Source of the DNA: a virus
Lineage: Duplodnaviria > Heunggongvirae > Uroviricota > Caudoviricetes
Length of the DNA: 21,846 nucleotides
IMG/VR virus record: IMGVR_UViG_2778261514_000003
Reading direction: 5' to 3' (one strand)
In this document: piece by piece, positions 1 through 21,846 of the stretch
How positions within the stretch are numbered: position 1 is the stretch's first letter
How the letters are laid out: each line of letters begins with the position of its first letter
Made by a program: the position numbers and the translations under genes
Notes under the pieces: model-generated
The model's database searches: none
What the model was told of the DNA's origin: nothing
The model's input: the letters and a program-made list of their open reading frames with translations, nothing else

Positions 1-63
1 CGAACCTGTATTTCAAAATTAAAGAAGACCGGCGTAAGGCGGCGCGGGGAGAGTAGACGATGA
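1..63 (+). CDS. Possible 3' end of an upstream gene truncated by the window start; basic C-terminal tail (...KTGVRRRGESRR)
   Basis: Frame 1 is open from base 1 to a TGA at 61-63, which overlaps the ATG at 60-62 of the next ORF (ATGA overlap, suggesting translational coupling). Only 20 codons are visible, so identity is unknown; a holin C-terminus is one possibility given the position upstream of the endolysin. Confidence 0.2.
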   Translation, partial: RTCISKLKKTGVRRRGESRR

Positions 64-569
64 ATAAACAATACGAACTGGTTGTTAAAGGGATAAATAA
101 TTACCCGGATAAGATTACTGTTACTGTAGCGCTGGAAACGGGTGGGTATACGTCACTGTTGTTGCCAAATGTGGTGATTGATCTTGATCGTGTTGAAGGT
201 GCCCCGCTGGAGTTTTACGAAGCTGAGGCGAAAAAGAAGGCGAAGCAGTTTTTCATGGATATTGCTGCCGGGTTATGTGAAGGGGATGAACAGTCACAGG
301 AAAAGTGCCTTTGTTCCGAAGATCGGTATACCATACAAATTAACAATGCATATAACACGATACTGTCAGAAAAAGATGATATCGAATCACGCATTGAAAA
401 ACTGGAGAATTGCGTTGTTGAACTGAATAAAAAACTGTCGACGCTGATGCCTTCTGAAGATGCAAAAAAACGCCGCGATGAGCAGTTCGCGGCGTTTTAC
501 GATTATTGCATTGAAGTTACTCGCAGGAATTTTGTGAAGGCTTTTGAGGAGAGTAAATCTCTTCAGTAA
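60..569 (+). CDS. Hypothetical protein, 169 aa, Lys/Glu-rich with predicted coiled-coil C-terminal half; function unknown (moron)
   Basis: Complete ORF with GGGAGA Shine-Dalgarno-like sequence about 7 nt upstream of the ATG. Visibly more AT-rich than the structural genes, by eye roughly 40% GC. No recognisable similarity to lambda proteins. Confidence 0.65.
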   Translation: MNKQYELVVKGINNYPDKITVTVALETGGYTSLLLPNVVIDLDRVEGAPLEFYEAEAKKKAKQFFMDIAAGLCEGDEQSQEKCLCSEDRYTIQINNAYNTILSEKDDIESRIEKLENCVVELNKKLSTLMPSEDAKKRRDEQFAAFYDYCIEVTRRNFVKAFEESKSLQ

Positions 570-779
570 GCTTAATGGCGGACGCTGCAATTAATTCAGG
601 AAGGTCCGCAAGGTCATCTGTCAGTGGGAATGATGAAAAATCGGCGGCAGTTCTGTTAAGAATTGCTTTAACTAATTCCTTTTCCTCATCCGGCAACACG
701 TTGATTAGAGCTACGACTGCTTGCCTGAGTGCGATTAAATCAGCAAAAGTTTGTTTTGGTAGATTTGGATAATCCATAG
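517..779 (-). CDS. Hypothetical small acidic protein, about 87 aa (MDYPNLPKQTFADLIALRQ...SQNSCE); function unknown
   Basis: Minus-strand ORF with start ATG at 777-779 (reverse complement) preceded by a GAGGTG ribosome-binding site. Protein is acidic (about 14 D/E versus 7 K/R). Its 3' end overlaps the 3' end of ORF 60-569 by 53 nt. The longer 161-aa version in the ORF track has no ribosome-binding site and would overlap the endolysin start. Confidence 0.45.
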
Positions 780-888
780 TCACCTCTGTGTTTATCAGAT
801 TGACATACCCTGGCCAGTGCCCACCACTGGCGGGGTGAAGGCTTAACATATCCAGGGATTCGGAACCGATAAATCCTGATAAATATCC

Positions 889-1422
889 ATGAACGCAAAA
901 ATCAAATACGGCCTGTCGGCTGTCGTTCTGGCGCTGATTGCCGCAGGGGCTTCTGCGCCTGAAATCCTCGACCAGTTTCTGGATGAAAAGGAAGGTAACC
1001 ACACCACGGCATACCGTGATGGTGCGGGTATCTGGACCATCTGCCGTGGAGCCACCCGGGTGGATGGTAAGCCTGTGATTCCTGGCATGAAGCTGTCGAA
1101 GGAAAAATGCGACCGGGTTAACGCTATCGAACGGGATAAGGCGCTGGCATGGGTGGCGAAAAACATCAGAGTGCCACTGACCGAACCTCAGAAAGCGGGT
1201 ATTGCGTCATTCTGCCCGTATAACATTGGCCCCGGTAAGTGTTTCCCGTCGACGTTTTATAAACGAATTAATGCAGGCGATCGCAGAGGAGCGTGTGAAG
1301 CGATTCGCTGGTGGATTAAGGACGGTGGCAGAGACTGCCGTATCCGCTCAAATAATTGCTACGGTCAGGTATCTCGTCGCGACCAGGAGAGTGCGCTGGC
1401 GTGCTGGGGTATCGACAGATAA
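889..1422 (+). CDS. R: Endolysin, SAR-type phage lysozyme (T4-lysozyme-like fold, N-terminal signal-arrest-release domain)
   Basis: 177 aa. N-terminal Gly/Ala-rich weakly hydrophobic segment (YGLSAVVLALIAAGASA) typical of SAR domains, followed by a lysozyme catalytic region (E...D...T within EGNHTTAYRDGAGIWTICRGAT). Position immediately upstream of Rz/Rz1. Confidence 0.88.
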   Translation: MNAKIKYGLSAVVLALIAAGASAPEILDQFLDEKEGNHTTAYRDGAGIWTICRGATRVDGKPVIPGMKLSKEKCDRVNAIERDKALAWVAKNIRVPLTEPQKAGIASFCPYNIGPGKCFPSTFYKRINAGDRRGACEAIRWWIKDGGRDCRIRSNNCYGQVSRRDQESALACWGIDR

Positions 1423-1516
1423 GCAGAATATTTTGCTGAAAAATGCGGTTTGCTCACACGGACGGATAACACGAAATCCTGCGAACTGACAAAAACTAAG
1501 TGAATAAAAGTAAAAA

Positions 1517-1550
1517 CCCCGTTTGTTGGCTGCAAGCGGGGTTTTGTGTT
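1517..1550 (+). terminator. Rho-independent terminator-like hairpin downstream of the endolysin
   Basis: 9-bp GC-rich stem (CCCCGTTTG / CAAGCGGGG, one G-U wobble) with 7-nt loop, followed by TTTTGTGTTT. An A-tract lies upstream, so it may act bidirectionally. Confidence 0.55.
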
Positions 1551-1578
1551 TCTGACCTTGGATAAGGCAAGGGAGAAC

Positions 1579-1761
1579 ATGGAAAAGTATAAACGAATTC
1601 TGTTGAGGTTGACTATGAAAAACGGCCTTGAACTGAAAGCGCCTGTAACTGATGACATCAGCAGAGCACTGGCTTTTGCCATTAAGTGGGTGGCGGTCGG
1701 TGTTGCTGTGTCCCCGATGCTGTATGGGCTGGCAAAACTGGTCATTGCGTTGAAATCGTGA
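1579..1761 (+). CDS. Small hypothetical protein, 60 aa, with a hydrophobic C-terminal segment (possible single transmembrane helix)
   Basis: ATG at 1579 preceded by AAGGGAG ribosome-binding site. The ORF-track start at 1546 is a GTG inside the terminator T-tract and is less likely. Hydrophobic stretch [28 protein letters not shown]. Confidence 0.4.
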
Positions 1762-1775
1762 AGGGAGGATTAAGC

Positions 1776-1907
1776 ATGTCAGACAAACTCATAACGCTGG
1801 CGAAGATCCTCTGTGTAATTGTCGGCATTTCATTTTCACTAATGCTGGTTGCTCTTTTTCTTTCCATGGCCTGGATGATGTTGTCTTCGTCGGGGCTGCT
1901 GGGGTGA
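1776..1907 (+). CDS. Small hydrophobic membrane protein, 43 aa ([43 protein letters not shown]); possible lysis-associated membrane protein
   Basis: ATG at 1776 preceded by a strong AAGGGAGGA ribosome-binding site. Its stop TGA (1905-1907) overlaps the GTG start of Rz at 1904 (GTGA), suggesting translational coupling. One or two predicted transmembrane helices. Confidence 0.4.
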
Positions 1908-2377
1908 ACATAAACCGAATGCTTTCCGCGTTTATCGTTATTCTGCTGGTGGCCTGTGGAGCGCTGTGGATGGCAACAGACCATTACCGTGATAACGCGA
2001 TTACCTACAAAGCGCAGCGCGATAACAAAGCCAGTGAACTGAAGCTGGCGAACGCAACCATTACTGATATGCAGGTGCGCCAGCGCGATGTTGCTGCGCT
2101 CGATGCAAAATACTCGAGGGAATTAGCCGATGCGAGAGCTGAAAATGAAACTCTTCGCGCTGACGTTGCCGCTGGTCGTAAGCGCCTGCGGATCAACGCC
2201 ACCTGTCCAGGCTCCGTGCGTGAAGCCCCCACCACCTCCGGCGTGGATAATGCAACCGGCCCCCGACTGGCAGACACCGTTACACGGGATTATTTCACCC
2301 TCAGAGAGCGGCTGATGACGATGCAGAAGCAACTGGAAGGGGCGCAGGAATATATCCGTACTCAGTGCATTAAGTAG
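1904..2377 (+). CDS. Rz: Rz i-spanin (inner-membrane spanin subunit)
   Basis: Translated ORF aligns along its length with lambda Rz as I recall it (shared ...[14 protein letters not shown]...[23 protein letters not shown]...VAAGR.RL...[17 protein letters not shown]). N-terminal transmembrane helix. Start may be GTG 1904 or ATG 1919. Confidence 0.9.
2130..2315 (+). CDS. Rz1: Rz1 o-spanin (outer-membrane lipoprotein), embedded in the +1 frame of Rz
   Basis: Fully embedded in Rz in a different frame. Lipoprotein signal with lipobox (LPLVVSAC), Pro-rich mature region ([22 protein letters not shown]) matching lambda Rz1 as recalled. Confidence 0.85.
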
Positions 2378-2400
2378 TCTTTTTATTATCCGGAGGATGT

Positions 2401-2625
2401 ATGAAGAAATTACTGGTAACCGTAAAGCCTTTTCAGGGAACAATTCCGTTCCGTATTTTGCAGCGTGGTCGTGTTCTTGTTGAAGGTTCGTTCAGTGGTA
2501 AATGTACGCAATTACACTCCCGGACCTTTCAGGTGAATGCCACGAATGAAGAGCTAACCGTTGAGTGTACGATGAATGCCGCTAAATGCCGCATGGTATC
2601 CGCTGCATTACAGCCAGTGTGTTGA
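2401..2625 (+). CDS. Hypothetical protein, 74 aa, with 4 Cys (C35, C56, C63, C74); function unknown (moron between spanins and cos)
   Basis: ATG preceded by GGAGGATG ribosome-binding site. Occupies the slot where lambda carries bor on the opposite strand, but is on the + strand and unrelated to Bor by inspection. Confidence 0.5.
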   Translation: MKKLLVTVKPFQGTIPFRILQRGRVLVEGSFSGKCTQLHSRTFQVNATNEELTVECTMNAAKCRMVSAALQPVC

Positions 2626-2885
2626 GCGACCTTATTATCCATGGCGCGGTATTGTCGCCGTATTCCCGTATTAACAGAGACCGCAGCCCGACAGGGAGAC
2701 TCCTCTGCGCGAGTGTGCGGGGATAATCAAAAACGATACACACCGGGGTTTACCGCGTTAACGGAGCGCGGCGTTGTCCCCTCATGGTAGCTGGTCCGGT
2801 GCGATGGTGGAAGAAACTGGATTTTGTTGCAACTGACAATCATTATCATTTTGCCGGGTCCTTTCCGGCGATCCGGGCCGTTACG

Positions 2886-2897
2886 GGGCGGCGACCT
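2886..2897. other. cosN cohesive-end site (12-nt GGGCGGCGACCT), with lambda-like flanking sequence including the cosQ region upstream
   Basis: Exact GGGCGGCGACCT followed by TCGCGGATTTTCACTATTTATGAAAATTTTCCGG, near-identical to the lambda genome left end as I recall it. Upstream GGGTCCTTTCCGGCGATCCGGGCCGTTACG resembles the lambda right end. Confidence 0.85.
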
Positions 2898-2934
2898 CGC
2901 GGATTTTCACTATTTATGAAAATTTTCCGGGATC

Positions 2935-3033
2935 CATGTCCGGTTTCTCTGCAAGTTAACCATATGAAAAATATAAAAACATGCTTTCCATGAACCGGAC
3001 ATGCGCAAAAAATAGACACTAAAACCGGACATG
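2935..3033. repeat. cosB-like region with three copies of an 11-bp motif AACCGGACATG (one inverted, two direct); candidate terminase small-subunit binding sites
   Basis: Exact copies at 2935-2945 (reverse orientation, CATGTCCGGTT), 2993-3003 and 3023-3033, lying between cosN and the Nu1 start, with an A/T-rich segment between the first and second. The arrangement mirrors lambda R3-I1-R2-R1 but the repeat sequence differs from lambda R sites. Confidence 0.6.
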
Positions 3034-3080
3034 ACCGGTTTTGTTGTGATTGTGAGGTGAGAGTTTTTGCGAGGTGAGGA

Positions 3081-3590
3081 GTGGCTACGCAGACTGAAGT
3101 TGCCAGGCATTTAAGTCTGACCGATCGCCAGCTTCGCAGATTGCAGAAATTGCCGGGTGCCCCGATATCGAATAAGCGAGGGCAACTGGATCTGGATGCC
3201 TGGCGCGATTTTTACATATCGTATCTGAGAAGAAGTAAAAACGATGTGCCTGATGGCGATAGCGAAGACGACTATGAGGAGAAATTGCTTATTGCCAGAT
3301 GGGAACTGACAGCAGAACAGGCTGTTACACAGCAGTTAAAAAATGAGGTGTCAAAAGGAAAACTTATTGACACCGGGTTCTGTATTTTTGCCCTCAGCAA
3401 GCTGGCAATGGCGTTATCCAGTACGCTTGATTCCATCCCTTTATCCATGCAGCGACAGTTTCCTGATTTAACACCGCGCCATCTTGACCATCTGAAAACC
3501 CTTATTGCGAAGGGGGCAAATCAGTGTGCGCGGGCGGGGGATAAATTACCGGATTTACTCGATGAATATATCAGAGCAACAACTGAATAA
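3081..3590 (+). CDS. nu1: Terminase small subunit (Nu1-like); C-terminal half lambda-like, N-terminal DNA-binding region divergent
   Basis: GTG start after GAGG ribosome-binding site. C-terminal region (...TGFCIFALSKLAMALSSTLDSIPLSMQRQFPDLTPRHLDHLKTLI...LLDEYI) matches lambda Nu1 as recalled. N-terminus (MATQTEVARHLSLTDRQLRRLQK) is a different helix-turn-helix-like segment. 3' end overlaps the A start. Confidence 0.85.
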   Translation: MATQTEVARHLSLTDRQLRRLQKLPGAPISNKRGQLDLDAWRDFYISYLRRSKNDVPDGDSEDDYEEKLLIARWELTAEQAVTQQLKNEVSKGKLIDTGFCIFALSKLAMALSSTLDSIPLSMQRQFPDLTPRHLDHLKTLIAKGANQCARAGDKLPDLLDEYIRATTE

Positions 3591-5490
3591 TATGATGAGT
3601 GCTGTCACAACAGCATTACAGCCCCTGATAAGGGCATTGCCGGTGACGCCAGTTGAATGGGCTGATCAAAATTATTATCTGCCTAAAGAATCTTCATATG
3701 GTGAGGGAGAATGGAAAACGCTGCCGTTCCAGATCGCCATCATGAACAGCATGGGGAATGATCAGATCCGGACTGTTAATCTGATTAAATCTGCCCGTGT
3801 TGGCTATACAAAGATGTTGCTGGGAGTCGCCGGGTATTTTATTGAGCATAAATCCCGAAACAGTCTGCTTTTTCAGCCCACGGATTCTGCCGCTGAAGAT
3901 TTTATGAAGTCTCACGTGGAGGCGACGATTCGCGATGTTCCCTGCCTGAAAAAACTTTCTCCCTGGCTGGGACGTAAACATCGTGATAATACCATCACGC
4001 TGAAACGCTTTTCATCGGGTGTGGGCTTCTGGTGCCTGGGCGGCGCTGCCGCCAAAAACTACCGTGAAAAATCCGTGGACGTGGTCTGCTATGACGAACT
4101 TTCCTCGTTCGAGCCGGATGTCGAAAAAGAGGGCTCGCCAACCCTGCTGGGGGATAAGCGTATTGAGGGCTCGGTATGGCCAAAATCCATTCGCGGCTCG
4201 ACGCCTAAAATAAAAGGCTCCTGCCAGATCGAAAAAGCGGCCAACGAGTCGGCGCATTTCATGCGTTTTTATGTGCCCTGCCCGCACTGTGGGGAGGCGC
4301 AGTATCTGAAATTTGGCGATGAGTCCACGCCTTTTGGCCTTAAATGGGAGAAGGACAGCCCCGAAAGCGTTTTCTACCTCTGTGAACATCATGGCTGCGT
4401 GATCCATCAGTCTGAGCTTGACCAGAGCAACGGGCGGTGGATCTGTGAAAACACGGGGATGTGGACCCGCGACGGTCTGACGTTTTTCAGCGCCGCGGAT
4501 AATGAAATTCCGCCGCCGCGCTCCATCACATTCCATATCTGGACGGCGTACAGTCCCTTCACCACCTGGGTACAGATTGTCTATGACTGGCTGGATGCAC
4601 TGAAAGATCCCAACGGCCTGAAAACCTTTGTGAACACCACGCTGGGCGAGACCTGGGAAGAGGCCGTGGGCGAAAAACTCGATCACCAGGTGCTGATGGA
4701 TAAGGTTGTGCGTTACACGGCTGCGGTGCCTTCCCGGGTGGTTTATCTGACGGCGGGCATTGACTCGCAGCGAAACCGTTTTGAGATGTATGTCTGGGGA
4801 TGGGCTCCGGGAGAGGAAGCCTTTCTGGTGGATAAAATCATCATTATGGGGCGTCCCGATGAGGAAGAGACGCTGTTACGTGTGGATGTGGCGATCAACA
4901 AAAAATACCGCCATGCAGACGGAACCGAAATGACCATTTCCCGTGTCTGCTGGGACACCGGGGGGATCGATGGCGAAATTGTCTATCAGAGGTCAAAAAA
5001 ACACGGTGTTTTCCGGGTGCTGCCGGTAAAAGGTGCATCTGTTTATGGCAAGCCGGTGATCACCATGCCAAAAACCCGCAATCAGCGGGGCGTGTATCTG
5101 TGCGAAGTGGGGACGGACACCGCAAAAGAAATTCTCTATGCCCGTATGAAAGCCGATCCCACGCCTGCGGATGAAGCCACGTCGTATGCCATCCGTTTTC
5201 CTGATGATCCGGAGATTTTTTCGCAGACAGAGGCGCAGCAACTGGTGGCGGAAGAGCTTGTGGAGAAGTGGGAAAAAGGAAAGATGCGTCTGCTGTGGGA
5301 TAACAAAAAGCGGCGTAACGAAGCGCTGGACTGCCTGGTGTATGCCTACGCGGCATTACGTGTGTCCGTGCAACGCTGGCAACTTGATCTGGCTGTACTG
5401 GCAAAATCCCGGGAAGAAGAGACGACCCGGCCAACCCTTAAAGAACTGGCAGCGAAGCTGTCCGGAGGAGTGAATGGTTACAGTCGCTGA
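3562..5490 (+). CDS. A: Terminase large subunit (gpA-like: ATPase / cos endonuclease)
   Basis: Strong colinear similarity to lambda gpA from MNISEQQ...VEWADQNYYLPKESSYGEGEWKTLPFQ onward. Start chosen at ATG 3562 rather than the upstream in-frame extension in the ORF track. Confidence 0.95.
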   Translation: MNISEQQLNNMMSAVTTALQPLIRALPVTPVEWADQNYYLPKESSYGEGEWKTLPFQIAIMNSMGNDQIRTVNLIKSARVGYTKMLLGVAGYFIEHKSRNSLLFQPTDSAAEDFMKSHVEATIRDVPCLKKLSPWLGRKHRDNTITLKRFSSGVGFWCLGGAAAKNYREKSVDVVCYDELSSFEPDVEKEGSPTLLGDKRIEGSVWPKSIRGSTPKIKGSCQIEKAANESAHFMRFYVPCPHCGEAQYLKFGDESTPFGLKWEKDSPESVFYLCEHHGCVIHQSELDQSNGRWICENTGMWTRDGLTFFSAADNEIPPPRSITFHIWTAYSPFTTWVQIVYDWLDALKDPNGLKTFVNTTLGETWEEAVGEKLDHQVLMDKVVRYTAAVPSRVVYLTAGIDSQRNRFEMYVWGWAPGEEAFLVDKIIIMGRPDEEETLLRVDVAINKKYRHADGTEMTISRVCWDTGGIDGEIVYQRSKKHGVFRVLPVKGASVYGKPVITMPKTRNQRGVYLCEVGTDTAKEILYARMKADPTPADEATSYAIRFPDDPEIFSQTEAQQLVAEELVEKWEKGKMRLLWDNKKRRNEALDCLVYAYAALRVSVQRWQLDLAVLAKSREEETTRPTLKELAAKLSGGVNGYSR

Positions 5491-5680
5491 ACTGCAGGCG
5501 CTGCGTCAGGCGCGCCTTGATTTATTAACCGGTAAACGGGTGGTGTCTGTCCAGAAAGATGGTCGCAGAATTGAATATACGGCGGCCTCTCTGGATGAGC
5601 TTAACCGGGCGATCAATGATGCTGAGTTGGTACTGGGGACAACCCGCCGTCGCCGTCGTCCGCTGGGAGTGAGGTTATGA
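5474..5680 (+). CDS. W: Head-tail joining protein W
   Basis: 68 aa. Similarity to lambda gpW (LTGKRVVSVQKDGRRIEYTAASL). GGAGGAG ribosome-binding site. Confidence 0.9.
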   Translation: MVTVAELQALRQARLDLLTGKRVVSVQKDGRRIEYTAASLDELNRAINDAELVLGTTRRRRRPLGVRL

Positions 5681-7269
5681 AACGAAAGCCTGTCCTGATT
5701 GATGTGAACGGCGTTCCGCTTCGGGAGAGTCTCAGCTACAACGGGGGCGGTGCAGGATTTGGCGGGCAAATGGCAGAGTGGTTGCCACCCTCGCAGAGTG
5801 CCGATGCGGCCCTGCTGCCCGCGTTGCGTCTGGGGAATGCCCGTGCAGATGATCTGGTGCGCAATAACGGAATAGCGGCCAATGCGGTGGCCCTGCATAA
5901 GGATCACATTGTCGGGCATATGTTTCTGATTAGCTACCGTCCGAACTGGCGCTGGCTGGGGATGCGGGAGACCGCGGCAAAAAGTTTTGTCGATGAGGTG
6001 GAGGCGGCCTGGTCAGAATACGCAGAAGGGATGTTTGGTGAGATCGACGTGGAAGGGAAACGCACGTTTACGGAATTTATCCGTGAAGGTGTGGGCGTTC
6101 ATGCGTTTAACGGCGAAATCTTTGTGCAGCCGGTCTGGGATACGGAGAGCACGCAACTGTTTCGTACGCGTTTTAAAGCCGTGAGTCCGAAACGGGTGGA
6201 CACGCCAGGACACGGTATCGGGAACCGTTTTCTGCGGGCCGGTGTGGAGGTTGATCGATATGGCCGTGCCGTTGCGTACCATATCTGTGAGGATGATTTT
6301 CCTCGCTCCGGGAGTGGACGATGGGAACGGATCCCGCGTGAACTTCCCACCGGGCGTCCGGCCATGCTGCATATTTTCGAGCCGGTGGAGGACGGGCAGA
6401 CCCGTGGGGCCAATCAGTTTTACAGCGTCATGGAACGGCTGAAGATGCTCGATTCCCTGCAGGCAACACAGCTTCAGTCGGCCATTGTTAAAGCCATGTA
6501 TGCAGCGACGATTGAAAGTGAACTTGATACCGAAAAGGCCTTTGAATATATCGCCGGTGCGCCGCAGGGGCAGAAGGATAATCCGCTTATTAATATTCTG
6601 GATAAGTTCTCCACCTGGTATGACACGAATATCGTGACGCTGGGCGGTGTCAAAATTCCGCACCTTTTCCCCGGTGATGATCTGAAACTTCAGACCGCGC
6701 AGGATTCAGACAATGGATTTTCGGCGCTTGAACAGGCGCTGCTGCGGTATATCGCCGCCGGTCTTGGCGTTTCCTACGAACAGTTGTCCCGTGATTACTC
6801 GAAGGTCAGTTATTCAAGTGCCCGCGCATCCGCCAATGAGTCGTGGCGCTATTTTATGGGGCGGCGAAAATTTATTGCGTCCCGGCTGGCCACGCAGATG
6901 TTTTCCTGCTGGCTGGAAGAGGCACTTCTTCGGGGGATTATTCGTCCGCCACGGGCACGTTTTGATTTTTATCAGGCGCGTTCAGCCTGGTCACGGGCTG
7001 AGTGGATTGGTGCCGGAAGAATGGCCATTGACGGGCTCAAGGAGGTTCAGGAATCAGTGATGCGCATTGAGGCCGGACTGAGCACGTATGAGAAAGAGCT
7101 GGCGCTGATGGGCGAGGATTATCAGGACATTTTCCGCCAGCAGGTCAGGGAATCTGCAGAGCGGGAAAAAGCCGGACTCTCACGTCCGGTGTGGATAGCG
7201 CAGGCGTATCAGCAGCAGATAGCGGAGAGTCGCAGGCCGGAAGAGGAGACAACACCACGTGAGACGTAA
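5677..7269 (+). CDS. B: Portal protein (gpB-like)
   Basis: 530 aa. ATGA overlap with W stop. Position and size match the lambda portal. Confidence 0.93.
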   Translation: MKRKPVLIDVNGVPLRESLSYNGGGAGFGGQMAEWLPPSQSADAALLPALRLGNARADDLVRNNGIAANAVALHKDHIVGHMFLISYRPNWRWLGMRETAAKSFVDEVEAAWSEYAEGMFGEIDVEGKRTFTEFIREGVGVHAFNGEIFVQPVWDTESTQLFRTRFKAVSPKRVDTPGHGIGNRFLRAGVEVDRYGRAVAYHICEDDFPRSGSGRWERIPRELPTGRPAMLHIFEPVEDGQTRGANQFYSVMERLKMLDSLQATQLQSAIVKAMYAATIESELDTEKAFEYIAGAPQGQKDNPLINILDKFSTWYDTNIVTLGGVKIPHLFPGDDLKLQTAQDSDNGFSALEQALLRYIAAGLGVSYEQLSRDYSKVSYSSARASANESWRYFMGRRKFIASRLATQMFSCWLEEALLRGIIRPPRARFDFYQARSAWSRAEWIGAGRMAIDGLKEVQESVMRIEAGLSTYEKELALMGEDYQDIFRQQVRESAEREKAGLSRPVWIAQAYQQQIAESRRPEEETTPRET

Positions 7270-8764
7270 TCTTTCACACATTATTGCAGCAGCATTCAAT
7301 GAACCGCTGCTTCTGGAGCCCGCCTATGCGCGGGTTTTCTTTTGCGCGCTCGGGCGCGAGATGGGGGCAGCAAGTCTTTCGGTACCACAACAGCAGGTAC
7401 AGCTTGATGCACCCGGAATGCTGGCTGAAACGGACGAGTACATGGCCGGAGGTAAACGACCGGCCCGTGTTTACCGGGTGGTGAACGGTATTGCTGTACT
7501 GCCGGTGACAGGCACGCTGGTGCACCGGCTGGGGGGTATGCGGCCATTTTCCGGAATGACAGGCTATGACGGCATTGTCGCCTGTCTTCAGCAGGCAATG
7601 GCGGATAGCCAGGTGCGGGGTGTACTGCTGGACATTGACAGTCCGGGCGGGCAGGCCGCCGGTGCGTTTGACTGTGCTGACATGATTTACCGCCTCCGTC
7701 AGCAGAAGCCGGTCTGGGCACTGTGCAATGACACGGCCTGTTCTGCAGCCATGCTGCTGGCGTCGGCCTGCTCCCGACGGCTGGTTACCCAGACATCCCG
7801 TATCGGCTCCATTGGCGTGATGATGAGCCATGTCAGCTATGCCGGTCATCTGGCGCAGGCCGGTGTGGATATCACGCTGATTTACTCAGGGGCGCACAAG
7901 GTGGATGGCAATCAGTTTGAAGCGTTGCCGGAAGAGGTTCGCCAGGACATGCAGCAGCGGATTGATGCGGCGCGCCGGATGTTTGCCGAAAAAGTGGCGA
8001 TGTATACCGGTCTGTCTGTTGATGCAGTCACGGGAACAGAGGCCGCCGTTTTTGAAGGTCAGTCCGGCATTGAGGCCGGGCTGGCGGATGAATTAATCAA
8101 TGCGTCGGATGCCATCAGCGTGATGGCTGCGGCGCTGAACACACATGATACAGGAGGCACTATGCCGCAATTAACTGCAACGGAAGCTGCCGCGCAGGAG
8201 AACCAGCGAGTGATGGGGATCCTGACGTGTCAGGAAGCGAAAGGACGTGAACACCTTGCCACGATGCTGGCAGGACAACAGGGCATGAGCGTTGAACAGG
8301 CCCGGGCGATTCTGACCGCGGCAGCACCACAGCAGCCGGTGGCATCCACGCAGAGTGAAGCCGATCGCATTATGGCGTGTGAAGAGGCTAAAGGTCGTGA
8401 ACAACTGGCGGCAACGCTGGCGGCGATGCCGGAGATGACGGTGGAAAAAGCCCGCCCGATCCTGGCGGCTTCACCGCAGGCGGATGCCGGACCCTCACTC
8501 CGTGATCAGATTATGGCTCTGGATGAGGCAAAAGGGGCTGAGGCGCAGGCTGAAAAACTGGCGGCGTTTCCCGGAATGACGGTGGAGGCTGCCCGCGACA
8601 TTCTGTCCTCATCGCCGGATAAAGCAGAACCGGTTTCTGCATCCACAACCGCCATGTTTGAACGCATCATGGCGAACCATTCACCGGCAGCCGTGCAGGG
8701 TGGCGTGTCACAGACGTCGGCAGACGGTGATGCGGACGTGAAAATGCTCATGGCCATGCCATGA
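7259..8764 (+). CDS. C: Prohead protease / scaffold fusion (gpC-like, ClpP/SppA-type serine protease domain) with extended C-terminal repeat region
   Basis: GTG start overlapping the B stop. N-terminal region (AAFNEPLLLEPAYARVFFCAL...VWALCNDTACSAAMLLASACSRRLVTQTSRIGSIGVMMSH) matches lambda gpC as recalled. 501 aa, longer than lambda C. Confidence 0.9.
   Translation: MRRNLSHIIAAAFNEPLLLEPAYARVFFCALGREMGAASLSVPQQQVQLDAPGMLAETDEYMAGGKRPARVYRVVNGIAVLPVTGTLVHRLGGMRPFSGMTGYDGIVACLQQAMADSQVRGVLLDIDSPGGQAAGAFDCADMIYRLRQQKPVWALCNDTACSAAMLLASACSRRLVTQTSRIGSIGVMMSHVSYAGHLAQAGVDITLIYSGAHKVDGNQFEALPEEVRQDMQQRIDAARRMFAEKVAMYTGLSVDAVTGTEAAVFEGQSGIEAGLADELINASDAISVMAAALNTHDTGGTMPQLTATEAAAQENQRVMGILTCQEAKGREHLATMLAGQQGMSVEQARAILTAAAPQQPVASTQSEADRIMACEEAKGREQLAATLAAMPEMTVEKARPILAASPQADAGPSLRDQIMALDEAKGAEAQAEKLAAFPGMTVEAARDILSSSPDKAEPVSASTTAMFERIMANHSPAAVQGGVSQTSADGDADVKMLMAMP
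8162..8764 (+). CDS. nu3: Scaffolding protein Nu3-like, in-frame internal start within C
   Basis: Internal ATG at 8162 in the C frame preceded by GGAGG ribosome-binding site, as for lambda Nu3 nested in C. Contains three tandem repeats of about 47 aa. Confidence 0.6.
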   Translation: MPQLTATEAAAQENQRVMGILTCQEAKGREHLATMLAGQQGMSVEQARAILTAAAPQQPVASTQSEADRIMACEEAKGREQLAATLAAMPEMTVEKARPILAASPQADAGPSLRDQIMALDEAKGAEAQAEKLAAFPGMTVEAARDILSSSPDKAEPVSASTTAMFERIMANHSPAAVQGGVSQTSADGDADVKMLMAMP

Positions 8765-8800
8765 AGTCAGTGCTGACCATCAATATGAGGTTTTTACAAT

Positions 8801-9148
8801 ATGGTAACGAAAACCATCACTGAACAACGTGCAGAAGTACGTATTTTTGCCGGTAATGATCCGGCTCATACCGCCACAGGCAGCAGCGGGATTTCTCAGG
8901 CAACACCGGCACTGACGCCCCTGATGCTGGATGAAGCCAGCGGGAAACTGGTGGTCTGGGACGGACAGAAAGCCGGTAGTGCGGCTGGCATACTGGTACT
9001 GCCGCTTGAAGGCACAGAGACGGTGCTGACGTATTACAAGTCGGGGACCTTTGCGACGGAGGCAATCCGCTGGCCTGAAAGTGTGGATGAACACAAAAAG
9101 GCCAACGCCTTTGTCGGCACAGCCCTGAGTCACGCGGCGCTGCCGTAA
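8801..9148 (+). CDS. D: Head decoration protein (gpD-like)
   Basis: 115 aa. Similarity to lambda gpD (DPAHTAT...TPLMLD...KLV.WDG...YKSGTF). Confidence 0.9.
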   Translation: MVTKTITEQRAEVRIFAGNDPAHTATGSSGISQATPALTPLMLDEASGKLVVWDGQKAGSAAGILVLPLEGTETVLTYYKSGTFATEAIRWPESVDEHKKANAFVGTALSHAALP

Positions 9149-9205
9149 CACGTTATCAGGCCACCGCGTTGGCCTGACTGATTTCTGAATGAAAGGAACT
9201 GATTT

Positions 9206-10234
9206 ATGGGATTGTTTACGACCCGCCAGTTACTCGGTTATACCGAACAAAAAGTGAAATTTCGTGCGCTGTTTCTGGAACTGTTTTTCCGCCGTACGGT
9301 GAATTTCCACACCGAAGAGGTGATGCTGGACAAAATTACCGGAAAAACGCCGGTGGCAGCCTATGTCTCCCCGGTTGTTGAAGGAAAAGTGCTGCGTCAT
9401 CGTGGTGGTGAAACCCGCGTGTTGCGTCCGGGCTACGTTAAGCCGAAACACGAATTTAATTACCAGCAGGCGGTTGAGCGCCTTCCCGGTGAAGATCCGG
9501 CTCAGCTGAACGACCCGGCCTACCGTCGTCTGCGTATCATTACCGATAACCTCAAACAGGAAGAGCACGCCATTGTCCAGGTGGAAGAAATGCAGGCGGT
9601 GAATGCCGTGCTGTATGGCAAATACACCATGGAAGGGGATCAGTTTGATACTGTCGAGGTGGATTTCGGGCGCTCTGAAGGAAATAACATTGAGCAGGCT
9701 GACGGTAAAAAATGGTCTGAGCAGGACCGTGATACGTTTGATCCGACGCATGATATTGACCTCTACTGCGATCAGGCCAGCGGCCTTGTGAATATCGCCA
9801 TTATGGACGGTACGGTCTGGCGTCTGCTGAATGGCTTTAAGCTGTTCCGCGAAAAACTGGATACCCGTCGCGGCTCAAATTCACAACTCGAAACGGCAGT
9901 GAAAGACCTGGGGGCGGTGGTGTCCTTCAAGGGGTATTACGGCGATCTGGCCATTGTGGTGGCGAAAACGTCTTATGTGGCAGAGGACGGTACCGAAAAA
10001 CGTTATCTGCCGGAGGGCACACTGGTCCTGGGGAATACGGCAGCAGAGGGCATTCGTTGCTATGGTGCCATTCAGGATGCGCAGGCGTTGTCCGAAGGTG
10101 TGGTGGCCTCTTCCCGTTATCCGAAACACTGGCTGACGGTGGGCGATCCGGCCCGTGAATTCACCATGACGCAGTCCGCACCGCTGATGGTGCTGCCGGA
10201 TCCGGATGAGTTTGTGGTGGTACAGGTGAAATAA
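9206..10234 (+). CDS. E: Major capsid protein (gpE-like)
   Basis: 342 aa. Strong similarity to lambda gpE (PGYVKPKHE, EEMQAV.AVL.GKYTM, KLDTRRGSNS.LETAVKDLG, GDPAREFTM.QSAPLM). AAAGGAA ribosome-binding site. Confidence 0.95.
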   Translation: MGLFTTRQLLGYTEQKVKFRALFLELFFRRTVNFHTEEVMLDKITGKTPVAAYVSPVVEGKVLRHRGGETRVLRPGYVKPKHEFNYQQAVERLPGEDPAQLNDPAYRRLRIITDNLKQEEHAIVQVEEMQAVNAVLYGKYTMEGDQFDTVEVDFGRSEGNNIEQADGKKWSEQDRDTFDPTHDIDLYCDQASGLVNIAIMDGTVWRLLNGFKLFREKLDTRRGSNSQLETAVKDLGAVVSFKGYYGDLAIVVAKTSYVAEDGTEKRYLPEGTLVLGNTAAEGIRCYGAIQDAQALSEGVVASSRYPKHWLTVGDPAREFTMTQSAPLMVLPDPDEFVVVQVK

Positions 10235-10242
10235 TCCGTGAG

Positions 10243-10271
10243 CGGGGGCGAAATGCCCCCGTGTCTTTTTT
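10243..10271 (+). terminator. GC-rich hairpin followed by T-tract between E and FI (partial terminator / RNA-stabilising element)
   Basis: Perfect 7-bp stem CGGGGGC/GCCCCCG (10243-10249 / 10255-10261) with 5-nt loop, followed by TTTTTT at 10266-10271. An analogous hairpin is present at the E-FI junction of lambda as I recall it. Confidence 0.5.
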
Positions 10272-10285
10272 CACAGGAGGCTGAG

Positions 10286-10669
10286 ATGGCAACAAAAGAA
10301 GAAAATCTGAATCGTCTTCGTCAACTGGCTGGCCTGCTGGGGCGCGAGGCGGATATGTCGGGGAGTGCTGCGGATATTGCTCAACGTGTGTCTGAGTGGG
10401 AAGAGGAGCTTGCTGTTTCCCCGGAGGGCATTATGCACTCTGATGAGAGCAGGGCTGATCAAAATCACACAGACGATGGTGAGCAGTTGAACAACACGGA
10501 TGCTCCGGATGATGTTAAAGCCGTCCGGGTACGGAAGTGCCTGCAAGTAATGGGGTATTGCCCGGAGACAGGTCGTCCCGTTGAGCTGGCGTTACGGGGT
10601 ATGCGTGTTCTGGTGCCATCATCACTGGCAACGGCCATGATACAGCACGGAACGGCTGAATATGCGTGA
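10286..10669 (+). CDS. FI: DNA packaging protein FI
   Basis: Start at ATG 10286 after GGAGG ribosome-binding site. Position and size correspond to lambda FI. Confidence 0.8.
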   Translation: MATKEENLNRLRQLAGLLGREADMSGSAADIAQRVSEWEEELAVSPEGIMHSDESRADQNHTDDGEQLNNTDAPDDVKAVRVRKCLQVMGYCPETGRPVELALRGMRVLVPSSLATAMIQHGTAEYA

Positions 10670-11015
10670 TTTTCAGAATGCCTTTGATGCTGCCCTCGCC
10701 GGGGTGGACAGTACGATCGTTGAAGTGATGGGGATCCGTGCGCAGTTCACCTCCGGAGCACAACGTGGCGGCGAAGTTCAGGGGGTTTTTGACGATCCGG
10801 AGTCGCTGGGTTTTGCCGGTGGCGGGGTCCGTATTGAAGGAAGCAGCCCGTCATTATTTGTGCGGACGGATACGGTGCGTGCCGTGCGGCGTGGTGACAC
10901 GCTGACCATTAACGGCGAGATGTTCTGGGTGGATCGTGTTTCTCCGGATGACGGGGGAAGCTGTTATCTCTGGCTCAACCGTGGGCAACCACCCGCTGTT
11001 AACCGGCGACGATAA
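10662..11015 (+). CDS. FII: Head-tail connector / head completion protein FII
   Basis: 117 aa. Strong similarity to lambda FII (GVFDDPE...GSSPSLFVRTD.VR..RRGDTLTI...FWVDRVSPDDGGSC.LWL.RG.PPAVNRRR). Confidence 0.92.
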   Translation: MRDFQNAFDAALAGVDSTIVEVMGIRAQFTSGAQRGGEVQGVFDDPESLGFAGGGVRIEGSSPSLFVRTDTVRAVRRGDTLTINGEMFWVDRVSPDDGGSCYLWLNRGQPPAVNRRR

Positions 11016-11030
11016 ACGCAGGGTGAAATT

Positions 11031-11606
11031 ATGGCGATAAAAGGGCTTGATCAGGCGATTGATAATCTGAGCCGGGTTCGTAAAAACGCCATTCCGGCGG
11101 CTTCAGCAATGACGATTAACCGCGTGGCCACAACGGCGATTAATCAGTCTTCGTCACAGGTTGCCCGGGAAACCAGGGTGAGACGGAAACTGGTAAAGGA
11201 ACGGTCCAGACTGAAACGGGCGACGGTCAGAAATCCGAATGCCAGAATTATCGTTAACCGCGGTGATCTCCCTGTGATTAAGCTGGGGATCAGAATGCTG
11301 GGGCGTCGTCCGGACAGCATACTCAAAGCCGGTCAGCATCGTTATCAGCGGGCATTTATCCAGCGATTAAATAATTGGCGCTGGCATGTTATGCAACGTC
11401 TTCCCCAGGCCAGATATGAGGAGGGCAATGACGACAAGGGAAGGAAAAAGCGTAATCGCCTTCCCATTCAGGTGGTGAAAATCCCGATGGCGGCCCCACT
11501 GAAACAGGCATTTGATGAGAATGTTGACCGTATCCGGCGTGAACGCCTGCCTAAAGAACTGGCATACGCGCTGAAACAACAACTGAGGATTGCGATAAAA
11601 CGATGA
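11031..11606 (+). CDS. Z: Tail completion protein Z
   Basis: 191 aa. Similarity to lambda gpZ (MAIKGL.QA..NLSR...INRVA...SQVARET.VRRKLVKER.RLKRATV.NP). Confidence 0.9.
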   Translation: MAIKGLDQAIDNLSRVRKNAIPAASAMTINRVATTAINQSSSQVARETRVRRKLVKERSRLKRATVRNPNARIIVNRGDLPVIKLGIRMLGRRPDSILKAGQHRYQRAFIQRLNNWRWHVMQRLPQARYEEGNDDKGRKKRNRLPIQVVKIPMAAPLKQAFDENVDRIRRERLPKELAYALKQQLRIAIKR

Positions 11607-11998
11607 AACACACTGACATTCGTGCCGCAGTGCTGGATGCACTCGAGCAGCATGAACACGGGGCGACGCTGTTTGATGGTCGCCCCGTTGTTTTTGACGA
11701 AGAGGATTTTCCTGCGATCGCGGTTTATCTGACGGATGCAGAGTATACCGGTGAAGAGCTGGATGCAGATACCTGGCGGGCCACACTGCATATTGAGGTG
11801 TTTTTACCGGCACAGGTACCGGATTCAGAGCTTGATCAGTGGATGGAAAGCCGGATTTATCCGGCGATGACTGCGATCCCGGTACTGGCAGGACTGATTA
11901 CCACGATGGTTACGCAGGGCTATGAGTATCGTCGTGATGACGATATGGCGTTATGGAGCTCTGCGGATCTGACTTATTCCATTACATACGAGATGTGA
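11603..11998 (+). CDS. U: Tail terminator protein U
   Basis: 131 aa. ATGA overlap with Z. Similarity to lambda gpU ([45 protein letters not shown]). Confidence 0.92.
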
Positions 11999-12005
11999 GG
12001 ACGAT

Positions 12006-12758
12006 ATGGCAACACCAAATCCCCTGGAGCCGGTAAAAGGTGCCGGTACCACTCTGTGGGTTTATAACGGTCAGGGTGACGCCTATGCAAACCCGTTGTC
12101 AGACGATGACTGGCAGCGACTGGCTAAGGTGAAGGATCTGACGCCGGGCGAGATGACGGCTGAATCCTACGATGATAACTACCTGGATGATGAAGACGCG
12201 GACTGGACCGCGACCGGGCAGGGACAGAAATCTGCAGGTGATACCAGTTTTACGCTGGCCTGGAAACCGGGAGAGGAAGGCCAGAAAGGGCTTATAGGCT
12301 GGTTTGAAAGCGGCGATGTCCGGGCCTATAAAATCCGTTTTCCGAATGGCACGGTGGATGTGTTTCGTGGCTGGGTCAGCAGTATCGGTAAGGCCGTGAC
12401 GGCGAAAGAAGTGATCACCCGCACGGTGAAAGTCACTAACGTGGGTAAACCTTCTGTAGCGGAAGAACGCAGCAAAATTACGCCGGTCAGTGCGATTAAG
12501 GTGACGCCTACATCCGGTACGGTGGAAAAAGGGAAAACAACCACCCTGACGGTTTCTTTTGAGCCGGAAAGTGCAACCGACAAGACGTTCAGAGCGGTTT
12601 CCGCCGATCCGTCGAAAGCCACCATTAGTGTGAAAGATATGACAATTACGGTAAACGGCGTGGCGACAGGTAAGGTGCAGATCCCTGTGGTGAGCGGAAA
12701 TGGTCAGTTCGCCGCAGTGGCTGAAGTCACCGTTACTGAAGCGGGCGCTGCAGGGTAA
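12006..12758 (+). CDS. V: Major tail tube protein V, with C-terminal Ig-like domain
   Basis: 250 aa. Strong similarity to lambda gpV including [40 protein letters not shown] and the C-terminal Ig-like region. Confidence 0.95.
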
Positions 12759-12771
12759 ACGGAGGTAATAC

Positions 12772-13203
12772 ATGTTTCTGAAAACAGAACAATTTGAATA
12801 TAACGGTGTGTCTGTCACGCTTTCCGAATTGTCTGCGCTGCAGCGTATCGAGCATCTTGCCCTCCTGAAACGGCGTGCAGAACAGGCAGAATCCTGCGGC
12901 AACCTGCAGGTAAGCGTGGAAGATCTCGTCAGAACCGGCGCGTTTCTGGTGGCGATGTCCCTGTGGCATAACCATCCACAGAAAACGCAGTCACCGTCAA
13001 TGAATGAGGCCGTGATGAAGATAGAGCAGGAAGTGCTCACCACCTGGCCTGCCGATGCCATTGCCCGGGCGGAAGACGTGGTGTTGTGCCTGTCCGGGAT
13101 GATCGAAGCTGTTCGTCCGGATACTGATATTACTGAAGTGGCGAAAAATAACACGCTGACTGATGATGATTTTTCTGCGGGAAAGTCTTCGACGGCGAGC
13201 TGA
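12772..13203 (+). CDS. G: Tail assembly chaperone G
   Basis: 143 aa. Similarity to lambda gpG (MFLKTE.FE.NGV.VTLSELSALQRIEHLAL.KR.AEQAES...TGAFLVAMSLWHNHPQKTQ). Confidence 0.9.
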   Translation: MFLKTEQFEYNGVSVTLSELSALQRIEHLALLKRRAEQAESCGNLQVSVEDLVRTGAFLVAMSLWHNHPQKTQSPSMNEAVMKIEQEVLTTWPADAIARAEDVVLCLSGMIEAVRPDTDITEVAKNNTLTDDDFSAGKSSTAS

Positions 13204-13643
13204 ACTTTGCCCTCAGACTGGCGCGTGAGATGGGGAGACCCGACTGGCGCGCCATGCTTGCCGGGATGACATCCACCGAATATGCCGACTGGCACCGTTT
13301 TTACCGCACGCATTATTTTCAGGATACCCAGCTGGATATGCATTTTTCCGGGCTGACGTACGCTGTACTCAGCCTGTTTTTTTGCGATCCGGATATGCAT
13401 CCCTCTGATTTCAGTCTGCTTGTCCCCCGGCATGAGGAAGAGCAGGTGGAGAGGCCGGATGAGGACAAAATGCTGATGCAGAAAGCGGCAGGACTTGCCG
13501 GAGGCGTCCGGTTCGGTGGGGACGGAGGGCGCGATATTTTATCGTCTGCGGATGTGGCGGATGTCATGGTGGATGATGCCGCATTAATGATGGCTTCAGC
13601 GGGGATTCCGGGAGGTGTGAGATATGTCCCAGCCGGTTGGTGA
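12772..13643 (+). CDS. G-T: Tail assembly chaperone G-T fusion produced by programmed -1 ribosomal frameshift at GGGAAAG (13179-13185)
   Basis: Slippery heptamer G GGA AAG in the G zero frame, identical to the lambda G-T site as recalled. The -1 frame continues as GKVFDGELNFALRLAREMGRPDWRAMLAGMTSTEYADWHRFY..., matching lambda T. T stop TGA at 13641-13643 lies just inside the H start region. Confidence 0.8.
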
Positions 13644-16197
13644 TCTTGTTATTGACCTTAGTCTGGATGCTGTCCGTTTCGATGAGCAGATGAGCCGGGT
13701 AAGGCGTCATTTTTCAGGTCTGGATACCGACGCCAGAAAAACCGCCAGTGCTGTTGAACAGGGCCTGAGCCGCCAGGCGCTGGCTGCACAAAAAGCAGGG
13801 ATTTCCGTCGGGCAGTATAAAGCGGCCATGCGAACCCTGCCCGCACAGTTTACGGATATCGCCACGCAGCTTGCCGGTGGTCAGAATCCCTGGCTGATCC
13901 TGCTGCAACAGGGCGGTCAGGTGAAGGACTCCTTCGGCGGGATGATCCCCATGTTCAGGGGGCTTGCCGGTGCGATCAGCCTGCCGATGGTCGGGGTCAC
14001 CTCGCTGGCGGTGGCGACAGGTGCGCTGGCGTACGCCTGGTACCAGGGGGATTCCACGCTTTCAGAATTTAATAAAACGCTGGTCCTTTCCGGCAATCAG
14101 GCCGGACTGACTGCCGATCGTATGCTGACGCTCTCAAGAGCCGGGCAGGCAGCAGGGCTGACGTTTAACCAGGCGAGAGAGTCACTGGCAGCCCTGGTGA
14201 ATGCCGGTGTGCGTGGTGGTGAACAGTTTGATGCCATTAACCAGAGTGTCGCGCGTTTTGCGTCTGCATCCGGTGTTGAAGTGGACAAGGTTGCAGAGGC
14301 TTTCGGAAAACTGACCACCGACCCGACGTCGGGACTGATGGCGATGGCGCGCCAGTTCCGTAACGTGACGGCAGAGCAGATTGCGTATGTTGCACAACTG
14401 CAGCGTTCCGGAGACGAGGCCGGGGCCTTACAGGCGGCGAACGATATCGCCACGAAAGGCTTTGATGAGCAGACCCGTCGCCTGAAAGAAAACATGGGAA
14501 CACTGGAGACCTGGGCGGATAAAACAGGGAAGGCATTCAAATCGATGTGGGATGCCATTCTGGATATCGGTCGTCCGGAATCCTCAGCGGATATGCTCGC
14601 CAGTGCGCAGAAGGCATTTGATGAGGCGGATAAAAAATGGCAGTGGTACCAGAGCCGGAGCCAGCGCCGCGGTAAAACCTCCTCTTTCCGGGCCAACCTT
14701 CAGGGCGCATGGGATGACCGGGAAAATGCCCGTCTGGGTCTGGCAGCGGCAACGCTGCAGTCGGATATGGAAAAAGCCGGTGAACTGGCGGCAAGGGACA
14801 GGGCTGAGCGTGAGTCGTCACAGCTGAAGTATACCGGAGAGGCGCAGAAGGCGTATGAGCGCCTGCTGACGCCACTGGAGAAATATACCGCCCGGCAGGA
14901 AGAGCTGAATAAGGCCCTGAAAGACGGGAAAATCCTGCAGGCGGATTACAACACGCTGATGGCGTCGGCAAAAAAGGATTATGAGTCGACGCAGAAAAAG
15001 CCGTCCGGTGTGAAGGTGTCTGCCGGTGAGCGCCAGGAAGACCGGGCGCATGCAGCCATGCTGGCGCTTGAAACCGAGCTCAGGACGCTGGAAAAACACA
15101 GCGGTGTGAATGAGAAAATCAGCCAGCAGCGCCGGGATTTATGGGAAGCGGAAAATCAGTATGTGGTCCTGAAAGAGGCCGCCACGAAACGGCAGTTATC
15201 TGAGCAGGAAAAATCCCTGCTGGCCCATGAGAAAGAGACGCTGGAGTACAAACGCCAGCTGGCTGACCTGGGCGACAAGGTTGAACACCAGAAACGGCTG
15301 AATGAGCTGGCACAGCAGGCGGCGCGGTTTGAACAGCAGCAGAGCGCGAAGCAGGCCGCCATCAGCGCAAAAGCCCGCGGCCTCACCGACCGTCAGGCGC
15401 AGCGGGAGTCGGAAGAGCAGCGCCTTCGTGACGTGTACGGTGATAATCCGGATGCGCTGGCGAAGGCCACATCTGCACTGAAGAACACCTGGTCTGCGGA
15501 GGAGCAGCTTCGTGGAAGCTGGATGGCGGGTCTGAAGTCCGGCTGGGGCGAGTGGGCGGAAAGTGCGACGGACAGTTTTTCGCAGGTTAAAAGCGCGGCC
15601 ACGCAGACCTTTGACGGTATTGCACAGAATATGGCAGCGATGCTGACCGGCAGCGAACAGAACTGGCGTGGTTTCACCCGTTCCGTGCTCTCCATGCTGA
15701 CAGAGATTTTTCTGAAGCAGGCGATGGTGGGGATTGTCGGGCGTATCGGCAGCGCCATTGGTGGTGCTTTCGGTGGTGGCGCATCCGCTTCCACGGGGAC
15801 GGCCATTCAGGCTGCGGCGGCGAACTTCCATTTCGCGACCGGGGGATTTACGGGAACCGGTGGCAAATATGAGCCAGCGGGGATTGTCCACCGCGGGGAG
15901 TTTGTCTTCACGAAGGAGGCAACCAGCCGGATTGGTGTCGGGAACCTGTACCGCCTGATGCGGGGCTATGCGGAAGGGGGGTATGTGGGTGCTGCCGGAA
16001 GTCCGGCGCAGATGCGGCGGGCGGAAGGTATTAATTTTAATCAGAACAATCACGTGGTGATTCAGAACGACGGCATCAACGGACAGGCCGGGCCGCAGCT
16101 GATGAAAGCGGTGTATGAGATGGCCCGTAAAGGTGCGCAGGATGAGCTCCGGCTGCAGTTGCGTGATGGCGGTCTGTTATCGGGGAGCGGGCGATGA
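13624..16197 (+). CDS. H: Tail tape measure protein H
   Basis: 857 aa. Colinear similarity to lambda gpH (853 aa) throughout, including the Gly-rich C-terminal region. Confidence 0.95.
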   Translation: MSQPVGDLVIDLSLDAVRFDEQMSRVRRHFSGLDTDARKTASAVEQGLSRQALAAQKAGISVGQYKAAMRTLPAQFTDIATQLAGGQNPWLILLQQGGQVKDSFGGMIPMFRGLAGAISLPMVGVTSLAVATGALAYAWYQGDSTLSEFNKTLVLSGNQAGLTADRMLTLSRAGQAAGLTFNQARESLAALVNAGVRGGEQFDAINQSVARFASASGVEVDKVAEAFGKLTTDPTSGLMAMARQFRNVTAEQIAYVAQLQRSGDEAGALQAANDIATKGFDEQTRRLKENMGTLETWADKTGKAFKSMWDAILDIGRPESSADMLASAQKAFDEADKKWQWYQSRSQRRGKTSSFRANLQGAWDDRENARLGLAAATLQSDMEKAGELAARDRAERESSQLKYTGEAQKAYERLLTPLEKYTARQEELNKALKDGKILQADYNTLMASAKKDYESTQKKPSGVKVSAGERQEDRAHAAMLALETELRTLEKHSGVNEKISQQRRDLWEAENQYVVLKEAATKRQLSEQEKSLLAHEKETLEYKRQLADLGDKVEHQKRLNELAQQAARFEQQQSAKQAAISAKARGLTDRQAQRESEEQRLRDVYGDNPDALAKATSALKNTWSAEEQLRGSWMAGLKSGWGEWAESATDSFSQVKSAATQTFDGIAQNMAAMLTGSEQNWRGFTRSVLSMLTEIFLKQAMVGIVGRIGSAIGGAFGGGASASTGTAIQAAAANFHFATGGFTGTGGKYEPAGIVHRGEFVFTKEATSRIGVGNLYRLMRGYAEGGYVGAAGSPAQMRRAEGINFNQNNHVVIQNDGINGQAGPQLMKAVYEMARKGAQDELRLQLRDGGLLSGSGR

Positions 16198-16523
16198 AAA
16201 CCTTTCGCTGGAAAGTGAAACCGGATATGGAGGTGAACTCGCAGCCATCGGTGCGTGAAGTGCGTTTTGGTGACGGGTACTCACAGCGTATGGCGGCAGG
16301 GCTGAATGCTGACCTGAAAACATACCGGGTGATGCTTTCCGTGACCCGGGAGGAGGCCCGTCATCTGGAAGCGTTCCTGGCAGAGCACGGTGGCTGGAAG
16401 GCATTTTTGTGGAAGCCACCCTATGCATACCGGCAGATAAAGGTGACCTGTGCCGGGTGGTCTGCGCGGGTCGGGATGTTGCGCGTTGAGTTCAGCGCGG
16501 AGTTTAAGCAGGTGGTGAACTGA
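16194..16523 (+). CDS. M: Minor tail protein M
   Basis: 109 aa. ATGA overlap with H. Similarity to lambda gpM (MKTFRWKVKP.M.V...VR.V.FGDGYSQR...GLNA.LKTY). Confidence 0.9.
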   Translation: MKTFRWKVKPDMEVNSQPSVREVRFGDGYSQRMAAGLNADLKTYRVMLSVTREEARHLEAFLAEHGGWKAFLWKPPYAYRQIKVTCAGWSARVGMLRVEFSAEFKQVVN

Positions 16524-17221
16524 TGCAGGATATTCACGAAGAAAGTCTGAACGAGTCGGTTAAATCAGAGCAGTCACCGCGGGTGGTGCTCTGGGAAATC
16601 GACCTGACGGTGCAGGGCGGTGAGCGGTATTTTTTCTGCAATGAGCTGAATGAAAAAGGGGAGCCGGTGACCTGGCAGGGGCGGAAGTATGAGGCGTACC
16701 CGATTGAGGGCAGCGGCTTTGAGATGAACGGAAAGGGCAGCAGTGCCCGCCCGTCGCTGACGGTGTCCAATCTGTTCGGCCTTGTCACCGGGATGGCGGA
16801 GGATTTGCAGAGCCTGGTGGGTGCCACGGTGGTCCGCCGCCGGGTGTATGCGCGTTTTCTGGATGCGGTGAACTTTGTGGCAGGCAATCCTGAGGCAGAC
16901 CCGGAGCAGGAGCTGACGGACCGGTGGGTGGTGGAGCAGATGTCAGCGCTGACGGCCATGACGGCTTCGTTTGTGCTGGCGACACCGACGGAGACGGACG
17001 GTGCGCTGTTTCCCGGTCGCATCATGCTGGCGAACACCTGTATGTGGGATTACCGGGGCGATGAATGCGGGTATAACGGTCCGGCAGTGGCGGATGAGTT
17101 CGATAAACCCACCACGGATATCCGTAAGGACAGATGCAGCAAGTGCATGCGCGGGTGTGAACTGCGCAGGAATGTCGGCAATTTTGGCGGTTTCCTTTCC
17201 ATTAATAAACTTTCGCAGTAA
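16523..17221 (+). CDS. L: Minor tail protein L (Cys cluster, probable Fe-S binding)
   Basis: 232 aa. Similarity to lambda gpL including the C-terminal Cys-rich region (CMWDYRGDECGYNGP...CSKC.RGCELRRNVGNFGGFLSINKLSQ). Confidence 0.92.
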   Translation: MQDIHEESLNESVKSEQSPRVVLWEIDLTVQGGERYFFCNELNEKGEPVTWQGRKYEAYPIEGSGFEMNGKGSSARPSLTVSNLFGLVTGMAEDLQSLVGATVVRRRVYARFLDAVNFVAGNPEADPEQELTDRWVVEQMSALTAMTASFVLATPTETDGALFPGRIMLANTCMWDYRGDECGYNGPAVADEFDKPTTDIRKDRCSKCMRGCELRRNVGNFGGFLSINKLSQ

Positions 17222-17231
17222 ATCCCGGTTT

Positions 17232-17975
17232 ATGACACAGACTGAATCAGCGATTCTGGCACATGCCCGGCGGTGTGCGCCTGCGGAGTCGTGCGGCTTC
17301 GTGATAAGCACGCCGGAGGGGGAGCGGTATATCCCTTGTGTGAATATTTCCGCAGAGCCGGAGGCGTATTTTCGTATCGCACCGGAAGACTGGCTGCGGG
17401 CAGAGATGCAGGGTGAGATTGTGGCGCTGGTCCACAGTCATCCCGGTGGTCTGCCCTGGCTGAGTGAGGCAGACCGGCGACTGCAGATAAAAAGTGCCCT
17501 GCCCTGGTGGCTGGTCTGCCGGGGTGACATTCACAAATTCCGCTGCGTTCCGCACCTGACCGGACGGCGCTTTGCGCACGGGGTGACGGACTGTTACACG
17601 CTGTTCCGGGATGCATACCATCTGGCGGGGACTGAAATGCCGGATTTTCACCGCGAGGATGAGTGGTGGCGCAACGGCCAGAACCTGTACCTGGACAATA
17701 TGGAGGCCACGGGCTTTTACCGGGTGCCCCTGTCCTCTGCACAGGCGGGCGATATTCTGCTGTGCTGCTTTGGCGCATCGGTGGCCAACCATGCCGCCAT
17801 TTACTGCGGCAACGGTGAACTGCTTCACCATCTGCCTGAACAACTGAGTAAACGGGAGAGGTATTCCGAAAAATGGCAACGACGAACGCATTCAGTCTGG
17901 CGTCACCGCCACTGGCACGCATCTGCCTTCACGGGGATTTACAACGATTTGGCCGCCGCCTCAGCCTGTATGTGA
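17232..17975 (+). CDS. K: Tail tip assembly protein K (JAB/MPN metalloprotease-like motif plus NlpC/P60-like region)
   Basis: Start at ATG 17232 (MTQTESAILAHARRCAPAESCGFV), matching the lambda gpK N-terminus; the ORF-track upstream extension is rejected. Contains an HSHPGG...SEAD JAMM-like motif. Confidence 0.9.
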   Translation: MTQTESAILAHARRCAPAESCGFVISTPEGERYIPCVNISAEPEAYFRIAPEDWLRAEMQGEIVALVHSHPGGLPWLSEADRRLQIKSALPWWLVCRGDIHKFRCVPHLTGRRFAHGVTDCYTLFRDAYHLAGTEMPDFHREDEWWRNGQNLYLDNMEATGFYRVPLSSAQAGDILLCCFGASVANHAAIYCGNGELLHHLPEQLSKRERYSEKWQRRTHSVWRHRHWHASAFTGIYNDLAAASACM

Positions 17976-18553
17976 ACACGGCAGCGGAAGCCATCCGCGC
18001 ACTGTCGATGCAGGTGCCGGGCTTTCGCCGTCAGATGAACGAAGGCTGGTACCAGATACGTATTGCCGGTGAGGACACGGCACCGGAGGCGGTGTATGCC
18101 CGCCTTCACGAACAGCTGGGTGAGGGAACGGTCATCCACATTGTGCCGCGACTGGCCGGTGCCGGAAAGGGCGGACTGCAGATTGTGCTGGGGGCGGCGG
18201 CCATCGTGGGGTCGTTCTTCACGGCCGGAGCCACGATGGCGTTATGGGGTTCAGCCCTGGCAGCCGGTGGTTTTTCTGCCACCACGATGCTGTTTTCACT
18301 GGGTGCCAGCATGATTCTGGGCGGTGTGGCCCAGATGCTGGCCCCGAAGGCAAAAACACCGGATTACCGCGCAACGGATAACGGCAGACAGAACACGTAC
18401 TTTTCCTCGCTGGATAACATGATTGCCCAGGGGAACCCGATGCCGGTGCCTTACGGTGAAATGCTGGTTGGTTCACGACGGATATCCCAGGACATCAGCA
18501 CCCGTGATGAAGGCGGTGACGGGAAAGTGGTGGTTATCGGACGGCAGGGGTAA
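17873..18553 (+). CDS. I: Tail assembly protein I
   Basis: 226 aa. Start overlaps the 3' end of K as in lambda. Similarity to lambda gpI (ARICL.GDLQRFGRR...GWYQ.RIAG...IVLGAAAI.GSFFTAGAT...LFSLGASM.LGGVAQMLAPKA.TP...TDNG.QNTYFSSLDNM.AQGN). Confidence 0.92.
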   Translation: MATTNAFSLASPPLARICLHGDLQRFGRRLSLYVNTAAEAIRALSMQVPGFRRQMNEGWYQIRIAGEDTAPEAVYARLHEQLGEGTVIHIVPRLAGAGKGGLQIVLGAAAIVGSFFTAGATMALWGSALAAGGFSATTMLFSLGASMILGGVAQMLAPKAKTPDYRATDNGRQNTYFSSLDNMIAQGNPMPVPYGEMLVGSRRISQDISTRDEGGDGKVVVIGRQG

Positions 18554-18594
18554 AAAGAATAAAAAAATCCCGCAGTGATCGCGGAGCTGCGGGA
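18551..18594 (-). terminator. Rho-independent terminator-like hairpin oriented on the minus strand, immediately after the I stop
   Basis: 8-bp stem TCCCGCAG / CTGCGGGA (18568-18575 / 18587-18594). On the minus strand it is followed by a T-rich run (reverse complement of AAAAAGAATAAAAAAA, 18552-18567); on the plus strand it is not followed by Ts. Confidence 0.45.
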
Positions 18595-18605
18595 GATTCA
18601 GACAA

Positions 18606-18731
18606 ATGAAGATTAGTGTTAAGGAGTTGTTTTTTATGTCACGGCAAAAAAACACTAACGCAGCGAAATTATCAGCGCCACAGTCAGTTTGTGAAAATGT
18701 GAAGATATTCAGAATTTTTATTCCGTCATGA
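18606..18731 (+). CDS. Very small hypothetical ORF, 31-41 aa (…MSRQKNTNAAKLSAPQSVCENVKIFRIFIPS); coding status uncertain
   Basis: In-frame ATGs at 18606 and 18636; the latter is preceded by AAGGAG at 18621-18626. Followed directly by a + strand terminator. AT-rich insert with no counterpart in the short lambda I-J spacer. Confidence 0.2.
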   Translation: MKISVKELFFMSRQKNTNAAKLSAPQSVCENVKIFRIFIPS

Positions 18732-18733
18732 TG

Positions 18734-18765
18734 CAGGCACTCTCCGGGGTGCCTGTTGTTTTTAT
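18734..18765 (+). terminator. Rho-independent terminator-like hairpin on the + strand just upstream of J
   Basis: 7-bp stem CAGGCAC / GTGCCTG (18734-18740 / 18749-18755), 8-nt loop, followed by TTGTTTTTAT. Confidence 0.5.
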
Positions 18766-18806
18766 ACATCAACAGTGTCCGGCAGCGGACGATGAAGGGG
18801 GATTCC

Positions 18807-21800
18807 GTGGGCAAAGGCGGCGGCAAGGCGCACACACCGCGTGAGGCGAAGGATAATCTCAAATCCACGCAGATGATGAGCGTGATTGATGCCATCGGTG
18901 AGGGACCGGTGGAAGGCCCGGTGAAGGGACTGCAGAGTATTCTGGTGAACAAAACCCCGCTTACGGACACGGACGGTAATCCCGTGATACACGGTGTGAC
19001 CGCCGTCTGGCGTGCCGGGGAGCAGGAGCAGACACCGCCGGAAGGCTTTGAGTCCTCCGGGGCGGAAACCGCACTGGGCGTGGAGGTGACGAAGGCAAAG
19101 CCGGTGACGCGCACCATCACGTCAGCGAACATTGACCGTCTGCGGGTGACCTTCGGGGTGCAGTCACTGGTGGAGACCACCTCAAAGGGTGACCGTAACC
19201 CGACGTCTGTCCGCCTGCTGATTCAGCTTGAGCGTGGTGGTAAATGGATGACGGAAAAGGATGTCACCATTAACGGCAAGACCACCTCGCAGTTCCTGGC
19301 GTCGGTGATTCTGGATAATCTGCCGCCCCGGCCCTTTAACATCCGGATGGTCAGGGAGACGGCGGACAGCACCACGGACCAGCTGCAGAATAAGACGCTC
19401 TGGTCGTCATACACCGAAATCATCGATGTGAAACAGTGCTACCCGAACACGGCGATTGTGGGGCTGCAGGTGGATGCGGAGCAGTTCGGTGGCCAGCAGC
19501 TGACGGTGAACTACCATATCCGTGGTCGCATCATCCAGGTGCCGTCAAACTATGACCCGGAAAAACGCACCTACAGCGGTATCTGGGACGGGAGTCTGAA
19601 ACCGGCATACAGCAATAACCCGGCCTGGTGCCTGTGGGACATGCTGACCCACCCGCGCTACGGGATGGGAAAACGCCTGGGGGCCGCGGATGTGGACAAG
19701 TGGGCACTGTATGCCATCGGGCAGTACTGCGACCAGACGGTCCCGGATGGTTTCGGAGGCACAGAGCCGCGGATGACCTTCAATGCGTACCTGGCACAAC
19801 AGCGTAAGGCATGGGACGTGCTCAGTGATTTCTGCTCGGCGATGCGCTGTATGCCGGTATGGAACGGCCAGACGCTGACGTTCGTTCAGGACCGCCCGTC
19901 GGATGTGGTGTGGCCGTACACCAACAGCGATGTGGTGGTGGATGATAACGGCGTGGGGTTCCGCTACAGCTTCAGTGCCCTGAAGGACCGGCACACGGCG
20001 GTGGAGGTGAATTACACCGACCCGCAGAACGGCTGGCAGACCTCCACGGAACTGGTGGAAGACCCGGAAGCCATACTGCGCTACGGACGCAACCTGCTGA
20101 AGATGGACGCGTTCGGCTGTACCAGCCGCGGTCAGGCCCACCGTGCCGGGCTGTGGGTGATAAAGACCGAACTGCTGGAAACGCAGACGGTGGATTTCAC
20201 GCTCGGGTCACAGGGGCTGCGGCACACACCCGGTGACATCATTGAAATCTGTGATAACGACTATGCCGGGACCCTGACCGGCGGACGTATCCTGTCCATC
20301 GATGCCGCCAGCCGTACCCTGACGCTGGACCGTGAGGTGACACTGCCTGAGACAGGGACATCGACGGTGAACCTGATTAACGGCAGCGGTAAGCCGGTGC
20401 GCGTGGACATCACTGCACAACCGGCCCCTGACCGGATACAGGTCAGCGTCCTGCCGGATGGCGTGGAGGCATACGGGGTATGGGGACTCTCCCTGCCGTC
20501 ACTGCGTCGTCGCCTGTTCCGCTGTGTTTCCATCCGGGAAAACACGGACGGCACTTTTGCCATCACGGCAGTGCAGCACGTACCGGAAAAAGAGGCCATC
20601 GTGGATAACGGGGCCCGCTTTGAGCCGCAGTCAGGCACCCTGAACAGCGTCATTCCTCCGGCAGTGCAGCACCTCACGGTGGAGGTGAGCGCGGCTGACA
20701 GTCAGTATCTGGCGCTGGCGAAATGGGACACGCCGAGGGTGGTGAAGGGCGTGCGCTTCAGTCTGCGCCTGACCAGTGGAAGCGGTGAGAACAGCCGCCT
20801 GCTGACCACCGCCATCACTGCCGATACGGAGCACCGTTTCAGTGGCCTGCCTCTCGGGGAATACACCCTGACGGTCAGGGCGATTAACAGCTATGGTCAG
20901 CAGGGCGAACCCGCCACCACCACGTTCCGGATTAACGCACCGGCAGCGCCTGCCGGTGTTGAACTGACGCCGGGGTATTTTCAGATAACGGCGGTACCGC
21001 GTCTTGCGGTGTATGACCCGACGGTGCAGTTTGAGTTCTGGTTTTCGGAGGCAAAAATTGCAGACGCCGCACAGGTGGAAACCTCTGCCCGTTATCTGGG
21101 GACCGGCAGTCAGTGGAGTGTCTCCGGTCCGCACATTAAGCCCGGAAAGGATTTCTGGTTTTATGTACGCAGCGTTAACCTGGTGGGGAAATCTGCTTTT
21201 GTTGAAGCCAGTGGACGGGCCAGCAATGATGCAGAAGGGTATCTGGGGCTGTTTCGGGAAAAAATAGGAAAACTGCATCTGGCTCAGGGGCTGTGGGAGC
21301 TGATAGACAACAGCCAGCTTGCGGATGAGATGGCGGAGATGAAGACCACCATCACCGAAACCCGCAATGAAATCACACAGACGGTCAGTAAAACGCTGGA
21401 GGACCAGAGCGCCACCATACAGCAGATACAGCGCGTGCAGAAGGACACAAATGATGACCTTGCTGCACTTTACATGCTGAAGGTACAGAAAACAAAAAAT
21501 GGCATACCCTATGTTGCCGGTATTGGAGCGGGGATTGAGGATACTGATGGCCAGCCCCTGAGCAACATACTGCTGCTGGCTGACCGTATTGCGATGATTA
21601 ACCCGGAGGACGGCAACACCACGCCGTTATTTGTGGCGCAGGGGAATCAGTTGTTCATGAACGATGTGTTCCTGAAGCGGCTGTTTGCGGTGAGTATCAC
21701 CTCGTCCGGCAATCCCCCGACGTTTTCCCTGACGCCGGAGGGCAGGCTGACCGCAAGAAATGCTGATATCAGCGGTAACGTGAATGCGAATTCCGGGACG

Positions 21801-21846
21801 CTCAACAACGTCACGATTAACGAGAACTGTCGGGTTCTGGGAAAAC
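18807..21846 (+). CDS. J: Tail tip / host-specificity protein J (central tail fibre), 3' end truncated by the window
   Basis: Absent from the supplied ORF track because it has no stop inside the window; found by translating the + strand from GTG 18807 (alternative in-frame ATG at 18792). [34 protein letters not shown]... matches the lambda gpJ N-terminus, and the frame stays open and lambda-J-like to the window end (...[24 protein letters not shown]). Confidence 0.9.

Follow-up and report, generated by a model that had tools for sequence, protein, structure and literature searches.

Our analysis of a 21,846-nt stretch of tailed-virus DNA (IMG/VR record IMGVR_UViG_2778261514_000003; the window in what follows) indicates that it probably begins inside the late lysis operon of an Escherichia coli lambdoid prophage of the phage-21/Stx/Qin type, at a recombinational slot between a ydfR-family gene and the endolysin gene that is filled by a self-contained moron cassette in antisense orientation. 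The operon has the gene order class II holin, ydfR-family gene, endolysin and Rz/Rz1, and the region is 97.6% identical to the viable phages PhiR12_1, PhiR12_2 and PhiR12_5 and to E. coli prophages, the latter being ordered as holin, DUF1327, hypothetical (minus strand) and lysozyme. At the left edge, positions 1–56 (plus strand, frame 3) hold the 3′ end of the class II holin gene; the translation of 3–56 is NLYFKIKEDRRKAARGE followed by a stop codon (TAG, 54–56), in agreement with the annotated holins of PhiR12_1 and of E. coli genomes. The right border of the slot is the endolysin of the phage lysozyme family (889–1422, plus strand; PF00959, E=3e-24; annotated as lysozyme R or rrrQ), which has a hydrophobic N-terminal segment and lacks a Shine-Dalgarno sequence. 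Between these borders lie a plus-strand ORF (A) and a minus-strand ORF (B), with GC contents of 0.416 and 0.418 (GC3 of B, 0.345), compared with an endolysin value of 0.543 and a whole-window value of 0.553, which bears out the AT-richness ascribed to both in the first-pass annotation of this DNA. The same annotation pointed out that neither ORF has a counterpart in the S-R region of lambda, which is correct; the relevant comparison, though, is with the phage-21/Stx/Qin lysis cassettes, in which S and R are normally separated by a gene.

The late-strand ORF A (60–569, plus strand, 169 aa), whose extent is confirmed, codes for a YdfR-family protein and starts with an ATG at 60, 3 nt past the holin stop codon. 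Its supposed ATGA coupling to the upstream gene accordingly falls away: the ATGA is made up of the start ATG and the base that opens the second codon, so that there is no stop/start overlap with the holin. Residues 1–80 of A (nt 60–299) form a DUF1327 domain (PF07041; 118 bits versus a cut-off of 25, E=2e-34), followed by a variable linker and a helical tail (residues ~100–169; nt 357–566), the last ~35 aa of which are read from the antisense cassette. Many E. coli prophages, Qin of K-12 among them, have a YdfR/DUF1327 gene flanked by the class II holin and endolysin genes, and the N-terminal domain of A is 41% identical to K-12 YdfR (P76160) in a MAFFT alignment and above the Pfam threshold. 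The resident part of A is its first 80 residues, with the C-terminal part alone being cassette-linked, and the notion of a two-gene insertion cannot stand. Members of the YdfR family range from 103 to 296 aa and combine the common N-terminal domain with alternative C-termini. The PGAP label of A is ‘DUF1327, missing C-terminus’ (incomplete); phrog_2091 matches A over its full length (E=1e-84), and the 169-aa protein is named as complete by NCBI elsewhere. For residues 1–72 of K-12 YdfR, binding to the N-terminal (catalytic) half of RNase E and co-purification of RNA have been reported (PMC13232886). The DUF1327 domain of A is the counterpart of that RNase E-binding part of its homologue, the report being on K-12 YdfR only. 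A literature search with DUF1327, ydfR, the protein accessions, the PHROG identifiers and PhiR12 recovered this paper alone.

The minus-strand gene B (517–777; phrog_2572, WP_001625288.1) encodes 86 aa; the first-pass annotation had correctly placed its end at 517, whereas its start, given as 779 (about 87 aa), is the ATG at 777–775. In representatives of three subfamilies (41–49% amino acid identity) B is the sole open frame of the six, the other five containing 2–11 stops; its indels are all multiples of three, and substitutions by codon position follow the order 2 < 1 < 3. By these coding signatures, whose conservation exceeds what chance would give, B is a genuine gene, and the check for coding conservation in relatives that had been suggested thus came out in its favour. 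Within subfamilies its pN/pS is ~0.5, a value drawn from few substitutions. The start ATG has become ACG in seven IMG/VR loci, and one lineage has a frameshift at the B stop, losses that point to B being dispensable in cryptic prophages. The protein (9.5 kDa) is acidic, as had been claimed (pI 4.34, net charge −7), and has no transmembrane segment, its maximum 19-residue hydropathy being 1.6 (1.1 for A). We predict it to be soluble and three-helical, with helices at 8–27, 30–48 and 56–74 and a disordered tail at 75–86, on the basis of AF2 models with a pLDDT of 65 (single sequence) and 70 (12-sequence alignment).

The B family comprises 26 clusters, found in E. coli and Salmonella only. An exhaustive HMMER search with B against 1.8 billion representatives gave 13 matches, of which the two long ones (P0141 and P0142) are fungal TPR/CHAT repeat proteins that we took as spurious helical-repeat matches. 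In Pfam no match rose above its cut-off (DUF1823, 15 bits; ABATE, 13 bits); the DUF1823 label that B carries in the PhiR12 GenBank entries was rejected on this ground (PF08853, 15.3 bits versus a cut-off of 25, E=0.023, over 30 residues only). Searches of NCBIfam and PADLOC returned no match, and among the PHROGs B matches phrog_2572 only, a family listed without an assigned function. The best match in a profile search of the PDB was AcrIIC4 at E=0.7, not a significant relative, and fold searches with the B model found no similarity to a known protein. Across all these searches B is without a detectable relative of known function. The profile searches that the first-pass annotation suggested for both proteins led to DUF1327 for the N-terminal part of A and to no family of known function for B.

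The actual insertion is, as far as sequence features tell, a minus-strand cassette of ~400 nt. Its candidate promoter (845–886, minus strand) combines a −35-like TTTATC (873–868), a 17-nt spacer and a −10-like TATGTT (850–845), with a presumed transcript start near 838. An alignment shows TTTATC-N17-TATGTT to be invariant throughout the three B subfamilies, even in Salmonella loci lacking an adjacent endolysin, and 73 of 74 cargo-bearing slots, against 0 of 30 empty ones, have the −10 hexamer (TATGTT or TATTGT). The two hexamers match the consensus at only 3/6 and 4/6 positions, and a consensus promoter/terminator scanner run over 1–900 returned nothing relevant, missing this candidate as well as the candidate terminator. 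The candidate promoter contains an invariant 21-nt element, ATATTTATCAGGATTTATCGG (886–866, minus strand), which is equally invariant in empty slots; its conservation can therefore not be credited to B alone, and it may serve endolysin translation or recombination. Downstream, the presumed 5′ UTR of B contains a leader hairpin read from the sequence (GCCAGTG-GTGGG-CACTGGC; 813–831, minus strand), and the unrelated cargo ORFs MHN, MSE and MEI have this leader ahead of them too. Next comes the Shine-Dalgarno sequence of B, AGAGGTGA (780–787, minus strand), likewise read from the sequence, with GAGG at 786–783, 5 nt before the ATG; the good ribosome-binding site seen earlier is thus upheld, and in B types 2 and 3 it takes the form of AAGGA 6 nt ahead of the start codon. 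B and the divergent endolysin are separated by a spacer of 111 bp (778–888), the divergence having been recognized in the first-pass annotation.

At its other end the cassette has a candidate intrinsic terminator (467–498, minus strand), a GC-rich hairpin with the stem 471–478/487–494 plus A-U pairs. Its GC stem of 8–12 bp is followed by U7 on the minus strand (the plus-strand A-run at 464–470), and the hairpin-U7 lies 19 nt beyond the B stop (MFE −22.5 kcal/mol, z −3.4). On the plus strand the same hairpin reads as KKRRDEQFAAF of A. A hairpin occurs at the same place in all three B subfamilies, with altered sequence in types 2 and 3, and four unrelated cargo ORFs of the slot are likewise followed by comparable elements of hairpin and T-run; in a cargo-less ydfR variant of 296 aa a 5-codon deletion destroys it. 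In the covariation analysis 84.5% of cells were paired, versus 37–64% when the alignment was slid, and there are two compensatory pairs only, both in one lineage; the covariation is not significant, since 91 of 500 shuffles equal it, and is confounded with conservation of the encoded peptide. A search of Rfam gave no family reaching its gathering score; a weak rimP-leader match at 1489–1577 (E=0.067), away from the locus, was judged to be due to chance.

A and B converge and overlap by 53 nt at their 3′ ends (517–569), exactly as first annotated. This length of 53 nt recurs in all type-1 loci, with 59 nt for types 2 and 3, and B is convergent with a partner ORF in every locus examined. In six of six representatives the plus ORF reads B in the antisense frame with the fewest stops (2–3 per 86 codons); a run-on of 17 codons is therefore expected, and the overlap alone is unremarkable. 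The plus-strand tail on ydfR differs with the cargo type, some types having none, and variants of A with 197 and 211 aa carry an MSE-type and a B-type tail in tandem. The resident ydfR, having probably lost its own end, reads through the candidate terminator of the cassette and 53 nt of B, which would account for both the convergent overlap and the ‘coiled-coil tail’; the overlap with the neighboring gene is thus largely a by-product of cassette insertion. The plus-strand tail may yet be more than that, since it is kept in frame across six length variants (168, 169, 171, 176, 183 and 211 aa) and the B-type tail is also found as a separate 73-aa gene in Salmonella.

The cassette-specific DNA (510–812) is present in 294 of 5426 complete E. 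coli genomes, and the endolysin-proximal segment (813/845–888) in 2209 of the same 5426 (~40%). B itself was recovered in 8 of 50,697 phage records, and a scan of GTDB species representatives retrieved one locus only, in E. coli. The cassette is carried by the Qin-like prophages of CFT073 and O145:H28 RM13516; most carriers of B are cryptic Qin-like prophages that are no longer infective, and B is intact in plaque-forming phages. Scanning with the exact 21-nt element recovered 120 IMG/VR loci, in which the slot holds B, MDN-90, MHN-104, MSE-91, MEI-95, a 233-aa ORF or nothing. The slot, its 5′ region remaining the same, thus hosts at least five other unrelated families of small ORFs besides B, or is empty. 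By hhalign, MDN, MHN, MSE and MEI are homologous neither to B nor to one another, and all four are PHROGs without an assigned function; a homology of B to the BL21-type 90-aa cargo was rejected by the same comparison. The proposal of an accessory module of undescribed function at a variable position of the lysis cassette is supported by these distributions and by the other cargo, or none, in the slot.

We accordingly regard the B cassette as an ordinary kind of element, a moron, albeit in a tidy, uncharacterised cargo slot: its presence varies at the same position among close relatives, its base composition is unlike that of its neighbors (GC 0.418 for B versus 0.543 and 0.553) and it has, by in silico prediction, its own factor-independent terminator. 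Read along the minus strand, the cassette would consist of a weak sigma-70-like promoter abutting the endolysin start, the constant hairpin leader, the Shine-Dalgarno sequence, B and the intrinsic terminator. As long as the late operon is silent, in the lysogen and soon after infection, the promoter of the cassette would drive production of B. Q-antiterminated late transcription, running in the opposite sense, would then shut B off through transcriptional collision and RNA pairing. The product most likely binds and blocks another protein, of either host or phage origin.

Among the other readings that we weighed, the tail of A and B might form a co-evolving binding pair, for instance an effector and its inhibitor or antidote, with B restraining the tail-bearing late protein until late transcription silences B and the overlap keeping the genes inseparable. 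We hold this to be unlikely, though it has several observations in its favor: a tail of the matching type is found on the convergent partner in every B locus, across three subfamilies and at least four contexts, among them the DUF1327 fusion (168–243 aa), the separate 73-aa gene after a Salmonella DUF2514 spanin, which begins at the spanin stop like coupled phage genes, and a 144-aa protein of a different kind. Homology between the type 1 and type 2 tails spans 62 aa (31% identity, E=7e-6) and reaches past hairpin and overlap, the frame of the tail is kept as described above, and the part of the type 2 tail that lies outside the overlap has a pN/pS of 0.23, although the substitution counts behind this value are tiny. 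However, linkage alone accounts for the co-occurrence of tail and B because the tail is encoded by the 3′ UTR, terminator and 3′ end of B; with the other cargo types, too, ydfR acquires a tail peculiar to the cargo, or none; no significant similarity links the type 1 to the type 3 tails, and the most conserved motif of the tail is the hairpin itself. The related idea of a toxin-antitoxin-like pair, raised in the first-pass annotation, finds no backing, as the genes are convergent without a common operon and no toxin-antitoxin family was found in Pfam, NCBIfam or PADLOC. A type I system fares no better, given that neither protein has a hydrophobic segment and the antisense partner has a conserved ORF. 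A more ambitious version of the slot, to which we assign a distinctly low probability, sees the ydfR-endolysin junction as a promoter-equipped dock at which at least six unrelated families of ~90-aa soluble proteins would be exchanged, to be expressed as long as the late operon is off and silenced automatically by the convergent late transcription. It would be an enterobacterial counterpart of loci of the anti-CRISPR type, with cargo inhibiting host immunity or competing phages, and B and the tail would be a cognate pair gating the RNase E-binding YdfR.

Less probable again is that the functional product is the minus-strand antisense RNA, targeting the ydfR 3′ end along with the late S-ydfR-R message, with the B ORF being secondary; cleavage or interference would then tune endolysin expression or the timing of lysis, as lambda OOP does with cII. 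Complementarity of the transcript would extend over ~100 nt of the plus ORF (465–569) and the whole S-to-R junction RNA, its candidate promoter, leader hairpin and candidate terminator are more conserved than the B protein, the transcript frame of the slot is shared by ORFs that differ greatly, and the convergent 3′ overlap of 53–59 nt resembles the OOP/cII geometry. Yet B retains a clear coding signature across ~50% protein divergence, with its Shine-Dalgarno sequence and start conserved, every cargo type has a Shine-Dalgarno sequence and an ORF of 86–104 codons, which an RNA-only function would not need, and no Rfam family matches. That B is an anti-defence protein, such as a DNA-mimic anti-restriction protein made at DNA entry to block restriction or other immunity, strikes us as very unlikely. 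Its net charge is only −7, the candidate promoter is weak and its carriers are mostly prophages that no longer infect; speaking for such a role are the small, acidic and soluble nature of B, the fixed slot, in which one candidate promoter serves several small-protein families unrelated to one another, recalling anti-CRISPR loci, and expression by the host RNA polymerase independently of N or Q, which would fit an early function. The DNA mimicry suggested by the first-pass annotation (compare Ocr and ArdA) is not borne out, with a charge of −7 on 86 aa and no match in the Pfam, PHROG annotation, PADLOC, PDB sequence or fold searches. Finally, we give hardly any credence to the absence of a functional gene, with the minus ORF arising by chance and the plus ORF being a decaying pseudogene. 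The PGAP call of an incomplete plus ORF, the loss of the B start or stop in some lineages and the pN/pS of ~0.5 within subfamilies would fit such decay, but the B frame is open in all subfamilies where the other five are closed by stops, indels are in frame, the Shine-Dalgarno sequence is conserved, B is intact in plaque-forming phages and the 169-aa protein is a full-length phrog_2091 match that NCBI elsewhere treats as complete.

Taken as a moron in a cargo slot, B alone is one more uncharacterised prophage accessory gene, and an ordinary one. Of wider interest is the slot, which is compact, sharp-bordered and placed in a very common lysis cassette, and hosts at least six unrelated small-protein families with a shared promoter-like region and terminators of their own; with so many unrelated families it offers a convenient place to seek factors of phage-host or phage-phage interaction. 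The varied C-termini of YdfR proteins and the pseudogene calls at NCBI can be explained by the plus ORF reading into whichever antisense cassette is present. The locus also provides a candidate example of an intrinsic terminator hidden in the coding sequence of the opposite strand. With the module present in CFT073 and in the plaque-forming PhiR12 phages, these predictions are cheaply testable.

Several known systems resemble the locus in part. The K-12 Qin arrangement essQ-ydfR-rrrQ shares with the window the order class II holin, DUF1327 gene and lysozyme; K-12 YdfR has 103 aa and a stop overlapping the rrrQ start, whereas the window protein has 169 aa with a cassette-derived tail, and Qin of K-12, unlike the window, has no minus-strand gene. 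OOP of lambda is a non-coding RNA convergent with the 3′ end of cII. Like it, the B locus is predicted to give a short convergent transcript complementary, through its 3′ part, to the last ~50–100 nt of a phage gene, leaving scope for RNase III-dependent control; in contrast to OOP, the predicted B transcript carries a conserved ORF of 86 codons. In the acr loci of Mu-like Pseudomonas phages the genes are co-oriented with their neighbors and followed by a conserved aca regulator. These loci and the cargo slot have in common a fixed place in the late operon, interchangeable unrelated small proteins and a shared promoter (a candidate one here), but the slot has no aca-like gene and B lacks similarity to Acr proteins (best E=0.7). 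The type I toxin-antitoxin systems txpA/RatA and bsrG/SR4 of Bacillus prophages each pair a short hydrophobic membrane toxin with a non-coding RNA; like A and B they are prophage-borne convergent units with 3′ ends overlapping by tens of nucleotides, whereas both partners in our case are hydrophilic proteins. A further comparison is with the morons of lambdoid phages as defined by Juhala, Hendrix and colleagues, of which bor and lom of lambda are the textbook cases. The B cassette differs from the lambda morons in its position (between holin-side gene and endolysin, not beyond Rz), in having its candidate terminator embedded in the coding sequence of the neighboring late gene, and in encoding a predicted soluble, acidic and helical product in place of a lipoprotein or outer-membrane protein. 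Like lambdoid morons, it is an extra gene that is present or absent among relatives at the same map position, with a base composition unlike that of its neighbors and with its own promoter and factor-independent terminator (both candidates in the B cassette), and B resembles bor in its location inside the late region and in its direction of transcription, opposite to that of the late operon.

Judging from its gene order, the start of the window is a late region of the phage-21/Stx/Qin type. Frame 3 of bases 1–56 (plus strand) reads ...NLYFKIKEDRRKAARGE up to a TAG at 54–56, in agreement with the annotated holins of the nearest relatives, and forms the 3′ end of a class II holin gene. The plus-strand ORF then runs from an ATG at 60 to 569 (169 aa), and the minus-strand gene B from an ATG at 777–775, preceded by AGAGGTGA, to 517 (86 aa), its start lying 111 nt from that of the plus-strand endolysin gene at 889. 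Downstream of the endolysin we found Rz (1904–2377, plus; Pfam match PF03245) with an embedded out-of-frame Rz1-type ORF (2130–2315, plus), followed by the terminase; an Rz1 lipoprotein gene embedded in Rz is the usual arrangement. Over its first 1500 bases the window shows 97.6% identity to Escherichia phages PhiR12_1, PhiR12_2, and PhiR12_5 and to prophages of a few E. coli genomes, all with the annotated order holin, DUF1327, small minus-strand hypothetical, lysozyme. The first-pass annotation had described an AT-rich pair of convergent ORFs, and both the overlap (53 nt) and the composition hold (GC 0.416 in the plus ORF and 0.418 in B, the latter with a GC3 of 0.345, vs 0.543 in the endolysin and 0.553 in the window). 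Its start for B at 779, giving about 87 aa, was slightly off, and in place of the ATGA coupling of the plus ORF to the upstream gene there are three bases between the holin stop and the ATG. Separately, the late operon contains a strong terminator-like hairpin on the plus strand (1513–1545; AAAACCCCG...CGGGGTTTT, 14 pairs) between the endolysin and small ORFs 5′ of Rz; a weak Rfam rimP-leader match overlapping it (1489–1577, minus; E 0.067) is probably due to chance.

Residues 1–80 of the plus ORF match Pfam DUF1327 with 118 bits (cut-off 25), and its whole 169 aa match phrog_2091. The YdfR family combines a single N-terminal domain with many C-termini (lengths of 103, 114, 116, 169, 176, 183, 197, 211, 243, 263, 287, and 296 aa). 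In the K-12 Qin prophage the order is the same, essQ-ydfR-rrrQ, with nothing on the minus strand; ydfR there codes for 103 aa and overlaps the start of rrrQ, whereas the window version codes for 169 aa. In the literature found, functional data on the family concern K-12 YdfR only: two-hybrid and co-purification assays are reported to show that its residues 1–72 bind RNase E at the enzyme's N-terminal half; YdfR also pulls down RNA, and its over-expression changes the transcriptome little (PMC13232886). The evidence supports a plus ORF that is for the most part the resident DUF1327 gene, its tail coming from the cassette, namely the minus-strand unit of promoter-like element, leader hairpin, Shine-Dalgarno sequence, B, and hairpin with U-run. 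Of the two-gene insertion proposed earlier, the cassette with B stands, and of the plus ORF only the C-terminal part is linked to it. PGAP calls the window-type plus gene 'incomplete, missing C-terminus'. Although their ORFs are intact, ydfR-family genes whose C-termini derive from cassettes are entered as pseudogenes by the NCBI pipeline (RefSeq L002, L003, L017, L018, and L232), which elsewhere labels the same plus-ORF protein complete (WP entries behind P0019). A cargo-less 296-aa variant (L026–L028) is extended on the plus strand by a C-terminal domain that has about 130 aa and no Pfam match, and its tail ...PGLTYLK(G/V)RI recurs in 268-aa variants paired with the 104-aa cargo.

Of 5426 complete E. 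coli genomes, 294 have the cassette-specific DNA (510–812) and 2209 have the last 44–76 nt 5′ of the endolysin. A scan of IMG/VR with the exact 21-nt element ATATTTATCAGGATTTATCGG (886–866, minus; two ATTTATC repeats 10 nt apart) as query retrieved at least 120 loci, in which we read the slot content downstream on the minus strand: the MDN 90-aa family, also found in BL21 (at least about 36 loci), B type 1 (at least about 23), the MHN 104-aa family (at least about 9), the MEI 95-aa family (at least 2), the MSE 91-aa family (at least 1), B type 3 (at least 2), B type 2 (at least 1), a 233-aa ORF (at least 3), or nothing (at least about 30). MDN, MHN, MSE, and MEI have no detectable relation to B or among themselves, and the 90-, 91-, 95-, and 104-aa families correspond to phrog_2411, phrog_18136, phrog_10490, and phrog_1853, all of unknown function. 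The 233-aa ORF, unannotated by PGAP and without a match in Pfam, PADLOC, or PHROG, fills the slot in E. coli SMN197SH3 (L111:814–1515, minus) and a few IMG/VR contigs; about 250 nt of it lie opposite the 3′ part of a 263-aa ydfR variant. The promoter-like region is common to all cargo types and the leader hairpin GCCAGTGGTGGGCACTGGC to four of them; each small cargo ORF, B and the four other small families alike, has its own Shine-Dalgarno sequence and then its own GC hairpin and T-run. Among the matches listed, 73 of 74 filled slots carry the −10 hexamer; the 30 empty slots all lack it, with AGGTTT, CAGCTT, or CAACTT at that position. These patterns support the ydfR-endolysin junction as a cargo slot holding a self-contained antisense cassette, whose anatomy, as read from sequence, is that of a moron (an autonomous accessory gene in a phage late region): candidate promoter, ORF, candidate terminator, odd composition, and patchy distribution.

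All three B subfamilies have, on the minus strand, the promoter-like region ATATTTATCAGG(A/C)TTTATC(G/T)G, followed after exactly 17 nt by TATGTT or TATTGT; in the window the candidate −35-like TTTATC lies at 873–868 and the candidate −10-like TATGTT at 850–845. This region is conserved far more than the coding region and is kept in Salmonella type 2 loci lacking an adjacent endolysin. The 21-nt element is invariant in filled slots, empty slots, and the endolysin-less Salmonella loci; since empty slots keep it too, part of its conservation must have a cause other than a B promoter, which could be a leader of the endolysin (a gene without a Shine-Dalgarno sequence), a recombination linker, or a protein-binding site. 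Past the stop of B by 19 bases lies a terminator-like hairpin (467–498, minus, with a plus-strand A-run at 464–470; AAAACGCCGCGA-N8-TCGCGGCGTTTT, then more U) of −22.5 kcal/mol (z −3.4), retained in all B subfamilies, with two pairs altered on both sides in type 3; a covariation test on its few lineages was not significant. As the hairpin doubles on the plus strand as the codons for KKRRDEQFAAF, RNA and peptide conservation are inseparable. The cargo-less 296-aa variant has lost one arm through a five-codon deletion.

B is a real gene, though an orphan one. Relatives recovered by word-indexed and exhaustive searches made up only 26 clusters, whose sources are E. coli, Salmonella, or gut metagenomes: type 1 (86–88 aa; the window, Qin-like prophages, and one Salmonella prophage), type 2 (93 aa, GTG start; Salmonella Gifsy-like), and type 3 (89–93 aa). 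Across these subfamilies (41–49% identity) only B's frame of the six is stop-free, indels are all multiples of three, and differences by codon position follow 2 < 1 < 3; pN/pS within subfamilies is about 0.5, on too few changes to be informative. The protein is acidic (net charge −7, pI 4.3), with no hydrophobic segment found, and its AlphaFold model (a modest pLDDT of 70) has three helices (8–27, 30–48, and 56–74) and a disordered tail; the protein resembles no family, defence model, solved structure, or predicted viral structure beyond generic helical bundles. As for the DNA-mimic or toxin-antitoxin role once suggested, a DNA mimic, a type I, and a type II toxin-antitoxin system each want a defining feature here. 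In the PhiR12 records B is labelled 'DUF1823', which goes back to a sub-threshold 15-bit match, and an exhaustive protein search gave 33–35% identity over about 60 aa, several times per protein, to repeats of P0141 and P0142 (975 and 1305 aa, TPR/CHAT-type), which we judged a spurious helical-repeat resemblance. B has decayed in two lineages of cryptic prophages, showing that it is dispensable to the host: its ATG is ACG in seven loci with the 176-aa ydfR variant (L080–L082, L085–L087, and L098), and a one-base indel at its stop alters both overlapping ORF ends at once in L049, L056, L063, and L076.

Each cargo type is paired with its own plus-strand tail: MDN with ...TPPKW-stop (35-nt overlap), MSE with ...KSTPTKNEVLAADEM...HLQQP-stop (68 nt), B type 1 with ...KRRDEQFAAFYDYCIEVTRRNFVKAFEESKSLQ-stop (53 nt), and B types 2 and 3 with related tails (59 nt), while MHN goes with no tail and ORFs that do not overlap. 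The MSE candidate terminator reads KSTPTKNEVL in translation, and the 197- and 211-aa ydfR variants have an MSE-type and then a B-type tail in succession, which looks like cassettes stacked on one another. Of the antisense frames of B, the plus ORF enters the one poorest in stops, and the simplest reading of the overlap's origin is that ydfR extends into whichever cassette is there. That B and the tail belong together as a cognate pair, the overlap being more than a by-product, seems unlikely to us, even with several points in its favor: tails of types 1 and 2 show homology along 62 aa, a stretch that reaches past the cis-constrained part; the Salmonella tail is a separate 73-aa gene starting at the spanin stop; and the E. 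coli plus protein has six length variants, all in frame to an identical end.

Host polymerase would transcribe B while the late operon is off, Q-modified polymerase reading through from the holin side would silence it, and B would most likely act through binding another protein; its role could lie in anti-defence, in exclusion, or in controlling either lysis or the YdfR protein. The module is also found in a Qin-like cryptic prophage of CFT073, a well-studied uropathogen (L232, 1335025–1335285; essQ, ydfR, B as WP_001306174.1, rrrQ). The B cassette is a genuine and tidy finding of a familiar kind: lambdoid morons are the closest known kind, with a bor-like orientation, and K-12 Qin essQ-ydfR-rrrQ is the closest gene neighborhood; its likeness to the OOP/cII geometry and to acr-type loci is one of analogy and does not place the B locus in either class.

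What the first reader, a model, noticed from the sequence alone, without database searches (positions are those of the whole stretch)
806..888. Perfect inverted repeat and direct repeats in the divergent spacer between the minus-strand ORF and the endolysin
GCCAGTG-CCCAC-CACTGGC (813-831) is a perfect 7-bp inverted repeat with a 5-bp spacer, sitting just downstream of a perfect TTGACA hexamer (800-805). Two direct GATAAAT repeats occur at 869-884, next to the endolysin start, which lacks an obvious Shine-Dalgarno sequence. This could be an operator for a regulator controlling the moron (or endolysin) independently of the late operon, or an RNA hairpin in the late transcript affecting endolysin translation.
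Basis: seen in the sequence. Interest (0 to 1): 0.4.

Follow-up and report, generated by a model that had tools for sequence, protein, structure and literature searches.

The report
Shared control module of phage morons
The palindrome and repeats upstream of the endolysin gene are one copy of a conserved, portable control region (probable promoter plus RNA stem-loop) that many lambda-like phages place in front of unrelated small backward-facing accessory genes ("reverse morons"); they are not an endolysin-specific operator.

Summary
TTGACA lies at 800-805, the perfect 7-bp inverted repeat at 813-819/825-831, and GATAAAT twice at 868-874 and 878-884. Alone these are weakly significant (shuffle P about 0.03 and 0.06).

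Comparison gives the meaning. Window 810-890, read on the minus strand, is a full-length copy of a conserved module. The same module sits 35-50 nt upstream of minus-strand small ORFs in HK97 (gene 23, annotated "reverse moron"), HK022, ES18, HK633, mEp213, SPN3UB and about 30 metagenomic phages, at several genome positions. A covariance model built only from those other copies hits the window at E = 1.2e-9.

The ORFs behind the module are unrelated, while the module is 86-96% conserved in its key blocks. The palindrome is its best-conserved block. It shows compensatory base-pair changes that fit an RNA hairpin in the leftward transcript. Invariant TAnnnT (window TATGTT, 850-845) and CA (about 836) fit a -10 element and a start site just before the hairpin. 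The window ORF has its own terminator (500-464).

The module abuts the endolysin ATG, which may explain the missing Shine-Dalgarno sequence. TTGACA is not conserved and has no -10 partner. Promoter activity and hairpin function remain inferred.

The parts
810..890 (-). Full-length copy of the conserved 'reverse-moron' 5' module (promoter-like region plus 5' stem-loop). It covers essentially the whole finding.
   Evidence: Covariance model R1 was built from 30 copies at other genome positions, with no R-linked sequence included. It matches 890..810 at 42.7 bits, E = 1.2e-9, model positions 1-83 of 83. Alignment A3.
813..831 (-).
   Evidence: It is the best-conserved block of the family (0.95-0.96 mean pairwise identity). 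As minus-strand RNA, 96% of cells are paired, and three pairs show changes on both sides (CG/UG/UA; AU/GU/GC/CG; CG/UA). No shuffle in 500 reached the observed covariation score.
807..836 (-). Extended 5'-terminal stem-loop of the predicted leftward transcript: outer helix 836-833 with 810-807, plus P1.
   Evidence: Fold of the leader from the predicted +1 gives ((((.(((((((.....)))))))..)))). The whole leader has dG -25.4 kcal/mol and z -2.66. In variant L205 the outer helix is kept by CCUC/GAGG.
836..838 (-). Predicted transcription start. A on the minus strand at 836 is the invariant CA of the family.
   Evidence: C (nearly invariant) and A (invariant) lie 7-8 nt after the TAnnnT hexamer in 47 sequences. 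This is inferred, not measured.
845..850 (-). -10-like hexamer TATGTT (AACATA on the + strand).
   Evidence: Exactly T1, A2 and T6 of this hexamer are invariant across 47 diverse copies, while the middle positions vary. It is the best promoter-like site of the spacer on either strand (PWM 8.1, rank 33 of 218,150 in the window). The best PWM site has its -10 here in 31 of 47 copies.
868..873 (-). -35-like hexamer TTTATC, 17 bp from the -10. It is the distal GATAAAT repeat (868-874) read on the other strand.
   Evidence: The match to TTGACA is weak (3 of 6). In tail-type copies the homologous position reads TGTTGC or TGTTAC.
875..881 (-). Invariant module word TATCAGG. It overlaps the proximal GATAAAT repeat (878-884).
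   Evidence: Invariant in all 47 aligned copies. In tail-type copies it starts a perfect IHF-type consensus, TATCAGGnTGTTR, in 30 of 30 sequences. The window copy, TATCAGGATTTAT, misses the last two positions.
779..804 (-). Second predicted leader hairpin, which partly occludes the Shine-Dalgarno sequence GAGGTG (787-782) of the 86-aa ORF. It is specific to this cassette type.
   Evidence: The segment 778-812 is type-specific.
517..777 (-). Reverse-moron ORF, 86 aa, function unknown (PHROG 2572).
   Evidence: The Pfam DUF1823 hit is only 15.3 bits against a cut-off of 25. There are too few differences among variants for a dN/dS verdict. GC is 40-43%, against 52-57% in R.
464..500 (-). Intrinsic terminator of the reverse moron: stem ACGCCGCG/CGCGGCGT with a 10-nt loop, then U7 on the minus strand. 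It is embedded in the + strand DUF1327 ORF.
   Evidence: dG -15.0 kcal/mol, T7; coordinates. The consensus scan missed it because the loop exceeds 8 nt.
889..1422 (+). SAR endolysin gene R. The module abuts its ATG directly, so it has no Shine-Dalgarno sequence.
   Evidence: The covariance-model alignment runs to 890. Relatives in other genera have S and R overlapping, with a Shine-Dalgarno sequence.
60..569 (+). DUF1327/YdfR-family gene, the convergent partner of the reverse moron in a composite insertion between holin and endolysin.
   Evidence: 118 bits. ES18 gp24, which sits next to ES18 gp25 and the module, is also DUF1327.

Best explanation
Window 810-890, read on the minus strand, is the 5' control module of a 'reverse moron'. 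This is an independently transcribed leftward gene (86-aa ORF at 777..517, with its own terminator at 500..464) inserted between the holin/DUF1327 genes and the endolysin of a Stx-phage-like E. coli prophage.

The module is a conserved, portable unit found in many lambdoid phages in front of unrelated small ORFs. The proposed working is as follows.
1. RNA polymerase starts leftward at about 836-838, from a weak sigma-70-type promoter. Its -10 is TATGTT (850..845). Its -35-like hexamer is TTTATC (873..868), which is the distal GATAAAT repeat. The invariant TATCAGG (881..875) overlaps the proximal repeat.
2. The hairpin acts in this RNA as a 5'-terminal structure, most plausibly protecting the moron mRNA from 5'-end-dependent decay. 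Its ORF-proximal edge also marks where different ORF cassettes are joined.
3. The module abuts the endolysin ATG. The endolysin leader in the late mRNA is therefore simply the complement of the moron's promoter region, which may explain the absence of a Shine-Dalgarno sequence.

Shown here: family membership, conservation, covariation, the terminator and the mosaic boundaries. Inferred: promoter activity, the start site and the stabilising role.
For: Membership:
- A covariance model made only from copies at other loci hits 890..810 at E = 1.2e-9, full length.
- The same block lies 35-50 nt 5' of minus-strand ORFs in several phages: HK97 gene 23 (annotated 'reverse moron product'), ES18 gp25 and HK022 gp23 (both annotated as morons), HK633_067, mEp213_072 and SPN3UB_0033. 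About 30 IMG/VR variants add to this. The positions differ: I/J, M/L, H/M, after Rz, and ydfR/R.

Portability:
- The downstream ORFs are mostly unrelated by BLASTP.
- Module blocks show 0.86-0.96 mean pairwise identity, against 0.2-0.35 in the ORFs.
- HK633 and mEp213 share only the 149-nt module.

Independent transcription unit:
- Canonical terminators follow the stops of ORF types A, B and E.
- GC is 40-43%, against 52-57% in R.
- The insertion is absent from relatives.
- The neighbours on the promoter side differ between copies, so the promoter must lie in the module.

Promoter:
- Invariant T, A and T of TAnnnT, and invariant CA 7-8 nt downstream.
- Best PWM site of the spacer.
- The -10 falls at the same alignment column in 31 of 47 copies.

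RNA hairpin on the minus strand:
- 96% of cells paired, three pairs with changes on both sides, and no shuffle reaching the covariation score.
- The tail-type family pairs at 98.3% as minus-strand RNA, against 89.2% as plus-strand RNA.
- The outer helix is kept by compensatory change in a type-A variant.

Boundaries:
- The segment swapped between type A and type D is window 510-812, ending exactly at the palindrome.
- Types B, C, D and F diverge within 1-2 nt of it.
- HK97 and HK022 homology starts 4 nt before it.

The moron definition (own promoter and terminator) is taken from PMC3594210.
Against: - No transcription start has been measured.
- The -35 is poor. A site scoring as well as this promoter is expected about 0.17 times by chance in a spacer of this size (derived from the rank). 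In tail-type copies the PWM score is low, 3.7-5. The promoter may therefore need an activator or lie elsewhere.
- Within the R-linked subfamily the stem polymorphisms pair slightly better on the + strand (94.9% against 91.9%). Several common variants carry a mismatch on the minus strand.
- The helix is a DNA palindrome, so both transcripts can form it.
- High conservation could partly reflect recombination-driven homogenisation rather than function.
- The stabiliser role is an analogy. In several cassette types 4-5 nt stay unpaired at the predicted 5' end.
Confidence: 0.6

Rival explanations
1. DNA operator. A dimeric regulator (phage or host) binds the 7-bp dyad, or the CAGG-N18-CCTG dyad around the -35, and represses or activates the moron or the endolysin.
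For: The dyad is perfect, with a 5-bp centre. It would lie at about +6 to +24 of the predicted promoter, a classic repressor position. A second, nearly invariant dyad, CAGG..CCTG, flanks the -35 region. Tail-type copies carry a perfect IHF-type consensus there.
Against: - The palindrome precedes many unrelated ORFs, so it cannot be the operator of the 86-aa product.
- No ORF tested has a Pfam hit above cut-off.
- The commonest state in the larger subfamily is an asymmetric T-G pair (19 of 47). Pairs also change CG->UA and AU->GC/CG, which is the pattern of RNA pairing.
- TTGACA 800-805 has no -10 partner.
Confidence: 0.12
2. The structure acts in the rightward late mRNA. The hairpin 807-836 upstream of the Shine-Dalgarno-less endolysin start protects or insulates the R cistron, for example as a barrier to RNase E scanning from the long untranslated antisense stretch, or it tunes R translation.
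For: - The + strand hairpin is as stable as the other or more so (-20.0 against -18.5 kcal/mol).
- In the R-linked subfamily the variants lean to + strand pairing (94.9% against 91.9%).
- About 320 nt upstream of R are untranslated in the late transcript.
- Cassettes without a minus ORF (YYZ-2008 type) lack the complete hairpin.
Against: - The same hairpin is conserved where no endolysin follows.
- In that larger family the majority U-G pair would be an A-C mismatch on the + strand (89.2% against 98.3%).
- The hairpin lies 57 nt from the R ATG and does not touch the start region.
Confidence: 0.12
3. No present function: the block is a recombination linker or relic. It is conserved because homologous exchange between phages keeps copying it. 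The palindrome merely marks a favoured breakpoint, or arose by quasi-palindrome correction.
For: Breakpoints cluster at the palindrome edge. Deletion derivatives with breakpoints inside the module are common and viable: the YYZ-2008, K-12 Qin, L201 and L202 types. Mismatched stem variants reach appreciable frequency.
Against: Conservation is not uniform. Exactly T, A and T of a -10-like hexamer and the CA are invariant, while neighbouring positions vary. Compensatory pair changes keep the helix. The ORFs have terminators and therefore need a promoter, and only the module is common to all contexts.
Confidence: 0.12
4. Terminator or small RNA. The hairpin is an intrinsic terminator or attenuator, or part of a + strand small RNA that ends at the downstream terminator seen in tail-region copies.
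For: In cassette type C the hairpin is followed by U4-5 on the minus strand. In tail copies the block is followed on the + strand by a strong terminator, AGCCACC..GGTGGCT plus T6-8.
Against: In the window no U-run follows on either strand. There is no Rfam match in the window or in tail copies. No + strand promoter is conserved upstream of the hairpin. ES18's depositors assign the + terminator to the rightward moron gene 24.
Confidence: 0.04

Closest known systems
Morons of lambdoid phages, in particular the HK97 gene 22/23 and ES18 gene 24/25 'moron / reverse moron' pairs (Juhala et al. 2000, as summarised in PMC3594210; GenBank AF069529, AY736146)
   Same: A small gene inserted into the late operon, of different GC content, with its own terminator, and absent from related genomes. 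The window's spacer is homologous to the sequence 5' of HK97 gene 23 and ES18 gene 25. ES18 gp24 and the window's upstream gene are both DUF1327.
   Different: Here the insertion lies between holin and endolysin, and the module abuts the endolysin start codon instead of a + strand terminator. The ORF is unrelated. The GenBank records seen here annotate only terminators, not this module.
PeSLs (promoter-early stem-loops) of T4-type phages: mobile regulatory cassettes that mediate modular shuffling (PMC2839356, PMC4122927)
   Same: A short conserved promoter-plus-stem-loop unit flanks unrelated ORFan genes. Recombination breakpoints sit at the unit, and it acts as a linker for cassette exchange.
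   Different: There is no sequence relation. PeSLs have strong sigma-70 promoters and their stem-loops are effective terminators; here the promoter is weak by consensus and the hairpin has no U-tract. PeSLs occur many times per genome, whereas this window holds one good copy. Mini-circles were not examined.
5'-terminal stem-loop mRNA stabilisers of E. coli (ompA 5' UTR type; from my own knowledge of Emory, Bouvet and Belasco 1992)
   Same: A stable hairpin at or within a few nt of the predicted 5' end of the transcript. In the window the first nucleotides are paired.
   Different: Neither the 5' end nor any effect on half-life has been measured. In several cassette types 4-5 nt are predicted to be unpaired.
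Palindromic operators of phage repressors (lambda, P22 Arc/Mnt)
   Same: Dyad symmetry close to a promoter.
   Different: The stem varies by G-U intermediates and compensatory pairs. No cognate DNA-binding protein was found, and the adjacent ORFs are interchangeable.

Membership tests
Reverse-moron 5' module (HK97 gene 23 / ES18 gene 25 type; family defined here) | Sequence and structure match to a model built from copies at other loci | tested here: met
   Model R1 (30 tail-type copies, none R-linked) hits window 890..810 at 42.7 bits, E = 1.2e-9, positions 1-83 of 83.
Reverse-moron 5' module (HK97 gene 23 / ES18 gene 25 type; family defined here) | Lies 35-50 nt 5' of a small ORF transcribed against the late operon | tested here: met
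   The ORF ATG is at 777 and the hairpin ends at 813, a gap of 35 nt. The same layout is seen in HK97, HK022, ES18, HK633, mEp213 and SPN3UB.
Reverse-moron 5' module (HK97 gene 23 / ES18 gene 25 type; family defined here) | P1 hairpin of 8 pairs, with invariant TAnnnT, CA and TATCAGG | tested here: met
   The window copy has 7 of 8 pairs (the outermost is C-C, replaced by an alternative outer helix), plus TATGTT, CA and TATCAGG.
Reverse-moron 5' module (HK97 gene 23 / ES18 gene 25 type; family defined here) | Bounded upstream by a + strand terminator, and followed by the GGAGGG-ATGGCTGATTACCTC leader element | tested here: not met
   In the window the terminator's place is taken by the R start codon. 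The type-A leader lacks ATGGCTGA; types B, C and F keep it. The window is therefore a truncated or variant member.
Moron (independent transcription unit added to a phage operon) | Absent at this position in related genomes | tested here: met
   S and R overlap in other Enterobacteriaceae. YYZ-2008 has ydfR directly before R.
Moron (independent transcription unit added to a phage operon) | Own transcription terminator | tested here: met
   Minus-strand stem ACGCCGCG/CGCGGCGT plus U7 at 500..464, dG -15 kcal/mol.
Moron (independent transcription unit added to a phage operon) | Own promoter | tested here: inconclusive
   Conserved TAnnnT and CA, and the best PWM site of the spacer. The -35 is weak and there are no transcript data.
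Moron (independent transcription unit added to a phage operon) | Base composition differs from the neighbours | tested here: met
   GC is 40-43% over 300-800, against 52-57% in R.
Moron (independent transcription unit added to a phage operon) | Expressed from the repressed prophage | not testable with these tools
   This needs RNA from a lysogen.
PeSL (T4-type promoter-early stem-loop) | Strong sigma-70 promoter, plus a stem-loop that terminates transcription | tested here: not met
   The consensus scan finds no promoter in the spacer. PWM scores are 8.1 here and 3.7-5 in tail copies. No U-tract follows the hairpin in the window.
PeSL (T4-type promoter-early stem-loop) | Many copies per genome, flanking ORFans | tested here: not met
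   There is one good copy in the 21.8-kb window. The second hit (E = 0.017) lies inside coding sequence.
Intrinsic terminator | GC-rich hairpin followed by a U-run | tested here: not met
   GGGGTGAAG follows on the + strand and CAGGGTATG on the minus strand. A U-run is present only in cassette type C.
Palindromic protein operator | Both half-sites conserved symmetrically, with a cognate DNA-binding protein nearby | tested here: not met
   Asymmetric T-G pairs are the majority state at one position, and other pairs change in a compensatory way. The adjacent ORFs are interchangeable and have no Pfam hit above cut-off.
5'-terminal stem-loop mRNA stabiliser | Hairpin within a few nt of the 5' end, and a measurable effect on half-life | not testable with these tools
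   The position is consistent if +1 is 836. Neither the 5' end nor decay has been measured.
Any Rfam family | Covariance-model match | tested here: not met
   No hit at gathering threshold in the window or in three tail-type loci. Nothing lies in 778-900 even at E <= 10.

The most novel reading that the evidence does not exclude
The module may be a dedicated 'expression slot' for accessory genes in lambdoid prophages. It would be a conserved promoter, IHF-type site and 5' stem-loop linker, with a terminator at the far end, between which unrelated (or hyper-divergent) small ORFs are swapped. The hairpin edge would be the preferred joint. That would make it a PeSL- or integron-like gene-shuffling system in temperate phages. 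It would contradict the published view that moron accretion does not depend on conserved flanking sequences (PMC2839356).
Probability: 0.25. Interest if true: 0.75.

Novelty: new variant of a known kind. Interest (0 to 1): 0.5.

Why it matters
Morons carry lysogenic-conversion, exclusion and virulence functions. They are usually pictured as landing in phage genomes by rare illegitimate recombination, without conserved flanks.

This finding points to a family of leftward morons, spread over E. coli and Salmonella lambdoid phages including Stx-phage-like prophages. They share one highly conserved non-coding control module, while their coding parts are unrelated.

If the module is an active promoter and leader, three things follow:
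- It gives a ready handle to predict which small prophage ORFs are expressed in lysogens.
- It provides a portable expression element.
- It offers a mechanism (homologous exchange at the module) for rapid turnover of accessory genes.

It may also explain a local oddity: the Stx-type SAR endolysin has no Shine-Dalgarno sequence because a moron promoter region abuts its start codon. That may bear on how endolysin dosage and lysis timing (and so toxin release) are set.

Tried and rejected
1. TTGACA 800-805 as a rightward promoter. Rejected: the partner -10 is ACCACT, the consensus scan is negative, and the hexamer lies in the type-specific segment.

2. My own early idea that the right arm of the palindrome is a relic of the 3' end of ydfR (YYZ-2008 ...CCACCGCTGGCCTGA). 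Reversed: the complete block exists in many phages at loci with no ydfR-type sequence upstream of it, for example HK97. The ydfR tail of the YYZ type is better read as a module truncated inside the hairpin loop.

3. Intrinsic terminator on either strand. Rejected for the window; a U-run is present only in type C.

4. Known RNA family. None found in Rfam.

5. Strand assignment from single polymorphisms in the R-linked copies. This leaned to the + strand but was not significant, and it was overturned by the deeper family.

6. A conserved RNA hairpin in the last 50 nt before R (CAGGG..YCCUG). Only four invariant pairs, and the inner pairs are not kept. It lies upstream of the predicted leftward start, so it is at most a DNA dyad or a + strand feature.

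7. Function of the 86-aa protein and the other reverse-moron proteins. Pfam, PHROGs and PADLOC give no function. dN/dS for type A is uninformative (10-14 differences), while type E gives 0.2-0.4.

8. Other promoter types (sigma-54, sigma-32, sigma-E, checked by eye only). No conserved match.

9. Literature. No accessible paper describes this module or a start site here. Juhala 2000, Casjens 2005 and Cumby 2012 are not held in the library.

10. Second covariance-model hit at 11541-11627. It lies inside + strand structural genes with no minus ORF, and is treated as chance.
Full report
CONTEXT. The window is the late region of a lambdoid, Stx-phage-like E. coli prophage. It is 98% identical to Escherichia phage PhiR12_1, and identical stretches occur in many E. 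coli chromosomes. The gene order is:
- the 3' end of the holin gene (its start lies just upstream of the window);
- a DUF1327/YdfR-family gene, 60..569 (+);
- a minus-strand ORF, 517..777 (86 aa);
- the 111-nt spacer of the finding;
- the SAR endolysin gene R, 889..1422;
- a bidirectional terminator, 1513-1545;
- two small ORFs, then Rz/Rz1 and terminase.

OBSERVATION. TTGACA lies at 800-805. GCCAGTG (813-819) and CACTGGC (825-831) form a perfect inverted repeat. GATAAAT occurs at 868-874 and 878-884. No Shine-Dalgarno sequence precedes the R ATG. Taken alone these are weak signals. The window holds 17 perfect 7-bp inverted repeats against about 9 expected. The chance of one in a shuffled spacer is 0.027, and of the direct repeat 0.058. 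The hairpin is nevertheless more stable than in dinucleotide shuffles of the spacer (P about 0.01), and it extends to an interrupted helix of about 11 bp at 807-836.

FIRST ROUND OF COMPARISON. I anchored on the R start in 120 IMG/VR loci and in annotated phages.
- The last 50 nt or so before R are shared by nearly all cassette types, including YYZ-2008, which has ydfR directly upstream and no minus ORF.
- Only ATAAATATC[C/T]ATG is kept in every E. coli-type R examined. In K-12 Qin the ydfR stop overlaps the rrrQ ATG.
- In other genera S and R overlap, with a normal Shine-Dalgarno sequence.
- The palindrome block GCCAGTGCCCACCACTGGCGGG(G/C)TGAAG is shared by cassettes carrying at least five unrelated minus-strand ORFs. 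These are types A (the window), B, C, D and F. Homology between types begins within 1-2 nt of the left arm.
- Against Stx1a phage Stx1_14040 the window is homologous over 3-509 and 813-1000. The swapped piece is therefore 510-812, that is, the ORF plus its type-specific leader.
- Another cassette type, E, has a different but equally significant hairpin at the same place.

THE MINUS-STRAND GENES ARE REAL TRANSCRIPTION UNITS. Types A, B and E each have a canonical intrinsic terminator on the minus strand just past the stop codon. In the window this is the stem ACGCCGCG/CGCGGCGT plus U7 at 500..464, with dG -15 kcal/mol. The simple scan missed it because of its 10-nt loop. The type C and type E ORF families stay open over deep divergence, and type E has dN/dS of 0.2-0.4. 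Type A has too few differences to judge. GC over 300-800 is 40-43%, against 52-57% in R. [quoted passage not shown]

THE KEY RESULT. The palindrome block is not specific to the endolysin.
- An exact-word scan found it in tail regions of other phages.
- BLAST then placed it in HK97 (5' of gene 23, annotated 'reverse moron product'), HK022 (gp23), ES18 (gp25, 'possible moron'), HK633, mEp213, SPN3UB and others.
- A further scan gave about 30 distinct metagenomic versions.
- In every case the block lies 35-50 nt 5' of a small ORF that runs against the late operon. The surroundings differ: between I and J, between M and L, between the tape-measure side and M, after Rz, or between ydfR and R.
- The ORFs behind it are mostly unrelated by BLASTP. 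An alignment hints at a very divergent helical family.
- The conservation profile is striking. Mean pairwise identity is 0.86-0.96 in the key module blocks, the palindrome is the highest at 0.95-0.96, and values drop to 0.2-0.35 (random level) in the ORFs.
- HK633 and mEp213 share nothing but the 149-nt module. HK97 and HK022 become homologous again 4 nt before the palindrome.
- ES18 gp24, the rightward partner gene, is DUF1327 like the window's 60..569 gene. The composite [DUF1327 (+) / reverse ORF (-) / module] is therefore itself mobile.
- A covariance model built from 30 tail-type copies only, with no R-linked sequence, matches window 890..810 on the minus strand full length, at 42.7 bits and E = 1.2e-9.

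The finding's coordinates are thus essentially one copy of this module. This also reverses my earlier idea that the right arm was a relic of the ydfR 3' end. The 'ydfR tail' of YYZ-2008 is better read as a module truncated within the hairpin loop. The K-12 Qin, L201 and L202 arrangements look like further deletion derivatives.

ANATOMY OF THE MODULE (minus-strand orientation; alignment A3, 47 sequences). The invariant positions are:
- TATCAGG (window 881..875);
- the T, A and T of a hexamer TAnnnT (window TATGTT, 850..845), whose middle positions vary freely;
- a CA 7-8 nt further on (window 837/836; the A invariant, the C nearly so);
- most of the hairpin.

This is the conservation pattern expected of a -10 element and a start site. 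A position-weight scan of the window ranks TTTATC-17-TATGTT on the minus strand as the best promoter-like site of the spacer. Its score is 8.1 and its rank 33 of 218,150, so about 0.17 such sites are expected by chance in the spacer. The best site has its -10 at the same alignment column in 31 of 47 copies, although tail-type scores are low. The sequences on the far side of the module differ between copies (J, L, M, R, others). The promoter that these terminator-equipped ORFs need must therefore lie inside the module. That is an inference, but a strong one.

The two GATAAAT repeats resolve as follows. The distal one is the -35-like TTTATC. The proximal one overlaps the invariant TATCAGG.

THE HAIRPIN. 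On alignment A3, read as minus-strand RNA, the 8-pair helix is paired in 96% of cells. Three pairs have changes on both sides:
- CG 21 / UG 19 / UA 6;
- AU 43 / GU 2 / CG 1 / GC 1;
- CG / UA.

No shuffle in 500 reached the observed covariation score, and slid controls collapse to 31-39% pairing. In the large tail-type family pairing is 98.3% as minus-strand RNA and 89.2% as plus-strand RNA. In the 17 R-linked variants it is 91.9% against 94.9%. The deep covariation therefore favours an RNA helix in the leftward transcript. The shallow polymorphism next to R does not, and a second role in the late mRNA stays open.

Folded from the predicted +1 (A836), the window's leader begins fully paired: ((((.(((((((.....)))))))..)))), covering 836-807. 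A second hairpin, 804-779, partly covers the Shine-Dalgarno sequence GAGGUG (total dG -25.4 kcal/mol, z -2.66). A type-A variant keeps the outer helix through CCUC/GAGG. In tail-type leaders RNAalifold instead pairs the 5' CAGCC with an invariant GGCUG further down; there is no covariation, since both are invariant.

MECHANISM PROPOSED. A weak, possibly factor-dependent promoter in the module fires leftward in the lysogen. The transcript starts at the base of the stem-loop. The hairpin acts as a 5'-terminal structure, most plausibly stabilising the mRNA. That role is an analogy to ompA-type 5' stem-loops, drawn from my own knowledge and not tested here. The ORF is translated from GAGGTG, and transcription ends at 500..464. 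The constant module and the constant left flank allow ORF cassettes to be exchanged by homologous recombination, with joints at the hairpin edge. Because the module abuts the R ATG, R has no Shine-Dalgarno sequence; how R is then translated is not resolved.

COMPARISON WITH KNOWN SYSTEMS. The window copy is a moron in the HK97 sense and a variant member of the gene-23/gene-25 reverse-moron family. It lacks the upstream + strand terminator and the ATGGCTGA leader element of the tail copies. Functionally the module resembles the PeSLs of T4-type phages, which are conserved promoter-plus-stem-loop cassettes that flank ORFans and mediate shuffling (PMC2839356). It fails the PeSL criteria, however: no strong promoter, no terminating stem-loop, not many copies per genome. 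It is not related in sequence. [quoted passage not shown] I found no accessible paper describing the module. The original HK97/HK022 and ES18 papers are not in the library, so prior notice there cannot be excluded.

VERDICT. The element is a conserved, portable moron control module. Its palindrome most likely acts as an RNA stem-loop in the leftward transcript, not as an operator and not as an endolysin-specific device. Promoter activity, the start site and the hairpin's role are inferred and need the experiments listed under next steps.

Noticed in passing
window 464-500: A strong minus-strand intrinsic terminator (7-8 bp GC stem, 10-nt loop, U7) is embedded in the coding sequence of the + strand DUF1327 gene (…KKRRDEQFAAFYDY…). 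The same coding motif, and so presumably the same terminator, recurs in other cassette types.
   Followed up: partly
window 1513-1545 and 1579..1907: A bidirectional-looking terminator (AAAACCCCG…CGGGGTTTT) follows R directly. Two small hydrophobic + strand ORFs (60 and 43 aa; PHROGs 1115 and 4906) lie between R and Rz. In related phages this slot holds ant or other genes, so it appears to be a second variable insertion site in the lysis cassette.
   Followed up: no
window 889; loci L200-L279: The E. coli-type SAR endolysin has no Shine-Dalgarno sequence. All three reading frames are closed in its leader (TGA 836, TAA 844, TAA 870, TGA-TAA 877-882). In other genera R overlaps the holin stop and has a good Shine-Dalgarno sequence. 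In K-12 Qin the ydfR stop overlaps the rrrQ ATG. How R is translated in the window's arrangement is unexplained.
   Followed up: partly
alignment A5 columns 10-22 (homologous to window 881..869): All 30 tail-type module copies match the IHF consensus WATCAR-N4-TTR (TATCAGGnTGTTR), overlapping the -35 area. The window copy (TATCAGGATTTAT) misses the last two positions. A nearly invariant DNA dyad, CAGG-N18-CCTG, brackets the same area.
   Followed up: partly
leaders of HK022, ES18, HK633, SPN3UB and others (L341-L345); cassette types B, C, F: About 20 nt after the hairpin the leaders share GGAGGG-ATGGCTGATTACCTCTGA. This is either a mini-ORF (MADYL*) with a strong Shine-Dalgarno sequence, or an RNA element whose GGCUG can pair with the 5' CAGCC. 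The window's type A lacks it.
   Followed up: partly
reverse-moron proteins (window 517..777 and L006, L020, L340-L345): The small proteins behind the module are unrelated by BLASTP. They share size (70-105 aa), predicted helical character and a loose N-terminal pattern (L..V..L..E....K.A...L...I). They may form one hyper-divergent family under diversifying selection. No match was found in Pfam or PADLOC.
   Followed up: partly
L341 (ES18 gp24), L325 (75-aa + ORF), window 60..569: DUF1327/YdfR-family genes accompany the reverse moron both in the ES18 tail region and in the lysis cassette. The convergent gene pair plus module therefore seems to move as a unit. In the window the DUF1327 protein carries an 89-aa C-terminal extension that overlaps the reverse ORF's 3' end.
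   Followed up: partly
cassette type C (L027, L066, L137): In this type only, the palindrome is followed by U4-5 on the minus strand. This gives a terminator- or attenuator-like arrangement directly after the predicted start, and before a 12-codon upstream ORF (MAEIYLTISVED*).
   Followed up: no
window 11541-11627 (minus strand): A weak second match to the module model (14.7 bits, E = 0.017, with rough calibration) lies across the junction of two + strand structural genes. There is no minus-strand ORF, so it is probably chance.
   Followed up: yes
L296 (metagenome contig): A variant with a 10-nt tandem duplication inside the hairpin (CCACCACTGG CCACCACTGG). It shows that slippage occurs at this palindrome.
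   Followed up: no

Follow-up and report, generated by a model that had tools for sequence, protein, structure and literature searches.

A sar-like hairpin and two small predicted membrane-protein genes between the endolysin and spanin genes of a phage lysis cassette

Genes of the lysis cassette

The stretch of DNA analysed here (the window; 21,846 nucleotides) carries on its plus strand an endolysin gene, R, at 889-1422, whose product is a lysozyme of the R21/933W SAR type (PF00959, E 3e-24; phrog_7). R matches the solved structures of R21 (3HDE/3HDF) and RrrD (4ZPU) in the PDB and is 95% identical to R of VT2-Sakai/933W, and the catalytic residues read from its translation are E35-x8-D44-x5-T50. 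Its N-terminal segment, MNAKIKYGLSAVVLALIAAGASAP, is weakly hydrophobic and Gly/Ala-rich, with a maximum KD19 of 1.91, a summed Hessa-type score of about +3.7, and K4 and K6 lying upstream. A 933W R clone has been listed among SAR endolysin constructs (PMC9239132). By its N-terminal segment and its homology R is classed as a predicted SAR endolysin, as had been proposed in an earlier reading of this DNA made from the letters alone (the sequence-only reading). The gene is followed by a conserved non-coding stretch at 1423-1512 (plus strand), forming the 3′ UTR of R, which is kept in loci of E. coli and Salmonella whose endolysins differ and is also found 3′ of R in many Stx phages.

The sequence-only reading had described this endolysin as having no holin in the window. 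However, a class II (pin)holin gene of the S21/933W type is cut by the window edge, and its last 17 codons and its stop occupy positions 3-56 (plus strand); the encoded residues match exactly the C-terminal end of the 71-aa holin in the annotation of loci L001 and L002. Since window positions 1-900 align with L001 4222-5121 (896/900 aligned positions identical), base 1 falls inside a CDS annotated as a class II holin family protein (L001 4062-4277). Annotations of L001, L002, L003, L004 and L143 contain the complete 71-aa gene, and inspection of the upstream sequence, as carried by near-identical loci, revealed there a canonical S21/933W-type holin with an M1..M4 dual-start motif. The SAR endolysin without a holin is therefore a window-edge artefact, and on that count the cassette is ordinary.

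Two genes lie between holin and endolysin. The first, at 60-569 on the plus strand, belongs to the DUF1327/YdfR family (PF07041, E 2e-34; phrog_2091, E 1e-84), and in the Qin prophage of K-12 ydfR occupies the equivalent position in the order essQ-ydfR-rrrQ. The second is an 86-aa gene on the minus strand at 517-777, which overlaps the 3′ end of the DUF1327 gene by 53 nt (phrog_2572, E 4e-50) and is an annotated CDS in L001 and L002. These had been taken for an unrelated convergent gene pair, a view that does not hold, as thousands of prophages have this pair between their S and R genes. Downstream of R are two small genes, ORF1 and ORF2, and then the spanin genes, with the i-spanin Rz at 1904-2377 (plus strand; PF03245, E 1e-48; N-terminal membrane helix with KD19 2.46) and the embedded o-spanin lipoprotein Rz1 at 2130-2315 (plus strand; PF06085, E 2e-20; phrog_3198; lipobox VVSAC). 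Rz is followed at 2401-2625 (plus strand) by a conserved, non-hydrophobic 74-aa ORF (phrog_2571, E 3e-28; KD19 0.76), an annotated CDS in L001.

In near-identical loci the gene order is thus holin, DUF1327/YdfR, reverse 86-aa gene, SAR lysozyme R, 60-aa ORF1, 43-aa ORF2 and Rz/Rz1. Of 5,426 complete E. coli genomes, 1,512 cover at least 80% of positions 780-2640, a frequency at odds with the label of an atypical cassette, and 990 genomes cover at least 80% of 1423-1910; the layout is also found in plaque-forming phages such as PhiR12_1. The cassette shares with those of phage 21 and 933W a 71-aa class II holin with the same 17-residue C-terminus, an R21-like lysozyme that combines the E-x8-D-x5-T arrangement with an N-terminal segment of weak hydrophobicity, and Rz with embedded Rz1, and it shares with Qin the DUF1327/YdfR gene between S and R. 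In contrast to the phage 21, 933W and Qin cassettes, it has an extra 86-aa reverse-strand gene between S and R, its R-Rz junction holds a hairpin and two genes for mini membrane proteins, and its Rz gene lacks the ancestral ATG and has an apparent GTG start overlapping the ORF2 stop. We consider the region to be quite likely an ordinary late-operon lysis cassette of a Stx-phage-like lambdoid E. coli prophage whose S21/933W-type pinholin is cut by the window edge. Accessory modules would have been inserted at the gene junctions of a pinholin, SAR lysozyme and Rz-Rz1 cassette, and the R-Rz junction would hold a mobile module of three parts, namely the hairpin with a ribosome-binding region, akin to the sar/ant control region of P22, ORF1, and ORF2.

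ORF1, ORF2 and the start of Rz

ORF1 (1579-1761, plus strand) encodes 60 aa; the N-terminal helix is basic, the C-terminal one is a membrane helix of weak hydrophobicity (KD19 1.88), and the AF2 model shows two helices, H2-15 and H22-59, at a pLDDT of 75. Its dN/dS was 0.09-0.40, against values of 0.24-9.3 for the remaining frames. When 1.84 billion representatives were searched with a profile, 19 relatives were returned, all of 20-87 aa, with no larger or annotated relative among them. P22 orf59a was considered as a further relative and rejected, its translation being unrelated. ORF2 (1776-1907, plus strand) encodes a strongly hydrophobic single-pass membrane protein of 43 aa (KD19 2.89), with a median dN/dS of 0.34 compared with 0.73 and 1.35 off-frame; none of its 32 unique variants has an internal stop, and it is present, unannotated, just upstream of Rz in VT2-Sakai. 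The small-ORF proteins have residues that are invariant across Escherichia and Salmonella. Together, the dN/dS values, the undisrupted ORF2 variants and these invariant residues indicate that ORF1 and ORF2 are both real genes under coding selection. Here the sequence-only reading is upheld, since it had called both ORFs real, with strong ribosome-binding sites and hydrophobic products of 60 and 43 aa, and each has a Shine-Dalgarno sequence and one hydrophobic segment, predicted to be a single membrane helix.

The N-terminal flanks of these helices are basic, with charges of +8/-4 in ORF1 and +2/-1 in ORF2, so both proteins are predicted to be N-in by the positive-inside rule. The C-terminal flanks consist of "ALKS" in ORF1 and 14 uncharged residues in ORF2, and the charged hydrophilic C-terminal tail of holins is absent from both. 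Profile matches of the two proteins are limited to PHROGs of unknown function (phrog_1115/4493/3246 for ORF1 and phrog_4906 for ORF2), and there was no match to a holin, antiholin, releasin or defence profile in Pfam, the "lysis" PHROGs, NCBIfam or PADLOC. We found no mention of the RefSeq and PHROG identifiers of the small ORFs in the literature, and their protein accessions were not found in the supplementary tables of a Sakai ribosome-profiling study, which used uninduced cultures.

RefSeq places the Rz start at ATG 1919, while an in-frame GTG at 1904 opens the Rz frame and overlaps the ORF2 stop. The ancestral start, ATG-AAC-CGx, reads ATA-AAC-CGA here, and the frame from GTG retains the Arg that aligns with the MNR of other Rz proteins. 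Furthermore, variant L181 lacks the downstream alternative ATG, which upholds the GTGA overlap of ORF2 stop and Rz start seen in the earlier reading. Judged from these alignments, Rz probably starts at GTG 1904 and the RefSeq annotation is probably wrong for this allele. It is reasonably likely that ORF2 and Rz are translationally coupled, in which case ribosomes terminating on ORF2 would re-initiate at Rz.

In Escherichia and Salmonella prophages the genes for mini membrane proteins at the R-Rz junction, one to five in number, form a shuffled array, and these arrays are combinatorial, many cassettes having one of ORF1 and ORF2 alone, or different mini-ORFs. In K-12 Qin and P22 no gene separates endolysin from spanin genes, so that the small ORFs show the moron trait of lying at a gene junction in some related phages and being absent from others. 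The hairpin with ORF1 was found after a SAR lysozyme, after an ant gene and after endolysins of the GH108 and GH19 types, and a third family of mini-ORFs, phrog_6632, is preceded by the same hairpin and ribosome-binding region. By this comparison of contexts the hairpin and ORF1 are co-mobile. One ORF1 homologue (L007) lies after tail-fibre genes, with a similar hairpin before it and its own terminator downstream, which argues that the module need not have a lysis context. The antirepressor gene ant is also hosted at the R-Rz junction in Stx phages.

The hairpin and a predicted antisense RNA

Between R and ORF1, at 1513-1545, lies a G+C-rich hairpin of 14 pairs with T-runs on both strands, a predicted bidirectional intrinsic terminator. 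It folds better than shuffled sequence on the plus strand (z -4.1) and the minus strand (z -3.4), and across all contexts examined its AAAACCCCG...CGGGGTTTT does not vary. The intrinsic terminator that the sequence-only reading had placed after R stands as a hairpin followed by a T-run; however, it is not a boundary between two operons but a conserved part of the ORF1 module.

The hairpin also resembles the terminator of the sar antisense RNA of phage P22. P22 and L005 have the same loop, CTGCGGTAACAGTC, and local alignments of the P22 hairpin with those of L005 and L003 scored 35 and 29, each above 500/500 shuffles. The Rfam sar model (RF00262), whose gathering cut-off is 43 bits, aligned over its full length on the minus strand with scores of 29.4 bits for L003 and 23.2 bits for L005, both under that cut-off; in the window it gave no match at E up to 10, the window's own hairpin included. 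Conversely, a covariance model, R1, built without P22 scored 102 bits at the window's own predicted antisense-RNA site and found as its top match in the P22 genome the annotated sar locus (21 bits, E 0.007). We therefore regard the R-Rz "terminator" as related, by sequence and predicted structure, to the P22 sar antisense-RNA terminator. An Rfam match of the window minus strand to the rimP leader (27.5 bits) was rejected, its score reflecting a hairpin and T-run and not a leader, and a scan of species-representative genomes with the hairpin pattern returned almost only chance matches in unrelated phyla.

In P22, sar RNA pairs with ant mRNA and blocks ant translation (PMC13397905; PMC2629481). 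The P22 annotation gives the order sar terminator, ant ATG and, inside ant at +7..+35, the promoter Psar, and immI of P22 and the locus here share both order and spacing, with a hairpin terminator, about 30 nt, a Shine-Dalgarno sequence, a start codon and a minus-strand TATACT -10 hexamer 7-8 nt inside the coding region. The -10 here is identical to that of Psar and lies at +8..+13 from the ORF1 ATG compared with +7..+12 from the ant ATG. It forms part of a predicted minus-strand promoter, TAGTCA-18-TATACT (1586-1615), within ORF1 codons 3-13, proposed from its consensus match, its conservation and its likeness to Psar; the -35 is poor (4/6) and the ORF1 class has no extended -10. From the homology of the hairpin to P22 sar, the TATACT at the Psar position and the scarcity of synonymous changes described below, a sar-like antisense RNA of ~75 nt is predicted at 1505-1580 on the minus strand, covering the ORF1 Shine-Dalgarno sequence and start codon, with two hairpins (z -3.4) and the geometry of the P22 sar annotation. 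Like sar it would be a 70-75 nt RNA with two hairpins and a homologous terminator sequence. The two loci differ in that the 5′ hairpin is longer here and the relatives score below the Rfam cut-off, and in that the downstream gene is the antirepressor ant in P22 and a 60-aa membrane protein here. Likewise, sar lies in the ant moron adjoining the tailspike gene and not in a lysis cassette, arc and mnt of immI (mnt-arc-ant) are absent from the window, and some relatives have ant on the upstream side of the hairpin, not on the downstream side.

Among 37 unique sequences the -10 was conserved in 34 and the -35 in 36. In the same set, third-position diversity in ORF1 codons 3-18 was about 5-fold lower than elsewhere (pi 0.038 vs 0.198), with 6/16 segregating third positions compared with 33/42 (Fisher p 0.005), and across seven diverged loci these codons showed no synonymous change at all. 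This pattern indicates that codons 3-18 are under constraint at the nucleotide level. Distant ORF1 relatives keep the basic N-terminus at the protein level, so that the constraint on the 5′ end of ORF1 is partly one on the protein. Diversity in this region may also have been lowered by gene conversion or by a recombination "linker". Counting covariation in the two predicted hairpins was weak because the stems hardly vary, with most stem pairs never changing and six pairs showing double changes compared with 2.5 expected.

An alternative is that the hairpin is a plain terminator or an mRNA-stabilising stem, and that the low diversity of codons 3-18 comes from protein constraint together with recent "linker" recombination. 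This would fit with a stem core that never varies, leaving covariation uninformative, with the kept N-terminal peptide of distant relatives, and with lambdoid mosaics breaking exactly at this site, where positions 1500-1577 of the window are common to phages with a different downstream ORF. However, the dS between Salmonella lineages is about 0.6 over the remainder of ORF1, while an identical block is common to them all, and ORF1 codons 1, 2 and 6 do change amino acid. Nor does this explanation account for a hexamer shared with Psar at a start-codon offset within one base, for the recovery of the P22 sar locus by reciprocal model searches, or for the phrog_6632 family, whose sequences have extended -10 motifs (TGnTAAAAT or TGnTAATAT) at the equivalent offset. 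We consider it rather unlikely, and put the chance that the antisense RNA exists and represses ORF1 at slightly better than even. The sRNAs described in EHEC by Tree et al. and the Pas sRNAs were rejected as candidates for this RNA, as they map upstream of the holin or elsewhere.

Possible roles of the mini-proteins

A crude consensus scan of positions 1-3200 found no sigma-70-like promoter on the plus strand, and a candidate with TTGACT at 1609-1614 was rejected since it has no usable -10 16-18 nt downstream. With a terminator on their upstream side and no promoter found on the plus strand, ORF1 and ORF2 should be expressed late only. In the mechanism that we propose, the hairpin would stop stray rightward transcription in the absence of Q, while a constitutive promoter in ORF1 codons 3-13 would supply the ~75-nt antisense RNA, which would keep ORF1 silent by pairing with its Shine-Dalgarno sequence and start codon. 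After induction, Q-modified polymerase would pass the hairpin and plentiful late mRNA would swamp the antisense RNA, so that ORF1 and ORF2 would be made and inserted N-in in the inner membrane.

The sequence-only reading had suggested that ORF1 and ORF2 could be a relocated holin/antiholin pair. Such a pair would trigger the release of SAR endolysin. The two proteins are small, of the membrane type and encoded in a lysis cassette, and the ORF1 helix is weakly hydrophobic like a SAR or pinholin TMD1 segment (KD19 1.88 vs 1.91). However, a complete S21/933W-type dual-start holin lies upstream, neither protein matches a holin family or has a charged C-terminal tail, and ORF1 homologues co-occur with Phage_holin_2_1, 2_3 and 3_1 holins and with three endolysin types, non-SAR ones included. 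In addition, many cassettes carry one ORF alone, or others, and we now regard such a pair as very improbable. A tentative alternative is that the two proteins are accessory lysis regulators, whose targets in the inner membrane would be the triggering of the pinholin, the release of the SAR domain or the membrane anchor of Rz, and that they modulate the timing or efficiency of lysis, rather than doing something unrelated. This possibility draws on the almost fixed endolysin-spanin position in Escherichia and Salmonella, the stop and start codons packed tightly against Rz, the predicted late-only expression and the precedent of P2 lysA. Set against it are the homologue after tail-fibre genes with terminators on both flanks, the free shuffling of the mini-ORF set, and the fact that classical lambdoid cassettes function without mini-ORFs, with K-12 Qin and P22 having no endolysin-spanin gap.

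The patchy presence and shuffled order would also suit morons unrelated to lysis, an option already named in the sequence-only reading as a membrane-acting moron, either a unit resembling type I toxin-antitoxin systems or a superinfection-exclusion or membrane-modifying factor, settled at a permissive late-operon junction. The copy with its own terminators stands beside tail-fibre genes, a classic moron site, ant is likewise inserted at the R-Rz junction in Stx phages, and a protein of ≤60 aa with a membrane helix is combined with a predicted antisense RNA over its ribosome-binding site. However, no promoter was found for the protein genes, so that expression in the lysogen, which a conversion or exclusion gene or a toxin would need, is unsupported, PADLOC gave no match, and no match to an Rfam antitoxin family was better than E 6. 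We hold this explanation to be doubtful. An improbable but more far-reaching proposal is that arrays of one to five tail-anchored mini membrane proteins (families phrog_1115/4493/3246, phrog_4906 and phrog_6632) form a previously undescribed system, in which the first gene would be gated by a sar-like antisense RNA with a variant-specific recognition loop, and which would set lysis timing or mediate interference or immunity in lysis between co-resident or superinfecting phages.

Several known systems resemble parts of this arrangement. In phage P2, lysA is a membrane-protein gene between the endolysin and spanin genes that is dispensable for lysis and has been reported to affect its timing. 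LysA, with about 140 aa and several membrane helices, is much larger than the proteins here and is not known to be related to them in sequence. In type I toxin-antitoxin systems such as hok/sok, ibs/sib and shoB/ohsC, the protein is hydrophobic and has ≤60 aa, and a cis-antisense RNA lies over its ribosome-binding site, as is predicted for ORF1. Unlike these systems, the locus has no separate toxin promoter that we could find and a terminator directly upstream of ORF1, and among Rfam antitoxin families there was no significant match (ohsC, E 6-8). The "releasin" of phage Mu, gp25 (DUF2730), is a small single-helix membrane protein of 99 aa, N-out/C-in with a 73-aa acidic cytoplasmic domain, that is encoded near a SAR endolysin and aids lysis but is not a holin (PMC9239132). 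ORF1 and ORF2 are likewise small single-helix proteins encoded near a SAR endolysin; however, they have 60 and 43 aa, are predicted to be N-in, lie in a cassette in which a holin is present, and did not match the DUF2730 profile.

Two or three families of mini membrane proteins are thus part of lysis cassettes in a large share of the E. coli sequenced to date, Stx phages with an unannotated ORF2 included, and a function for these proteins has apparently been assigned by nobody so far. The relation of the R-Rz hairpin to sar provides a concrete prediction of antisense control within a lysis cassette. Because Stx phages carry members of the R-Rz array, the mini-proteins, if they affect lysis timing, would have a bearing on the kinetics of Shiga-toxin release.

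Holin, endolysin and the interval between them

Translation of window positions 3-56 gives 17 holin residues followed by a stop codon, and 896 of 900 positions are alike between window 1-900 and 4222-5121 of L001 (E. coli STEC17-183), a locus in which RefSeq annotates 4062-4277 as a 'class II holin family protein'. A 'holin protein S' lies at the equivalent place in the plaque-forming phage PhiR12_1 (PV340549), and the complete holin has 71 residues, of which the first and fourth are Met. The holin gene is therefore cut by the window edge, the window beginning 56 bases before the gene end, and the sequence-only reading of a SAR endolysin lacking a holin loses its basis, since a canonical holin lies just upstream of base 1; its small ORFs, however, do show coding selection. 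The convergent genes before R, which had been read as an unrelated pair, belong by profile matches to the DUF1327/YdfR family (60-569, plus strand) and to phrog_2572 (517-777, minus strand, 86 aa), and in K-12 Qin ydfR likewise lies between the holin and endolysin genes essQ and rrrQ. They overlap convergently by 53 nt (517-569), and the DUF1327 copy is a partial pseudogene in L001 according to RefSeq and a 169-aa protein in PhiR12_1 according to GenBank. Several STnc100 sRNA copies (RF02076, above gathering score; L009 740-2201, L010 1194-1860, L012 2653-2860), and in L010 also tRNA genes, separate the Q antiterminator from the holin in Salmonella prophages.

R (889-1422, plus strand) is a Phage_lysozyme protein by profile match, with the motif E35-x8-D44-x5-T50, and a structure-database sequence search matched it to the solved R21 and RrrD lysozymes. 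Its N-terminus carries K4 and K6 and then a Gly/Ala-rich stretch with a 19-residue hydropathy maximum of only 1.91, which, with 95% identity to the R of VT2-Sakai/933W, agrees with the SAR type first proposed. Stx-phage endolysins have been classed as SAR (PMC8136144), and published SAR endolysin constructs include a 933W R clone (PMC9239132).

Loci of E. coli and Salmonella conserve the ~90 nt after the R stop codon (1423-1512), even with another endolysin type. An inverted repeat within this stretch, GGACGGAT...ATCCTGC, is imperfect here and perfect in Salmonella; with the hairpin before ORF1 the stretch could be a candidate 3'UTR-derived small RNA. The end of the endolysin gene is overlapped, in Salmonella phage SPN3UB (L144 1607-1723) and in L012 (about 3709-3810), by a 38-aa ORF that weakly matches phrog_14810 and has a GNDGWGW motif flanked by two short hydrophobic segments; the SPN3UB record does not annotate it.

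By sequence matches, the first 3 kb of the window resemble the late regions of Stx-converting phages and of lambdoid prophages in E. coli; 348 phage records match 780-2640, and among 5,426 complete E. coli genomes, 1,512 cover at least 80% of this interval. Structural genes, among them Nu1/A terminase and portal, lie downstream of the cassette. Within the ~450-nt non-coding gap from a 74-aa ORF to the small terminase gene, positions 2886-2897 read GGGCGGCGACCT, which we take to be the 12-nt cohesive-end sequence (cosN) of phage lambda.

Two small genes and the start of Rz

Two plus-strand genes, ORF1 (1579-1761) and ORF2 (1776-1907), lie between R and Rz, and the claim that they are real was borne out. 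Among ORF1 copies from E. coli and Salmonella, pairwise dN/dS lies at 0.09-0.40, against 0.24-9.3 in the two other frames, and 19 residues are invariant among 17 diverse proteins. Likewise, the median dN/dS of ORF2 is 0.34, against 0.73 and 1.35, and none of its 32 unique nucleotide variants, all 43-44 codons long, contains an internal stop. That either gene is non-functional is extremely improbable. Each product has one hydrophobic segment. For ORF1, AlphaFold predicts a short N-terminal helix (2-15) and a long helix (22-59), and the segment is weak (KD19 1.88, practically equal to the SAR segment of R), with a basic N-terminus (+8/-4) before it and just 'ALKS' after, while ORF2 is a single, strongly hydrophobic helix (KD19 2.89).

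Pfam gave no family at a meaningful level for either protein, and NCBIfam and PADLOC gave no match. ORF1 falls in phrog_1115/4493/3246 and ORF2 in phrog_4906, PHROGs without assigned function, and holin-family profile searches found no holin match in Pfam, PHROGs or NCBIfam. Database relatives are all 'hypothetical' and nearly all from Escherichia or Salmonella; a profile run against 1.84 billion representative proteins returned only 19, of 20-87 aa, and literature searches on ORF1 and ORF2 found no publication.

Rz and its embedded Rz1 are of the standard type by profile matches. The window-type Rz allele has ATA-AAC-CGA in place of the usual ATG-AAC-CGx (MNR), and an in-frame GTG at 1904, overlapping the ORF2 stop codon (GTGA) as the sequence-only reading had it, retains the Arg aligned with MNR. 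In RefSeq, Rz begins at ATG 1919, where the variant locus L181 has ATT, leaving the GTG as the only available start, and this annotation is probably five codons short. As neither start follows a good Shine-Dalgarno sequence, Rz is likely to be translated by termination-reinitiation from ORF2.

Mini-gene arrays in other genomes

ORF1 homologues stand immediately before Rz in Salmonella prophages, where their partners are Phage_holin_2_1, a lysozyme and ant, or Phage_holin_3_1 and a GH19 endolysin, or Phage_holin_2_3 and a lysozyme. In E. coli SA31-1 (L005), ORF1 and ORF2 follow two other holin genes and a GH108 endolysin; Rz/Rz1 was not detectable by tblastn in this cassette, and a 51-aa lipobox protein (FLVGC; phrog_7528) is encoded after them at 1909-2064. 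VT2-Sakai has, between ant and Rz and without ORF1, a 44-aa ORF2 homologue (L006 2498-2632; MISDKLITLVKSLCVLVGISFLVMLVAIFFSTAWRVLTLSGLVG) that the record of this reference Stx2 phage leaves unannotated.

Among sampled loci, in which ORF1 carriers are over-represented, the R-Rz interval holds ORF1-ORF2 (108 loci), T3b-ORF2-ORF1C-T4 (39), ORF1-ORF2-ORF2 (nine) or ORF1-T4 (seven), further types being ORF1 alone, T3 alone, ant-ORF1 and ant-ORF2. T4 (28 aa; phrog_4493/3246) and the ORF1 helix are paralogous, and a third family is T3 (45 aa; phrog_6632), built alike from a basic N-terminus and a C-terminal helix. In E. coli PI7 (L004 1656-2141), and similarly in about 39 loci, the stretch between R and Rz holds a row of four ORFs for mini membrane proteins (44, 43, 41 and 28 aa) with overlapping or nearly overlapping stop and start codons, including one GTGA junction from ORF2 to a truncated ORF1. 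In Salmonella, a more distant ORF1 homologue lies behind tail-fibre genes; a similar hairpin precedes it, and a terminator of its own follows. The mini-genes thus behave as mobile accessory units tied to no single type of holin or endolysin. This speaks against the proposal that ORF1 and ORF2 are a relocated holin/antiholin pair, a role we consider highly unlikely.

A sar-like hairpin and the role of the mini-genes

The intrinsic terminator described downstream of R is present, as a hairpin with T-runs on both strands, but on comparative grounds is assigned to the ORF1 unit: in loci with a different upstream gene, homology to the window begins exactly at the hairpin. An alignment of seven loci from different contexts showed its core, AAAACCCCG...CGGGGTTTT, and the next ~35 nt to the Shine-Dalgarno sequence to be invariant. 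A candidate sigma-70-like site on the minus strand (TAGTCA-18-TATACT, 1615-1586) lies inside ORF1 codons 3-13, and the predicted transcript, starting at ~1579 and ending at the hairpin, would be ~75 nt long with two hairpins (z -3.4) and complementary to the Shine-Dalgarno sequence and the start codon of ORF1. Such a geometry is like that of sar, the P22 antisense RNA against ant mRNA, with the terminator annotated at 15021-15058, the RNA at 15021-15090 (minus strand), the ant ATG at 15091 and Psar at 15097-15125; the -10 element is TATACT in both.

The P22 loop CTGCGGTAACAGTC is the same in L005, and local alignments of P22 scored 35 to L005 and 29 to L003, a second comparison locus, values that 0 of 500 shuffles attained. 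Minus-strand alignments over the full length of the Rfam sar model (RF00262) were obtained in L003 (29.4 bits) and L005 (23.2 bits), both short of its 43-bit cut-off, and the model did not match the window's own hairpin variant. When 20 hairpin variants, with P22 left out, were made into a covariance model, its top match in the P22 genome was the annotated sar locus (15017-15093, minus strand, 21 bits, E 0.007). These comparisons support homology between the hairpin region and P22 sar. The covariance model also weakly matched the minus strand of K-12 Qin in the gap separating ynfS from the Q-like ydfT (L015 5350-5433, 19.5 bits, E 0.018), a match that may reflect just a terminator.

Among seven diverged ORF1 copies, codons 3-18 carry no synonymous change, with amino-acid-altering changes at codons 1, 2 and 6, and codons 19-60 diverge normally. 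A set of 37 unique full-length sequences has a third-position diversity of 0.038 over codons 3-18 versus 0.198 over codons 19-60, with 6 of 16 versus 33 of 42 third positions segregating (Fisher p 0.005); the -10 element is intact in 34, with TATAAT in two others, and the -35 in 36. Repeated gene conversion would be a less economical explanation than selection, given a dS of ~0.6 between Salmonella lineages elsewhere in ORF1. Part of the constraint acts on the protein, since distant relatives keep the basic N-terminal peptide. T3-type ORFs read TGnTAAAAT or TGnTAATAT at an equal offset from the start codon, and the stems, being nearly invariant, show weak covariation. On balance we lean, by a little, towards sar-like antisense control of ORF1 as a reasoned prediction.

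An ordinary pinholin/SAR/spanin cassette with accessory modules is well supported, and the atypical lysis cassette as originally described is largely explained away. The mini-proteins might conceivably act in inner-membrane steps of lysis; a function unrelated to lysis, whether toxin-like, in exclusion or other, is a similarly tentative suggestion. What retains interest is the uncharacterised mini-protein array together with its predicted antisense element.

Follow-up and report, generated by a model that had tools for sequence, protein, structure and literature searches.

The 74-amino-acid (aa) open reading frame (ORF) located between the spanin genes and cos in a lambda-like phage genome is a real gene under purifying selection. 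We analyzed it in a 21,846-nucleotide (nt) stretch of DNA from a virus of the Caudoviricetes (IMG/VR record IMGVR_UViG_2778261514_000003), which is referred to here as the window. The gene is optional, lies on the late strand, and encodes a member of PHROG 2571 that is predicted to fold as a small beta-sandwich. We hold this anatomy with high confidence. The explanation that joins the anatomy to a role for the protein is offered tentatively, as one that is possible but, taken as a whole, has the balance against it.

An optional cassette between Rz and cos

An earlier note, made from the letters of the sequence, had described a 74-aa ORF with four cysteines and a strong ribosome-binding site in the slot between Rz/Rz1 and cos, and this observation was confirmed (Table 1). 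The product, MKKLLVTVKPFQGTIPFRILQRGRVLVEGSFSGKCTQLHSRTFQVNATNEELTVECTMNAAKCRMVSAALQPVC, has its cysteines at residues 35, 56, 62, and 74. The ORF begins with ATG and is preceded by a Shine-Dalgarno sequence whose GGAG core is kept 5' of almost all alleles of the gene. The start lies 23 nt after the stop codon of Rz, on the same strand. The limits of the slot were identified from the Pfam matches of the neighboring genes and from the cohesive-end sequence GGGCGGCGACCT, which was found once in the window and which matches the cohesive end of lambda. The remainder of the window carries a lambda-like set of head and tail genes. No opposite-strand gene was found in 2378-3080, which takes in the Rz-cos interval, either in the ORF list or with Pfam, and therefore this interval contains no bor.

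Table 1 Positions of the 74-aa gene and of the surrounding features in the window.
Feature	Position	Strand	Remarks
DUF1327-containing protein	60-569		
86-aa gene	517-777	-	Flanked by the DUF1327 and lysozyme genes
Phage lysozyme	889-1422		Pfam
Terminator-like hairpin	1513-1545		14-bp stem, then a T run
Small hydrophobic ORF (60 aa)	1579-1761		WP_021566721.1
Small hydrophobic ORF (43 aa)	1776-1907		WP_001280932.1
Rz (i-spanin)	1904-2377	+	PF03245, E 1.4e-48; upstream of the 74-aa ORF in the same transcription unit
Rz1 (o-spanin lipoprotein)	2130-2315	+	PF06085; embedded in Rz
Optional cassette	2378-2644	+	Intergenic leader, 74-aa ORF, and trailer of about 19 nt
Shine-Dalgarno sequence GGAGGA	2392-2397	+	3 bases 5' of the ATG of the 74-aa ORF
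74-aa protein CDS	2401-2625	+	ATG start; belongs to PHROG 2571; same protein as RefSeq WP_000735655.1
Conserved non-coding block	2645-2760		Just 5' of cos
cosN cohesive-end sequence GGGCGGCGACCT	2886-2897	+	End of the slot
Nu1-type small terminase subunit	3081-3590	+	PF07471; first packaging gene

We compared the distance between the 74-aa gene and the upstream long ORF in 85 distinct contexts. The distance was at most 27 nt in 63 of them, with a gap of 22-27 nt in 45 and a 4-nt ATGA overlap, which arises because Rz extends eight codons further, in 18; larger gaps were found in the others. We also identified empty-site alleles in two E. coli prophages (L166 and L167) that have a near-identical Rz and no 74-aa gene, one of which shares the same cos and the Nu1-type small terminase. 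At these empty sites, the conserved block that follows the cassette in the window begins about 10 nt after the Rz stop codon. The junctions define a clean presence/absence cassette made up of the leader, the ORF, and the short trailer, which bears out the earlier view of the slot as a place for optional cargo. The gene would be dispensable for the core functions of the phage, provided that the empty-site prophages are viable.

The 74-aa gene was always located 5' of the small terminase gene, which belonged to three unrelated types: Nu1, DUF1441, and Terminase_2 preceded by HNH. The cargo found between the two genes varies and includes a TonB_C-domain protein, DUF3950, phrog_4280, KilA-N, a 149-aa ORF, and DUF4406; it can amount to as much as 2-3 kb. 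Distant members of the family keep the position between lysis and packaging genes also beside unrelated lysis cassettes (GH19 endolysin, other holins). In some distant members, a divergent gene is located between the lysis cassette and the family member, or the family member is located between Q and the holin gene. The presence of the 74-aa gene is independent of both the packaging type and the lysis type.

Several cargo genes were noted in related loci. A free-standing protein of about 110 aa with a TonB C-terminal domain (L008 4557-4898 and many other loci) is frequent in the Rz-to-terminase slot. A phrog_4280 protein of 67-68 aa is located directly 3' of the family member in a Salmonella locus (L003 4265-4471) and in Citrobacter-type loci (L014-L016; L014 5308-5511). 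This adjacency suggested a two-gene cassette in L003 and L014-L016; phrog_4280 is not found in the window. On three metagenomic or run-assembly contigs, an Acb2/Tad1-like gene lies directly 3' of distant members (L011 5314-5598, L012 3316-3600, and L019 863-1147). It matches the Acb2/Tad1-hairpin family of Pfam, a family of anti-CBASS/anti-Thoeris sponges, and is located on the late strand just before Nu1.

The non-coding block 5' of cos is present in >3,000 E. coli genomes and is conserved with or without the 74-aa gene. Some phage records (Kati, ev099) call it a "hypothetical protein"; the candidate frame is broken by a 1-nt indel between relatives. Its RNA fold was not better than that of shuffled sequences (z 0.13), and a scan of window positions 1-5000 with Rfam gave no match near the gathering score. 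The block may be a cos-associated DNA element.

Further upstream, a strong terminator-like hairpin was observed right 3' of the lysozyme gene. The S-R-Rz cassette is interrupted between the endolysin gene and Rz by the two small hydrophobic ORFs, which is unusual; both are RefSeq hypotheticals and were found in about half of the related loci. The late operon is also broken by the 86-aa gene on the opposite strand, for which no Pfam match was found. This layout is the same as the "non-contiguous operon" layout of phi80 taiEcA, and the spot holds other opposite-strand genes (133 and 210 aa) in other prophages. The 86-aa gene was considered as a partner of the 74-aa gene and rejected, both being present in 4 of 76 loci.

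Selection on the reading frame and distribution of the family

The reading frame was found to be conserved in related prophages. Among about 165 fetched related loci, it was open in 168 of 168 copies, which represent 52 nucleotide alleles, and one identical protein was encoded by nine different nucleotide alleles. Pairwise dN/dS between diverged alleles (Nei-Gojobori) was 0.27-0.41 in the 74-aa frame, whereas the two alternative frames of the same distant pairs gave values near or above 1 (0.84-2.10). Within clades, pN/pS was 0.24-0.44. A 5-codon indel in diverged relatives leaves the frame intact. The frame kept open in all copies, the synonymous alleles, the low dN/dS, and the in-frame indel together argue that this is more than a chance ORF. 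The G+C content of the gene is 0.43-0.48, below that of Rz (0.58).

One comparison was unlike this background. The window-type (A) and P0015-type (B) allele classes differ by 12-16 non-synonymous versus 2-3 synonymous changes, which are small counts, against a background ratio of about 0.3. Between the gene in the window and its counterpart in L008 (4001-4225), there are 16 non-synonymous changes and 2 synonymous ones, giving a dN/dS of 2.6 compared with 0.3-0.4 elsewhere in the family. The divergence of the A and B alleles could stem from a phase of rapid change in the protein or from a recombination artefact.

The gene is present in existing catalogues and is very frequent. The protein matched the PHROG 2571 HMM over residues 1-73 (E 2.8e-28, 99.9 bits), as did the distant relatives L011 and L014, but scans with Pfam (even at E<=10), NCBIfam, and PADLOC gave no match. 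The identical protein WP_000735655.1 is labelled "hypothetical protein" in RefSeq, occurs on at least 1,000 contigs, and corresponds to the UniRef entry A0A0D6ZJZ6. Of the 5,426 complete genomes of E. coli, about 1,180 gave a full-length megablast match to the region, a wide distribution that exists alongside the empty-site prophages. A tblastn search identified the gene in 28 phages with deposited sequences, most of them Stx1a-, Stx2a-, or Stx2c-converting phages or H-19B; in these it is often left unannotated. The gene is found just as often in E. coli that are not STEC and in other members of the Enterobacterales. A literature search by accession, PHROG id, or DUF1327 found nothing on the gene.

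A word-indexed search detected 66 relatives with identity down to 56%, and those with a named host were all from E. coli or Salmonella. An exhaustive profile search yielded 48 representatives, including proteins of 72-82 aa at 25-40% identity. The hosts in a second profile search were Salmonella, Citrobacter, Enterobacter, Cedecea, and Yersinia, and the proteins were all labelled "hypothetical". Two giant adhesins from the profile search (P0080 and P0081) were treated as non-homologous and disregarded, because they are Ig-repeat proteins in which many weak repeat matches sum up. The positions that are conserved throughout the wider family are V6, F17, Q21, G33, K34, Y43, V45, and A68. The cysteines, which the earlier note had pointed out, did not prove to be a family trait: none is shared across the wider family, and the E. 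coli/Salmonella clade retains only C35 and C56, so that the cysteine content is incidental. The net charge, as read from the alignment, also varies, from about +6 in the window allele to about 0 in others.

The 74-aa domain is modular and is joined to different partners in P0068, P0073, P0074, and P0077. In P0068 (181 aa, L017 5001-5546), whose gene lies between Q and the holin gene, an N-terminal domain like the 74-aa protein is followed by the C-terminal module of the DUF1327-containing protein of the window. The same C-terminal module can thus carry either of the two N-terminal domains. Kinship between the 74-aa domain and the N-terminal domain of the DUF1327 protein was rejected (hhalign probability 0.7%). 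The domain is also part of longer proteins in P0073 (169 aa) and P0077 (225 aa). The whole PHROG 2571 profile (291 positions) is covered by P0074 (280 aa), the relative around which it is built, and the 74-aa domain forms the middle third of P0074. Apart from the C-terminal module of P0068 and sub-threshold Phage_Tail_Tip matches, no informative partner domain was found when the four fusion relatives were scanned with Pfam, NCBIfam, and PADLOC and, for P0073 and P0074, against PDB. One viral contig (L131) was observed to carry tandem paralogues: a 68-aa form after Rz (4001-4207) and, a few hundred bases 3' of it, the domain within a 280-aa form (about 4870-5433).

Predicted structure of the product

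We built an AlphaFold2 model of the 74-aa protein from a 23-sequence alignment (mean pLDDT 90.2, pTM 0.76). The model is confident and all-beta, with 6-7 beta-strands (six when those of at least three residues are counted) and a single short helix; the product is accordingly described here as a predicted soluble 8-kDa beta-sandwich. The model places residues 2-8 in a strand of the core (pLDDT 93). The N-terminus (MKKLLVTVKPFQG) contains neither a hydrophobic h-region nor an L-x-x-C lipobox, and the first cysteine is residue 35. An N-terminus that is an integral strand and has no h-region or lipobox argues against export or a cleaved signal peptide, and the protein is probably cytoplasmic. The earlier note had likewise seen no obvious signal peptide and no resemblance to Bor.

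When the model was compared with BFVD and PDB by Foldseek, no match reached E<=0.001, and a sequence-profile search of PDB gave only chance-level matches to alpha-crystallin (E at least 0.11). The structural neighbors of the model were generic beta-sandwiches only. They comprise small sugar-binding modules and lectins (CBM6/35/36, LecB), the C-terminal domains of PNGase F and hemocyanin, and Ig-like domains from the tip protein J of lambda. A relation of the 74-aa protein to a domain of tail tip protein J, or to the J protein of the window, was rejected as the profile similarity test was negative. A match to XepA was non-specific. The modelled fold suggests a binding module and not an enzyme, and points to no particular ligand.

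Predicted late expression and possible role

The late transcript of lambda is Q-dependent and runs from S-R-Rz through cos into the packaging genes. We searched the window for signals that would set the 74-aa gene apart from such a transcript. A consensus scan, a simple one that may miss weak promoters, detected nothing like a promoter on the + strand of positions 800-3300 and nothing like a terminator from the 74-aa ORF to cos. A terminator-like hairpin inside the ORF (2437-2452) was dismissed as incidental, having a 5-bp stem with 2.3 matches expected by chance. Since the gene lies on the late strand, close to Rz, and is not flanked by promoter-like or terminator-like sites, it is predicted to be expressed with the lysis genes in lytic growth and not in the lysogen, presumably by Q-dependent read-through. 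A moron of the Hendrix type is an independent unit of promoter, gene, and terminator. The 74-aa gene is like such a moron in being present or absent between collinear genomes and in its deviant G+C content, but is unlike it in showing no flanking promoter or terminator in the simple consensus scan.

We propose that the 74-aa gene is a single-gene cassette that was added, as an option, onto the lysis genes of lambdoid prophages. It would be read from the Q-dependent late transcript without signals of its own, and would be translated from its strong ribosome-binding site or, in other prophages, by coupling to Rz through the ATGA overlap. The product, a putative soluble cytoplasmic beta-sandwich, has no catalytic motif and therefore would most likely act by binding another macromolecule. 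As a late accessory factor, it could bind and neutralize an anti-phage or host factor, encoded by the host or by a prophage, in lytic growth. Such a role, as a late-expressed binder that neutralizes a factor of the host or of a rival prophage in counter-defence or host interaction, is the reading that we prefer among those considered, although we hold it with low confidence; a counter-defence role in particular is speculative. In its favor we count that the gene is optional, that the domain is modular, that the A and B alleles differ mainly by non-synonymous changes, and that the junction gathers accessory genes, among them the Acb2/Tad1-like gene beside distant members.

A precedent is found in phage phi80. 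Its taiEcA gene (orf63) is located between Rz and cos on the opposite strand and is expressed in the lysogen, and TaiEcA blocks the tail assembly of other phages, with a target that was mapped genetically to the C-terminus of J (PMC11364771). The adjoining atiEcA gene (orf64) encodes 76 aa on the late strand and protects the phage from its own Tai; its Q-dependence was inferred by the authors with orf6 as a proxy (PMC11364771). Direct Tai-Ati binding was reported for the Salmonella pair TaiSalB/AtiSalB (PMC11364771). The atiEcA gene can be moved into phage HK106 and is not needed by phages that have no cognate Tai (PMC11364771).

The 74-aa gene and atiEcA are alike in their slot after Rz and before cos and the packaging genes, in their strand, and in size (74 vs 76 aa). 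However, the two proteins have no detectable similarity (hhalign probability 0.3%, E 0.2), and tblastn of AtiEcA against the window and related loci gave nothing below E 2.7. No TaiEcA homologue was found in the window or related loci. Moreover, atiEcA adjoins a divergent tai gene, and the 74-aa gene has no such neighbor. Because of this absence of Ati and Tai homologues, membership in the Tai-Ati system fails, and the 74-aa protein as a relative of AtiEcA and the neighboring genes as relatives of TaiEcA were both rejected by profile and sequence comparison. The way in which AtiEcA works is a reasonable model for the 74-aa protein. Extended to the whole family, the analogy would make PHROG 2571 a new class of late-expressed counter-defence proteins, AtiEcA-like but unrelated in sequence, each a free-standing beta-sandwich made along with the lysis proteins and directed against an immune protein, of the host or of a rival prophage, that acts on late steps such as tail assembly, possibly as a decoy of a tail-tip domain. 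We consider this extension improbable.

The tight or overlapping coupling of the gene to Rz would also fit an accessory lysis protein that tunes the function of spanins, endolysin, or holin, or the timing of lysis, from the cytoplasmic side. Prophages with a near-identical Rz nevertheless lack the gene, and distant members occur with unrelated lysis cassettes, behind a divergent gene, or between Q and the holin gene. Spanins function through their periplasmic parts, but the 74-aa protein has no export signal, and the XepA match lends no specific link. We judge a function in lysis to be improbable as well.

The earlier note had pointed to cargo for host interaction or virulence in the place of the lysogenic-conversion gene bor; on such a reading, the gene would be a functional counterpart of bor with expression in the lysogen. 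Lambda Bor is a secreted lipoprotein that is expressed in the lysogen from its own promoter, and its gene lies on the strand opposite to the late operon. The genes are alike in occupying the Rz/Rz1-cos interval and in being dispensable cargo, and the lower G+C content of the 74-aa gene and its frequency in STEC prophages and Stx phages also speak for conversion cargo. The resemblance ends there. Unlike bor, the 74-aa gene is on the + (late) strand, following Rz closely or overlapping it, with no promoter-like or terminator-like site at its flanks. Its protein, predicted to be soluble and cytoplasmic, has no signal peptide or lipobox and no match to Bor (PF06291) or any other Pfam family at E<=10, and the gene is just as common outside STEC. 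No sign of a function in virulence or at the surface was found. This reading seems to us very unlikely, and we conclude that the 74-aa product is not a lysogenic-conversion or virulence protein. The interpretation in the earlier note was supported in part: the optional cargo and the lack of similarity to Bor hold, but the weight given to the cysteines, the analogy with bor, and the hint at virulence do not.

The gene might also serve the prophage in defence or in the exclusion of other phages or satellites, its small product disturbing, for example, the assembly of a competitor, as other cargo at this hotspot does. Prophage defence genes are normally expressed in the lysogen and often lie on the opposite strand, as taiEcA does, whereas the 74-aa gene is on the late strand; there was also no PADLOC match. 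The region 5' of the packaging module is the main site of Tai-like immune genes in lambdoid phages, in what the authors term moron loci (PMC11364771), and TonB_C-domain, KilA-N, and DUF3950 genes are neighboring cargo in relatives. We give little credence to a defence factor despite this setting. Finally, a DNA-packaging or cos accessory factor, like the HNH protein that assists packaging in HK97-like phages, would suit a gene always placed 5' of the small terminase gene but is hardly credible, given three unrelated small-terminase families at variable distances with up to 2-3 kb of cargo between, a net charge that is not conserved, and a prophage with the same cos and Nu1 from which the gene is missing.

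About one in five complete E. coli genomes carries the 74-aa gene, as do inducible Shiga-toxin phages, but the gene should not be taken for a virulence determinant that STEC prophages carry in the manner of bor. The lysis-packaging junction in phi80 was recently shown to house paired immunity and anti-immunity genes. If the 74-aa gene has no phenotype, it would be another optional small phage gene. If it encodes a counter-defence or host-interaction factor, it would represent one more family among the cargo of the lysis-packaging junction.

What the first reader, a model, noticed from the sequence alone, without database searches (positions are those of the whole stretch)
2856..3130. Lambda-identical cosN combined with non-lambda cosB repeats and a chimeric Nu1 (modular swap of packaging specificity)
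cosN and its immediate flanks are essentially lambda sequence, but the presumptive cosB carries three copies of AACCGGACATG (one inverted at 2935-2945, two direct at 2993-3003 and 3023-3033) instead of lambda R sites. The Nu1 homologue has a lambda-like C-terminal (gpA-interacting) half but a different N-terminal helix-turn-helix-like segment. This is consistent with co-variation of the small-subunit DNA-binding domain and its cosB sites, giving a packaging specificity distinct from lambda (and, as far as I can recall, from phage 21).
Basis: partly seen in the sequence, partly recalled or inferred. Interest (0 to 1): 0.5.

Follow-up and report, generated by a model that had tools for sequence, protein, structure and literature searches.

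The report
Uncharacterised lambda-type packaging-specificity cassette (cosB plus TerS DNA-binding domain)
This E. coli prophage has a lambda-style DNA-packaging start site whose cutting site matches lambda, but whose recognition repeats and matching small-terminase DNA-binding domain form a different, exchangeable cassette that is common in E. coli and that I could not find described.

Summary
cosN (2886-2897) matches lambda 12/12. Lambda-like DNA runs only from about 2836 to 2930.

Downstream lie four copies of CATGTCCGGTT, not three:
- 2935-2945
- 2993-3003 (inverted)
- 3023-3033 (inverted)
- 3030-3040 (one mismatch)

They sit where lambda and phage 21 have R3, R2 and R1.

The Nu1 homologue (3081-3590) is 46% identical to lambda Nu1 from residue 73. 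Its N-terminus shows no BLAST similarity, but it is predicted to have the same MerR-like winged-helix fold as the lambda TerS DNA-binding domain.

- Every "MATQ"-type TerS locus I read that retains the lambda-like cos landmark carries TCCGGTT at the R3 position, from six enteric genera to Pseudomonas, Aeromonas and Azospirillum; four distant loci lacked the motif.
- Sister prophages with about 80-87% identical terS 3' half and terL DNA carry N15-type or lambda/21-type domains, and matching different repeats.
- A change predicted in three further loci was found.

The cassette occurs in 1186 of 5426 complete E. coli genomes, about as many as the phage 21 type. The literature I could search does not describe it.

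It is a new member of a known kind. TerS binding and packaging exclusivity are inferred, not shown.

The parts
2836..2930 (+). Block homologous to the lambda cos junction (cosQ, cosN and the spacer up to bp 45). Similarity to lambda starts and stops here.
   Evidence: Global alignment to the lambda right end plus left end: cosN 12/12 and 68/78 columns in 2856-2930. Megablast hits to lambda-type Stx1 phages cover only 2780-2930.
2856..2862 (+). cosQ-like GGGTCCT, 30 bp upstream of the left cohesive end.
   Evidence: Read directly. GGGTCC occurs at the same distance in most related loci.
2886..2897 (+). cosN cohesive-end sequence GGGCGGCGACCT. By analogy with lambda, the nicks are predicted before 2886 on the top strand and after 2897 on the bottom strand.
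   Evidence: Identical to lambda bp 1-12. The nick positions are inferred.
2935..2945 (+). Site S1, CATGTCCGGTT, at bp 50-60 from the cos end. It is the equivalent of R3.
   Evidence: Same position as lambda R3 (53-65) and phage 21 R3 (50-65). The core sits at bp 55-56 in six enteric genera. Invariant among five E. coli variants.
2957..2969 (-). Candidate IHF site (I1-like), TAACCATATGAAA, at bp 72-84.
   Evidence: Two mismatches to YAANNNNTTGATW, the same number as lambda I1 by my own reading of the sequence. Relatives L033 and L039 have a perfect match at bp 72-73. The scan at up to one mismatch found nothing in cosB, so this is tentative.
2993..3003 (-). Site S2, AACCGGACATG, inverted, at bp 108-118. 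It is the equivalent of R2.
   Evidence: Same position and orientation as lambda R2 (108-120) and phage 21 R2 (107-122). Conserved at bp 108-109 in all six enteric genera with a mapped cos end.
3023..3033 (-). Site S3, AACCGGACATG, inverted. It overlaps S4.
   Evidence: A copy lies at bp 138 in Enterobacter locus L038 as well.
3030..3040 (+). Site S4, CATGACCGGTT (one mismatch), in the orientation of S1. It is the best R1 equivalent, at bp 145-155. With S3 it forms a palindrome that also scores as a terminator-like hairpin (3020-3043).
   Evidence: Lambda R1 is at 155-166 and phage 21 R1 at 150-166.
3050..3078 (+). Two copies of TTG(T/C)GAGGTGAG, an extended Shine-Dalgarno-like sequence, ahead of the GTG start.
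   Evidence: repeat family D3. GAGGTGA precedes the start codon in the Salmonella, Citrobacter and Enterobacter relatives.
3081..3242 (+). TerS (Nu1 homologue) DNA-binding domain, aa 1-54, of the MATQxEVAxHL type. Predicted winged helix-turn-helix with the recognition helix at aa 15-22 (DRQLRRLQ).
3081..3590 (+). terS (Nu1 homologue), 169 aa.
   Evidence: Pfam Phage_Nu1 E = 1e-18 over aa 49-150. 46% identical to lambda Nu1 over aa 73-164. 99.4% identical in the PhiR12 phage records.
2931..3290 (+). The exchangeable specificity cassette: cosB plus the part of terS that encodes the DNA-binding domain and linker.
   Evidence: DNA homology to sister loci with other domain types starts only at 3294 (L029) or 3270 (L031). 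Lambda homology ends at 2930. L039 against L029 shows the same two breakpoints.
3562..5490 (+). terL (gpA homologue), overlapping the end of terS.
   Evidence: 66% identical to lambda gpA over 639 aa. GpA_ATPase and GpA_nuclease are recorded for the orthologues.

Best explanation
This is the packaging-initiation region (cos) of a lambda-like prophage, with the standard lambda layout: cosQ, cosN, then cosB (R3, I1, R2, R1), then terS and terL.

The large terminase subunit (66% identical to lambda gpA) would nick a lambda-identical cosN. It would be positioned by the small subunit bound to cosB.

Here cosB consists of four TCCGGTT-core sites (CATGTCCGGTT). The TerS N-terminal winged-helix domain is a different, very diverged class, the 'MATQ' type. 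Its recognition helix is DRQLRRLQ.

cosB and the domain-coding 5' part of terS (about 2931-3290) form one cassette. Recombination exchanges it between lambda-like head-gene modules. The breakpoints lie between cosN and R3, and in the acidic linker after the domain.

The consequence would be a packaging specificity different from those of lambda, 21 and N15.

**Shown by sequence and comparison:** the sites, their geometry, their conservation, their co-occurrence with the domain type, and the cassette boundaries.

**Inferred:** that TerS binds these sites, that IHF bends the DNA between S1 and S2, that the virion ends are the 12-nt lambda ends, and that the specificity excludes the other types.
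For: **Sites and geometry**
- The sites are real and non-random.
- S1 is at bp 50-60, S2 (inverted) at 108-118 and S4 at 145-155. Lambda has R3 at 53-65, R2 at 108-120 and R1 at 155-166. Phage 21 has them at 50-65, 107-122 and 150-166.

**Conservation**
- In E. coli, Klebsiella, Salmonella, Citrobacter and Enterobacter loci with this domain, the core sits at bp 55-56 and inverted at 108-109. The spacers have diverged.
- Among five E. coli variants, 1 of 40 site columns varies against 21 of 79 other cosB columns (Fisher p = 0.0009).
- Most distant relatives keep TTCCG(C/G)TTCCGGTT at the R3 position, just upstream of terS.

**Exchange**
- Sister TerS proteins with closely similar C-terminal halves carry N15-type or lambda/21-type domains. 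P0056, for example, differs from the window protein at only about four residues over the last ~75 in the alignment.
- Their cosB regions carry GGTTGTTGTTT or lambda-like repeats in the same geometry.
- The breakpoints are clean.

**A prediction that was tested**
- Among the enteric loci, those with Arg at helix residue 20 (RQLRRL) and Leu/Met at residue 36 have ATGTCCGGTT. Those with Asp/Asn20 and Tyr36 have (T/C)TTCCGGTT.
- Three further loci were fetched after I formed this rule (P0022, P0023, P0014). All have CATTTCCGGTT, as predicted.

**Fold**
- MerR-like winged helix, as in the terminase small-subunit fragment of the RppC complex.

**Function is plausible**
- The reading frames are intact.
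- Five phage genome records (PhiR12_1 and four relatives) are 99.5% identical here and list MG1655 or E. coli C as host.
- The cassette is present in 1186 of 5426 complete E. coli genomes.
Against: - There is no binding, footprint, packaging or end-mapping data for any member of this class.
- The IHF match in the window is weak: two mismatches, and nothing at up to one mismatch.
- The site shares CATGTC with phage 21 R sequences, so some cross-recognition cannot be excluded.
- The residue-20 and residue-36 co-variation may reflect one ancestral event, and the two residues cannot be separated.
- Four distant MATQ-type loci (L016, L018, L027, L028) have no CCGGTT upstream of terS, L025 and L026 have only a far-upstream copy, and L019 and L020 have TTCCGCTTCCCC instead.
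- Sequence similarity between this domain and the lambda domain is marginal (hhalign P = 0.003; no PDB profile hit).
- Some genomic copies are defective. In O157 strain 644-PT8 the adjacent terL is annotated as frameshifted.
Confidence: 0.8

Rival explanations
1. The cassette does not give a separate specificity. This TerS and phage 21 TerS recognise each other's sites, because both site families contain CATGTC followed by (C)GG. Functionally it would then belong to the phage 21 group.
For: The phage 21 R2 and R1 sites read TTTCATGTCGG(A/G)CC, and the window sites read CATGTCCGGTT, at nearly the same positions. N15 terminase is known to package lambda DNA although their R3 sequences differ (PMC4669245), so cross-recognition between classes has a precedent.
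Against: Within the MATQ family the conserved part is TCCGGTT. The CATG part varies (CATT, CACT, GATG, CGCT). Phage 21 sites lack CCGGTT. The recognition helices are unrelated: DRQLRRLQ here against RTIERWQS in phage 21. tblastn finds no N-terminal similarity to phage 21 gp1.
Confidence: 0.1
2. The repeats are not TerS sites. They serve another function, for example an RNA hairpin or terminator (the 3020-3043 palindrome) that controls terS expression, or binding sites for a different regulator.
For: The S3/S4 palindrome scores as a terminator-like hairpin on both strands, and a weaker hairpin overlaps S1. It lies 40 nt upstream of the terS start.
Against: S1 and S2 are 58 bp apart and conserved in position relative to cosN in six genera. 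The S3/S4 palindrome is absent or degenerate in most of them. The motif changes whenever the TerS domain type changes. Most distant relatives keep the site without any hairpin.
Confidence: 0.05
3. This copy is a decaying prophage remnant. The cos region is a fossil with no present function.
For: Many E. coli lambdoid prophages are defective. One O157 copy has a frameshifted terL, and many database TerS entries of this type are truncated.
Against: In the window terS, terL and the downstream head and tail reading frames are intact. Five phage genome records with named laboratory hosts carry the region at 99.5% identity. Variation within the species avoids the sites.
Confidence: 0.05

Closest known systems
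Bacteriophage lambda cos (cosQ-cosN-cosB with R3-I1-R2-R1) and terminase gpNu1/gpA
   Same: Identical 12-nt cosN. Conserved cosQ and the spacer to bp 45. The same distances for the R3, R2 and R1 equivalents. terS overlaps terL. gpA is 66% identical and the Nu1 C-terminal half 46% identical. The TerS domain has the same winged-helix fold.
   Different: The R sequence is CATGTCCGGTT, not CGTTTCC(G/T)TTCTT. The recognition helix is DRQLRRLQ, not RTIQNWQE. BLAST finds no similarity in the first 70 residues. There is an extra inverted copy (S3) overlapping the R1 equivalent.
Phage 21 cosB and gp1, the classical alternative specificity (annotated in OL657228)
   Same: Same architecture and almost the same coordinates (R3 50-65, I1 74-86, R2 107-122, R1 150-166). 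The sites share the hexamer CATGTC. Prevalence in E. coli is similar: 1194 genomes against 1186.
   Different: The conserved core TCCGGTT is absent from phage 21 sites. The TerS domain is of another sequence class. The C-terminal half is 40% identical.
N15 and Monarch-group cosB and TerS (PMC4669245)
   Same: The Monarch-like E. coli prophages are sister lineages that exchange exactly this cassette with the MATQ type. Distant MATQ-type phages (Aeromonas phiARM81ld, Pseudomonas and Azospirillum prophages) have a simple cosB of R3 only, close to the terS start, like N15.
   Different: The R3 sequence there is GGTTGTTGTTTAAT against TCCGGTT here. The domain there is MAxLLNKSDMA, which hhalign still links to the lambda type (E = 3.5e-6). 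The MATQ type is barely linked (P = 0.003).
Rpp proteins and cos of Gram-negative PICIs (PMC6739421, PMC9026076)
   Different: Rpp lacks the TerL-binding C-terminus and acts by pairing with a helper phage's TerS. The protein here is a complete TerS, encoded directly upstream of terL in a full head and tail module. Identity to RppC is 16%.

Membership tests
Lambda-like cos packaging system (cosQ-cosN-cosB plus Nu1/gpA terminase) | cosN with the 12-nt cohesive-end sequence and flanking symmetric CG | tested here: met
   GGGCGGCGACCT at 2886-2897, 12/12 identical to lambda, flanked by ACG and CGCG.
Lambda-like cos packaging system (cosQ-cosN-cosB plus Nu1/gpA terminase) | cosQ upstream of cosN | tested here: met
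   GGGTCCT at 2856-2862. The same distance in lambda and in the relatives.
Lambda-like cos packaging system (cosQ-cosN-cosB plus Nu1/gpA terminase) | TerL of the gpA family directly downstream, overlapping terS | tested here: met
   3562-5490 is 66% identical to lambda gpA.
Lambda-like cos packaging system (cosQ-cosN-cosB plus Nu1/gpA terminase) | TerS with the Nu1-family oligomerisation and TerL-binding C-terminal part | tested here: met
   Pfam PF07471, E = 1e-18, 67.9 bits against a cut-off of 30. PHROG 57 and PHROG 1790.
Lambda-like cos packaging system (cosQ-cosN-cosB plus Nu1/gpA terminase) | [quoted passage not shown] | tested here: met
   [not shown]
Lambda-like cos packaging system (cosQ-cosN-cosB plus Nu1/gpA terminase) | cosB with an R site at about bp 50-65, an inverted R site at about bp 108-120 and a third at about bp 150-165 | tested here: met
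   S1 at 50-60, S2 at 108-118 (inverted), S4 at 145-155, plus an extra S3 at 138-148.
Lambda-like cos packaging system (cosQ-cosN-cosB plus Nu1/gpA terminase) | IHF site (I1) between R3 and R2 | tested here: inconclusive
   The window has a 2-mismatch match at bp 72-84, and none at up to one mismatch. Relatives L033 and L039 have perfect matches at bp 72-73.
Lambda-like cos packaging system (cosQ-cosN-cosB plus Nu1/gpA terminase) | TerS binds the R sites, and virion DNA has 12-nt 5' cohesive ends | not testable with these tools
   Needs footprinting or EMSA, and end sequencing of virion DNA.
Lambda packaging-specificity group (lambda, phi80, 434) | R sequences CGTTTCC(G/T)TTCTT and the gpNu1-type recognition helix | tested here: not met
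   No lambda R sequence in 2931-3080. No N-terminal similarity to lambda Nu1.
Phage 21 packaging-specificity group | R sequences TTTCATGTCGGnCC and the gp1-type domain | tested here: not met
   Only the hexamer CATGTC is shared. tblastn aligns only aa 64-166 to phage 21 gp1.
N15/Monarch packaging-specificity group | R3 GGTTGTTGTTTAAT and the MAxLLNKSDMA domain | tested here: not met
   The motif is absent from the window. It is present in sister locus L029, whose TerS has that domain.
PICI Rpp redirecting proteins | Short protein (135-153 aa) lacking the TerL-binding C-terminus, encoded on an island without terL | tested here: not met
   The window protein has the full Nu1 C-terminal part and is followed by terL and the head genes.

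The most novel reading that the evidence does not exclude
The TCCGGTT site and the MATQ domain form an undescribed, mutually exclusive packaging-specificity group of lambda-like phages. It is old: the pair is found from enterics to Pseudomonas, Aeromonas and Azospirillum, mostly as a simple R3-only cosB that enteric phages elaborated into R3-I1-R2-R1. It is as common in E. coli as the phage 21 group, and O157:H7 genomes carry two copies. It would divide the lambdoid prophage pool into groups that can or cannot package each other's DNA. It would also decide which helper phages cos-type islands can exploit. The co-variation of Arg20 (and/or residue 36) with guanine 53 would offer a simple, testable recognition rule.
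Probability: 0.55. Interest if true: 0.5.

Novelty: new member of a known kind. Interest (0 to 1): 0.4.

Why it matters
Packaging specificity decides which DNA a terminase will encapsidate. It therefore decides which co-resident prophages, cosmids and hijacking islands one phage's machinery can mobilise.

The genetics of lambda-like packaging rests on a few specificities: lambda, 21, N15/Monarch, Gifsy-1 and the PICI Rpp system. I could not find this class characterised in the literature available to me. It is present in about a fifth of complete E. coli genomes, including O157:H7 and O104:H4.

The comparative data provide:
- a defined cassette of about 360 bp,
- a conserved 7-bp core,
- a candidate protein-base contact, and
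- natural swap partners with the same terminase body.

These are the reagents a specificity-swap experiment needs.

The mechanism is the expected lambda one, so the result extends a known picture rather than changing it.

Tried and rejected
**Searches that gave little or nothing**
- A profile search of PDB sequences with the TerS alignment gave no meaningful hit. Sequence alone could not place the N-terminal domain.
- hhalign of the N-terminal alignments gave only marginal support for homology with the lambda/21 domain (P = 0.003).
- NCBIfam has no model that matches this protein.
- The IHF consensus scan at up to one mismatch found nothing inside cosB.
- Literature searches for the PhiR12 records and for temperate phages from the ECOR strain collection did not find their source paper.
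- Papers found by searching for phiARM81ld looked, from their titles and abstracts, to concern quorum sensing rather than DNA ends. I did not read them.
- One literature search failed on a term that was too short.

**A workaround**
- The species-representative genome scan returned no enteric loci, only distant Proteobacteria. I fetched the enteric loci through exact-protein look-ups instead.

**Ideas considered and rejected**
- That the protein is a recent lambda hybrid. The C-terminal half is only 46% identical to lambda.
- That the repeats are only a terminator hairpin. Their position is conserved relative to cosN in loci that lack the palindrome.
Full report
**What is in the sequence**

The window carries lambdoid lysis genes (lysozyme, Rz/Rz1), then a non-coding stretch, then homologues of lambda Nu1, A, W, B, C and the remaining head and tail genes.

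The 12-nt lambda cohesive-end sequence GGGCGGCGACCT lies at 2886-2897, and GGGTCCT (cosQ) lies 30 bp upstream. An alignment to the lambda right-end/left-end junction shows similarity only from about 2836 to 2930. cosN matches 12/12, the first 45 bp of the left end match 43/45, and 68 of 78 columns match in 2856-2930. Similarity ends abruptly at bp 45 of the left end.

**The repeats**

The repeat finder confirms CATGTCCGGTT at 2935-2945 and its exact complement at 2993-3003 and 3023-3033. It adds a fourth copy with one mismatch, CATGACCGGTT, at 3030-3040. This copy overlaps the third and forms the palindrome AAAACCGGACATGACCGGTTTT.

With up to one mismatch, 4 of the 5 matches in the whole window lie within these 106 bp. 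The expectation for the window is 0.62. Four CCGGTT cores within 110 bp occurred in 1 of 500 shuffles.

Counted from the first base of the cohesive end, the sites lie as follows:

| Element | This window | Lambda | Phage 21 |
|---|---|---|---|
| R3 equivalent (S1) | 50-60 | 53-65 | 50-65 |
| R2 equivalent (S2, inverted) | 108-118 | 108-120 | 107-122 |
| Extra copy (S3, inverted) | 138-148 | none | none |
| R1 equivalent (S4) | 145-155 | 155-166 | 150-166 |

In both phages the middle site is inverted.

An IHF-like sequence lies at bp 72-84. It has two mismatches to the consensus, which by my reading is as many as lambda I1 has. The stricter scan found nothing there.

**The proteins**

terS (3081-3590) matches Pfam Phage_Nu1 only over aa 49-150. 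It aligns to lambda Nu1 only over aa 73-164, at 46% identity, and to phage 21 gp1 at 40%. terL (3562-5490) is 66% identical to lambda gpA.

The first 58 residues were modelled from an alignment of 15 sequences (pLDDT 83). They fold as strand, helix 4-10, helix 15-22, wing, strand, helix 38-54.

PHROG 57 also contains lambda Nu1, phage 21 gp1 and N15 gp1, and it matches this protein end to end. At the sequence level the link is marginal: hhalign gives P = 0.003, and the PDB profile search found nothing. The N-terminus is therefore a very diverged homologue of the same winged-helix domain, not an unrelated insertion.

**Co-variation of domain and sites**

Database homologues fall into three N-terminal classes joined to similar C-terminal halves:
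- MATQxEVAxHL (this one)
- MAxLLNKSDMA (N15 type)
- MxVNKK (lambda/21 type)

P0056 has an N15-type domain. It differs from the window protein at only about four residues over the last ~75 residues (my reading of the alignment) and is unrelated over the first 60.

I fetched the DNA for nine enteric MATQ-type loci from E. coli, Klebsiella, Salmonella, Citrobacter, Enterobacter and unnamed sequencing runs. Every one has (A/C)(T/G)TCCGGTT upstream of terS and an inverted copy 53 bp downstream. In the six where I located the cos end, the core sits at bp 55-56 and the inverted copy at bp 108-109. Some have a third copy, and two have a perfect IHF consensus at bp 72-73. The intervening sequence has diverged.

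I read 22 more distant loci and two phage genomes: Pseudomonas, Aeromonas phiARM81ld, Azospirillum, Microbulbifer and others.
- Most of those that keep the lambda-like cosQ/ATGAAAA landmark have TTCCG(C/G)TTCCGGTT at about bp 55-64, immediately before terS, with no R2 or R1. This is an N15-like simple cosB.
- L019 and L020 have the degenerate TTCCGCTTCCCC.
- L024 has TTCCGCTTCCAC.
- L013 has a copy far upstream.
- L016, L018, L027 and L028 show no CCGGTT upstream of terS.
- L025 and L026 have only a far-upstream CCGGTT.

By contrast, the E. coli N15-type sister locus L029 has GGTTGTTGTTT, its inverted copy 57 bp on, and a third copy. The Salmonella lambda/21-type sister locus L031 has AGATCCGTTCTTCTT-like repeats.

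**Cassette boundaries**

- L029 and L031 share DNA with the window only from 3294 and 3270 onward. That is the linker after the domain, at about residue 64-72.
- L039 (MATQ type) and L029 (N15 type) share a variant cosQ-cosN block at 91% identity and terS-3'/terL at 87%. Nothing matches across the roughly 370 bp between.
- The unit of exchange is therefore cosB plus the domain-coding part of terS, about 2931-3290 in the window.
- The same comparison shows that the cohesive-end sequence assorts independently of cosB. L039 and L029 share GGGG(A/T)CGGCAGA, whereas the window has the lambda sequence.

**A small prediction that held**

Among the first enteric loci, those with RQLRRL in helix 2 (Arg20; Leu/Met36 in the wing) had ATGTCCGGTT. 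Those with Asp20 and Tyr36 had (T/C)TTCCGGTT.

I then fetched three further loci with Asn/Asp20 and Tyr36 (P0022, P0023, P0014). All have CATTTCCGGTT. This fits direct read-out of base 53. The sequences are related, though, and residues 20 and 36 cannot be separated, so it remains a lead.

**Selection on the sites within E. coli**

I aligned the window with a PhiR12 phage, an O157 strain and two other strains. In cosB, 1 of 40 site columns varies against 21 of 79 other columns (Fisher p = 0.0009). There are only five sequences and they are not independent.

**Prevalence and function**

| cosB-plus-domain type | Complete E. coli genomes (of 5426) |
|---|---|
| This type | 1186 (1916 places; two in O157:H7 genomes; also O104:H4) |
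| Phage 21 type | 1194 |
| Lambda type (including nohA/nohD remnants) | 4013 |
| N15/Monarch type | 244 |

These counts come from megablast, which needs high identity, so they are lower bounds and not strictly comparable across types.

Five phage genome records (PhiR12_1 and four relatives, hosts MG1655 or E. coli C) are 99.5% identical across the region. This suggests the module works in virion-forming phages.

**Comparison with what is known**

The papers I could read list these specificities:
- lambda (shared with phi80)
- 21
- N15/Monarch
- Gifsy-1
- the PICI Rpp/cos-PICI system

They state that R3 at bp 50-65, and its spacing from cosN, are critical. None mentions a TCCGGTT site or this domain. 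The library lacks most subscription-journal papers, including the 2015 Virology paper on N15 cosB, so prior description cannot be excluded. Annotation calls the protein only 'terminase small subunit' or 'Nu1'. One PHROG made of its N-terminal fragments is labelled 'unknown function'.

**Verdict**

Mechanistically this is an ordinary lambda-type cos. What is new is a further recognition class with defined cassette borders and wide distribution.

Three things remain inferred: TerS binding to the sites, the role of IHF, and exclusivity towards lambda, 21 and N15. The shared CATGTC with phage 21 sites leaves a small chance of cross-recognition.

Noticed in passing
L039:1284-1358 and L029:1242-1316 (compare window 2856-2930): A second cohesive-end variant, about GGGG(A/T)CGGCAGA followed by CGCGCAAAAAC, is shared at 91% identity by an E. 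coli prophage with the MATQ-type cosB and one with the N15-type cosB. The cosN sequence and the cosB type therefore assort independently.
   Followed up: partly
window 3020-3043: The overlapping S3/S4 sites form an 8-9 bp stem with a 6-nt loop followed by a T-rich run. It scores as an intrinsic-terminator-like hairpin on both strands, 40 nt upstream of terS. I did not examine whether it affects late transcription or terS translation.
   Followed up: partly
window 3050-3078: There are two tandem copies of TTG(T/C)GAGGTGAG, an extended Shine-Dalgarno-like sequence, before the GTG start of terS. In the loci I read, relatives in other genera show one GAGGTGA.
   Followed up: no
L005:1-170, L006:1-80, L007 and L023 upstream of position 2501: Distant MATQ-type phages and prophages often have the site as a tandem direct repeat with a 6-bp period (TTCCGGTTCCGGTT), right before terS, with no inverted copies. 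This arrangement differs from the inverted sites 53 bp apart in enterics.
   Followed up: partly
L044:1032-1130 (E. coli O157 strain 644-PT8): In this O157 genome the terL next to a 95.8% identical copy of the cassette is annotated as frameshifted. In several O157:H7 genomes the terS itself is annotated only as a hypothetical protein. Some copies are probably defective.
   Followed up: no
E. coli genome collection: Lambda-type cosB plus the nu1 5' end is found in 4013 of 5426 complete E. coli genomes, often annotated as nohA or nohD. Potential lambda-type packaging sites are therefore nearly ubiquitous in the species.
   Followed up: no
window 1904-2377 and 2130-2315: An Rz-like spanin gene has a lipoprotein-like reading frame ([22 protein letters not shown]...) embedded in the +1 frame. 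This is the usual Rz/Rz1 arrangement.
   Followed up: no
[not shown]
   Followed up: no

Follow-up and report, generated by a model that had tools for sequence, protein, structure and literature searches.

The I–J spacer of a lambdoid prophage of Escherichia coli very probably carries a variant copy of the small RNA gene pasB

The spacer between the tail genes I and J of a lambdoid prophage was identified, with a probability of about 0.9, as a variant copy of pasB, a moron-like insert encoding a regulatory small RNA (sRNA) in the orientation opposite to the tail genes. The identification is based on sequence identity, synteny, the terminator and the conservation of the promoter. An earlier note had already drawn attention to this spacer; the finding is real but already explained, as it concerns a published, named and validated sRNA gene which was not recognised at the time.

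Identification of the spacer as a pasB locus

The window, i.e. the whole stretch of 21,846 nucleotides that was analysed, corresponds to the late region of a lambdoid prophage. An identical copy is present in E. coli STEC2018-607 (NZ_CP075697.1), where the prophage is integrated beside ompW, yciE and trp. Gene I, the product of which gives a Pfam match to Lambda_tail_I, ends with a TAA stop codon at positions 18551–18553, and gene J, with a match to the GpJ FNIII-A domain, starts with GTG at position 18807. The spacer between them measures 253 bp, while that of lambda measures 60 bp, and its GC content is 43.5% compared to about 60% for I and J. It carries no annotation in RefSeq. Owing to this low GC content the spacer reads as an insert. 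The four elements listed in the earlier note, namely a minus-strand terminator, a micro-ORF, an inverted repeat and a plus-strand terminator, were all found where it had placed them (Table 1). Its description of the spacer as an AT-rich, moron-like insert with a promoter and a terminator of its own was also borne out by the GC content, a sigma-70 match that predicts the promoter, and the terminator.

Some features of the surrounding genes are also of note. The longest ORF of gene I encodes 226 aa from position 17873 and overlaps K by about 100 nt (window positions ~17873–17975). RefSeq places the start of I at window position 17972 (582 bp), while older annotations have the long version of the gene (681 bp in E2348C_1436). 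Between the lysis and the terminase genes, a frameshifted pseudogene of a Rha family regulator is annotated in RefSeq (window positions ~2132–2670).

PasB (E2348CN_0006) was described in prophage PP6 of the enteropathogenic E. coli (EPEC) O127:H6 strain E2348/69 (Pearl Mizrahi et al., 2021, PMC8550237). Table S6 of that study locates it at NC_011601.1 1466343–1466261 on the minus strand, as an RNA of 83 nt between E2348C_1436 and E2348C_1437, the 5' end being estimated from read coverage and band size. The RNA was seen both by Northern blot and by RIL-seq, and its stability in E2348/69 was Hfq-dependent, the level of pasB being reduced by log2 6.8 and 2.4 in the hfq mutant (PMC8550237). The baseMean of pasB was 482 in the activating and 1082 in the non-activating condition, while the flanking genes I and J reached only 5 and 15 (PMC8550237); these low values for I and J indicate that PasB is expressed on its own in the lysogen. 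In the 37 RIL-seq interactions reported, PasB was nearly always the second RNA of the chimeras, as is typical of an sRNA (PMC8550237). Its behaviour in EPEC is that of an sRNA acting in trans and bound by Hfq. More recently, 1,362 bacterial genomes were surveyed for Pas RNAs (Zhu, Shabalina and Storz, 2026, bioRxiv 10.64898/2026.05.13.724894). This survey yielded 1,158 PasB matches in complete bacterial genomes, placed PasB within a structural operon of the phage and proposed a seed just upstream of its terminator. The same survey named NC_049945 among three RefSeq phages which collectively carry Pas matches. The sequence of NC_049945 matches the window spacer, here too between the genes for I and J.

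The 23-nt probe used to detect PasB on Northern blots, AATCCCGCAGTGATCGCGGAGCT, has a single, exact counterpart in the plus strand of the window (positions 18566–18588), and matched none of 100 shuffled versions of the window. As the probe matches the plus strand, the RNA that it detects lies on the minus strand. This agrees with one of the products considered in the earlier note, a small RNA antisense to the late operon. The exact probe match at this place also argues that the minus-strand terminator did not arise by chance. The coordinates of PasB in E2348/69 fall between the genes for a tail assembly protein and gpJ, and the E2348/69 spacer (240 bp) aligns with the window spacer from end to end, with 212 identities in 260 columns of a global alignment. 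The spacers of VT1-Sakai (Sp15) and of phage PhiR12_1 likewise align over their entire length. In the 3' part of PasB, 68 of the 74 aligned positions are identical to E2348/69 (91.9%), and the first 12 nt of the published RNA are divergent. The window thereby shows a locus situated between I and J of a lambdoid prophage, antisense to them and homologous to the 83-nt RNA of E2348/69, including the probe target.

Both copies end 6–8 nt past the stop codon of I and are antisense to the late operon. They have in common the terminator stem, the loop, the U7 tail and the exact probe match, as well as the position of the predicted promoter, the CRP-like block and a plus-strand hairpin in front of J. 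They differ in the 5' part (GCCGUGACAUAAAAAA against GCCCGAGUAACAAAAA), in a 3-nt insertion before the terminator, in three substitutions within the AACACUAAU segment and in the -10 box, which is GATAAT in the window instead of TATAAT.

Covariance models did not point to any other family. With Rfam, no match reached the gathering thresholds in the whole window, and the region 18450–18900 gave chance-level matches only, with E-values of at least 1.3. The prophage sRNA families (AgvB, AsxR, Esr41, STnc100, IsrG and others) stayed below their gathering thresholds; PasB itself has no Rfam family. A hit to GcvB on the minus strand (11.7 bits for a threshold of 42, E = 4) was dismissed as chance level. 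AgvB and AsxR of EHEC (Tree et al., 2014, PMC4104026; RF02702, RF02703) resemble PasB in being short, prophage-encoded and Hfq-bound RNAs that are expressed in the lysogen from moron-like inserts and that carry ARN motifs. Unlike PasB, they are located downstream of PR' near the stx/lysis region and not in the tail operon, they measure 51–60 nt and they have no sequence similarity to it. An identity with either of them was rejected on the ground of this location and of the missing Rfam match in the window.

Predicted transcript, terminator and promoter of pasB

The features of the spacer are compiled in Table 1.

Table 1. Position of the features of the I–J spacer (coordinates of the window).
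Feature	Position	Strand	Remarks
pasB sRNA gene	18561–18661	-	Predicted primary transcript of ~101 nt; 5' end deduced from the -10 box only
Equivalent of the 83-nt species of E2348/69	~18561–18646	-	Published 5' end at ~18646
PasB intrinsic terminator	18561–18594	-	Stem CCCGCAG/CUGCGGG, 11-nt loop, U7 at 18567–18561
Candidate seed block UAAUCUUC (window copy)	18608–18615	-	Most conserved single-stranded block, just 5' of the terminator
Inverted repeat TTAGTGTT / AACACTAA	18613–18620 / 18651–18658	- (as possible RNA stem)	Exact over 8 bp, 30 nt between the arms
CUCCUU and preceding (AAN)3 run	18621–18634	-	A positions kept in 27/27 variants
Predicted sigma-70 promoter of pasB	18668–18695	-	-35 TTCACA (18695–18690), 16-bp spacer, -10 GATAAT (18673–18668); 10/12 consensus matches
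CRP-like palindrome AAATGTGA-N6-TCAGAA	18695–18716		Centred on 18705.5, roughly at -44.5 relative to the predicted start
Micro-ORF of 41 aa (31 aa if read from the ATG at 18636)	18606–18731	+	On the strand opposite to PasB and its promoter; not considered a gene
Plus-strand intrinsic terminator/hairpin	18733–18765	+	In front of the J ribosome-binding site; stem 18733–18756, then TGTTTTTATA

An RIL-seq sRNA is expected to end in an intrinsic terminator followed by a U-tract of at least four residues, and the predicted RNA ends in a GC-rich stem of 7–8 bp followed by U7. The terminator scan reported positions 18585–18569 plus ATTTTTTTAT, and the full arms of 8 bp lie at 18568–18575 and 18587–18594 (the stem is also given as 18593–18569). 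Among 27 distinct variants of the RNA, the 7-bp stem was invariant and the loop varied in length and sequence. The U7 tail is likely to serve as the proximal-face site of Hfq.

Upstream of the terminator, AUCUU was invariant in the same 27 variants, and the block at 18608–18615 has a majority fraction of 0.97; AUCUU is the likely seed of PasB. In the (AAN)3 run (18626–18634, minus strand), a possible motif for the distal face of Hfq, the N positions were substituted and only the A positions were retained. The remainder of the RNA body is variable among relatives.

In the primary transcript, the inverted repeat could plausibly serve as a stem at the 5' end. By a rough estimate, chance would yield about 0.2 such 8-bp repeats in a spacer this long, so that the repeat is weak evidence when taken alone. 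The MFE and centroid structures predicted for the 101-nt RNA both contain it as a 9-bp stem, in which the predicted 5' end pairs with the segment upstream of the seed. Across variants, 79.5% of the cells compared were paired and two pairs were doubly changed, with shuffle controls being marginal. In other sequence classes the RNA folds differently and the 5' end is paired elsewhere. RNAalifold recovered the invariant terminator as the only structure common to the 27 variants and indicated no covariation; fold z-scores were modest (-2.1 and -1.7).

The transcription start predicted from the -10 box, about 7 nt downstream of it and near position 18661, corresponds to a primary RNA of 101 nt for the window copy and of 98 nt for E2348/69, versus the published 83 nt. 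The published 5' end maps at about 18646, just past a U7 run. From these positions we infer that the 83-nt species of EPEC would be either a form of the ~100-nt RNA trimmed at its 5' end or an approximate, rounded size estimate.

The predicted promoter of the window lies in the same place as that of E2348/69, which has 11/12 consensus matches and a -10 box TATAAT, both being consensus matches only. The -10 box was compared in 66 loci, where TATAAT (42 loci), TATCAT (11), AATAAT (8), GATAAT (4) and ATAATT (1) were found. The A at the second and the T at the sixth position were kept in 65 of these loci, and in the locus with ATAATT the box seems to be displaced by 1 nt, probably owing to an indel. 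An alternative promoter for pasB, picked by eye in the conserved block, was abandoned since its -10 box is not conserved in two sequence classes.

CRP recognises the consensus TGTGA-N6-TCACA and, at class II promoters, is centred at about -41.5. The palindrome adjoining the -35 box of pasB shares 9 of the 10 core bases with a CRP site as well as the AAA and TT flanks, and its centre lies 3 bp away from the class II position. One occurrence of the core pattern was counted in the window, for 0.13 expected. In all 66 related loci without sodC the half-sites are kept and the N6 alone varies (AGATAT, AGAAAT, AGAGTT), while the DNA from the palindrome to the -10 box is much more divergent. Read from the sequence, the palindrome would represent the footprint of a protein-binding site, with CRP as a hypothetical factor. 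The EPEC data show more PasB in the condition in which the level of Spot 42 is reduced about 5-fold. As CRP represses spf, a rise of PasB where Spot 42 falls would fit activation by CRP. The 2026 preprint (bioRxiv 10.64898/2026.05.13.724894) makes no mention of CRP or of a promoter, and neither the CRP-like palindrome nor a sodC gene at the same site is described in the PasB papers.

The plus strand: micro-ORF and hairpin in front of J

A micro-protein of 31–41 aa, translated on the plus strand from an AAGGAG ribosome-binding site with a message ending at the plus-strand terminator, had been put forward in the earlier note as another possible product. The ORF and the terminator downstream of it both exist, as does the AAGGAG motif (18621–18626), which precedes the ATG at 18636 by 9 nt, and one phage record carries an annotated hypothetical protein of 32 aa at this place. 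Moreover, three sequence classes, among them Sp15 (76% identical at the DNA level), retain an ATG and a full-length frame of 39–41 aa, with a 6-nt indel that keeps the frame. Against these observations, the start codon is lost in 20 of the 41 distinct spacers, the first codon being ACG or ACA, and a second ATG is present in few classes only. The length of the ORF varies between 15–17, 22, 31–32 and 39–41 aa, which is due to indels in T-runs and A-runs and to a stop codon created by the -10 box TATAAT of pasB. Pairs with the full-length frame gave pN/pS values of 0.39–0.91 and differences spread evenly over the codon positions; the ORF had no Pfam or PHROG match. A conserved start codon, frame and length together with purifying selection, as expected of a protein-coding moron, were not seen. 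The AAGGAG motif is complementary to the CUCCUU of PasB and differs among relatives (AAGGAA, AGGGAG, ATGGAG, AGAGAG, AGATAA). No plus-strand promoter was predicted in three homologous spacers (window, E2348/69 and Sp15), and the conserved blocks beneath the ORF, i.e. the seed, the -10 box and the CRP-like site, are all accounted for by pasB. A micro-protein was considered very unlikely, and the micro-ORF was judged to be a by-product of the strand antisense to PasB.

The plus-strand hairpin in front of J is conserved in its own right. Across 8 distinct variants, 98.8% of the cells compared were paired, including one double change from C-G to U-A. Three of the pairs show G.U or U.G wobbles that would correspond to C.A or A.C mismatches on the minus strand, which argues that the hairpin is selected as plus-strand RNA. 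The 60-nt spacer of lambda (L089:746–805; lambda 15445–15504) also contains a plus-strand hairpin followed by the U-run UUUUGUCAUUU (-21 kcal/mol, z = -2.8), which was revealed by folding and was not flagged by a simple terminator scan. The two hairpins are alike in being GC-rich, in their orientation, in the U-run and in their location just upstream of the J ribosome-binding site. They have no sequence similarity, and lambda differs from the window by its short spacer and by having no minus-strand gene. The proposal that this terminator closes a gene-plus-terminator unit was not supported, given the lack of a predicted plus-strand promoter in the three spacers and the analogous hairpin already present in lambda. 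The hairpin is probably an ancestral feature of the I–J junction and not part of the insert or the end of a moron gene. PasB does not overlap the ribosome-binding site of J, which lies about 130 nt from its predicted 5' end. Within J, a minus-strand hairpin resembling a terminator was also observed at 18956–18973 with GTTTTGTT, and has a counterpart in E2348/69 (L003 2146–2163); it may simply reflect conserved coding sequence.

The presence of two terminators in convergent orientation, and of a hairpin at the same junction in lambda, would also be expected if the spacer were merely a pair of back-to-back terminators insulating I from J without any gene product. However, the homologous locus of E2348/69 gives rise to an abundant, Hfq-dependent RNA on Northern blots, and a pure insulator would offer no reason for the conservation of a -10 box, a seed block and a CRP-like site. 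This explanation was found to be the least probable of all.

A plus-strand RNA could also act on PasB itself. The RNA in question would be the late transcript itself or a separate antisense RNA with its 3' end at 18765; paired perfectly with PasB, it would act as a sponge or be cleaved by RNase III, and would link PasB activity to prophage induction or uncouple the expression of I and J. Any plus-strand transcript across 18561–18661 is by construction fully complementary to PasB, and the selection of the hairpin as plus-strand RNA is in line with such a role. On the other hand, the three spacers have no predicted plus-strand promoter, I and J show hardly any expression in the lysogen, and E2348C_1436 and E2348C_1437 are absent among the RIL-seq interactions in the available part of Table S3 (supplementary file 5), where their intergenic region accordingly has no entry. 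Such a function was deemed improbable; it adds to the explanation by PasB and does not replace it.

Variation at the I–J junction and significance of pasB

Scanning IMG/VR with protein I returned 80 loci with I proteins of 97–100% identity. Together with the window and other loci, an I–J spacer could be measured in 84 loci, representing 41 distinct spacers. The comparison of spacers among related prophages, as suggested in the earlier note, showed that the spacer is indeed variable; the terminator stem of PasB and the plus-strand hairpin are conserved, and the micro-ORF is not. The spacers fall into classes of 235–260, 295, ~342 and 851 bp. The spacers with a PasB module diverge just beyond position 18724, so that the likely layout, judged by this comparison, is an inserted minus-strand module of about 170 bp (18554–18724) followed by a lambda-like junction of 80 bp with the plus-strand hairpin (18725–18806).

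In the 851-bp class, which accounts for 18 of the 84 loci (L030:2179–3029; L010, L011 and L007 among others), the spacer contains a minus-strand gene for a Cu,Zn superoxide dismutase, sodC, annotated as such in Stx2_EH2201. In this class, sodC is fused directly upstream of the PasB-like body and the -10 box, -35 box and palindrome of pasB are replaced. A PasB-like RNA could be made there only as a 3' UTR of sodC or from another promoter. The sodC moron at the I–J junction of Stx2_EH2201 is comparable to pasB in its insertion point, minus-strand orientation and low GC content; in contrast, the cargo of the window is the RNA gene alone, without sodC. The sodCI gene of Gifsy-2 is only a distant coding homologue of the sodC found at this junction. 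As far as can be read from the spacer sequences, the I–J junction is a cargo site. Among the remaining classes, the ~342-bp spacers (L044, L015, L060 and similar ones) keep the PasB module and have another right arm, with the hairpin AAAACCCCGGTATC..GATACCGGGGTTT and T-runs on both strands, and the 295-bp spacer (L067) derives from a deletion between two GAAAGAAA repeats.

Sequences related to the 101-nt region were detected in 1,723 of 5,426 complete E. coli genomes, mostly at 80–90% identity. The exact variant of the window is rare and was represented by 9 records of at least 99% identity. The 101-nt query matched three places in NZ_CP075697.1, and the genome that harbours the window has probably three PasB-like copies in different prophages. 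A scan of genome contigs with protein I for a spread beyond E. coli delivered only four loci, three of which are probable contaminants. These three (L004, L006 and L007), labelled Streptomyces flavalbus, Parendozoicomonas haliclonae and a Clostridiales MAG, encode I proteins of 92–100% identity, and the PasB spacer is also present on L004 and L007; they probably result from contamination of the assemblies with E. coli DNA.

Taken together with the data from EPEC, the following mode of action is proposed for the copy in the window. Transcription of pasB would start near 18661 from the predicted sigma-70 promoter and would end at the intrinsic terminator right after the stop codon of I, so that the primary RNA would measure about 100 nt. 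As judged from the homologous copy of EPEC, PasB would be expressed in the lysogen, in which the tail genes stay silent. By the same analogy, it would be stabilised by Hfq via its terminator and U-tail, and would pair in trans with mRNAs of the host and of accessory elements, AUCUU being the likely seed. The plus-strand hairpin would stop RNA polymerase lacking the Q modification before it reaches J. As a more speculative extension, pasB might be under catabolite control of the CRP type through the palindrome beside its -35 box, and, as the gene is antisense within the late operon, induction might flood the cell with a perfect complement of PasB, two ideas that the PasB papers do not raise, turning the I–J junction into a switch by which either the PasB regulon is shut off or the late mRNA is cut between I and J; we regard this scenario as rather unlikely.

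The recognition of the spacer as pasB has consequences beyond this prophage. PasB-like sequences occur in about one third of complete E. coli genomes, with neither RefSeq annotation nor an Rfam family, and for this reason genome scans will keep rediscovering the spacer as an oddity. Naming it correctly averts the annotation of a false micro-protein, of which one phage record already holds an example. Finally, the conserved palindrome close to the promoter, the AUCUU block and the tandem of sodC and PasB offer handles on the regulation and the targets of PasB.
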